A stretch of DNA of 64,000 nt from positions 33,666,001-33,730,000 of the forward strand of contig OX597832.1 in NCBI GenBank assembly GCA_951406725.2, written 5' to 3'. The stretch comes from Octopus vulgaris. Lineage: Eukaryota. Position 1 is the stretch's first letter; each line of letters starts with the position of its first letter. A program made the position numbers and the translations under genes. Below are positions 1 to 64,000 of the stretch, piece by piece. Below the pieces are notes generated by a model, which was given only the letters and a program-made list of their open reading frames with translations, was not told the origin of the DNA and did no database searches.

Positions 1-62
1 GTTGCATTTCGTCCGTCTTCACGTTCAAATTCCTCCAAGTTCGACTTTTCCCTTTCATGACC
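1..62 (+). mobile_element. Degenerate SINE fragment (same family as 18632-18875)
   Basis: atttcgtccgtcttcacgttcaaattcctccaagttcgacttttccctttcat aligns by eye to the body of the copies at 18632 and 49565. Confidence 0.6.
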
Positions 63-589
63 AGTGCCTAGTCGCGCTATATTTTGTTTTGTAAGTATGT
101 CTATGAATTTCGTTTGTATATATATATATTGTGTATAAGCGCACACATAAACACATACACACAAACATATAAACATGTTTGTACATATTCGTTAGACATG
201 TTTTCATCAATGTTGTCGTTTGTGCAAATGAGATGTTTTGAGTGGTTATAAGCCTAACATTCTCCAACTTCTTTTTGGAAAACCGTATTTCTTATGGATC
301 TTGCCATTATGATTGCATTTATAATTGCATTATTGGTTTCGCCGACAGAAGCTTCATATCACCTGACGACATGGCGTGGTTATGCATAAACACGAAGTTA
401 TGTAATATTGCGCAATTACTATCAATTGATCAATAAGTAGACATGCTAACTATTGAGACGCGTATAGTGATGTTTTAATCTGTCCATTAATATTTCTTTA
501 CCATGTGAATATGTATGAATGCATGTTTGCATGTATGTGCCAATTTTAGTAACAGTGAGTTAGAAGAGAGTCTCACGAGTCGAGTATTT

Positions 590-622
<33 letters not shown>

Positions 623-1184
623 TCTTTTAATCTTTTATCTGTTTCAGTCATTTGACTGCAGCCATCCTGGTGGGGGAGGCAATGTATATCGAAGCACATA
701 AAGCTATACATGAAATTGTGTAAATATTGGATTAAAACTCCCTTTGTGTATAAAATGTCGAAGGCCGTTTTCGAGACTTGAATCCACATCTCCTGTGGTC
801 AGGACAGTTGTTCTGATATTGGACCGAATTAAACCTTCGGATTTCTCTCTCCAGTTTTCAAACCGTATTCTTATCAGTGCAAATTTTATGCTGTTGAGGT
901 CAAATAAATTTATAAACTTTCGATAGAATATGAACTATTTACTTTTTTGAGCAAAGGATCTCGAAACACATACTGCTATAAACAGAAACATACTTAGATT
1001 AAAATACCACACAACATATATTCTTTGCGTATTAGAATTATATGTGGCTGTTGAGAATCTATTTACCACATGAACAATAGCGCTACATGAATAGGGGAGA
1101 TAATCTCGAGATTCAGTATTTTTCCGAAGTTGACATCTCATTAAGTAAAAGGACAGCTCTATTGCCTGGTGATAAGAAGAGAAT

Positions 1185-1229
1185 CTGAGACGTGGGTTTC
1201 TGAATCAGTAGCCGTCATCATCAGAGTAA
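1185..1229 (-). ncRNA. Hammerhead-like motif, intact core, weak helix I
   Basis: Minus strand CUGAUGA-UGA(cggcuacugau)UCA-GAAAC-ccac-GUC; helix I does not pair well. Confidence 0.4.
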
Positions 1230-1319
1230 TGGACCGTAGTTATTATATGCAGTACGCAAGAGTAGTAGAGTAGTATTCTGTGTGTTTGTGTGTGTGGATA
1301 GACATACACTGCTATACAT

Positions 1320-1375
<56 letters not shown>

Positions 1376-1552
1376 TTATCCATATATAAATACGTGTATA
1401 TGCACACAAATACAGACGTGAGTGTGTGTGTTTGCGTGTGTTTGTGTGTATGTGTGCATGTGTATGTGTGTGTGTGTAATTATGCTTGTGTTTGCGCCTA
1501 CATGTATATTATTGCAGTTAGAACTTTTACGGGAGATGATTTTCTAAACCTT

Positions 1553-1604
<52 letters not shown>

Positions 1605-2163
1605 GTATTGTTATTATTTTTGTTGTTGTTTTTGTTAGTAATAATATTAACAACAACAACAACAACGATAATAATAAAATGTTGTTGCTGTTGTTATTGT
1701 TGTTGTTCTTGTTGTTAATCATAATAATAAATGACATCCAATTTTCTCTAAAATATATTTTTCACTAAGCCAAGATGAAAGCAAGTCGTAAAATTGCGCT
1801 CTATATAATAAACATGAGTAAGGCGTCTGAGATTAAAATCTCAAAATATTAGTTTTGAACAGACCGAAACGTCTACATTTTCTAGAATAACTTGATTAGT
1901 TCCACTTACCGTTTTTTCTCCCTTCAATTCCATATTGGATATTCTATCGAAATGGGAATTCCAAACCGCAATAATGGTTTTCTTGATGTCTGTAGATGTC
2001 TATGTGCTTGTGAGTTTCAAAATGCGAAGTGTTGTAGACATTGCTGGGTGAGTTGGTTTTCGTTTTGTCATCGTTTGCGTCATTGTCCTTGACGCTATTC
2101 CTCATATACCTGTGTGTGGGCATTTATGCACATTTATTTTTCACACACACATATACATACATG

Positions 2164-2215
<52 letters not shown>

Positions 2216-2314
2216 ATGGGCAAAATGTCACGGCGCGGGTTGAATATTTGATAACACTTTATTTTCTGTTTTAAATTCACAATACAATTAAATATATGTA
2301 TATTATATATACAT

Positions 2315-2646
<332 letters not shown>

Positions 2647-2892
2647 ATACAACGTCCAGCGTTAGGAGAAGTAATATATTAAAGTAGTTGACATCCTTAG
2701 AGTTACGGTGGTTTCACAGCCTTCTTCGTGTAATAACAATATCAGTATCGACGAAATTATGCTAACATATTTGTACCAATTTGCATAATCTGCGGAGTTC
2801 GTTGGAAGAGTTACATTTGATAGTCTCACGATTCGAAGAATCCTTATCAGACACAAATCTTCGTTAGGTGTGACTCAAAGAGTAGTGAGAAT

Positions 2893-2938
2893 GTCTCACA
2901 GCTGTTTCCGGTATTTTATATATTCCTTCATCGGAGCC
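2893..2938 (-). ncRNA. Degenerate hammerhead-like motif
   Basis: Minus strand CCGAUGA-A-GG..CC-G-GAAAC-AGCU-GUG; palindromic ACAGCUGU helix III; the GUG triplet is non-canonical. Confidence 0.35.
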
Positions 2939-3359
2939 AGTGTGAGAAAATGGTTAATAGTTATTCTAGATAAAATATGAAATAGACAGTGAAGTGAGGA
3001 ACGAAAATAGACATGAGTTATGCTGGGATATTGTACCTGTAGCTCCATTATTTAGGCAGAATGGTATACATATACATAAGTGGTGGGGTACTGACATCTT
3101 TATACTTCATTTACTCTATACATATATATATATATATTAACTGTTATACAGTGAAAGTCTGCCGAATAGCACATTCTATAAATGCTACTTTTTTCTATGG
3201 TAGTACATAAATTTATGGCTCTTCATAACAGTCTTCTATTAGGTTAAAAATTCCGTTTATTCTTTCGATTTGCTTCCATAATTAAGGTTTACAAATCCTA
3301 ACGCACGAATACACCGATGGGTTGATAATCAGAATAGTAAAACAAATATATACTTTCAT

Positions 3360-3418
3360 ACACACACACAGACACACACATTGACACACACAAACACACA
3401 CACAACACACGCGCACGC

Positions 3419-3503
<85 letters not shown>
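3360..3503. repeat. (CA)n microsatellite
   Basis: Direct reading. Confidence 0.95.
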
Positions 3504-3506
<3 letters not shown>

Positions 3507-3834
3507 ATTGACGATAGAGTCCATTTTTATTATTAGATGATCTTGCAGAGGGTTATTTTCAGCTGGTCATGCTGTGTATCTCTAATCTAATCCATTACAT
3601 TCGTTATCATTCATCAACGTTTCAGACATACTCTTTAAATCTCGACTATCGAACATGTCGTTCATTTGTTTTAAGGCGATATCGCGTGATTTGAGGGAGA
3701 TATGACATGATTCGAGGGAGATAATGGTAATCATTATTTTTATCATTATCATCGTCATTGTCATCGTCATCGTCGTCGTTATCATCGTCATCAGCATCAT
3801 CATCACCATTATTATTATTTTCATACTCATTATT

Positions 3835-3920
3835 GAGCAGTGCATGCCATCAAAGTGACAGTGGGGCACAAATATACGCAGCCCAATATACGCATCATGA
3901 CTACTTGTCTCTAAGGGTAA
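3835..3920. repeat. Interspersed repeat fragment, second copy at about 61712-61800
   Basis: gagcagtgcatgccatcaaagtgaca is shared with 61714-61739. Confidence 0.7.
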
Positions 3921-3923
<3 letters not shown>

Positions 3924-3987
<64 letters not shown>

Positions 3988-3998
3988 CATTATTATTG
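3924..3998. repeat. (ATT)n microsatellite
   Basis: Direct reading. Confidence 0.95.
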
Positions 3999-4019
3999 TT
4001 CAGTAGTGTTATTTTTTAA

Positions 4020-5520
4020 CGTACTTTCACTGCACTACCGAGCGCAGTCCTGTGTGCCTTGGGTATGTGCTGTGGTTTGTTGTGGTGCTCTTATATTCAC
4101 CGTATTGAAAGTGCTTTACGTAGGGCGTGCGCGATGCTTAGTAGCCATATATTCTGTATGTTATACACACTTGTAAGTCCTGGTGCTTTTGTCACTTATT
4201 TATCTCAATGTTTTTTTTTAATCATATCTAATGCGTCAGCTATGATAGGAATTGGTTTTTGACTTTAGGTTCCACATTCGAGTCACCATTTTTCCAGATC
4301 TTTGTATTTTGAAAGTTTCTCTGTTTCTGTTAATGAAATGTTGTCATCTGCTGGTATTGATACATCAATTAGATGGCATCTTTTCTCTTTTGCCATTTCA
4401 TTGTGTTGGCATAGCTTCCACAGGTCCCAGCTCTGTCATGTCTGTGAATATATTCTTTCTTCGCCAGGTCTTGTTAGCCAGAGACAATTTGATATATTGT
4501 TTCTTCTCCATCACCACACATTCTGCAGTTACTTGTATTTCTTTTCATTTCGTGTTTTTGCTGATTTCTAGTGGGAAGGTTTTGTGCTGCAATTAAAAAT
4601 CCTTCGTTCTCTGCTTTCAGTCCTGTGCTTCTCAACTATTGTTGGTATTTCGCTTCATCTATTTCTATTCTGTTTAGCTTAACCCAATATTTGCCATCTA
4701 GCGTCTTTTCTTTCCATTTTTGAATCAGAATACGATATTGTTCCAGTTTTCGTTTCCATTTCAGTTGTTTTACAGCTTTCGTTGTTTCTTTTATTTTTTT
4801 TCTTCATAGTTGTCATGTATTATGATTCCTTTATAGAATTTTTCGGCTTCCTTAAATACAGAAATAGTTTTTGGTGTTGCTCTCGTCTTGTGGCTACTTG
4901 CATTAGTTTTTCTTGCTTCTAAAGTAGACATTTCTGTAGCCCTTTGGTGGTTATTTTAAAGTAGATTTCTAGCAGTATAAAGTCTCTACCACCTTCGATA
5001 CGTTGTATATATAAATTTTCTATGTCAGATTTTTGGAAGATGCATCCTAAATTCTGTCGTTGTTTTTCTTGTTCTATCATTATTTTTCTTACTTTATTTA
5101 GAGTCCACTTAAGAATATTGTAGCTGTAAATGTCTGGATCTCGTCTAATTCTTCTATTTCATTTTGTTTTATCTAGTGGGATGTTGTTTCTCTAAAATAG
5201 TTTTTATCTTTAAGGTTGCCTTGACGCACATTTCTAAGCCAAATTTCATGATTAATTCTTTTCGTAAATCCATTCACTGTCCGTCGTAAGGTTTCCAGCT
5301 GATTATGCTTTATAAGTATATAGTTTTGGATCATCCATTTACAAGAAATTGTTGATTGTTTTGCCGTAACAGTTGTACCCTCACCCACTTCTGTTTAGCA
5401 TGTCAGATAAAAGTATCAGTGGCAAACAGAAAAGGAGTGGAAGAGCGTGTCTCCCTGGAATATTCCTCTTCTAATGGATATAACTTTGGTTTTTATGAGT
5501 CCCTCTTTCGTAAGAAGCTG
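4020..5520 (-). mobile_element. Decayed R4/Dong-like non-LTR retrotransposon (partial RT plus restriction-like endonuclease)
   Basis: Minus strand encodes IRRGIFQGD (about 5450-5475), thumb-region YSYNILKW and a degenerate C-terminal zinc-knuckle/RLE region; flanked by (ATT)n on both sides; many stops and frameshifts. Confidence 0.8.
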
Positions 5521-5529
5521 TAGCACTGT

Positions 5530-5553
5530 TTATTATTATCATCATCATCATCA

Positions 5554-5641
<88 letters not shown>

Positions 5642-5675
5642 CATCATCATTATTATTATTACTATTATCATCATT
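5530..5675. repeat. (ATT/ATC)n microsatellite
   Basis: Direct reading. Confidence 0.95.
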
Positions 5676-5869
5676 AAAAAATTTTAATTTTCGTTAGCAT
5701 CTTCTTTCAATCATGTTTCCATTTCTTGCCGACTGTGTTCGTGACACCTAGGCCAGAGAATAGTACAATAAACACACCAGATTATGATAAAGAAAAAGGG
5801 AAAAACAGAGAGAAAAAGGAAAAAAATAATATGTAAAAAATATATAATAAAGGGGGGGGGAAAGAAAAT

Positions 5870-6148
5870 TCACCGCGACAATTCTCTTCTCAATACGTGT
5901 GATGTACCAGTTAAGACAAGCTTTTGCACTTCATGCATGGATTGGAAACCAGGGATCATTCTCATTCCAGGTGCTCCTATAACCGTTCGTATTGTAACCG
6001 TCTTCAGATGCCACATCTTTTCGATATCGATTAGCAAATCTTTATATTTTCTGAGCTCATCAAATTCTTTTGCAGAGATATTATGGTCACAGGGTATGCT
6101 CATGTCAATCAATAAACAGACTTCATTGTTTTGGTCTTTCACAACAAT
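5870..6148 (-). mobile_element. R4/Dong-like LINE 3' fragment (RLE endonuclease)
   Basis: IVVKDQNNEVCLLIDMSIPCDHNISAKEFDELRKYKDL...VIGAPG...LTGTSHVLR; closely similar peptide at 25955-26254 (+). Confidence 0.85.
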
Positions 6149-6723
6149 TGATGGAAATGCGATCCAAAAGGTTCTTCTCACTCAACTCATATGGTACCCA
6201 AACATCGTAGCGATTTGTGTACCAAAGTTTTACCAGGTGCTCATGAACAACGTATTTTGATAGATTGAGGCTTTCTGCCAATTCTCGGGTTGTGCAATGT
6301 GGGTTATTCTCAATTAATGACATGATTTGGTCATCATCAGTAGTGGATGGTCTGCATGATCGCTCTTTATCAATAAGGCTACAATCTCCAGCTCGGAACC
6401 TTGCGAGCCACTTCCGTACAGTTCTTTCGGATAAAGAAGCATCACCGTAAACTGCGCATATTTCTTTGATTGCTTGTGAGGCATTTTTTCTTTTACGGAA
6501 AAAGAAAAGCATCAAGTGCCGAAAATGAACATTCTTAACTTCCAATTTAAAGGGTTACAGAATTAGCACATGTTATAGGAACATAAACCTTCTTCCACGA
6601 AAATATAGCCTAAACTGTGCTCTAAATGGAGGTGTATTCAAATTTTATTTTATGTACACAACCATGTTCTAAAGTAAGTCGAAAGGTAAGCTACTATAAA
6701 TCAGCACGAACTTTCCGGATAAC

Positions 6724-6728
<5 letters not shown>
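6149..6728 (-). mobile_element. Truncated mariner DNA transposon: 5' TIR plus N-terminal HTH region of transposase
   Basis: ORF 6123-6545 has ICAVYG..LSERTVRKW..RFR.G..SL.D..R..RP and WVPYEL motifs; TIR-like tattgggttatccggaaagttcgtgctgattt (6698-6729) abuts (TA)n; DD34D domain absent. Confidence 0.9.
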
Positions 6729-6811
<83 letters not shown>

Positions 6812-7402
6812 AATATAAGCGTATATACATGTACATGTATGTGTTTGTTTATGAGTGAGTGAGTGTGTGAGTGTTTGCTTCATGTGTATATATATGTTAG
6901 TCTAAATTTAAATTTAAACTTGGACGTCCGCAATAACATAAGAAAACGTTAATATTTGCATCGATCTTTTGAGGTGGTGCTGAAAACATTAGAATATCTC
7001 TGGCTTTTGACCAAGCTCGTTGTGTGGTCTGGCGATATTTCAGTATCGAGCTTATATTGAAAGCAATTCTTGTGCCAATATTTGTCATTAATTATAAGAC
7101 TTTGGCAATTAGAATTTTGAAAGTCTTACAGAGTTGTGAGATTGAAAGAAGATCGAGATTAAATGTAGAAAGGTTAAATGGAACAAATTAGAAAGAATCC
7201 TTCGAATCGGTGTCAATTTTTCGAAATTCTACACGAAATTTCTATCTGAAGATTAACTCTTGATGCATTATTAAAATATGCAGGTGAAGTGATATAAACG
7301 AACACACGCACAAACATATAAGAGATGTATAGATATATCTACACGCACACACACATATATATATATATATATATAAATCTATTTATATATATATATATAT
7401 AT

Positions 7403-7680
7403 GGTGAAGTATATTTGCCATTAAAATATGGCTAACCCCTAAGAGTGAATGCTACTCTAGCTTGTATCCCCAGGAGGACACCTCCTCCAGCTGGCTATTG
7501 ACACACTTTCTGTGCCCTATCAGTATTTGCAAAGGGAAGCTAACATTCCCGTCTTCAACCAATGATACACACGGACTCGAGTTTCTGAGTATTGACCCGT
7601 GATCAGCGTGTGACAATCACGAGTTTTTCTCTTTATTATAGGCACACGGCCTGAATACAGAGAGGACATACACAAACATA
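7403..7680 (-). mobile_element. Short non-coding element next to (TA)n carrying a hammerhead-like fold
   Basis: Complex block starting directly at a TA tract; contains the 7568-7612 motif. Confidence 0.5.
7568..7612 (-). ncRNA. Type I hammerhead-like fold with variant core CUGAUCA
   Basis: CACACG-CUGAUCA-C-GGGU(CAAU)ACUC-A-GAAAC-UCGA-GUC-CGUGUG: 6-bp helix I, 4-bp helix II, palindromic ACUCGAGU helix III. Confidence 0.65.
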
Positions 7681-7964
7681 CGGGAACAAAAAAACATATG
7701 AAAGAATGAACTACAATGAATTAAATTATAATGAATATGAGACGGTTTTCTCGGTCCCGCTCCGAGACGAAAGCACGATTACTTTTTTACGATTAAACGT
7801 TCTTACAGTCTTTTTCTTTTTTCCTTGTTTAATTTGTTCTTTTTCTTAGTCTTTTTTGCATCGTTTTTTTTTCCTTTTTTCTTTATACATTCTAGCAGTC
7901 TATTTTCACTTTTTTTTTATGAAGTACAAATTTTACTTACGTATTTTTAAATGTTCATAAAGGG

Positions 7965-8270
7965 TTACAAATCTTCTAATTCCACGACCGGTGGGAGCTC
8001 GTCAGACTCGACTTCAAGCCCCAGCGGGTCTATGAAAAGTTCATGCGTATCTCTAAATTTCAAATATCTCTCTTTATCTATGACTATTGCTTTAGTGTAT
8101 TCCGGGTATTTTTCTGCTCTTATTACCGATTTAAATTTTACAATGTTTTTCTCTACTTCTTTACTTTTGTTAATAAGTGACCAAATGCCACTTATATCTC
8201 TTCCTTTTCACTCCTGCTTGCTTTCGCTCCCGACCTGATCTGTTCGGGCGTGCAGAAACCTCACAACCAA
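7965..8270 (-). pseudogene. Unassigned protein-coding-like remnant (about 100 codons, one internal TGA)
   Basis: Manual translation LVVRFLHARTDQVGSESKQE*KGRDISGIWSLINKSKEVEKNIVKFKSVIRAEKYPEYTKAIVIDKERYLKFRDTHELFIDPLGLEVESDELPPVVELEDL*; the Ser-rich + ORF 7951-8238 looks like its antisense shadow. Confidence 0.4.
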
Positions 8271-8305
8271 TTTTATGAACGCTATTATTATTATTATTAT
8301 TATTA

Positions 8306-8376
<71 letters not shown>

Positions 8377-8389
8377 TCTTATTTTTCGA

Positions 8390-8640
8390 GCACCATCCGG
8401 AGTATTCGAGTAGTTCCAAGCAGTGCAGTTTTTTGCAAGTGTTCCACCCTTATTGCATCCCCTACTTGTTTTATGTACTTCTCAAAATTTTTACTCATTC
8501 TTCTCAGGACTCCGACAATTATTGGTATTACCACCACCTTTTCAGCGACCACAGCTACTTATCCTCCCTAGCTAATCTGTTATATCTACCGACTTTTCTT
8601 TCTTCCTCATCGCATACCTTGTTGTCAGCTGGGCATTATC
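8390..8640 (-). mobile_element. R4/Dong-like LINE 3' RLE fragment
   Basis: Minus strand ends LQKTALLGTTRILR, preceded by VVVIPIIVGVL; bounded by (ATT)n. Confidence 0.75.
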
Positions 8641-8709
8641 ATGATTACCGTTATTATTATTATTGGATATTCCACTCAGAAACTATCATGGATAATTGCA
8701 TGTGTCCTT

Positions 8710-9290
8710 AGCCTACCAGTGCTATCTGGTTGCGCTACCAGTTCTAGATAAACTCTACAGGCATGGATGTACTGTCAGACGGGTCTGTCCAAAGAGCGCG
8801 CAGGGTGATGAACTCGTTTTGCAAGCACATCATTCAATGTCCGGGCATTATTGACTTGTGAGGTTATGTCGAACAGCTGCTGTCACGAGTGGAACGGATC
8901 TGTCTACTGGCTGAGTCCATAGAGATGATTGATCCGAGTCCTCTTTTAATCCTGCAGGCAAGGTACTTTTCCTCTGTCTTGTGGCTGAAGCGAAAGAGGT
9001 TGTCTGGACGAGGATGCAAGGCATGAGGGCAGACACATTCCGCTTTGGTAGAGGTTTCATTCACCTGAAAAGGGAATTGAGTTTGGAGAGTGAAGTGTTG
9101 TTCTCAATTAAGTTTACTGAAAAGTGAGTGAAAGTTGCGAAATTGGCAAGAATGGCACCTCCCTCAGTGAAGACCTGTGAGTCGGAGAAAGGGAATCGCA
9201 GAGGGCACTTGCCCTTAATGTTCAGAGAGATCTTGGATAGTGGGGCACTTTGATTATCCGAAGAGATCATCCCCCATCAGGAGGGCTACA
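8710..9290 (+). mobile_element. L1/Tx1-clade LINE ORF2 C-terminal (zinc-finger) fragment
   Basis: Frameshifted + strand ALPVLDKLYRHG..CP....DE....IQCP.I.DL*GYVEQLLSRV..LCLVAEAKEVVW; related pieces at 62100-62340 and 62526-62670. Confidence 0.65.
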
Positions 9291-9324
9291 TCTCTATTAT
9301 CTACTCCTTCTTTTAACCTCTCTA

Positions 9325-9430
9325 TACCTTCTGATACCTTCTGATACTGTTCCCAGGGACCCAACAATAATTGGCACTCTTTTCACCTTCCGCATTTCCC
9401 ACAACCAGGTTATTTCCTACTTAAGATGGT
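9325..9430 (-). mobile_element. Small RLE-LINE fragment
   Basis: Minus strand LK*EITWLWEMRKVKRVPIIVGSLGTV. Confidence 0.6.
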
Positions 9431-9789
9431 TATTATTATCACTATTATTAATATTTTATTTTTTAGTAGTAGTAGTAGTAGTAGTAGTATGATTTTCCTG
9501 ATCTACAGTTAGGTATATTTGCACAGCGGAGCTACCCACTGTGTTGTCCCCATCGATTTACTGTCATCAGACATAATTATGAGAGGCTATCAATGACATA
9601 ATCAACGATGTAAGCTCTGCCATTATCGGATTCATCCTCCTTTCTTTAAATACTTTCATTATTGAATGTCAACATCAAATTCAAAAAATAATCAATAAGG
9701 AAACAATCATTGATAGTGGCTACAAGTTGTCTTGTTAACGTTCTAATGTGACTGCCACTTCGAATAGATGAATAACAAGAACGGCAGTG

Positions 9790-9886
9790 ATCATGATGAT
9801 GATGGCGATGATGATGGTGATGGCGATGATAATCATAATGATGATGATGATGATTATGATGATGGTGTTGAGGAAGACGACGTCAG

Positions 9887-9980
<94 letters not shown>

Positions 9981-10020
9981 AAGGATGATGATGATGATGA
10001 TGATGATGATGTTGATGATT
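9790..10020. repeat. (GAT)n microsatellite
   Basis: Direct reading. Confidence 0.95.
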
Positions 10021-10609
10021 ACAGTTAAACATACCAAAAAAAAAATTTTGGCTTTACTGGACAACCCTGTTTTCATCGATTAACTGTCACGAGCCAACCT
10101 TAACTATGTTAGGATATTAAAGACATTATCGAAAAAGTAAATGCTTCCATTATGGAGAAAGTTCTTTCTTTAACTACTGACACTCTTGAATATCAAGATT
10201 ATTCTTTTGAATAAACAATGTAAAACAAAACAAAAAAAAACAAACAAAAAATTTCTTTCGTATCCCAAGAATGAAAATCCTTGATTTTTATAGAATTCAA
10301 TTTTTTATTTATTATACTGAATCTAAACAAGTTTATAAAAATTTCCTCCATCAAGTTTGTTTTCCATATAGCATATAGCATCACTCTCATTGCACCCATG
10401 CCGTTACACTTTTATTAAAACATGATATTCTACACTTGTAGATCTTGTTTTGGTTATCTTTTATATTTCTTGATTGTCTTTCATCTGCTGTGATTTTCAT
10501 TTTCATATCTTCCTCGAACCTTAAAACTCGTAAAAGCATCTTCTCCGTTTCTATGGCGTATAAGTAACAGCTCTCTCGCTTAACGAAACGCTGGCCATTT
10601 TCAAGGTTC

Positions 10610-10806
10610 GAGTCCAGCAATTTCGTGGGGACAATTTGATTATCTCGACCCCAGAGTACCTGATCAGTATTGTAAATTATCGGTCTTGACGAGATAAAAG
10701 GCAAAACTGACCTCAGCAGGAATGAAAACAAGAACTTAAAGAACCGTAAGAAATAAGGTAAAGCACTTTTGGCTTCCGCACAAACAATCCTGCAATCTCA
10801 CTACCG
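10610..10806 (-). mobile_element. Old degenerate SINE copy
   Basis: Reverse complement resembles 18632-18800 (gaggtcagttttgccttt...ctggggtcga). Confidence 0.55.
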
Positions 10807-10859
10807 TGTACAATTACCTTTTATATACAGCCTTTTATAATCAACTTTCGGTACACACA

Positions 10860-10898
<39 letters not shown>

Positions 10899-11600
10899 TA
10901 ACACACAAACACATAATTTTTAGGATTCATTTGAATTAAAATATTTAAATTTTAAGGACATTGAAAAGTTTGAGTTCTGCACATCTGTGTAGGTAGGATA
11001 TACAAACACGCCTCTATATACCCAAGCACATTGGTACATGTTCATACATTTACATACACATGTGCAGGAAATTATATACCCATGCACACCGGATTGCAGT
11101 TTAACGATGCAATGTAAGTTCCAGACCTAACATAGGGAAGATTCTATGGATGGTGTTTACATAAAGAACAGAAATGGGTTAAGGTTCACGACAGCTGTTT
11201 CAGACGTGTTTTTTACTGGTGAATAATTCGATTACTTCATGAAAAACAAACCGTTTATTTAAGGTCAAATAAAATTTAAAATTTGGTTCGGAAACAAAAA
11301 TCAATACTGAGATGTGGAATGTGAATTGAGAGTCTCATTTCAGTAATAAACAAGAGATTGAAGAGCTACCGAAACTTAGCCAGATTCTATAGGCCCTTAG
11401 ATCGTAAAATAATCAACGGACAAATCGACAGTACATTATAAGAAAAGATAAGAGGAAGACAGAGAGAATGAAACAGGAAGTAGAGGGAAGGAAGTCTAGA
11501 TTAAGGATTATCAGCTAGCCTAAGGAAGACTCGTGTCCCCAAACCGAAAAGCGAATTACAACTAACCCACAGACCATCAAACACAGAACATATATAACAC

Positions 11601-11657
<57 letters not shown>

Positions 11658-11687
11658 TATATAAATACACACACACACATACACAAT

Positions 11688-11744
<57 letters not shown>

Positions 11745-12142
11745 GTGTGTGTGTGTGTATGTACCATTGGAATGGAGCAACACATTGGTTCTTAATACGT
11801 TGGCATATGTTAGCAGATTGATTTGAGGGTGTTCTACACCATATATCACGTAGCTAATGTCAGAACATATTTAAACATGTGCAGACTTGCAGTTCTGTCA
11901 AAGTGTAGTCCGATACTATTATCTCAAATTTAACCGTAACAGATTAAATCGAGGCAATTTTGCCTAGAATTAATTCACCATTAACACACAATTAGAAACG
12001 CGCGATACGATATATAAAGAGATAGGTTTTGCTTATGGAAATGGACATTGATTCAAAAGTCTTCTTTTCATACTGAAAATAGAAACATGCACGACAATGC
12101 AGAAACTCATATTTTTAGCAGACATATTGATATTTATTTCAA

Positions 12143-12347
12143 GATTTGGCACAGGCCAGCAATTTAGGGGGTGGGATAAGTCGATTACATCGACCTCAGT
12201 GCTCAACTAATACTTATTCTATTGACATCCAAAAGGAATAATATCGAAGTCGACCTTGGCGGTATTTGAGCTCTGAACACAAAGAAAGACGAAATGCCGC
12301 AACGAATCTTGCCAGGTGTTCAAACGATCCTTCAAACTCGTCACCTT
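12143..12347 (-). mobile_element. Degenerate SINE copy
   Basis: agtcgattacatcgacc...aagtcgaccttggcggtatttgagctc...gacgaaatgccgc is the reverse complement of the SINE body. Confidence 0.7.
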
Positions 12348-12813
12348 AGCATATATATTGATATGAACATTTTTAAATATAGTAAAATTAATATGTATTT
12401 TTTTTTTCCTCTGGTGATTATGCAAAATGAAGGACAAAGAAGAATACGAGAGAATTATGCCTGGCAAGAACCAAAAACTATTTTATTCAGACTCATTCAG
12501 AAACTGAAGCCATTAGCAAAAATTATTGTGGCCCAACATAATGATGTATAATGAGTATAATTGTCACGAAATGCTGTCATTTCCTTGTTTCTATGAATAC
12601 ATAAATGAATAATGAAGTGAATGTATAAACACCATTTATTAAACAGTAATTTCGTCTGTTAAAACATTCCTGTCTTTAAAAAATTATGGTAAACCCACGG
12701 TTCTATCATAACACTGATCAACACTCAGCCATTGAAATAGTTATAGTGAAAAGGACAAGTGTGTGTGGTGTGAGCATGTTTCCTCGTTTAGAATGTAAAA
12801 AGTACATATATAT

Positions 12814-12856
<43 letters not shown>

Positions 12857-12859
12857 TAC

Positions 12860-12907
<48 letters not shown>

Positions 12908-12909
<2 letters not shown>

Positions 12910-13200
12910 CGGGAAGCTTTATGAAAATAAACAAAAGACGAAGGCAGGTGGAAAACAAACGAACAATTGTATTAGTATGGCGCTCAGGAAATATAAATAA
13001 AACAAGTCTTTAACGTTTCGAGCCTACGCTCTTCAACAGAAAGATACACAGAGAGAGAAAAACACAGAAAGAAGGAGAGAAAAAAATGCGTGCAGTAGCT
13101 AACGAATCAACATGGCGATCTGATTTCGGCCAGAGGTCAAAGATCAAACATGAGACGCGAGAGCGAAATAAGGGGAGATAATAGGGTTGATAAATGGGTT
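12908..13200 (-). mobile_element. Non-coding repeat (probable Penelope-like terminal sequence) inserted at (TA)n; related copies at about 31005-31145 and 41058-41240
   Basis: aaacaaaagacgaag.caggtg...gtattagt..g.gctc.g.aa is shared with the 31005 copy; gtatta...cgctcaggaaa and the hammerhead-like motif are shared with the 41058 copy. Confidence 0.65.
13007..13044 (-). ncRNA. Minimal hammerhead-like fold, variant core CUGUUGA
   Basis: UCUUU-CUGUUGA-A-GAGC(GUAG)GCUC-GAAAC-GUU-AAAGA: 5-bp helix I, 4-bp helix II, loopless palindromic helix III. Confidence 0.6.
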
Positions 13201-13276
13201 GAGGGACCAGCTAAAAGTGCGTGGGAGGGGTCTGGATGTGTGTATGTATAGGGTTAGTGCATGTATTAGTATGTAT

Positions 13277-13311
<35 letters not shown>

Positions 13312-13453
13312 AGAGAGTATTAGTGCGTAAGATTGGTCTGGACGTGCGTATGTATGGGGTTGGTGTATGTATTAGTATGTATTAGTATGTATTAGTACAC
13401 ATATATGTATATATATAAATTAATCAAAATAAAAACATGATGCCAGGGATTCA

Positions 13454-13531
13454 GTGGTACATATGTTTCGGGCCTTTATTAGACGGATTTATAACAATGC
13501 ATAATGTGTGTCTATGGCCTTCTTCAGCCGC
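13454..13531 (-). ncRNA. Type I hammerhead ribozyme-like fold, canonical core
   Basis: GCGG-CUGAAGA-A-GGCC..UAGAC..GUCUA..GGCC-C-GAAAC-AUAU-GUA-CCAC; palindromic ACAUAUGU helix III; helix I has one mismatch. Confidence 0.65.
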
Positions 13532-13577
13532 GCACAACTACAACCTCAAGGACACGTATTACATCAAAAATTCTATA

Positions 13578-13635
<58 letters not shown>

Positions 13636-13732
13636 CATATATATATACATATATATATATACATACATATATATATATACATATATATATACATATGTAC
13701 ATACATTTATATATACGTATATATATATATGC

Positions 13733-13766
<34 letters not shown>

Positions 13767-14269
13767 ATATATAGAAAGATAGGTAGATATTTATACACGC
13801 GCACACACATATTGGATCAACATAAAGCAGCAGTGGGTATGGAACATATGAGATAAAATGTTTGCTTCCCAACCGCAGGGTTCCTAGTTCAGCCCCATGT
13901 CGTTGAACCCTATGGGACGACAACCACACTCTACAAAGAATGTATCAGTCTGTGAGTCAGCTGGGAAACATTTGACTAGGAAACATTCGATTAAAAACAC
14001 ATCTATTTAAAGAATACAAATCTATTCTCGATCATAGAAAATGTGCAAAGCATTCTATTGTCACAATGTTCGGTTAAATGATTGTAATTAAGTTGGAGAA
14101 AATTATAATAATTCATAAGAAGAAATGGGAGGTTGAGAATTATTTTCTTTTAAAGTGAGAAACACTTTCATCACAGTATATATATGACACAATTAATGTG
14201 TGTGCATGTCTTTGTACATATATATATATATATATATATGTATGTATATATAAATATATATATATGTAC

Positions 14270-14465
14270 ACACATGCTGTCGGAGAGGAACTCATGATCT
14301 TCCAGGAACTCGGTCAGTTTCATCCTGACAATGCCTTCCATGACTTTGTGACGCGGGAGGTGAGAGAGAGTTCTACAGTTTTTAGCATCCGTCTCCTGCC
14401 TCTTTTATGGATAAGACAAACTATGCCTTCTTTAACTCCCTGGGAGTTACGCGGAAGCTCTGGAA
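14270..14465 (-). mobile_element. CR1/Jockey-type LINE RT fragment (domains 1-2)
   Basis: Frameshifted KEGIVCLIHKRG..DAKNCR..SLTS..KVMEGIVRMKLTEFLEDHEFLSD. Confidence 0.65.
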
Positions 14466-14699
14466 GAGAATCTGTATTAGTCTTATTCTTTGGTAATTTT
14501 TTTCTATTTTAAACACTCTCAAGAAGGATAATCTCAGATCATTAACGTTTTGGAGGTCATTATAATTCATATATCACTAAATTATTTCTGCTTTGTATGC
14601 GGGCATCTCCCCAGCGCGGATTATATTCCAACCCACCACCGGATGTATTTTTGTGGGCATAAACATGATTTCACAAATGTGTTTGATGAAAGCTCCCCT

Positions 14700-15545
14700 G
14701 GAATTAAATAACAACAACATAAACAAGAGCAACAACAGCATCGCTACCACCAGTAACTCTAATTCTAACAATCAGGAGCAGCACTATCAGGATAAGCAGC
14801 ATCACCAGCGCCACGTGTATCGTCACTATCAACGCCATACCCAATCCAGTATCGTGACCATCCCTACAAATATCGCCACCAGAGACATAAACAGGACCAA
14901 CTTTTTCATCGCTATCAGTCACAACAAACCGCTAAGCAGCTTAACCACAACCCCACCACCAGTAACGTCTCCACCACACCAACCACCAGCTCACTAGCAC
15001 CACCACCACCACCACCACCACCTCAACCACCTCCATTGCATCTGCCACCAGCACTAAAACACAACCATAGACACTAAAACTGCTACTGTCAAAATGACCA
15101 CCACCACGGCATTCAATACCATTCAAACTACCACCTTTAAAACTACCACCAAAACTACAACCACAGCCACCACCATCCCCAACAACGCCAACACACATCC
15201 CTCCTATCCCTTCAACAACCACCATCTCTCTCTCTCCACAGTCTCTACAAGGATCACTAAGGTATATGCTACCAACTGCATCTTGAGTTCTTCCATCAGC
15301 AGACACACCGCCGTCATCGTACACAATATTTCTAACATCCCCGTCACCACTATCACCACAACCAACACCCTCTACAACATCTCCACCATCAGTAACTGCC
15401 ACCGCCATCGCCATCATCGCCAACATCGTCACGAACAGTGGCAGAGCCTCAATCAACACCATCAAATGTAACAAGCTTACCGCGATTACCATCTACGCCT
15501 ACCGCACGTCCATCGCCACCACCAACAACACAGCAACAAATAAAA
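14700..15545. repeat. Decayed (CCA/CAA/CAT)n low-complexity tract
   Basis: Trinucleotide-periodic C/A-rich sequence. Confidence 0.8.
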
Positions 15546-15695
15546 ATCAAGAACAAATAATAGAAATGAAAAAAAAAAATGAAAAAATTAAGCAAAGAAA
15601 TGTAAAGATACATATAAATATATATGTATATCATATATTAAATACACGCACACGCATACACACACATATATATAAATATATATATATATTTGTAT

Positions 15696-15785
<90 letters not shown>

Positions 15786-16100
15786 ACGTATATATGTATA
15801 TGCATATACATATATACATATACACACATTAACACACGTATGTATATATATGTTAAAAACATATCTTCATAGAGGCACCATATCTGACATGTCCAAGAGA
15901 CTTGATATATCTGGCCAGAGTCGTTAGTTCCACTAAAACCAATTGAGCCATGAAATTGCTTCCAATTCTCTGCCGAATCCTGATACAATGAATCAAAACG
16001 AAAAGATAAAAACGAAAACAGAAATAAACTATAAAAAAAAAGCTTTAAAAAGATAAAAAAATAGCATTAGTGACATTCGCGATAAGTGTTTTAATTCTGA

Positions 16101-16143
<43 letters not shown>

Positions 16144-17667
16144 TGTTTATATGTGTGTATTAAAGTATGTGTATATGTTCATGTATGTATATGTGTATAT
16201 GCTTTTTTTATAATTATTTCCCATTCGATGCATGTATGTATATATGCTTGTTTAGGAACGTTTGTCTGTGCGAGGTATAGAAGTACGCCATTATAAAAGA
16301 GAATATCATATACATAGAGTACACACATACACACCCCTCAACAAAAGCACATATATATGTATATATATATCTATACATACATATATATATATATATATGT
16401 GTGTCTGTGTGCGTATGTATTTATGTGTATATGAATGTATGTATGTATGTATGTATGTATGAATGTATGTATGCGTGCGTGCGTGCATGTATGTATATGA
16501 AGATGCATACAGTGTATCTTAAAAGTAATATCACAACATTTAAACACGCTATGTTTGAAAAATTTGATGTTTCCAGAAAACTCTCTCATGTTACAAAAAT
16601 AATTTATAAATATATATCTCCCCTCTCTCTCTTTCTCTTTTTCACTTTAACTCTCTCTCTCTCTATCTCTCTCTTTATATATACTCTTTTCTCTTCCTTC
16701 TATCCCTCCTACTATTCCTTTAGTACCGATAGTTCTCTTCTCGCCCCCTCAGTATCTTGACTACCATCTAGCTCTCCTTTTTTCATTTTCTCTTCCTCTT
16801 TCTTTCTTCCTTCTTCCTCCTCTCCAATCCTTTTGACCTATACAATTTTCCTCCTTCTAACATACTTATCTACTCTCTTCTCTCTATCCACTTCCTTCTA
16901 CCAGTATATTCTCAAAATTTCATTTACACTACAAAACCCACTTTAAATGAACAGCACATGGAATTAATATTTGCATATTATCCATTTCTAATAACTAAAT
17001 ATGAACTCCTATCGGCATCTGCAGAGATAAGAAGCCTCTCTTCCCATTCTACACAGCACTTTCCTTGGATAATGGAACTGCAACTGTAACATCCAACGTA
17101 TATTTTAATTCTCATATTTCCTTTTATATTTCCTATATTTCTCCCTTTCCAAAATAACCTCTTATATTCAACTCTAATATTTCCTTCTGTTTAACTCTCT
17201 CATATCGTCTCTCATAATGGGATATCCTTTATATCCATGAAACACCTCTAAGAATACCCTTCTCTTTATAAATCTTCGAGAAATTTCGCATTGCCTTGGC
17301 TTTGTTGTCTGATTTTATTTAACATATATGTGTCTGCATGTGTGTGTGAGTGTGCGTGTGTATGTGTATGTCTCTCTGTTTGTGTGCGTGGGAGCATGTG
17401 TTTGTGTGTATGTATGTATAAATATTCATTGCGTTTCAAATTATTAACGACGTAACATTTTTTTTATTTAAAAACAACTCGCTGGAATTCAACGCAATTT
17501 CCACAGAATGAAGTCAAGAGTTATATGCGCGTGGTGTGTAAAAACGTGAGGTTTTGCGCAAGTATAAACCAACCGTGGCCATTTATATAATTTCCACGAA
17601 CTTTCAGTGGTCTGATAATTGGGTGACTATGGGTCGTAAATGTGACTTAACTTGCCGTGAAGTAGGT

Positions 17668-17990
17668 TCATCTGGTAGGCTTTGATTTAAAACCCCTTAC
17701 ATCTACTTTGTGCAAGTTCCTCAGATTCGTTGGGAGAATATTAAAAAGCTGTGGGCCCTTGAAACTCAGGCTGTTGCAGTAACTGATCCTGAAGCGTGAT
17801 GGCATTGATGGGACATTTGGCACTATGCAGTGTCGTCCCGTTCTGGCATTGCTGTAGCTTTCAATGCCAAAATTTGTCACAATTCCTTTCAGGATCTTCC
17901 AGATATATATTACTGCATACCTCTCCCGTCTTCTCTCCGGGGAATAGAGTCTTAAGTGTTTCAATCTTTCCCAGTAGCTGAGCTGTCTAG
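17668..17990 (-). mobile_element. CR1/L2-group LINE ORF2 3' fragment
   Basis: LRLYSPERRRERYAVIYIWKIL...SLSFKGPQLFNILPTNLRN, a typical post-RT region. Confidence 0.8.
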
Positions 17991-18631
17991 GTCCTGCATT
18001 CGCTTAGATAGTTTTTTTTTTGTTCGGGTTTTTTAATTGTGACTTATTTAAGCAAAGGTCGAACTGTGCTACTCTAAAGCCTTTAATTTAAAAGAGTTTC
18101 GGGTGTTGGTGTTAAAAATAAAATACAATTATCCTCAAACCAGTCAACTGTACTAAATGGTGAAAGCACCGTGAACTCGGCTAAATATACAACCAAGGAA
18201 TAGCTGGCGCTGTTAATCCGCATTAAACATATCACTCACATTACCCAGGTTCAAAAACCATAATACATTCCACAAGCCATACCATTTTTTAATATTTTTT
18301 TAGCTTTACTAATCAGTCGCGGGAACTTTATTTAATCGATCCTGAAAAAATAAAAAGCAAATTTGAATTCTGCATGATCAGAACTCAGACTGCGATTTGT
18401 TTAACTAAAGCTCTTCGATGAGCGACTCAACATTGCCACAGGTCAATGAAGGAAACAATAAAACATGAAAAGATAAAAATATAAAGCAATTATTCAGATA
18501 TTTTGATAAATGCAATAGGATGTGTTTGTGATGAAATTTTGTCATCTCTGGCCTTAATACATGGCGAAAATTTTAGGTGCCGTTTAAATCGAATAATTTG
18601 TCCCAGAATACAGATGCTATTTTAATTTATT

Positions 18632-18875
18632 AAGGTGGCGAATTGGCAGAGTCGTTAGCACACAGGACGAAATGCTTAGCCGTATTTCGGCTGCCGCTAC
18701 GTTCTGAGTTCAAATTCCGCCGAGGTCGACTTTGCCTTTCATCCTTTTGGGGTCGATTAAATAAGTACCAGTTATGCACTGGGTCGATATAATCGACTTA
18801 ATCTGTTTGCCTGTTTGTCCTTGTTTGTCCTCTCTGTGTTTAGCCCCTTGTGGGTAGTAAAGAAATAGAAATAGG
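18632..18875 (+). mobile_element. Full-length tRNA-derived SINE with 14-bp TSD
   Basis: A-box-like tggcagagtcg and B-box-like gagttcaaattcc; TSD tattttaatttatt at 18618-18631 and 18876-18889; highly similar to 49565-49799. Confidence 0.9.
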
Positions 18876-19309
18876 TATTTTAATTTATTGAACCTGTCAT
18901 GACGAGAGGAGAAGTTGATCTCATGTCGAAATACATGTACGCATTTTATTCAAGACTTTTCCGATTCTAACAATTCACTAAACCTTAGCGTAATTACATT
19001 ATCAACAACGAAGGTATGATAAAAAATAATAACTGTTGCGGATTACGAAGAGGCGGCCGAGATGAAGGAAATAAAAGAGTATAAGGACAGATTTAAAACA
19101 GAATATTATAATGTTTATACCGTTACTGCTTGATTTCTGACACCCTGGCACCATTAGTGTATAAATATATAATTAAATAATACGCAATTGAAACAGTATA
19201 TAAGGAATAATTTAGTGATTGTCCGTGTGGAAAGCAAGCAATTCAACAGGAAATTGATATGAAGCTGATCGAAGGAATATAAACAAGAGCGGAGCAAGAA
19301 AATGTGTAG

Positions 19310-19381
19310 GTAGGTGGATAGGTAGATAGATAGACTGATTGATTGATTGATTGATAGATAGTTATAGATAGATAGATAGTT

Positions 19382-19417
<36 letters not shown>

Positions 19418-19471
19418 GTAGGTAGGTAGGTAGGTAGGTAGGTAGGTAGGTAGGTAGGTAGATAGATAGAC

Positions 19472-19560
<89 letters not shown>

Positions 19561-19611
19561 GATATATAGATGGATAGATAGACATACTGACAGACATACA
19601 TACAGACAGAC

Positions 19612-19646
<35 letters not shown>

Positions 19647-19665
19647 CAGACAATCAGACAGACAG
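19310..19665. repeat. (AGAT)n/(AGGT)n tetranucleotide repeat
   Basis: Direct reading. Confidence 0.95.
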
Positions 19666-20570
19666 AGGAAGTGTTTATGAACAGATATATGTATTTGGGG
19701 AATGTACGGATGGCAAATATAATGGCAGACAAAAATGGTCGGTATTTTGGTGAACTGATTAGTAAGCATCGACACAAATGCGTTAATAGAGAGGCAAGTA
19801 TTACAAATCAGCATATACGTGTGTGTGTGTGTGTGTGTGCTTGCTTGTGTGTGTGTACGCCTGTGTGTGTGAGCGCTTGTGTGTGCGCGTGTGTACATAA
19901 GTAAATACACACACACACACATTTACTGAATATGTGCAACTCTGTTTCTGGTTTCTCTCTTTCTTTCTCACTCTATCAGTCTTTCTATTTTTCTATTTAT
20001 CACTCCGCATTTCTATATGTACACATATATATAGTCGTTCGTATGTGTGTGTATGTGTGGGTGGAGAGTTTAAATATATACGCATCTATGTATGCGTTCA
20101 TTTATGCATGCACGTATACAACAAACAGACACAGACACACACAGACACACACAGATATTTCAAATTATACCTTCCTTTATCTCTAAAATACAAAAACATA
20201 ATTTGAAGGTAAATGCATCATATACCAGCTGCTATTTGCTGTTTACTAAACAATAAACTAACAATTTAGCGTCCTTTTTGTAAATATAACGAGCACATTT
20301 GATACGCAAACTGGCAAATTAAGCCGTATCAGCATCTAGCATTTACCTCGTGAAGAATTCTTCTTGAACGCTTTATTAGTGTTAAGGAATTGTTTGTGCA
20401 GAGAGCGAGTTCGATTGCAATTTACGTAATTAATGTTTACATCGGGTTTGGAAACTACGTGAAAGCGATATTAAGTGTCTTGAATAACGAACGAATAGAC
20501 CAACACAGATTTATATGATAGCGTTTATACACGACTATATAAACACACACACACACATACACACATGCAT

Positions 20571-20639
<69 letters not shown>

Positions 20640-20850
20640 TATATATATACAGAGAGAGAGAGAGAGAGAAGGGGTGAGAGAGAGAGAGACAGACAAATAG
20701 ACAGACAGTCAAACAGATTGACAGACATACAGACAGATATGTAAAATGATAACTGAGTTATGATTAGGTATGTACACACTTTGAAAGCAATTAACAAAAA
20801 GAAAATAGAAAAGAGCAAGACTATATGTGTGTAGTTGTGTTTCCATTTTG

Positions 20851-20893
<43 letters not shown>

Positions 20894-21669
20894 TACGTAT
20901 ATATGTGTGTGTGCGTGTATGTGTGTGTATGCGTGTGTGTGTACGCAATGGTTGTATGTTTGTCTTGATTTAAAAGTGTTTCATGGAAAACTTAACACAT
21001 TATATACTAGACTTGAATGTTGAGTGTATTTAAATCTATTCTGAATATAAAATCTACGACGGAACCAATATTTCTTGTCTGGTAAATTTCCTCGGGGATG
21101 CTTATAAAACACCAAACCGTGTTTGTTATTAATAGACGATGCCCTGGTGAAAAATATTTAGACTTGAAACGTTGCTAACATTATAAGGCTGAAATGTAAA
21201 ATCACATGCGCACACGCACACACGCACACAAGCACACATGCACACACGCGCACACGCACAATATTTCTTCTCCCCCCTTTCCCTCCATCTCTCACTCTTC
21301 CCGTTTTGTTTTCTTTATTTTGTCACAGAAGTTTTAGAAACGATATTTATTCATCTTTAAAGAGCTGCTTTGAAGGAACCAGTGTGTTGTAGAATGAGGT
21401 TTTTTTGGGTTTTTTGCCTTTCTCAGAGATCTACAAATCATATTTTTGGTGAATAACTGCACTATTTACGTTCAAAATTATATATTTTTTTCAGTTAAAT
21501 TTCCATGTTCGGCCTTTAAGTTATGTTATCTCGACCAAATCTATGAGTATGAAATAATACTAAATCACATATCGCTCCTTGTCTTATAGTTGAAGCTCCA
21601 TTTCCGTAATCCTTATTGAAGAACTGATGTGCTGGGGGGTCTTCATTTCACGATATTACTTTCCATTCG

Positions 21670-21875
21670 AAACAGCGAGCGCCAGCGGAAACCTTACCAA
21701 GCCGGAAAAATGCTTAGCTGCGTCTCGTCCGTCTTTACGTTCTGAATTCAAATACTTACAGGAACGGTTTTACCTTTCATCTTTTCAAGGTCGATAAGTT
21801 AAGTACCAGAGAAGCGCTGGATCCATGTAATCGACTTCTCCATCCACCGTAATTGCTTTCCTTGTATGAAAAAGG
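21670..21875 (+). mobile_element. Degenerate SINE copy
   Basis: aaatgcttagc...cgtccgtctttacgttctgaattcaaat...cctttcatc...gtcgataag..aagtacca. Confidence 0.7.
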
Positions 21876-22029
21876 TGAAACCCGTATTAGTTTCCATTCC
21901 GAAAAGATTTGAAGCCTGTTTCGGCTTTCGATTTACTTTTATATCTTATGTAGCAGATCTTCAACAACAGAAAATATTAAGTATTATATGTGTGTGTATA
22001 TGTGTGTGTGCGCGCGCGTGCGAGACTGC

Positions 22030-22345
22030 GTGTGTGTGTGTCTTTGTGTGTCCTTGTGTTTGCCACGTACAACAGCTTTACACATAGAATTGATTTATTT
22101 ACATCCCCGTAACTTAGCGGCTCGACATAAACATTCGATGGGCATAAAACTAGGCATAAAGAATGAATATCCGGTTCCAATTCTTCGATTAAACCCCTTC
22201 CAGGCCGAATCCCATGGTTGTACTCCAATGATTTAAGCAAGTGAAATATGTGGCACCTTGGGCAAGTGTCTCCTACTATAGCCTCGGGCCGACCAAAGCC
22301 TTGTGAGTGGATTTGGTAGACGGAAACTGAAAGAACTATGTCGTA
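22030..22345 (+). mobile_element. Fragments of a second SINE family
   Basis: tttacatccccgtaacttagcgg recurs at about 54215, 56812 and 62760; ggcaccttgggcaagtgtc..ctatagcc..ggatttggtagacggaaac recurs degenerately at about 56460-56540. Confidence 0.7.
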
Positions 22346-22364
22346 TATATGTATGTATATATAC

Positions 22365-22410
<46 letters not shown>

Positions 22411-23941
22411 CATATATATATATATATATATATATGTATACATATACATATAGATATATATTTGTATATATATAGATGTTAAAATTAATTGTGTCTATTT
22501 CCGGTCATACAGTCACGAATGGTTTCACATCAACAAACGCTTTAGTCACTTTGACGTCTTGTGGAGGTCAGACGCTAAAGCCGAATATCTCATGAATGTG
22601 AAACCATTGGTAGACTCAGTTGCCTTTAATACATTACTGCTCTATGCTTGAGCGTGAATTTGTTATCCGGATATACGATACATTCACGAATATATATATA
22701 TTTATATATTTATATGCAGATATATGTGTATGTCAATTAAGCGTTTAAGGTTGTTTATAACATTGTATTAACATTTCTGTCCAAACTTCTATATATTTGT
22801 TTCTCTCCTCTCTCTTTCTCTCTCTATCTCTCTGTTTGTATGTGAGTGTTTACGTGTGGGTGTATATAAACATACAAACCTATATGCTATAGCATAACAC
22901 CGGGTAGCTGCTACCCGCTACCAAATGTTATCTAACGAATGCTCCTATACGTGGTTGTTCATGCTGCTAAGAATGGCAAACACGTTTAACTTAAATCACG
23001 CCCAACACTATTTAAAAGAAAAAAAAAACAACTGGTGACTTAGTGGATGAAGTCCTGTGTCCTGTGCTCGCCGGAAAAGAAAATGGAATAATGTTACTGC
23101 TGGTATGCTGGTTCTAGATGATCCTAGATCAGCTCGGTCAGAGCTGACCTGGGGCTAAATAACAACAACACCAACAACTGTATGAATTACAACAATAGCA
23201 ATGAGAACAGAAAAACCAACAACATCAAGAATGCAGCAGGAAATAAGATAAACATTGAATTACGTTTCTTTATTCATCTGTTATGAATGACGACGTGAAA
23301 AAAAAAACCATAAAAAATATGGAAGACAAGAATGAACACAAGCTCTAACACACACACAATAAAAAAGGAAAGACAATTGTTTTGCTTAAAGGATCTTTCT
23401 GGAATATAGTATTTATGTCTTTGAGATAACAAAAATAATAAATACGAATGATAGAGAATGGAAATAGAAGCATATACAATGAAATGCTCATTCCATGAAC
23501 AAACAGTTAATTATCTTGAAAGAATGATGGAAGTACGAAGATTGTTGTTGTTGTTGTTGTTGTCTTTGTCGTTGTTGCTGTTGTTGTTGTTGTTGATAAA
23601 GAATTAGTAGCAAAAAATATATAAATATTTAATAATTTAATACGCAAAACGCTAAAGAATAATTCGAGAAATTTTTTCTTAGGATATTCATACAAACTTA
23701 ATATATGCACCAGTGAATTGAGAGCCAAATGAATAAAGAAGAAACAAGATTCGGGCCCCTACGCGCATACACACATGTGCGTGTGTGTGTTTGTGTGTGT
23801 CTGCGTGTATGCGTGTGTGTGCGTGTGTTTGTGTGTATAACAATTCGTCTATCCATCTAAAATATACAAACGGAGATATGTTTATATACATACCCATATA
23901 TGTGTGTGTGTGTGATTGTGTAAGGATGAACATATATATAC

Positions 23942-24022
<81 letters not shown>

Positions 24023-24306
24023 TACATATTTACTTATAAGTATGTATACAATTAAATATTTACAAAGCAAGCAGAATCGGTTAGTTGTGTCTTTTTGTTC
24101 TTTGTTTTTTCCCCTCTTCCGTTCCTCTGGTTGCTTCACAGAAATTATTATTGATCTCCATAGAAATCTTGTTCTTTTTGCCAACTCCGGAATGTATGAA
24201 ATTCCACATAGCTTTATATAAGCAAATTGTTACAGAATTATGGTATACGCTAATGATGTTTTGTCTGTATGTATAGATGTACACATACACACACACACAC
24301 ACACTC

Positions 24307-24342
<36 letters not shown>

Positions 24343-24521
24343 GTATATACGTATGTGTGACTCTCAATGCGTATATATATATATGTATATTCTGTATTGT
24401 CATTGTGTAGAATGACAGACCTATTTCGCAATGAGTTGATGTGTTTGGAACAGCTGAGATTCTAGAAATCATAGCAATAGGAACAACGCGAAGCAATTAC
24501 AGAATTACACAAAAAAAACTA

Positions 24522-24557
<36 letters not shown>

Positions 24558-24819
24558 TTGGTGGTGGGTGATTGTGGTGGGGTGGGAGGTGCTGGTGCTG
24601 GTGATGATGATGGTGAGTATTTCTTTTATCTGCTACCAAGGCGAAGAAAGTGGGTTACACCAAAAAGACAGACATATTTGTTGAGTTTTACATATTAAGA
24701 AATGATTTTTTTAAAATATCGAAAAAAGATAAGACACCTGATGGAGATTAATCTACAGGGAGTTATGGAGAAAGCTAGGAATGGTTCACACTGCGAAAGA
24801 ACAAGAATGTAGTGAAGTA

Positions 24820-24899
24820 CTAGAAAGTAAGGAATGTAAGATGTTTTGGGATTTTAACATTTCAGACGGACACGGTACTAGAAACTAGAAGGCCTACTT

Positions 24900-24950
<51 letters not shown>

Positions 24951-27830
24951 CAACAGCAGCAGCAGTAGCAGTAGTAGTAGCAGTAGTAGTAATAATAAAA
25001 GAATACAAGCGCAGCCACAATAAAATGTGTGTGTATCTTCATTGGCTCTTATGCTGTAAATACTAATATGAAGTAACAGAGAACCGGTATGAGCAAGTAC
25101 CAAGTAAAGTTATGCGAGAAGATGAAAAAGTAACGATACTCTGGGACTATGATTTTTCAGACGGATCGTGTAATCGAACACCGTCGGCCGAATATTGTCA
25201 TATTGAATAAGAGAGATAAATACTATCATATCATTGATGTAGCCATACCAAATGACATGAATTTTGTGAGTAAAGTGGTTGAAAAAAATCACCAAGAAAT
25301 GGAAATGGCAAGATTGTATGGAATGCGAGGGGGTAATGTGAAAGTGATACCAGTGGTGATCGGGGTGTTAGGCTCAATCCATTTAAACTTCGAGACTTCT
25401 TATGGCAACTGGAAATCCCATGCAAGATTGATGTCTTGGAAAAAGGAGCCTTATTGGGCACAGCGCACATCTTAAGGAAAGTATTAATTGTTCGAGGCCC
25501 CTCTTGTGACTTGACAGATGACCAAAGGCTCCGGTGCATTTTTACATACACTGTAAAATAATAATAATAAGCTGGTGTAGACCTGGAACACACACATCAG
25601 TAGCTACGGAACTCAGGGCTAAAGGCAGAGAGTGAAGGCTGCCCAAGATCAGAGCTTATTGATCCTGAACTATCAAGCGAATATGATGAAAAATGGTGTA
25701 GACCCAAAGTGCCGACATTGCAACGATGGGATACAAAACGTACACCACCTAATCCCTGGAAGTAAGGTTTCAGCGCCTGTAGAGTACAAATCAAGACGAG
25801 GCAATATCTACATTGGATAATATGTCGGCATTATGTAATGGAAACTGCTGACAAATGGTACAAGCACCACCCTGAGGGAGAAAAATGTAACTATTCTTTG
25901 GGAATTCCCAGAATGTAAAGTCGAACCATCGAAGCAGATAAACCAGATACTGTTGTGAAAGACCAAAACAATGAAGTCTGTTTATTGATTGGCATGAGCA
26001 TACCTTGTGACGATAATATCTCGGCAAAACAATTTGTTAAGTTCAGAAAATATAAAGATTTGCTAATCGAAATCGAAAAACTGTGGCATCTCAAGAAGGT
26101 TACAATACCAGTGACTGTAGGAGCACTTGGAATGATCAAAAGAGGAGCTGAAAATTATTTAAGAATTATCCCTGGCTTACCATCCATGCAGGTAGTGCAA
26201 AAGATTGTCTTAACTTTTACGTCACACATATTGAGAAGAGCATCGTCGCTGTGAATTTTCTTTTCTTTCCTCCTTTTATTTTATTTCTTTACTTTTCAAT
26301 GTTGTAAGGAATGACCAAGGATTTGAAGGGCTGTTAACAACTATCGAAGGGCTTAGCAATGACATCAGAATGTACTTTGGACTCGACAATTTTGCTAAAG
26401 CAACTTTTGGGAAGACAAACAGTTTCCATGAAATTAAATATCAACACCACCACAAGAAAATTGCTAATACTTAGAAATAAACAAAGGCTACAATGAAGGA
26501 AACAATTTTAAAAAGGAGTACTATAGCAGAATAAGGCTTGTACTGAAGACTGAACTCAACTCTAAAATCTGCATCGAATCCATTAGCGTTCTGGCAGTTC
26601 TAAGAATCCAGTACAGTTTTAACATCATTAACTGAAATCCTACGAGACTCCAACGCCCAAACAGGAAAACAAGAAAAGTATTGACATCCAAGAACATGCA
26701 CTACCCTAAGGCAATAGTAGACCGTCTGTATCTATCTAGAAGCAGTGGTAGTGTGTGTGTAAGAGCTCCTTTATAGGAATGAACAAGTACTTATCTAGTA
26801 CGGAGATTATAATTTCGAAAGGGATCTTGGCATTGACCCTGAATTAGGTGAAGAGCTTGAAATTACTGCAAGCAAAATGAATCAAGCAAGCTGCAAAAAA
26901 GAACAGACAAAACTAAAATTCAGAAGCGTCGGGGCCAGAAGCCCCTCCTTGGACAATATACCCTCCGAAGCTAAAATGCTGATATAAACCAAGCAGCATC
27001 TTATCAGTGGCTGAGGAGCTCTGAATTGAAAGCTGAGACTGAAGGCTTCATACTGGCAGCACAAGATCAAATCTTGCTTAAGAGAAATTACGTTCTCAAA
27101 AAAAAACGGTACTGACCTTAAAAGAAAATTTTGTGACGCATTTGACACATTAGACTCCTTTGGGGATGTCCCATGCTGGCACCAAACGAATGGAAAAATC
27201 GTCACGATAGAGATAGCACAGTATTTACATTTGAAAATATGTAAACATTATAAAATCGGTAATCCTGCTTACTGGTTTGAACATAATCCTGAGTCAGTTG
27301 TTGAAGGTTAAAACGTCACCATCCTCAGAGATTTTCCAGTCAGCACTGACAGAACGATCAAGGCTAATCGACCAGACATCATTATTAAATGTATGGGGAA
27401 GAAAATTCTTGCAAACTAATAGTTGTAATTGTTCCCACTAATAAGAATATATCAGTAATGGAAATTGACAAACTTAGGGAAAACAAGGACCTGGAAATTG
27501 AATAGCAAAAGATGTGAAATCTTAAAATAAAAACTATTCTTATTATTTTTGGTACCCTATGTGTGATAAAAAAGAAGGGATTCCAGAAGCATTTAGGCGA
27601 CATCCCAATACAACCATGTCTCAAAGAAGTCCAAAAGATTTTGCTGACCAATACTGTCCACATTCTTAGAAAAACCCTATCAATTTGAATGTTTGCGTTG
27701 TATTAAATGGAGATATTTTTCTACTGCCCTCGCCAAACTTTCAGCGATATTTCAACATCTCTTAACATTCAGTTGCTCTAGGGAGATGGGTATGTCCAGG
27801 CATGAGATTGCATCAAAGATGTAAATAATA
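24820..27830 (+). mobile_element. Head-to-tail cluster of at least four 5'-truncated R4/Dong-like LINE copies
   Basis: Separate RLE pieces: 24820-24895 (MFWDFN..TD.VLETRRP); 25080-25490 (ILWDY..QTDRVIEHRRPNIV..IIDVAIP..IPVVIGVLG); 25600-26254 (AAQDQSL..CRHC..HHL..KYKDL); 26310-27690 (RT C-terminus to HILRKTLS). Confidence 0.85.
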
Positions 27831-27852
27831 ACAACAATACTAATAATAATAT

Positions 27853-28090
27853 TTCTACTATAGGCACAAGGCCTGAAATTTGGGGTAACAGGGATAGTCG
27901 ATTGCAACGAACCCAGTACTCAGCTGGTAATTATTTTATCGACCGTTCTAAGGTCAAATGCAGCCGAGGTACAATTTGCCCTTCATCCCTTCGGGATCGA
28001 TGAAATACTACCAGTTGAACACTGGGGTTTGATGAAATCGATTAAAACCTTCCTTCAAAATTGCTGGCCTTGTACCAAATTTTAAATCAA
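27853..28090. mobile_element. Two abutting SINE 3' halves in opposite orientation
   Basis: 27853-27944 is a minus-strand tail; 27945-28090 is a plus-strand body and tail. Confidence 0.7.
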
Positions 28091-29063
28091 TATATTCTGG
28101 TAGATTCGAACGTAGATATCTGATCTACACTGTTTCTCGTCATCCGAGAATCCCTGATCTACTTAGACGTTCTCAACAGCAAGCAACTTTACACTTTTGA
28201 ATCAATCAAGACGCATTAGGTATGAAGCCATTCATTCCTGTTGGGATTTACGCTCTTCTTCTTCTACATCATCAGTTATATTTTCATTCTTAGCAGCGCT
28301 TCCGGCTAAGTTCACACATAGACTTATGTTTTGTTCGTATCAGTTTGTTCTCGTCAGCTGAACACAGTTTGCTCAATTTGTTTACTTTGCCCTACACAGG
28401 GTTTCATAGAGTCGATTATAAAGAAACGGACATAGATTCCAAAGGTGTGATAATGATCATTGTTGGTGAAGTTTGTTTCTTTTTTAATGCTAACATTCCG
28501 AATCTTTATGCATATACCTATGTAACATACTTAAATATTATAGTATAAGCCGCAGATATGGCAACTGAAGTAACATTGGCAGCGACAAATCCAACAGAAA
28601 CAAACACAAACTGAAAAGACAATACGTCAAGTGTAGTAGTAGTAGCAGCAGCAGTAGCAGTGGTAGCGGGGACAGCAATTGTATTGTTACACTAATACTG
28701 CTTAGACTTGGTAGTATTTCAGCAAAATATTGAGAATAGATTTGTTTATTGACGCCTTTAGCATCAGAAGTTTTGTGAAAACTCGGCACCTGACACATTT
28801 CATTATAAAATGTTTTGCACTATTTTATCTTGTTGCCGGATATTCTTGTTACAGAGACTTACATAGATGCATATGCGCTCACATAAGTGCCCTCACATAC
28901 ACACACACCTCAATTGAAGCACACACACACACACGCGCGCATATGGTTTGATAGATAAATAGAAAGATACATACATACATACACATATACATAAATGTAT
29001 TTTAAATATATATATAAATATGTATGTATATGTTTATATAATACACATATATATGCATTCATA

Positions 29064-29102
<39 letters not shown>

Positions 29103-30018
29103 AGATACATACATACATACATACATACATACATTCTCACAGATGAATATTTACTCTGAAGTGACTCCCTAACATCTGTTTAAAATGACAAATCATGTGA
29201 TCTGCACCTTTTCAACAGATTTGTTTTAAAATATCCTTTCTTTTTTCAACCTCCAGCTCACCTCCAATATCTTCCCTCATCCATTTTCTTTCTCCATGTC
29301 CTCTCTTATATTCTTCTCTTCAATTCGTGATTTTTTTTCGTTTACTTATCACTCTCCAACTTTTTAAAACAACCCATTTTCCATCTTTTTTTTAACCTTT
29401 TTTCCGTCATCTCAAATCTAATTCGTTCCAAGTCATGTTTGACTGCTTCTACAAATTCGGCTTCATTTTGAGGCAGACGCTTTTCTGTCCGTCCATGATG
29501 ATGCGTGGTGCCTTCTTTATATTTATACCTAGTCCCTCTGTCTATTTAACTCTGATATATATATATATATCAACAGACAGGCAGATACAGATACACAGAC
29601 AGACACACACGCAGACAGACAGACAGGAAGAGATATACATGAATGTTTTTTTTCCTTCCCACTTCTCTCAGTGTCTGTCCTCCTATCTACGCACTTTCCT
29701 TTCGTGAATCTCTCTCTGTAACGCCATAATTCTCTAACATATATCTACATGAACAAACATACATATATAATAAACACACACACATACAAACATACATGTG
29801 TGTATATTTGTTTATTGATCGACATCGCTTATTCTCAATGTAAGCGTGTTTTCTATTTTCTGTCATTCTCTCTCTCCCTCTCCCGCTCTCTCTTTCTCTA
29901 CCCATATATACATGTGTGCGTATGTGCGCGCACGCGAGTGTACGTGTGTAAAGAAGTATGTATACAGGCACGCACACATGCATGTGTGTATATGTGTGAG
30001 TTTGTGTGTACATATGTA

Positions 30019-30067
<49 letters not shown>

Positions 30068-30091
30068 GTATGTATATGTATATGTATGTAT

Positions 30092-30129
<38 letters not shown>

Positions 30130-30180
30130 ATGTATATATATGTATATATATATACACATGCATATACATATACATACATA

Positions 30181-30221
<41 letters not shown>

Positions 30222-30678
30222 TATTCCGGGTGAGGGCTCTTTTCTGTTCAACCAAAGTGTGTTTGCGAGAGAGAGAGAAGGAAAGAAAGAAAGCGAGATA
30301 AATATAAAGAAAGAGAAAGAGATAAACAGATCCGCCATATTGTAATATTCCCAACTATATTTCTCCAGTGTCCCTTCAATTTCGCTCCCTGTTTTTGCTC
30401 CCAGTAACGCAGTCACTTTTCTTTAACGTCCAACATTCAACATTGGGGAACAAACTTTTCTCCCTCTTTTTGTTTTTGTACAGCTTTTTATTAATTTTTT
30501 TCTTATCATTGTGCTTTATTCCTTCTACCCCCACCCCAACCCGTCCCTTCTTTTACCAGAATTATTCAAATCGCTGACAAACTTCACATGAATCTTTCTT
30601 GACTTCTTTATTTATCTGACTGCTCTCCATAATCTCTCTATGGTATTCTTACTACTGCTGCTGCTGCAGTTGTTGCGG

Positions 30679-30711
<33 letters not shown>

Positions 30712-30949
30712 ACAATAATAATACCAATATTAACATCTTAATATCATCATCATCATTAATCCAAAATCAAGAAGCAAGAGCTATAGCACGGAAAGCATCC
30801 GATAATTGAACGTTTAGGTCCTTACAGACAATGTAGGGTTTGCAACAAACCAGTGTAAGAAAAGCACCTTTTGTTTCGTAGCGAATAATAGGCAAACAAT
30901 TTTGCAGGACTAAGGGCTGTGAATAAATGCATATATATGTACACACACG

Positions 30950-30986
<37 letters not shown>

Positions 30987-31090
30987 TTATACTTTATATA
31001 TAGTTGAAAGTTACAGAAAAACAAAAGACGAAGACAGGTGTATGAACAACAAACAGGTGTATTAGTTTGATGCTCGGAAAGGTGAGAAAG

Positions 31091-31128
31091 TCTTTACCGT
31101 TTGGAGCGTACGCTCTTCAACAGAAGGA
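31091..31128 (-). ncRNA. Mutated paralog of the 13007 hammerhead-like motif
   Basis: CUGUUGA-A-GAGC(GUAC)GCUC-CAAAC-GGU-AAAGA; G12 and the cleavage triplet are altered. Confidence 0.45.
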
Positions 31129-33526
31129 ATCATGAGGAAATAAACATATGTGTGTGTGTGTGCGCGCTTATGTGTGTACACACACATATACATACATGTA
31201 TGCATATACATATATATACATATCTATATACATACATATATATACATATATATATATATATCTATGTGTGTGTGAGTGTGTTTGTATATATGTGCATATA
31301 TATATATATATATATATGCATGTTTGTGTTTTTCTGTATATGAATACACGTGTGTGTATGTGTGTGCGTGAGTGTGTATGTGTGTGTGTGTGCTCTAACG
31401 AGGTATATGATGACCGATATATATCCACCGCTTTTACCTGGTGAATTTAAAAACCAGATCCATTCCAGCTTTTCATCAGCCACCAATTTTGAATGATTGC
31501 TCTGATTAAAGAAACAACCGTTGCTTGATGTCTCAAGATTTCAGTCGACTGGGAGTGAGTTTCCGCTTACTAATCACTTAGATATTCTTAATTGCTCAAC
31601 TATTTGTAATGATTATTTTGCCTGCGTAAAACTCTGAATTGTTTTAGGCTAAAATATAAGAACCTTCTTTGGAATATTTTATTTGAGACATAATGTTGGT
31701 TTATATTCGATTGCTCCATCATTGTAAACGGGCTGATCAATGACTGAGAATTTTGGATTGAAAAGAAGAATCAGAAAATTCCAATCGGGGCTGACTGATA
31801 TTCAATAACATTCAAGCTTTTCCAATATTTGCGGTGCTTTGGAGAAGAACAGGTATCAACCAAAAAGAGAGAAAAAAAAAGAAGTGTAATAAGAATTTTA
31901 AAATGTTCACCTCACAAATTTTTATGCCACTCGCTTAACTGTGTTCGCCGTATAAATCCATAAGAGTATAGAAATAATATTTCTCTTAAGAAAATTGGGT
32001 ACCAAGTAACCAAGTTTTTATTTGGAACAATCTAACGATTTATTGTCTTTTATGCTATATTCAATTACCTCCTTTATGACCGGAAATATAGACTATCGAA
32101 CACAAGAAACAAATTGCATTCATTTAAGTTCTAAATTTATGGCGTTGCGTAGGAAACGTGTTGACAGAGGTGAATAAAATCGTGTTGTAAGGCCACTTTA
32201 TGTCTTCGTATGGATAGCATTTAGAGTAAGCCATTCAATGTTTCGGACTGTGATTTTCTCAGACCTAAAATTTCGCTAAAGTCGCTTTGGATATTCGTTG
32301 CTATTTTACTTTATATATATTTATCGCTTTTCACAATCTTAAGCCATTGGCCAATTTGAAGAATTTTATCTTAAAGCTGCATTGATACATAGTAATCAAA
32401 ATATCACCATTACGACCAGATAATTTTCTATACTTCATCGAGAGAGACACCTTTCAATTTTCATATCGTAAAATGGAGAGACACAATAAAAGTAAGAAAC
32501 CATTAATTGAAGTCCAAGCTATTCAACCAGTGATTTCCTCCCCTCGTTCTGCCTCTTTCTCTCTCCCGCTCTCTTTCTGTCTCTATCTCTCTAATACTCA
32601 CTCCATATATATCTATACCACCTTTCTCCTCTCTATCCGCTTCTCTCCAATATTCCCTCCCTCCATTTCTACCTGTGTGTCCTTCCTCTTCCTCTCTCTA
32701 TCTTTTTGCATTTCCTTCTCTCTGTCCAGCTTAAAAAGACAGATTCACTGGTAACATACGCTAAATATTACATTTGATTTCGTTCACTCAGCCATGACAG
32801 AGAAGAGAGGTTAAATCTCTGATAGGGGACGGCTTGTAACTTTAAGTAATAATCAGACGAAACAACATCTCCAGAAGAAACGTGATTACAGACTGAAGAC
32901 AGGCGGCCATGTTTTAAAAGTTCCTTTTATTTCGAGTCCATATTTTATAACTTATATGTTGTTGTTGTTGTTGTTGTTGAGATTTGATTTATTTATTTAT
33001 TTCCTATTTCAGTTGAGAATCTATTTCAGTGGATAAACAGAAACTAATGAAAAGCGAATGATTCCTCCGTAAACTTCAGTGCTCACCTCGCCCTTCCACT
33101 TCCTATCACACCGACACACAGACACACAGACACACTCACATTCTCCCCCTCTCTCTCTCTCTGTCTCTCTCATTTTGTATCTATTTATCTATCAGTTCGG
33201 TGTAGATCTGAAGGTCATGAGACCAGAGGAAGTTGCAAAATGACTGAGTTCAGCAGGAGTTATTCTTCCTTGGCTTTTTTCTTCTTGAAATACAGCGAAA
33301 CGTTTGAACTGAGATTATAGATTGGAATTATAAGATTATTTAAATTTAATTTTGAATATGAATTGTTCCTTCATCTGTTAAATGACGCTCAATAGGTTCC
33401 CGCCCTCTCCTTCACCTCCTCCTCCTCCTCCTCCTCTCCCTCTCTCTCTCTCTCTCTCTCTTATACTCTAACTCCGAAATCGACGAAAGCCTTGTGAGAG
33501 GATGATATCAAAGACTGAAACTAAAC

Positions 33527-33593
<67 letters not shown>

Positions 33594-34846
33594 TAAAGAG
33601 AGACAGAATAGGAAGCGAAAGACATAGAAAACGAACTTTGGCAAAGAATGACAGCCATAGCGGAAATCAGAGAATAGTTGCTGTGTATGTTTATGAAAAA
33701 TATTTCGTTCGTTGCCTTTTATTAGAGACACTGAGCTATTTACAAGATGTATATATACTTATGTACATATACGCTGACCAAATAAAATATATTCAAATGA
33801 ATGCAAATTCAATTCAGATTTAAAATTAAGGAAAAAAACTAATATTATAATCAAAGCAAATCAGACGCAACATGAAAAGTAAAATTAGTAAAAACGACAA
33901 TGTCGGTCAGTAATTTGACCTGTAAAAGATGTTGTATTCTGGTGAATGATTTCAGTAAAACTGTCAAGTCATTTTCTCTTCTCTTTACCAATATGACGTG
34001 ACTATTGTTGCGGAATAATAATTGGAATTGTGGAAATATATTAATTTGGTGTTTGTTATGCTTGTTAGGTTCTCTTAACATTTTGTGGTAGTTTAGAGAT
34101 TTATTTTCGCAAAGCAAATCGTTGAATCATTCATATTTGAAGTTTAATACGAAGTAAATATATTCTGGTTTGAATCTTTATGTTTGTTCCTTCTTCTGTT
34201 ACAGAGTTCGTTCGAATTTATTCGAGAAGAAATGTCGTCGAGTTCCAGTCAGATATATTCCATGAACATTCGATTTCAGATGGCGACAGGGAACTATGTT
34301 TTTGATAAAATTGAATGAAACCTTTATCTTATTCGCTATCAAAAATCGTTTGGACAATGCACCTCGATATGGGAAATACTGAAATTATTGCTAAACGTTA
34401 AGAGACTTCTAATTGTAAACAATATGTATCTGAGCATTATACATTGAGGATAGACGAGTATTTTAGACGGATGACTAAACGTCTATAGTGAGTGCTAGTG
34501 AAAGACTTATCAATTAGTTTCCGGACTTGAACAACGATAATGGCAAACGATTAAAAAGTAACGCAGATTCACCGTCCGAAACGGGCGCACAGAATCATAT
34601 GGTGGTTGTATCACAAGTATCATAGCAATGCTTTGAGTTTTCGGTAAATCTATTCAACCATATTGGACAGAACCAAAAGGATGCTCAACATATGCGGCTG
34701 TCGGTAGCCGCCCTTTTTCCTGGTATCTTGTATCGTTTAGTTCTGTAATTGTTTCAATACAAAGGATTTAATTACAAATAAGTCTTGCCAGATTTTGAAC
34801 GCAGTGTAGCGGAAGAAACTAATATATATATATATATATATATATA

Positions 34847-34891
<45 letters not shown>

Positions 34892-35143
34892 TGTGTGTGT
34901 TGTGCTTCTCTGTTTCTTTTGTTTCTTTTCGTTGTTTAAAAAAAGTTCGTTTTCTATGTTTTTTTGTTTTTTTATGTCTTTGTTTCTTATTCTGTCTGCT
35001 GTTTTTGTCCTGTACCCATATATGCATGTATATATACATATATATGTAGGTATGTATATATATATGTATATATATATGCATATATATATATATATTAATT
35101 ATATTACATACGTATGTATGTATACACACACACACACACACAT

Positions 35144-35180
<37 letters not shown>

Positions 35181-35659
35181 CACGCACCTGGTTGTCACAC
35201 ACACATATATATATATGCTAACTGCTAGAGATATCAGCCAGGCGCTCTTATGAGTGTTTCATAACTAGATATATAGTTTTAATGACGGGGATTATTAATA
35301 TAAAACACCCACTCAAGACCTTCATTCTTTAGAGCCACCTAACAAAAGGAGGAAAGGGATTTAAATTCGAATGTAAGATTGTGGCCTTTAAAGGAATCTA
35401 GTAACTGGTTTGAAGTATGAAACAATAAGAGATCTTTGTTATATATTTGGTGGGAGTAGAGGTGGGACTTTGACATTCGTCGGGACCTCCGAGACTCATT
35501 TGGCGTTTTTAAAGAGAAAGCCAGGTCTAAATGTTTTCTGTGTATAGAATTCAATTTCAGGTCGCAGATGCTTGGATTGGAGTATTAAACCGGGTGATGG
35601 GTTAATTGTAGAAGCAATGAACTCATGACGGTTTCTCGGACAAAACCTCATAAATTAAA

Positions 35660-36475
35660 AACACGCACACGAATACAATTCAGCCCCCTACACACACAAA
35701 CACACACGCACGAACACAATATCCCCACTCTCGAGCATAAACACACAGACACACACACACACACACATTCGAAGAAAACACATACACATGCAATAGGATT
35801 CTAGCAGTCACAACAAACACTCACAGACGCACACACATACCCACATACATAGATACGAACTTGCACACACTTAAATACAACACCCTGACAATTACAATAC
35901 ACACTCACACAAACACACTCACACAAACACACTCACTCACACTGTGTAAACAATACAAATAAAGCACTCACAAATATACACCCAAACATATGCACACACC
36001 ATACAGAAAAATAACACACACATACACACACATGCATGCACACGCACACACACACACACACACACATACTCTTCACCACAACAAATATAGAACACAAACA
36101 TGTATACGAACCTGAAAACTATATAAACCATACACACAGGTACACAAACTTAAGCGCATACTCAGTGCAAACACGCACAGTACATACACGCACACACATG
36201 CACACACATACCTACCACCCTGATAAAAGTAAGACACACCGACACACACAGAGCTCCTGACAGATACAACACACTCGCACACACATACATACTCACACAC
36301 ACACATACATATGCACCCCCACCCACATACGTATGCACACACACAACCACCCAGAGAATTATAACACTCTGCAAACATACACAGAGACACGCACACACAT
36401 ATATATACTGACGTGCGCGTATAAACCACCCTTACCAACATAACACTCACAAACATATACACACATACACACATA
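35660..36475. repeat. Decayed CA-rich low-complexity tract
   Basis: Direct reading. Confidence 0.85.
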
Positions 36476-39400
36476 CGCACTTTTTCTAAACGACCGTCAC
36501 CTGTCAGCAGGCAGCCCCAGTAAGTTGTCATGTGACACTGTCTCACCTTAACTGACTAGTAAAGGCGCGTAGTTTCAGTCCGCGCTTTTTCTAAACGACC
36601 GTCACCTGTCAGTCAGCTTGTCTCACCTAATGATGTTATTTCCCGTCGGCGTGTTTATGATTTTCAAGCCATTTTCGGTCTTTCCGCTTCAGCCATATAT
36701 AGAAGCTGGCTTTTTCTACCGCCTCCCGTACTCTCCTTATTAGTTTACGCAGCTCGGGGCTAGAAAAAACAAATCTTCTTTTGAAAAGCGTTGTCATTTT
36801 CTTTTCAATGAAGCCTCTAGCCCCCACTGCCAGGTGATAATATTCGACATTCCATCCTTGTTCTCTCCATTCTTCGATTAGCTTTTCATACCTCTTCTCC
36901 TTTCTGCATTGCCGATGTTCTCTCCCCAAGGTACTGTCAGTTCTAGTAAAATTCCCATTCTCCGGTCTCTGTTCCATAGAACTAAATCCGGTCTTTCTGT
37001 TGTTTTTATTAGTGGGAAAATTACTTGTCTTTCCAAGTCCGTGGCCATCCCCCAGTATCCCTTCCATCTTCCGTCCATCTCGTATACTTTACTTGTAGGC
37101 CTGGTTTTATAACCTTTTCCCTCCTTGTGGAAGTATACTTTCCTGCGCTTTTCTACTTTTGGGTACTCTCCCCTATTGTACCTCTCGATCTTCTTGAGTA
37201 CTGCACTTATGACGCCGAGGACTTGATTATGCCGCCATGTATATCTTTCATGTGCTAGTCTGCAACTTGACAGAACATGTCTAACCCTCACTTTCTCTCC
37301 GCATCTACACTCATCGGTTGTTTTTATGTTCCACCGGACTCAGTTCGCCGGTGAGGGTAGAATGTCGAAGGTAGACTTGATCAGGAAGGATGTTCTTGCT
37401 TGTTCCCAAGCCCAAAGTTCCCTCCATGATATTCTGCGGTTGATCACATATTCCTCCAATGTCAGGCACTGTCCCTGTTGACTGCATTGCACCAAATGTA
37501 CATTTCGCCTTCCTTCTTCCTCCTTTCTCACTTCGTATACCACTGCCTCTTTCATCTCTTTTACACTGCTCTTGCAAAATGGCCTGAAATTTTGCGACCC
37601 AGGCCGGTTCTAGCTTCTTGCGTCGCTCCGACTATATCTGCGTGCTTTAGTTTTCCGATCGCCCTGTTTACTGCCTCTTCTGCCTTCCATTTCCTCCCTG
37701 TTCGTAACTTTGGCGGGTTTTCCCGCATGCAATGATCTTTTGAATACCTTAGCATCATTACTGTCCTTGCCTTTCCTGCCTTATATTCTTCGGCGATTGA
37801 TGTTATTGGTAGTTGCAGCACGGGTTTTCCATATAGTGCAGTATTCAGTGGTTTCGGCAGACCAAGCCATTTTCTGATAAACACACTGCATCTTTGCGCC
37901 ATCCTTTCTACTCTACTCGAGGCTATTTCGTACATTTGCAATGGCCACATTATTCTTGGGTACAGCCCAAATTGCAGTATCCAACATTTGAATTTTCCCG
38001 GCAGCGTTGTTCTGTCAATTGCCTTTAATCCTTGTTCTACTAACTCGTGTGTTTCTTTCCCTTGCTCATTTAATAAATCTCTATACCATCTGCCAAGACT
38101 CTTTACTGGTTGTTCTTTCACCGTTGGTATGTCTTCACTTCCTATCCTGAATTTCACTTCTTGCCTTCCTTTCACGAAAGCCACGCTTCGAGATTTTTTG
38201 GCTTTGAATTTCATCCTTTCCCATCCTATCAGTTCGTCCAACCGCACTAACGTTCCCTCTGCTGCTTCTCTACTTTCCGATAATCTAGTTTATGTCGTCC
38301 ATAAAAGCCCTTAATGGTGTCTTTGTAACAGCTTTCTCAAAGTTTGTAGATCCCGGTAGCATTTCCATGACTAGCACGAATAAGATGACTGATATCGTGC
38401 ATCCGGCTGCAATACCTATTTCAAGCCGTTGCCACTCCGTTGTGAACTTTCATGCTGTAAATCACATCCCCAGGTTGCCGTAGTACGACATGAGCATTCG
38501 TTGAACATCTTTTGGAATCCAAAAGAAGTCCATCGCTGTTTTTATTATTACGTGCGGAACAGATCCATAAGCTTTGGCAAGATCTAGCCAAAAAATATAC
38601 AGGTTTTTCCTCATTTATTGTGCACAGGTGATGGCTTCCCAGATGGAAAATGCGTGTTCTATGCACCCAGGGATTCCGGAGATTCCTGCTTTTTGAATCG
38701 CTTCATTAACATATCCGTTATGCTGTACGAATCTTATGATTTGTCTAGCAATTATTCCGAACATGATTTCCTCGTCTGTATTTAGTAGTGGAATTGGTCT
38801 AAATTGGCCTAGTGTTTTTGCCTCTTTTTCTTTAGGTAGATAGATACCTTCGGCTATACACCATCGCTCCGCTACATCTTTCTTCTTCCACATTTCTCTT
38901 ATCAGTGCAAACAGCTGCAAACGTAATTTCGGGCAATATTTATATACCCTGTAGCTCACTCCATCGTTCCCTGGTGCACTTTTCGCTCTTGCTTTCCTTA
39001 TGAACTCATCCATTTCTTTCCGTTTGATGTCACTCAAATCAAATGGTACTCTTGGTTCAGGTGGTTTCTTCAGTCCGTGCATTTCTGGGAGTACTTCATT
39101 TCTATCCGAGTCGCTGTATGTCTCTTTCAGATGTTGTTCGAGCTCTTCTTTCGTGCAATCCAATTTTCCGCTTTTACTTTCAGTAAATAGATGTTTCGCA
39201 TATTGATAGGGATTGTTCACAAAGCTACGATAGTTTTTTTCTCTCTCCTTTCTTCTGCTCCTCCTTCTTTGTTTTCTTAGCAGATCTCGATGCCTCATTT
39301 TTATCTCTTCAGATAGTTGCTTTAGCCCTTCTCTTTCCTCCTCTTTTGCATCCATCCATCTGGTTCTGAGTTTTTTCTTCTCTTCTCGAATCTTTGCGAT

Positions 39401-39585
39401 CTGTTTTTCTCTCCTCGATGGCACGTTCTTTGCCGTTGATTCTACCTTCCCTGTTGTTTTCAGTCCAAATCTTTTCTCTCCTTCCTGGTAGATTGTATTA
39501 GCCAGGTCTTCAAGCTTTTGTTCATCGTCGCCTTTGAATTTGGTGGTCATTCTTGCTACCTCGTCGTCAAATTTTTTATAACTCG
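36476..39585 (-). mobile_element. R2-superfamily (HERO/NeSL-like) non-LTR retrotransposon, 5'-truncated and frameshifted
   Basis: Successive ORFs: KSAPGNDG, QFRPIPLLN, QKAGISGIPGCIEH, LDLAKAYGSV, GIAAGCTIS, RAFMDD, CCHC knuckle (CRCGE..HVLSSC), RYTWRHNQVL, RPDLVLW..LLELTVPW..K..Y, GARGF; stop at 36636 followed by a short 3' UTR. Confidence 0.92.
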
Positions 39586-39597
39586 TAAAATTTTTAT

Positions 39598-39990
39598 AAC
39601 TCATAAATAATTAGGAATTTATTTTACTACCTTTTTTGAACACTTTTATGTAAACTGTTTAAACCAAAAGCCTCTCTTAACATTTTCTTATCTTTGTCAA
39701 AAATTCTGTTTCTTATTCTTATCAAAGACACTATCACTGTATTTTAATACATCTACGTTAACAATTTTTAACAACACAACGGCTACACAAAGCCTTACAT
39801 TTTACTTTTGAAATGATTCACATTGATGTATTAAAATACAGTGATAGAGACTTTGATAAGGATAAGAAAATGTTAAGAAATAGAATCTTTGACAAAGATA
39901 AGAAAATGTTTAGAGGGTGTTTGTGTTTAAACAGTTTACATAAAGTGTTCAAAAAAGGTAGTAAAATAAATTCATAATTATTTATAAGTT
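39598..39990. repeat. Long imperfect inverted repeat (arms about 155-165 bp), MITE/foldback-like
   Basis: 39598-39753 is reverse-complementary to 39825-39990, e.g. gaatttattttactaccttttttgaacac / gtgttcaaaaaaggtagtaaaataaattc. Confidence 0.9.
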
Positions 39991-40204
39991 CATCAAAAAT
40001 CATGATTGTATAGAAGCACATAAATAATTCGTAGACAGCATTTGATAGGAGAAAGCGTGTATTGCTTTGTCAAACTTCATCAGAAACCATATTTAAGTAT
40101 TTATACAGAATTTTAGGGGAATGACCAACCATGTTTATTCATCTCCAGTCTTGTACGTGTGTTTAGCAAGGATGGTTGCTATTTTTAGAAATAGTGTGGA
40201 CGGT

Positions 40205-40257
<53 letters not shown>

Positions 40258-40974
40258 CGACGTACGTACACTTTGGTCTCTTATATGTAAGTATATAGTT
40301 ATCTAAATCTTGTACGGCTCTATTCTTTCTTTCTATCAGCCCCTTCACGCTTATTGGTTCATTCCACTCTTCGTTCTTTCGTTTCCCCTCTCTCATATTT
40401 CCCTGCTTTCTCTTCTTGCTCACTTTCCCTCCTCTTTTCACTTTACTGTGTCCATGTCATTTATTCTCGCCCCTCCTTAATTCTTCTATCCCTTTGCCTC
40501 TATATCTTTCTCTTCTCTCCCCACCTGAGTGGTGTTCGGCCAAGCCTGATCTTTCTTTCTTGGTTCGTCCGTCGTCCGTGGTACATCTATATTCCTCCCT
40601 ATACCTGAGAAATCTCGTATTCCTGCCGTTAGGCTTTATTTCCACACACGCCAGCTTAATTAAATTCGTCGAATGATACCTGTTGTTATGTTCTGTTATT
40701 TGTATTTGTGTAACATTCTCCGTCTTTGTTTTCGTATATATTTCGTATATATTTCTTCCGTCCTTGTTTTCGTATATATTCGTTGCTTTCTTTCAAGGAA
40801 TCCTATGCACTTAGCTTAGTTTTTCCTTGAGGCTGGCCAGATTGGAGCAACTTCGAGTATAGCCAACCTAAACTCCACTGAGGAAAGAAACCTCCGAATG
40901 ACTCGTCCTTATTTTCTTTGTATCCTCTATCTGAATGTTTTGCGTTCTTGTCCCGTTCTGTATTGATCTCTCTC

Positions 40975-41037
<63 letters not shown>

Positions 41038-41152
41038 GTATATATATATATATATAAAGTTAATCCAAACAAGAAAACAAAAAAACAACAACGCAAGGAT
41101 GTGGAACAAATAAAGTATTATTGGACGCTCAGGAAAGAAGGGAAGAAGGAGG

Positions 41153-41187
41153 GTTTGACGTTTCGAGCGGAGCTCTTCGTCGGAAAC
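41153..41187 (-). ncRNA. Minimal hammerhead-like fold, variant core CCGACGA
   Basis: GUUU-CCGACGA-A-GAGC(UCC)GCUC-GAAAC-GUC-AAAC. Confidence 0.6.
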
Positions 41188-41255
41188 ATAGGAGAAAGAA
41201 ACATCCCGAGATGGGAAGGACTGAGGAAAAAAATTATAAAATATATATATATATG

Positions 41256-41313
<58 letters not shown>

Positions 41314-41337
41314 AAGTCTGTATATATATATATATAA

Positions 41338-41612
41338 GGTGGCACTCCGTCAATTACGATGAAGTGTGTTCCACTTGGTTCGATCAACGGAAGAAGTCTG
41401 CGCGTGAAATTAACGTGCAAATGACTGAACACTCCACAGACACACCCACCCTGAACGTAGCTCAGGGTAGGTGTGTCTGTGGAGTGTTCAGTCAGATCCA
41501 ATGAGACACAGAATTGGAACTGTCTGACTGCTTAAACTACAGGTACAACTCACTTTTTCCAATAGATCCTCCTGGAGCAAAGTGAAATAAAGTGTCTTGC
41601 TCAAGAACACAA
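41338..41612 (-). mobile_element. SINE (third family) with an internal palindrome
   Basis: gtggcactccgtc...gatcaacggaaga...cgtgaaattaacgtgcaa matches 54450-54550. Confidence 0.75.
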
Positions 41613-41685
41613 ATGATACCTAATCACATGCGCATACACATGTACGTACATATGTATATGCCTATATATATATATAAATATATCC

Positions 41686-41726
<41 letters not shown>

Positions 41727-42669
41727 CACAGTTACACAGACACACGGACACGCACACACGGACACGCATATATACAAATATGCAAATTAGAGTGAATGAT
41801 CGCATCTAGAAGGATTTTGGCTGAGGAAAAACTGCTTGATCAAGACTGACCTGGAGGTAAACGAAACAAAAAAATAAGCGAAAAGATCGAAAGAGAAATA
41901 AAGCAACAAAAACAACTACAACATCACACTAGTTCCCATGCAGTTATTCTTATTGTCGTTGTTGTTTTGGTTGTTGTCGGTTCTTCCTCTTGAAATATTT
42001 CCTACTCTAAATAATATCATCAAATAAGCAAATTGAAAACTTTTTTTCTTTTTTATCAATTTACACATTTTCCGTTTTCGTTGTTTAGCATTTACTTTAC
42101 TTTCACTTTTAAAAATTGTGATATTTATTTCTATATTTATTTTATTGTTATCTTTTGTTGTGTCTTTTGCTTGTTTTCTGTTTTTATTTCAATTATGTTT
42201 TTGCCTTTCCCAGCTTCTTCTGAAAAGTCCGACCATAATACTATTAGTTATCTCATCTACTTCGTTTCATTATCATTTTCATTCTGCTTGTCTTTTTCTT
42301 TCTTTTACATTTTATTTTTCTTTGACATTTTATTTTATCAAAACACGCTGAGTGCTTTAAGCAAAGCAACGAAGAAAACCAAGAACATAAAAAAGGTGCA
42401 GAACAAAAGAAAATAATGGCTAACTAAAGAATAAGCTAAAACATAAACACACACATACAAAAACAACAAAACTGGAGATGAAAAACAGCAGGCAAGTCCG
42501 AAAACTATGGCTACAAAAGTATATAAGGTAGGTGAAGGAAAAAATATAAAACACACTTCCATAATTAAATTCTATTCTCTCCCAGCATTCCATTTGTATT
42601 TTCCATGTTCTAATCCAAGAATTAACGTTTTTTACTTATTCTTGTAATACTATGCATATATGTATATTG

Positions 42670-42700
<31 letters not shown>

Positions 42701-42938
42701 TGTATGTATGTATGTATGTATGTATGTATGTATGTAGGTATGTATGTATGAATGTAAGCATGTATGTATGTATGTAGACAGACAGATAGAGAGACTTATA
42801 GGTGAGAGACTAGATGAAGCTGATTCCAGGCACCATAATTTTAACCTTATGTACAAATGTATGAGAATATGCACGATTTTATATATATATAAATATATAT
42901 GTATGTGTATATATATATACATATATATATATATATAC

Positions 42939-43025
<87 letters not shown>

Positions 43026-43357
43026 TTATTCAAAGAGATTCCAACTCTGTTTTTTATGCTTTATTTATATTCTTTATAATATTAATGTAGAATATAGAAT
43101 GCATAATATAAATAGTATATATAGTAAAATGAAACGAGGTATTGATTGTCTTATTGAATAGATGAAATATTGAATATAAAATATTAAGGGACTAGTATAC
43201 TTTCTTGCATTAAAACAGTCTTCAATGTTCCAGGTTGGGACATGCATACACATATATATAAAGGTATGCTTGTATGTAAATGTACAGACTTGTACATTTT
43301 ATCTTATATATGTATCCGTATGCATATACTTGCATATCTAGACATGTTCATATATAC

Positions 43358-43830
43358 TTAAATGATAAACTTCTGGAAAGTTTTACAGATTTTTACACTT
43401 CTAGTGATGCGTTGGATCTGTAGTGTTCGAATTAGCTTTCTCCTTTGTGGTTTTGAGAAGCCTAAATTCTTAGTCCCAGCGCCCTATTAATTACACTTAT
43501 AAACCTGAATTCGCAATCTGGATAGAGTAACTGCAGATTTTTCAATAGTTCAGCGTAGGCATTCTATTTTTCACTGATCTCCAGCTTTAGGTAATCATTC
43601 CACAACTGTGCACAAATTCTGTTGTATATCACACATCATTATATCAGGTTTCTTGAACTTATATTTTATCGAAGTTCCACTAGTGCTCATTTTTTATTAT
43701 GCGTTGCTATGGCTTCTGCTATACCGTCGGTTCTTATTTCTTTCTCCTCGGGGTTATCCTTCCGACGTAGGTATATATGCATATTAGCAACGACCCACAG
43801 GAATCTTAGAACGGTGTGCGACTTCCTGAA
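43358..43830 (-). mobile_element. RLE-type LINE C-terminal fragment
   Basis: Minus strand KKPDIMMCDIQQNLCTVVE...NAYAELLKNLQLLYPDCEFRFI...KNLGFSK..RKLIRTLQ..VKICKTFQKFII*. Confidence 0.7.
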
Positions 43831-44400
43831 ACACCACTGGGAGTGAGGTATCCCTCAACTTTTGCTAAAACATGCCTCAAAGAAAAACGCCAGTATGATA
43901 TAAAATTTGAAATGCAGGGAATGAGAATGCAGATGTTGGAGATCTTTTGCTTGCGCTTCAGCTCATAGCGCTCCCTTATCCGTGACCTTGAGACTCGTTT
44001 GGCACAGGGTATCGTGCCCTGGCTTGTCTCTGGAACATTCCAGTAGGGTGAATATTTTACAGTTTGTACAAGCCTTATTAGACTTAAAATTCTGGATTAC
44101 ACGATCGTCGCGTGAAATTCCGATGCTCGCCCAAGGAAAAGGCCCCACAGCAAGCATAGAATGTGTAGGCGAAAGCCTAAATGAAGCCGACCATAATGGT
44201 CTAAACTTTTGCATGGGCAATGGTCAGCGATTGTTTTCCTCGGTCATGAATAGACAGCCATCATGTATGTACATGTATATTGCTTCCGGTGGCCTGAGAA
44301 CTTACATGAGGAGTGATCAGGCGAAGCGAATGAACTGTAAATATTCCTGAAAGGTAATAACAGTAATATATATATATATATATGTATGTATGTATGTATA

Positions 44401-44439
<39 letters not shown>

Positions 44440-45410
44440 ATACATACACTAGTGGCGACTCTGGCAACGGGCTGTTTGGGCTTTGCCCAAGTATAAATTT
44501 AGTAAAGTGAACGTGTATTTGCAAGCTGATTTAATTTCTGCCAATACTGACTTCAAGTATGTCATTTTAACTAATAGCTCGGGTTCCTTTTCTGGAGACT
44601 GGTGGCAGTTCAGTTATTATTGTTCAGCATGTAGCGGTCGTTTTAGAAGTGCGAGTGTCAAAAAATATCATTCGTAGCAGAGGTTCTCTCGACATCGTTC
44701 ACACGCGCCTGACTCGGGCTCGGAAGTGACTATCCAGTATACTTGAGTTCTTTAAGGAGAACATCGCACACATCCTAATGAAATACCAGTACAGAATGGA
44801 AGCCAGCACAGCTGGACACCTGTTTATTATCTTCCATTCACGGTACGTGAAGAGGAATTTATAGCTGACTAGACAAACAGCGACGATTAAACAATGGTGT
44901 TATGTATTCTAGCAGATCACGAAAGTATATTTTACAAAACAATATGACAAGGGGTTTATCGAATAAACATCTTCGGTTTAACTTTTAAAATATATTAAAC
45001 CGCTGCCAGGTTCGTACTGTGTTTGGTATAATAGGCAGAATAATGTTAAGAAAATATTATGAAAAATATTTCGTGTGTTTAAGGGACGCACGAGAATATA
45101 ATTGGTTAGGTGGAAAAGAAAACGATTATCTTTTGGAAATCTGATAATTCCTAAAATTACGTTAATGTAAATATTTGTTACTTTCAAAATAACTAGGTCT
45201 GACCAAATTTAAGGAGGGAAATGGCAATAAATACACACATACATACATACACATGTTTATACTTATATAAATATATATATCAAAAGAAGCAACACGTTAT
45301 TTATAGGTGATTTTATTCACTTTACTTTGAGTTGTACGGATAATATCGCACTGTTTGGTGCTTTAACTTAAGTACCTAATTCAATTGAATCTCAATTATT
45401 CCTTATATAC

Positions 45411-45445
<35 letters not shown>

Positions 45446-46418
45446 CATATTTATATGTATGTATATAGATAGATAGATAAATGGATATTTATATATATTT
45501 ATAAATATACTCACACTAACACTATATATTTTATAGACCCTTTATTGCTTGTACACAGATTGAACATTATATTCTCTTTGAGTATTGAAAGGGCGGGAGT
45601 AAGTCATATCCCGGCAAGAGCTTTTATGGGAATGCCTGTAGCATAGATTCTACGGGGAAAATACAGAGACGAAATAGCGCGATTCATGAGGACGCCGTAT
45701 TAAATGTGTCAGCAATCTAGCAAATTAACCGACTGACATATGAAATAGGATCAGTGCGTACGTTCATTATTGGTACAAAGTCCCTCACGGCAATAATGCA
45801 TCCACAAGGTGTTTTGCGTTTCCCTTTTTATTGCCTATTAAATTTCTTTCGCATAGCTGTTGGTCGACACGAATTTATGGTAGAAAATACTTTTTTAATG
45901 TCCTGCGTGTTGGATCGAACTAGACACCACATCTTTACAGTTTGTGTGCAATTTTCCTTTTGAAATCAGTATATGACTGTACAAATAAGTTATAATTGTC
46001 GGAAATCATGTTTTATTCTTGTAATTACAGCATAGCATCAAAGAAAAGAACGAGGTTTCGATTCCTGTGAGGGATCCATTTTATTATCGACCTGCCCATT
46101 GACTGTGTGAGTCGGCTCGGCTCAAATGCAATATATTTCTTAAATCTACACACACACCAAGTCACACATGAAAAATACACACATATACAAATGCAAAGAA
46201 GTATACACATTTTACACTGTCTTTACACATACACATACACGCAAATTCACAACTATTCAAATATCATGTTATGTATTATATAGGTACGTGTGTGCGTATA
46301 TATCTTTATATGTGTAGCTGTATTTAGATTTCAATATATATGTGTGTGCATGAGTAACTTTATATGTGTAGAGATATTCAGTTGTCAGTATATTTACAGA
46401 TATACATGTGAGTGTGTA

Positions 46419-46468
<50 letters not shown>

Positions 46469-47559
46469 CACACACACACATATATATATATAGTGAGAGA
46501 GAGAGAGAGAAAGATTGATAGATAGATAGATACATGCATACAGATATGCATATATATATTACGTAACGCATTTTGGTCATATATGGATGTATATATGTGT
46601 GTATGTATGTATAGGTATTCTATATTTTTATGATGCATCGTCGTAAAATCCGAAAACTGGATGTCTTGTTATGTGAGAATAAATTCTTTTCCAAAAGAGA
46701 ATTTAGAATAGTAAAATAAATATAATAAAATACGTAAACGATAAAAAAATGTCGAAAAAGAAATAAAATTCAACTCCATATTACTTTCCTGATTTCATTT
46801 CAGTCGATATTCGTTATATTATTTTGTCATATTTGATTATTTGTAATATTAGCATTATTATTATCATTAATGTTTTCATTATTACTATTGATATTGTTTA
46901 TATTATTACCAACATCATCATCGTCAACTCTATTATCCTTATTTATATTACTATCAAATTTTACATTTATTTACATTTTTCTTGTGTTTTTTAGTTACGA
47001 TTTCGAAAACTTGTTTGATTTATATAATTAATGAGTAAGACGATGGCATATTTCGGTTCAATGTTCTCAAATTAAAGGATAATTTATAGCTAAGATACAC
47101 CGCTGTTATCGTCAATAACAGTTATCATTTCTCCAAGACTGGAATTATTACAGTATTAGCTGGATATTGATCTTAATTGTTGAAAGTTTTCAACTTACAA
47201 TTTTCGTTTATGCTGTGGCTTTTCTTTTTGCTTTTCTCGCTGTTGTAGTTGGTCTTTTTAATTAAATTTTGGCTTGTTTTGTTGTTGAGTAATATTGTAT
47301 GTTTTCGTTCATATTTATTTGATTTATTTGTGAATTCGTTTGGTATGATTGCGGTTGTTGTTGCTGCTTTTATTTAAATATTATTTTGGCTTTGATTGTG
47401 ATTAGTATTGGTTGAATTTCTCCGGATTTACATTTTTAAATCAGCCAAGATAAGATTTAAAATCTTTATTTAGTATCATCTCTACATTTTCCTAGCATGA
47501 CTGAGCTTAGGAACATTTCCATACATTATATGTACATTTTTAATACAGTTTTTAACTTC

Positions 47560-48550
47560 AAAATATCACCACTAATCTACCCGCGGACAAAACCCGTTTA
47601 GCTCTTCAACCTCCATTCGAAAACAATAGATTGTTGCCCATTGCAGATCCCATGAGCACTATCTCTGGAATTTCTGCCATTTTGGGGTTTTCTGGTATCT
47701 GAGTTAGGTAGCAATCAGCCCATTTTGCTATCATTCCTCGGGCACTTATGACAACAGGTATTGTTTTAGTCTTCAGGTTTCACATTTTGCCAATTTCTAT
47801 TTCAAAATCTTTATACCGGCTCAATTTTTAGTAGGTCTTCACAAATACCTTTATATCGATTGGGACAGTTATATCAATGAGGAGGCATTATTTTTGTCTG
47901 AAGTCTTTCAATATGATGTCTGGCATATTTGCATCTATCTTTCTGTCAGTTTGAATGGTGAAGATCCAGATGAGTGAGATGCGATCATTTTCAAGCGCTG
48001 GGGGGTGGTTTGTGTTCCCATCAGTTTTTATCACGGGGAAGGTCCAGGCTTTTGCAACTTACCCAGTGAATATATTGTGCTGTCCTATCATGCCTGTTGA
48101 GATACTCTGTAGGCGAAAGAAGACTACACATGGAGACAATATGATCCTTTTGTTGTTGACATACATGACATGATAGGCAGCTGTCGTTCTTTAATATTTT
48201 GACCTGGTAGCGCCTTGTAGGAATGCATTAATCTTGCCCTACTATGATAAACCCTCCTGTTTCTGATTTTAAGCCAGAAACCATTAGCCTTCGATGGGTA
48301 AGTGATTTGTCAACATCGGCACTATCAGCTCTCTTTGGGTATTTGCCATTGAGATGTTTTTCTTGCCAATTATCAGTCAGAATATCTAACACAGCAGTTT
48401 AAGCACAGGTTGTCATAAGCTTAGATTTTTCTGTGCTTCTTTCTAGTAGGTCTAATTCCGGAATTTGTTGTATTTGGAATTCACTTATACATTCCTTTGC
48501 CTGTTTTGTTTTCTTGTTTTCATGCTTTGAGACAAGTTTTAGCATCCAGT
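47560..48550 (-). mobile_element. R4/Dong-like LINE 3' portion, decayed
   Basis: Minus strand GKYPKRA, SGLKSET, IQTDRKIDANMPDIILKD, LLIDITVPID, YKDFEIEIGKM, IPVVISA. Confidence 0.8.
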
Positions 48551-48870
48551 CATCTTATTATTATTGTTGTTGTTGTTGTTAGTTTTGTTGTTATTATTAA
48601 TATTGTTCTTGTTATTATTGTTATCATTATTATTTTTATTATTCGCATTGCAAAAATTCCTCTGTATGTCCAACAAGAGGAAGGATAGCACAGCAAAGAA
48701 GATCTAAACTTAAGCGTAAGTTAAGTTGAAGCTAGTGAAAATCATTGCCTTGATTGATCTGCATGGCGTAAAATTTGTCACGATGCCACCAAACAAGATG
48801 CATTCAAACACTCATATATCGAAACTGACGGCAGTGACCATTATTATTATTATTATTATTGATACTGTTA

Positions 48871-49078
48871 CGGCGGAGAGCTGGCAGAATCGTTAGCACG
48901 CCGGGCAAAATACTTTGGGGAATTTCGTCCGTTCTTGCGTTCTGAATTCAAATGCTGCGGATGTCCACTTTGCCTTTCGGGTTCGATAAAATTAGAACCA
49001 GTGGAGCACTAAGGTTGATGTAATTGACTTGTCCCTTCCCCGCAAATTTCAGACTTTGTGCTTTTAATAGAAAGTATT
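48871..49078 (+). mobile_element. SINE (alternative-tail subfamily)
   Basis: ggcggagagctggcagaatcgttagcacgccggg head; tail aaatttcag..ttgtgc..tagaaa. Confidence 0.8.
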
Positions 49079-49564
49079 GGTGTTGTTGTTGTTGTTGTTG
49101 TTTTTCACGACTGACATTGTCTGACGTATTTTTCAAAGCGTTCTATCAAGCAAAATAATTCTACTAGGCCTAGAACTGTGTTGTATTAAATTTCCTCGCA
49201 TACGAATAGTTTCGGCAAGTTTAAAACGTACACGTTCTAGGCACAATGGTTTTGTTGTTTATAAGACGAATTTTATTTCTTCATGTTGGCCATTGACAAA
49301 AAGAAAAAGTAATTCACGAAACAATGAAGAAAGAAAGCAGAAAGAAGTTTGTCAAACGCAGAACTAGAAAACGTTGTACACAAAGATACATTTGGTACAG
49401 ATGAAGAAACATTTTATTGTACTAGCTGTATACTGAGACTATGAACATGGTTACCAGTTCTCTTGTCACTAACAATATTTTAACAGTTGCAGAGCAAAAT
49501 CATAAACTTAAAAATATAAAATGGAGCTTTCCCTCAGGTTTACATGCTTGTGGAATGTTACTGA

Positions 49565-49799
49565 AGGCGGTGAGCTGGCAGAAACGTTTGTACTCCGGGC
49601 GAAATGCTTTGCGGTATTTCGTCTGCTGTTACATTGTGAGTTCAAATTCCGCCGAGGTCAACTTTGCCTTTCATCCTTTCGGGGTCGATAAATTAAGTAC
49701 CAGTTACGCACTGGGGTCGATGTAATCGACTTAATACCTATCTCTGTCCTTGTTTGTTCCCTCTGTGTTTAGCCCCTTGTGGGTAATAAAGAAATAGGT
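49565..49799 (+). mobile_element. Full-length tRNA-derived SINE with 10-bp TSD
   Basis: TSD atgttactga at 49555-49564 and 49800-49809; close match to 18632-18875. Confidence 0.9.
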
Positions 49800-51283
49800 A
49801 TGTTACTGATTTGGAAGGTTAGGATTTAGGTGTTTGTCTCGTAAATGGTTAGCTTCAGTTTACAATCGACTGTGACTTATATTTTGCATTCTTCTTTATA
49901 AGGTTCTTGGTTATATATTCGTCTATTAAATAGTTGGCATGCATTTGCTTCATACAACAAATGTCATATGTGATCTGTGTAGTTTTATTGAGTGTTTTCT
50001 CTGATGTACTGATTCACGGCTCCTTTAATCTTCTCGTTATTCTACTCACGTGCAATACATAATGTACAGGCATTAAACCGAGACCTTATGATCTTCACAA
50101 CTCAAACCCATTAGACTGCAACCGTGCATTTAAATTTAAGTTAGACGTTCCTTTAAATTACATTGTTTAATCATAATGCTATATATTAGAGTACTACGAT
50201 GCGCTGTTCTGCAGTTGTTGTTGATGTTGTTATAGGTGATAGTGTTGACGATTTGTCTAGTAATTCTCCAAGTGAGAAAAAACAGGTTCCATAAAAACAA
50301 TTATTGGTTACGTCGTTTGAAACCGACCTCACTTATTTCAACATCACCTTTGCATTAATAAAAAAAACCCAACGAATTTTGCATAACACGTCCTTTGACG
50401 TGAAACCATCTTAATTTTATTACCGATAGCACCTTATAAATTGCTTATAAGTTCTTCCCGCGCCAACACTCCTACAACTATCATTGTTTCAAACCCAACA
50501 CAAAACTGGCTGAACAAGACCATACTCAGATGCACCGTCACCCCCGAACATTTAATAGAAGGGACACGAGACAATAGTATTGACTGTTTGTTTATTTTCA
50601 AGAAGTCTGGTGACGTATAGAATCAGTCACCGTCGTTTGTTCTTGAGATCTTTCTAAATGAATGGCAGACAGTTGAATAAGAGACCCGGCATAGTAATCA
50701 CTGTTACGTCTATATATCGGTTACTTCTTATGGCTCGCATACATCAATCGGGTTTTTAACCCTTCTTTGAGAGTATCAGCTATATCAGATTACGGTTTCA
50801 ATGTAACTAATACGCTGCTACAAACGTAAAATTAATTAATTAATTTAGTGATTAACGATTTCAATTTCGAAAGACATCATTTATTGTTAGTTTTCATTGT
50901 TGCTACGAAATGTGGTTTTACTTCAGCTGTTTCTGAGGTTCGGCCATTTTGCAGTCGCTAAAATAAGATGTTACATGATATAAACAAGATGCTTTCAAAT
51001 TCTGTTTTCCGGACGAAAAACAGAACACGCAAGATGCGGTGAGGTGTTGAGGGGGTGAAGAGAGATGTTTTGAAGGAACTGCGGTAGCCGTGTGTTCTGG
51101 TATTCTCTACATTTGCAAATTTGATCAGAAGTGACATAGAATTAATTGGTTGTTAGAGAAAAGAAAAGTTGTTTTGGAAAGAAGAAATAGATTTTGAGAC
51201 AATTTCGATAAGCAAGTCAGGAATATCTGTCAGTAGACGTTAAACTGTAGGGATTTTCAAAAAGCTTTTCATAGTATTGCAGC

Positions 51284-51322
<39 letters not shown>

Positions 51323-51641
51323 AATTCTTTAACCCCAGGTCAGCTGTCATTCTGCACACCTTATGATAAAAAGCGTCACTGACGTGGTGCAGCAATTCCT
51401 TCATCGATCTATGAGTTTGCACGACTGCTTTATCCAATGTGTATTTCTTGATTTTGTGAATGTACATTTAGACTCCTACTTGTTGTATGTAAACCGTCGG
51501 TATACAGGCTTGCTTGTTGGCGCTGAAGAATGATAAGTAACGTCGACCCCGATTGAACGGACACAAGCACAGACAATCCAAGTGCGATTAACCAGGCGAA
51601 CTAGACATCTTATATATTTATTGACCTAAACACAGTGTCTC

Positions 51642-51707
<66 letters not shown>

Positions 51708-51720
51708 CGGGCTGGTTGCC

Positions 51721-51767
51721 CGCGACAGACGATGAGCCAAGAAGCTCGAAAATGAGTCAGTCTCGCG
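51721..51767 (+). ncRNA. Degenerate type I hammerhead-like fold
   Basis: CGCGA-CAGACGA-U-GAGC(CAAGAA)GCUC-GAAA-A-UGAGUCA-GUC-UCGCG: 5-bp helix I, 4-bp helix II; U4A and C15.2A substitutions. Confidence 0.5.
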
Positions 51768-51930
51768 ATACCGTTGTCTGCTAGAGGACGATAGGGGTTC
51801 GCTTCTCTTGCTAGCAATATCTATAGTCTATAAAGTGTGCAGCGTCGCACCGGTAACCAATTAGCGGCCGATGTGTCTGGGGTTAAACTAGTAGCAACAT
51901 GGAACAGTCACTTTGACGGGCGATTGATTT

Positions 51931-51970
<40 letters not shown>

Positions 51971-52492
51971 GCGAGAAAGAAGCAACAAGAATGGATAAGT
52001 TTTTAGTACAATCGTTTCATACAAAGACAGGCTTTATTAAAAGTTGCAAAAATTGCAGCATATAAACGTGTCCCGTACTCATCAGCTAAAATACATGTGA
52101 CTTCTCTAGACATCTTAGTGGTTGAGGCTATACTCATGAAGTAATGTAGATAATTAAGTAACATAAACAGATTTCCAAAGTTCATTAAAGTTCTTTAAAG
52201 ATGATGTACAGTCTTATCACAGATTTTTTAAAAAGTTTTAATAGCATCACAGAGAAGGTGACTTAATCCATAGTGTACATATGAATTTCCAGAGATATGA
52301 GGAGGGATTACATACTCACAGACGACAAATTTATCCATGGCTAATCACAACGAGGTGGGTCTCAATTCCTGCTTGAGTACGGGAGTACGGGACACGTTTA
52401 TATGCTGCAATTTTTGCAACTTTTAATAAAGCCTGTCTTTGTATGAAACGATTGTACTAAAAACTTATCCATTCTTGTTGCTTCTTTCTCGC
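51971..52492. repeat. Perfect 110-bp inverted repeat with 302-bp spacer (Penelope-like inverted pseudo-LTR arrangement)
   Basis: 51971-52080 is the exact reverse complement of 52383-52492; the wider element (about 51971-52610) is bounded by (TA)n on both sides. Confidence 0.92.
52001..52091 (-). ncRNA. Type I hammerhead ribozyme (near-canonical)
   Basis: UUUUAG-CUGAUGA-GUACGGGACA...UGUCUUUGUAU-GAAAC-GAUU-GUA-CUAAAA: 6-bp helix I, extended helix II (closing pair G-U), 2-bp helix III; predicted cleavage between 52007 and 52006. Confidence 0.8.
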
Positions 52493-52609
52493 TTATAATC
52501 ACCCCACATTACTGTATTGTTAAAACCGTATAGTTTTTTGGTGCATCTAAGTTAGGTACCATATTCAAGTAAATTCATTAAAATTGACTTGAATCTTTAT
52601 TGCTTTTTG

Positions 52610-52654
<45 letters not shown>

Positions 52655-52661
52655 ATGTGTG

Positions 52662-52708
<47 letters not shown>

Positions 52709-54363
52709 ATATATACACACAATATACATGCACACTTTCATACATTCATATCTAAATATCTATCTATATATGTATAAACACACATATAAATATATGCATG
52801 CATATATACATGCGTCATATATACATCATACATCATTCATATTGTTCCGTTCAATTGTAATAAACACTTATATTAATCTGATTTGATACTCTATAGTTTT
52901 GTTTCGTAGAGGTGGAATACGCTGATGCTTTGGAGAAACATTTATTGAATACATTTGGTGTTGTGTTATTGTTTAGAATTCATTTATGTATATTGAAATT
53001 TGTAAGCAGGTTTGTACGTTTAGATTGGTCCCCTTCAGGTCATAGAATTCGCTTTAGTGGTTCGAGAACAACACGGTGTGCCGGCAGTTTTAGGATATAT
53101 AATTATATGTGTTGATGTAGGTTTGTTGACTTATATTTAGCTTTACACTAAACAAGTACTGAAGAAATTTTCTAAAAATTTCCTCATCCACAAAAATATC
53201 TGTAACAAGGAAGTTGGAAAACACTTTGCCATTTAATTCTCTTCGTTATATTTATTTTAACATTAAATTTTATTCCCGGTTATATACATTATTATATACA
53301 CACACTTTCTAATAACTCATATTCGCATAGGCTGAAAATAATGATATAGTCACGTTTGAAACGGAATCGAAGAAGTAATTATAAACCCATAGCCTACAAA
53401 CTGTCCTACATAAAACGTAATGGCTATAATGGTTATAGAACAATGAACCCCAAGAGAGAAACTCACAGACTTTATACCTGCACAAAGCCTGTTGTGGACA
53501 TCAAAACACAAAATAAATAAATGTCAATACTATCAACATGGCAGGCCAGATTAATAAACCCCACATTCCAAATACAAACAGAAAATTCTCAAAAGAACAA
53601 CAAGAAACTGTTCGGCTAAATCGTGTCACCTACCTACATTATTTGCTGAATCCTTAGAAAATTCCATTAAAAATGTTTGGGCAATTATTAAATTTTTTCT
53701 ATGCCGGAAAGAACTTTGAACCTTTGACCTTTATGTTTTCAATACAAAAAGTAAATCCAATAAAGCAAAAATAAATTAAACTTCTGCCATATCGTCTGCC
53801 ACATTCCATCATTTAATGTGAACCACTTAATACAATCCCGTCAGCTGAAAGGAAGACATCTAAGCACAGACACACCTATTTGCAAAGTCCTACATACATA
53901 AATATATTCTAAAAAGTAACATAACACCAAACTTAATCGATAAAAATTTCTCTAAAATACCTCTCTAACACAACCCACCAACAACCTAATTATCACTTCC
54001 TTTTTATCTGTCATTGTATTTGAAGTATTTTGGCTGGTATTTCAAGCAGGTTAGATGACCGAGTGGAGATACGTCATTGTTCTTTAATATTCGTCTTCAT
54101 ATATATATATATATATATATATATAAGTGTGTGTGTGTGTGTGTTTTGTTTCTGTATGTGTGCTCTTTTTGTCTGCGTTGGTCCTCACCACCGTATGGCA
54201 TCCAGTGTTGGTGTATTTACATACTGGTGACTTAGCGGTTCGAATAAAAAAGGTATAGATACGACACAACCATTTGAACACTATAAACAAATTAATTGTG
54301 CAGGTCGTTCCGCAAAAATTGGAACGCTCATACGTCATTTTCGACGTGAGAGTTCATCATATA

Positions 54364-54443
<80 letters not shown>

Positions 54444-54449
54444 CGTGAC

Positions 54450-54785
54450 GTGGCGCTCCGTCGTTTGCGACGACGAGGTCCCAGTTGATCCAATCAACGG
54501 AAGAGCCTGCTCGTGAAATTAACGTGCAAGTGGCTTAGCACTCCACAGACACGTGTACTGTTAATGTAGTTTTTCGGGGAGATTCAGCGTGACACAGTGT
54601 CTGACAAGGCTGGCTCTTTGGTTGTGGTGAAAGAGTGCAGCAGGGTTCGCCACCACCCTCTCCCGGAGCCTCGCGGATCTTTAATTGTTTTTGCTTAATA
54701 AACTCTCTCAACACCCGGTCTGGGGATGAAAATCACGATCCTACAACCGCGACTCCGCTGCCTTAACTACGGGGCCATTGCGCCT

Positions 54786-54788
<3 letters not shown>
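54450..54788 (-). mobile_element. tRNA-derived SINE inserted in (TA)n
   Basis: Minus-strand head tggaggcgcaatggccccgtagttaaggcagcggagtcgcgg (A-box-like, decayed B box); body matches 41338-41450. Confidence 0.8.
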
Positions 54789-54840
<52 letters not shown>

Positions 54841-55810
54841 CACATATACAACCTAGCTGACATGCACACCATGTTAAGATATGTAACAGGTAATGTATAT
54901 CTTCATTACTAGTATGCAATTTATATTGAAGTGTGAAGGCAGCTGATGCTCTCATCATTGAACGCCCGTTTCCATTATCAATCGAAACTGTGGTTAAAAG
55001 TTAACAAGTGGCCATGACAGAATCTTTTGAAATCCTGACCGTTTTTCTGTATTCAAGGTGCCGTCCCACCAGTATTAGTGTAGGTACTCAATAAGGATTA
55101 TTTTCGGTGCTGTTTCAGTGTACTTTGAATCCGAGTGGTGGCGGTGGTGAGGGCTTCCATTGCACATTTACACTCTGACGAAGGAAAGAGCTGTGGAATT
55201 CTTTATAATCACTTTTGCGACAGAGTTCATACGGAAAACATTAATATAGAAGTTGAAACGTTCTGAATCAAGAATAGTAAATTTAGCGATAATACACTGT
55301 ATGTATTATGTTAAAAACTGTAATTAATTAAAGTTAATGAATAACACAATTGTTATCTAACTAATTATAGTAGAAAAATAATAAAAAAATTAAATATAAT
55401 CAAACTCTGAAATTGAATTTATTAAAATTAATCAAATTGAAATACACTCCCAAATGAATTCCATTTTAATTAATTTCCATTGAGTGCAGATTAACTATTA
55501 CTAGATGTTCAAAATACAACAAATATGCTACCCAAAACATATGAGACTATATATCGAAAGATTCACACCTCTGACCAAAATAGAGATGCAAATTCGATGG
55601 ATGAATGCCACTTTCGTTAAGAGCAAATGCCTGGAAGACAGGAATAAAGAGAAAGAGAAAGAAAGAAAGAGAGAGAGAGAGAGAGGGCTGTTTTGAAAGA
55701 GAATTAAATCTTACTCAAGTCATATACGAGCAACATGCGGTACGTTCAGTGTTAAATACACATAGCGCATACAATATTTGCACAATATTTATAGAAGTGT
55801 GACGTCAGTT

Positions 55811-55811
<1 letters not shown>

Positions 55812-55909
<98 letters not shown>

Positions 55910-55950
55910 AAGAAGAAGAAGAAGAAGAAGAAAGATGTTGCTGCTGCTGT

Positions 55951-55990
<40 letters not shown>
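55812..55990. repeat. Compound (AAT)n(AAG)n(GAT)n microsatellite
   Basis: Direct reading. Confidence 0.95.
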
Positions 55991-55991
<1 letters not shown>

Positions 55992-56166
55992 CAAGCTGGA
56001 GGGAGGATAGCATAAACACAAATATAACAAGAGCACGCAGAGAGCGCAAACCTGATATAAACTCGACTGCTTTCACAAACGAGAATACTAAAAACGATCA
56101 CGACCGCCCTCAAAAATTAATTGAAAAAAAACGGAAAAAACAAACAAAATTTCGGTTTTAGCCACA

Positions 56167-56340
56167 TCAATTCCCAAATCTGATCAGTTCGTGGCAGTCA
56201 CGGGTCCAAACATCCCTGAAAGTTTCATCCGAATGCATCCAGCGGTTCTTGAGATATCTTGTGTACGGTCAAACAAACAAACAAGCAAACAGACGCGACT
56301 GAAAACAATACCTCCGTCTTAGCGAAGGCGGAGGCAACAA
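56167..56340 (+). mobile_element. Helentron/HINE (DINE-1-like) non-autonomous element 3' end
   Basis: aagtttcatcc..gcggttcttgagat, then (AAAC)n, then terminal hairpin tacctccgtc-ttagcgaa-ggcggaggca; matches recalled HINE architecture. Confidence 0.55.
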
Positions 56341-56556
56341 GAATAATGTATAAAGAGTAATACTCCTTGTAATTGTTCCAAGAGACGTGGGCATGGATGG
56401 GTGGCAAAAAAATTTGCATTACAATTACCAAATTTCGGTTTTAGCCACACTGCGCAGATCTTTGGGCAAATGTCTTTTGCTATAGCCTACCAATATTTTG
56501 GATCTGAATTTGCTAAAACAAAACCTGGTGGAAGCCTGTTGTATACATAGAGAGAG

Positions 56557-56598
<42 letters not shown>

Positions 56599-56638
56599 GT
56601 AGATAGCTAGATAGCTAGATACACACATATATAGATAT

Positions 56639-56703
<65 letters not shown>

Positions 56704-57579
56704 CAGATAGATAGATAGATAGATAGATAGACAGATAGATAGATAGATAGATATTTATTCATATGTATATATATATATGTGTGTCTATCGCTTGACAACC
56801 GGTGCTGTTTCGTTTACGCCCATAAATTAACGGTTCGGGAAATGAAACTGGAAGAATACATGCCGGACCGTAAAAAGCTAAATCCTGCGATCTATTTGTC
56901 CGACAGGAGCATTCAACTTGGTGTGCTAATAGCTGGGAAAATAAAAGATAAATCATGTAATTAACCGAAATGTGCAGTAAAAACTACATAATTACATAAA
57001 AAACATGATTACTCAAAAGCAGTTGTGTTCCAGACATGTGATTAAACATTTACCTTTAACTATTGTACCTATCCCAAGAATTTTATATTTTTCATGATGT
57101 AACAGAAGCACGCGCCGAAATGGAGACGCAGCTAATATCACGCCAACAAGAAAACAAAGTCCGACATAACACAGAGAAGGTATGGCACTCACAAATGTAT
57201 CAAAATATACATATTGAGAGACGAGGGATATAAAATAACGACAGGTAAACAAACTTACAAACAACTATCATTTAGAAATAAATGCAAAAAAAAAACCAGA
57301 GAAAAAAATAAATTCGATTATAAATCTAGAATGAAGGAGATAATTAAAAGCACCGAAGCCAAAGAGAAACAGGCAGGAATCTAGCAGCCATTCTGCAAAA
57401 GCAAAAGGAAGAGCAGTAAATATTCACAAGTATAAGACTACATCGTCAACAACGATTATAAAGATTTAAACTCAAATACGACAGTTTTAGCCTGAGAATG
57501 GCGGTGGCGCGAAACGCGTTTCACCTAATAATACAGTTTCTATAGAATGGCATACGGTCACACACATACACACACACAC

Positions 57580-59960
<2,381 letters not shown>

Positions 59961-60523
59961 TGTGTGTTTATATATGTATGTGTTGTGTGGAGGTGGCAGA
60001 CCCATTAACTCACAGATTTGTCCAGAATGTTATTGACTTGTCCTGGCGATCTTCAGCTCCAACAATGTGTCCTTTCTTTGTTCTTATGTTTCTTTTTTTT
60101 TCTGTGTTGCTCTTTATTTTGTGATTCTTTATTCGTTTATTTATCGAAATTCAGCAAAAAAAATCTTCAAGACTCATCTAATTAAAAATATAATTAAATT
60201 AATAAACTAATATAATAAGAAAATCAAAGAAATAAAGAAGCAAATAATTTTCGTTTAATTACATTCCATTTTAAATGAAACACGTATCACGCTAAATACC
60301 GATTCTTTCTCTCCTTCTTGTCTTCTTTGAATAGATTGGCAAACCATTTACCAAATGATGTGTCTGGAACTTTCTGCTATTGAGAACGAACGCAAATGTT
60401 ATTTTTAACACTTTCTTGTTTGATTGATGACATTTCGGTCTTGTCGCTCTATTTTTGTTTTTGTTTTTTTCAATGGCAGCCACGGCTTTATTTATGTCAT
60501 TACTTACTTGTAATACTCTGATT

Positions 60524-60897
<374 letters not shown>

Positions 60898-60899
60898 AA

Positions 60900-61637
60900 T
60901 AACGTGCTTTCACTGCACTACCTATCATAGCTCTGTTTGCCTTGCGCATGTGCTGTGGTTTGTTGTTGTGCTATTATCTTCACTGTATTGAAAGGGTTTT
61001 ACGTAGGATGTGTATGGTGCCTAGTAGTTCTATTTTCTGTACGCTATCTAGTCTAGGTGTTTTTGTTATATATTTGTCTGAATGTATTTTTTATCATATC
61101 TGATGCGCCTAATATTATAGGAATTAGCGATACCTCAATTTCCAGATGTTTCTATTTTGAATGTTTCTCCGTTTCTTTTAGAGTAAAATTTTCACCTGTT
61201 GGTATTGATACATCGATTAGAAAGTATTTTTTTCCTCTTGGTGATCTCTGACAACTATATCCGGCGTAATGGCCTTAATTTCTCATTTTCTGTGACCTTT
61301 TCTGGCGTGTGACTATACCATCTTTTTCCTGTTGTCATTCCCATTGTGTTGGTATAGGTTCCAGTGTTTATAGGTCCCCAACTCTGTCGTGTCTATGAAT
61401 ATATTCCTTATTAGCCAGGACTGGGAAACCAGAGACAATATGATTTATTGTTTCTTCTTCATCTGCACATATTCTGCAGTTACTTGTATTTTATTTCCCT
61501 GCGTGTTTTTGTAATTTCTGGTGGGAAAGCTTTGATCTTCTGCCGCAATTACAAATTCTTCAGTCTCTGCTTTGGGTCCTGAGCTTCCCAGCCATTGTTG
61601 GGATTTTGCTTCGTCTATTTCTTTTCTGTTTAGCTTA

Positions 61638-61640
<3 letters not shown>
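60900..61640 (-). mobile_element. R4/Dong-like LINE 3' fragment, same family as 4020-4600
   Basis: SQQWLGSSGPKAETEEFVIAAEDQSFPTRNY; 3' UTR ctttcactgcactacc..atgtgctgtggtttgttg is shared with 4025-4085; flanked by (ATT)n. Confidence 0.8.
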
Positions 61641-61704
<64 letters not shown>

Positions 61705-61711
61705 GGAGTGA

Positions 61712-62060
61712 TAGAGCAGTGCATGCCATCAAAGTGACATTGGAGTCAAAAATGCGAAGCCCATTATACACTTCATAACTGCCTGTCTAATAAGCGTACA
61801 CCAGGCACATATATCTCAACCGTGTGTGCGCGACTTGGTGATCTCATATTAAGATAAACAGCACATGACCTTTCAGGTGATACCTAGTTAGAAATTTTTT
61901 TCAGTTTGAGTAGCCTATCCCACCCAAAAGGTCACTGAATATAATTTATTTAAGGAAGTTGAACGAAACACCTATGTTTTCAGTGGTGAATTATTCAAAC
62001 TTCAAAGAATTCTTGTATCAAGATAAACAGTGCATGACCTTGCAGGTGTGGCCCAGGTGG
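61712..62060. repeat. Unclassified interspersed repeat with an internal duplication
   Basis: Start matches 3835-3920; aagataaacag..catgacc occurs twice (about 61851 and 62020). Confidence 0.55.
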
Positions 62061-62099
62061 GAATATGCTCAACTGATTAAGGTCAAACAACTGACAAGC

Positions 62100-62670
62100 C
62101 AATCTGTTGACGCGTGTAAGATGGAGCTGGTCATCAGCCGAGACCAACGAGAAGATCGTCCCGCCTTTTTTCTTTTCTTTTTTTTGATAGGAAAACGAAG
62201 ACAGTTTTCCTTTGTCTGGTGACTATGGCGAAAGAAGTGTATTGGACGAAGTTGAAACGACAGAAGATACATACGCTCCTCTTCTGCCAAGCCTTCATCG
62301 ACTTCTTCAAATTCCACTTGAAAAGGAACGTGGGGGTGGATGCGGAAGTTTGCGGTCAAACAACTCACAAGCATCTCTTTGGTACTAAGCAAAATATTTG
62401 CTATAGCCCATCTTTTATGCCAAGACAAAACAATATATATCATAAGACTTCCAGTGAGTAAAGATCCCAAGTCATGAGAGCCACTGACTGGTACTGCATC
62501 AGGTCATTTACTACTACTACTACTACTCTGCTGATAGCCAGATCCGTCTTACACGCGTCAACAGCTGTTCGACCACGCACCACAAGTCAGCAATACTCGA
62601 ACATAGGATGACTGCATGCAGAAAGGATTCGTACCCTGCACACATCTCAGTTCCGATTATCAGCGCTTCC
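62100..62670. mobile_element. Two L1/Tx1-like fragments in convergent orientation
   Basis: Plus 62100-62340 VFLCLVTMAKEVYWTKLK..FIDFFKFHLKR; minus 62526-62670 ESFLHAVILCSSIADLWCVVEQLLTRVRRIWLSAE. Confidence 0.65.
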
Positions 62671-63327
62671 GCACGTGTGTGTGTGTGTGTGTGTGTTGTG
62701 AGTGAATGAGTGATTATGTTAGTTCTGTAATCATCGTTTGTGAACCTGTGTTGGGGAGTTTACATCCCGTCACTTAGCGTTTCGCCAAAAGAAATGATGG
62801 TGCGCCAGGCATTAAAAGTATTGTGATCGATTTGTTTGGAGAATCCCTTTCAGGGTTTATTCAGGAATCATGGCAGAAGGATTAAATGCCATGACCAAAT
62901 CGTTAGGGAGTGGGAAATATTACGTTGCTATCTTTCTCGTTTGGATCTAATCATGGTCAGTTATATCGACAAACACCATCACTTCACAATGGCGGGCTTT
63001 GTGCCAAAATCAGCAATTATTATAAATTTTAAAGTGCAGCTTACAGCATTAACCGGTTTGTATTTCTTTACTCTGCCAAAGGCACAAATGGTTTGTAAAT
63101 TGTAAGTGATGGTGATTGTCCGACGGTAAAGTCTGTGCGATAATTTCAGCCAAATGTAGGATCAATTCAATCGATTGTACGCTCCGTCTATCGCAGACGA
63201 AGTGGGATGCTCTGGGAGGCCTTTTACGTAACTGCATGTTAACAGGCAGCGACTATATTAGAGAGATGTGTAAACAACTAGAAACAGACTCAGGAGAGAG
63301 ACTGAGAGAGAGAGAGAGTGTATGCGT

Positions 63328-63368
<41 letters not shown>

Positions 63369-63469
63369 TATGTGTGTGTTAGATGTTAAGTTGGATATCC
63401 TTCCAAAACTGATTAAAATCTCGATTCAAGAGCAGAGATGCCAGGATCACTGATGAACGTTGAGGTGGA

Positions 63470-64000
63470 GATGATGACAATGATGATGATGATGATGGTA
63501 GTGTAGAGATGGTTGTTGTGAAGAGGAGGAGGAAGAAGAAGAAGAGGTATATGCTGATGATTATGTTGAAAATTCTGATTGTGATGATGTTGGAGTGATT
63601 ACCGTGATAAACGATAGTGACTTCAATTATAAAGATGTCGATGGATGGCGGTGGAATTATGAGGATGATGATGAAGGAGATAAGGAGAATGAGGATGCGG
63701 ATGAGGAGGAGGGTGATGATAATGATAATGATAATGATGATGGTGATGATGATGTTGATGATGATGATGAAGTGGATGATGATGATGACCACCCAAACAA
63801 AATGTTGGAACTCTTAACTTTCACACTTTGGGAGTGATGACAATGATAACAATGAAGACGGTGACGACGACGACGATGATGATGATGATGATGACGACGA
63901 TGATGATGATGATGATGATGACGACGACGATGATGATCATGATGATGATGACGACGACGACGACGACGATGATCATGATGATGATGATGATGATGATGAT
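63470..64000. repeat. (GAT/GAC)n low-complexity tract
   Basis: Direct reading. Confidence 0.95.

Follow-up and report, generated by a model that had tools for sequence, protein, structure and literature searches.

The insertion unit described here occupies about 51971-52609 of the 64,000-nucleotide window (the whole stretch of DNA that was analysed), where it is bounded by two (TA)n tracts (Table 1). The window is AT-rich and microsatellite-rich, with 92 tracts of at least six TA units. Between the bounding tracts, a truncated copy of 404 bp meets, head to head, a 235-bp inverted piece derived from the same 3' end. Self-comparison of the window recovered the perfect inverted repeat reported in a preliminary description of this DNA, with 110 bp paired from 51971/52492 to 52080/52383, no mismatch and 302 nt between the arms; in a separate comparison the repeat stretched to 115 nt at 99%. 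The 8-bp tandem duplication gagtacgg was likewise present at the junction, whereas the description of the right arm as devoid of the CUGAUGA strand was correct for the 5' strand of helix I and for C3-U7, but not for G8-A9, which the arm keeps. Stops were found in all six frames of the spacer, and the unit, which is truncated or non-autonomous, holds no open frame; no frame for a reverse transcriptase (RT) or a GIY-YIG endonuclease was linked to the family. The spacer is probably a 3' UTR/pLTR or a non-autonomous body; a coding spacer was rejected, as the majority letters of the family, compared by eye, clear one stop of minus frame 1 and leave the others in place.

Table 1. Coordinates of the insertion unit, its parts and the two bounding tracts.
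Feature	Positions	Strand	Remark
Left (TA)17 tract, presumed target	51936-51969		
5'-truncated copy, element sense: non-coding body, hammerhead and 30-nt 3' end	51971-52374	-	
Left arm of the perfect 110-bp inverted repeat	51971-52080		
Type I hammerhead motif	52001-52091	-	GUA site; cut at 52007/52006 if active
Spacer: family body upstream of the hammerhead	52081-52374	-	Family contigs in 4/4 runs
Head-to-head joint; its 8-bp tandem duplication begins at core G8	52375-52390	+	
Right arm: G8, helix II, GAAA, helix III, cleavage strand and 3' end, inverted	52383-52492	+	
Extension ("tail") of the inverted copy, about 115 nt, family sequence	52493-52609	+	
Right (TA)11 tract, presumed second half of target	52610-52631		

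Read on the minus strand from 52091 to 52001, the hammerhead motif consists of a 6-bp helix I, CUGAUGA, a 60-nt helix II region, GAAA, helix III, the GUA site and the closing strand of helix I. The core positions C3-A9, G12-A14, A15.1-U16.1 and H17 and the three helices were all present, with G10.1-U11.1 in place of the usual G-C. This G-U pair closes a long, branched helix II with no extra nucleotide between A9 and 10.1, and helix III is made of 2 bp with a 4-nt loop, inside a self-complementary 8-mer. A strict descriptor gave one match on both strands of the 64 kb and none in 300 dinucleotide shuffles, indicating that the motif is not a chance occurrence and bearing out the complete minus-strand hammerhead with a GUA site that had been proposed. 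The epithet near-canonical was generous, in view of the G10.1-U11.1 closing pair, the 60-nt helix II and two computational results. First, Rfam yielded nothing at gathering score in the window and no hammerhead match for 52001-52091 even at E 10, and for window positions 1-49000 no hammerhead appeared among the 150 of 204 matches listed, nearly all of them microsatellite-driven. Second, the minimum free energy (MFE) of the motif was no better than that of shuffled sequence (z 0.19); pair probabilities in the isolated 91-mer were mostly 0.6-0.8 for inner helix II, about 0.5 for helix I and 0.02 for helix III. A literature search found no paper on the activity of hammerheads with G10.1-U11.1.

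Several further features were recorded elsewhere in the window. Roughly 210 nt away from the motif described above, the plus strand carries a degenerate, unrelated hammerhead at 51707-51787 (Rfam HH9, 25.1 bits, E 0.001, short of the gathering score of 52). It has U4 changed to A and an extra U after A9, and belongs to a block of 230 bp that has (TG)n on one side and (TA)n on the other. Two relics of minimal hammerheads of the type found in Penelope-like elements (PLEs), with core starts at 41183 and 13039 on the minus strand and one core mismatch each, are mutually related by eye and lie near (TA)n tracts; the segment 12834-13044 has a 76% relative at 30923-31128. On the minus strand at 37561-39610, frames of 331 and 242 aa have, by eye, the look of a broken non-LTR retrotransposon RT, with no Pfam match at E 0.01, and at the 5' edge of this fragment a 408-bp segment (39591-39998) matches its own reverse complement at 78%, being perhaps an old MITE or fold-back. 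The helix-turn-helix (HTH) of a Mariner/Mos1-type transposase was identified at 6126-6554 on the minus strand (Pfam HTH_48, E 3.5e-20), and 5833-6146 has an inverted 80% relative at 25951-26292. The mariner HTH was the only domain to pass Pfam cut-offs among the 100 of 227 frames of at least 75 aa that were searched, low-complexity frames having been dropped. No host exon was recognised in the window by this approach, which would miss short exons.

Parts of the stretch were found in 20 of 24 listed sequencing runs, belonging to eight studies and three organism labels, one run possibly being the source sample. Contigs from four of these (X1, X2, X3 and X10) were mapped to 52081-52607, a target with only one arm that avoids ambiguous placement, and 2956, 730, 750 and 56 family contigs were obtained, respectively; summed depth over these contigs does not equal copy number. 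Body, arm and extension are one high-copy repeat, of which the window holds no second copy. The loose ends of contigs before 52383 restored an intact core (14 contigs in X1, 4 in X10), while those behind 52374 entered a different sequence (12 in X1, 2 in X10), which fixes the break at 52374/52375. Judged by eye from these loose ends, the sequence into which the family continues past 52374 is similar to 52242-52267, hinting at an internal repeat, about 133 bp long, within the body of the element. At the other end, 19 X1 contigs ran into (TA)n behind 52497, indicating that the left arm stops at a common family end, and other copies continued through the extension. Divergent contigs (X3 record 29, X2 record 20) spanned 52492/52493 with at least 31 letters on each side; in X1, X2 and X3, coverage of the extension reached 52607. 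The segment 52493-52609, previously taken as the right flank of a unit ending at 52492, is therefore family sequence, and since (TA)n begins at 52610, the insertion extends over about 51971-52609 inside a TA tract.

No alternative letter at 5% or more was among those listed at U11.1 (52444) or A17 (52456), and a single variant position at that level was listed in 52383-52449, so that the long helix II, the GUA site and the G-U pair belong to the family as such and do not reflect decay. A G>A allele at 52450, which makes the 8-mer of helix III a perfect palindrome, accounted for 42%, 64% and 53% of the summed depth in X1, X2 and X3, respectively, and the window allele of this 8-mer self-pairs at all 8 positions (-5.8 kcal/mol). 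The arm segment 52421-52492 was identical to a deep X3 contig with no other letter (record 27), an identity that fits a putative young subfamily. The mismatch-free arms had earlier been read as evidence of a recent origin; zero mismatches in 110 positions sets only an upper bound of 2.7% on their later divergence (95%). The exact 28-nt pattern of the arm had no match in metagenome contigs, and a short core pattern found at four loci in viral contigs was rejected as chance matches with no further likeness.

Two further head-to-head joints were listed, one from 52127 to 52493 in X2 with an overlap of 0, and one from 52277 to 52475 in X1 and X3 with an overlap of 18, so that the three junctions have inverted repeats of 0, 18 and 110 nt; in the one at the locus, the inverted piece ends at G8 and stutters. 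The other listed joint was a plain deletion. These joints are weak, being supported by single contigs whose shorter side has 22-28 letters; the two head-to-head joints comprise three contigs with 22-25 letters on that side, a likeness of 85 and an unreliability flag. The 52374/52375 junction itself was bridged by none of the 32 contig pieces listed out of 4530.

The Penelope-like affiliation put forward in the preliminary description was supported by the anatomy of the unit and the literature, which make the family a putative member. PLEs are described as typically having microsatellite targets, a tail on one side and inverted copies truncated at the 5' end (PMC8557442), and the locus presents a 5'-truncated copy with an inverted copy at its 5' end and a type I hammerhead in the terminal repeat with a short palindromic helix III. 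The one-sided extension of the inverted copy, a putative tail, is about 115 nt long, as against the 30-40 bp given for tails in PMC8557442. Nearly all Hydra-clade families tabulated in the supplement of that paper prefer (TA)n and bear a sense hammerhead near the 3' end. Both ends of the unit lie in (TA)n, although this target does not single out the Hydra clade, because Naiads share the preference. Penelope-13_HM, as presented in PMC8557442, resembles the locus in its (TA)n target, the G-U pair closing helix II, the A at the cleavage site and the inverted 5' copy, and has a hammerhead on both strands. The locus departs from the Hydra clade in the 115-nt tail, in having no visible ORF, in an inverted copy that breaks inside the core, and in the distance between core halves, which is 60 nt here and about 10-25 in the Hydra rows of File S2 (PMC8557442). 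No sequence match was seen when a few published Naiad and Hydra consensus ends were compared by eye.

A side observation concerns the Naiads themselves. In File S5 of PMC8557442, five nematode Naiad ends, including Naiad-1, -2 and -3_Nbra, were by eye complete hammerheads with the strand order helix I-CUGANGA-helix II, helix III-GUC-helix I and helix II-GAAA-helix III, which is not a circular permutation; their stems differ yet pair, and 2-5 nt link helix I to helix II. The same paper lists nematode Naiads mostly as HHR_core or HHR_half_core, and they are said there to lack canonical hammerheads. A literature search on this strand order found no paper.

The motif at the locus shares its type I arrangement and short palindromic helix III with the minimal hammerheads of PLEs (PMC4209133), but these have a conserved G-C where the locus has G10.1-U11.1, and the locus differs from them in having no extra nucleotide between A9 and 10.1 and a long branched helix II. 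The supplement of PMC8557442 shows a long helix II region, marked as deviating, for Selaginella PLE-X1. The locus is otherwise ordinary, the 60-nt branched helix II alone being unusual; in truncated PLEs, mostly with solo motifs, pairs of opposite-strand hammerheads are reported 100-700 bp apart (PMC4209133). PLE hammerheads with a short palindromic helix III are reported to cut weakly, as dimers (PMC4209133, PMC6765202), and one PLE hammerhead needed its protein (PMC11167929). When modelled without the right arm, the strict hammerhead fold had a probability of 0.002 alone and 7e-6 with the spacer, a weak monomer fold in line with these reports. We infer that the hammerhead would be the pLTR ribozyme inherited by the family, of the weak kind thought to cut as a dimer, and a passenger at this locus.

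Taken together, the locus is probably a single insertion of a high-copy hammerhead retroelement, either PLE-like, with most similarity to the (TA)n-targeting Hydra clade, or a non-autonomous derivative of such an element. In the proposed sequence of events, a nuclease would nick both strands of the TA tract. The plus strand from 51971 would be cDNA whose synthesis was primed at the left tract, on RNA sequence 30 nt beyond the hammerhead (52492-97, TA-like and a frequent end of family copies). The minus strand, read from 52609, would be cDNA primed at the right tract from a position lying a further 115 nt along the RNA. Synthesis would have halted at 52374 in one cDNA and, with an 8-nt slip, at 52383 in the other before the two were end-joined. 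The duplication, a single event, hints that the cDNA slipped to a GA dinucleotide 8 nt off and stopped a second time at G8/U7. Because the same 110 nt occur in both cDNAs, either two RNA molecules (dual priming) or the re-use of one would be needed, and arms made in this way would be identical at birth. Purified PLE protein has been reported to cut and extend both strands, with two RT start sites bounding the tail (PMC11167929). Twin or dual priming of L1 likewise produces two opposite-strand cDNAs joined head to head (PMC2837659); twin priming gives abutting or deleted pieces, whereas the pieces here overlap by 110 nt, which dual priming would permit, and the locus further differs from L1 in its missing poly(A) and its (TA)n target. 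The X2 joint, in which the pieces abut exactly at 52492/52493, resembles L1 twin priming.

In an alternative view, the family would be a satellite or a tandem non-LTR retrozyme, and the inversion would postdate insertion, having arisen by fold-back repair or by template switching during replication. Type I hammerheads are found in animal retrozymes, which have been proposed to derive from PLEs (PMC7229834, bioRxiv 10.64898/2026.07.22.740005), and non-LTR retrozymes are like this family in being non-coding, high-copy and low in GC; the hint of an internal repeat and an 8-bp stutter that could be a repair scar would also agree with this origin. Nevertheless, retrozymes are head-to-tail tandems of 170-400 nt, whereas the locus is a solo head-to-head pair with one full motif, no tandem hammerhead units were found in the window, and both outer ends lie in (TA)n. 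Moreover, a fold-back on the left copy would enter the left (TA)n and cannot yield the 115-nt extension, which is missing on the left; nor could a fold-back of the first cDNA supply it, whereas two primings on opposite strands followed by end-joining could. A retrozyme origin is thus considered unlikely.

An assembly artefact, in which a chimeric read or the merging of two family copies would have produced the joint at 52374/52383, appears somewhat less likely still. The very high copy number, the flanking microsatellites and the identical arms would all favor misassembly, PLE inversions are reported to trouble assemblies (PMC8557442), and the summed depth dips in the bin of the junction, which is the one bridged by none of the listed contig pieces. 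Against this, thousands of family contigs would be expected to mask a single-copy junction, and the one-sided extension and 8-bp stutter make the arms asymmetric, unlike a fold-back read; similar, if weak, joints were also found in three other runs.

RNA folding was modelled for the insertion. The full core is present on the minus strand only, the plus-strand transcript having no complete core. With both arms included, the ensemble free energy was -244.6 kcal/mol, compared with -135.3 kcal/mol when the hammerhead was enforced, a gap of about 109 kcal/mol that corresponds to a modelled hammerhead-fold probability of about 1e-77. The antisense arm is transcribed first and pairs with the motif before GAAA and the cleavage strand exist: folding of successive prefixes, an equilibrium calculation and not a kinetic simulation, gave arm-to-arm pairing of 0.46 when 13 nt of the left arm were present, rising to 0.96 at 17 nt. 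Folding therefore upheld the 110-bp duplex that had been predicted for a read-through RNA, but not its supposed alternation with a ribozyme as two exclusive states, given the energy gap and the order of transcription. According to these models there is no second populated state in the read-through RNA, a ribozyme could form only in another transcript starting inside the spacer, and the read-through RNA, if transcribed, would plausibly be an inert duplex that could, at best, give rise to siRNAs or A-to-I edits. A functional RNA switch between an active ribozyme and the duplex is very improbable, for although the folds are mutually exclusive on paper and the core is intact, the same gap and the same order of synthesis apply to the only strand that bears the core, the model gives low values for the full fold and for helix III even when the motif is alone, and no sign of selection on the locus was found.

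In Drosophila, rearranged Penelope copies yield siRNAs that match their inverted regions (PMC3681739), and on read-through the inverted arms described here would likewise give dsRNA. No RNA dataset was identified among the listed runs with the stretch, X10 being a putative RNA run. The X10 contigs cover the body, the intact core and the arm, with one spanning the cleavage site and none from 52513 onward; in these contigs, which pool all copies of the family, no A>G or T>C change was listed in the arm except at 52465, where it is the main DNA allele.

More tentatively, and with a probability well short of even, the data may point to an undescribed, young, very high-copy PLE-derived family, present under three organism labels, in which helix II would be a functional domain and two fixed priming sites, 115 nt apart, would serve opposite (TA)n strands. 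The length of the inverted repeat (the three values given above) would then be set by how far the distal cDNA runs, with the core acting as a stop.

The locus is one of very many copies, and its layout is a published one. The long helix II has a practical consequence, since Rfam and short-loop descriptors miss such hammerheads. The formation of the inverted ends and of the tails of PLEs is still called open in PMC8557442 and PMC11167929, and the way such ends arise could be counted in a high-copy family that offers two priming ends together with numerous inversion junctions. If the more tentative reading of two fixed priming sites is true, the inversions would record this open step of PLE integration, at thousands of loci that would be directly countable.
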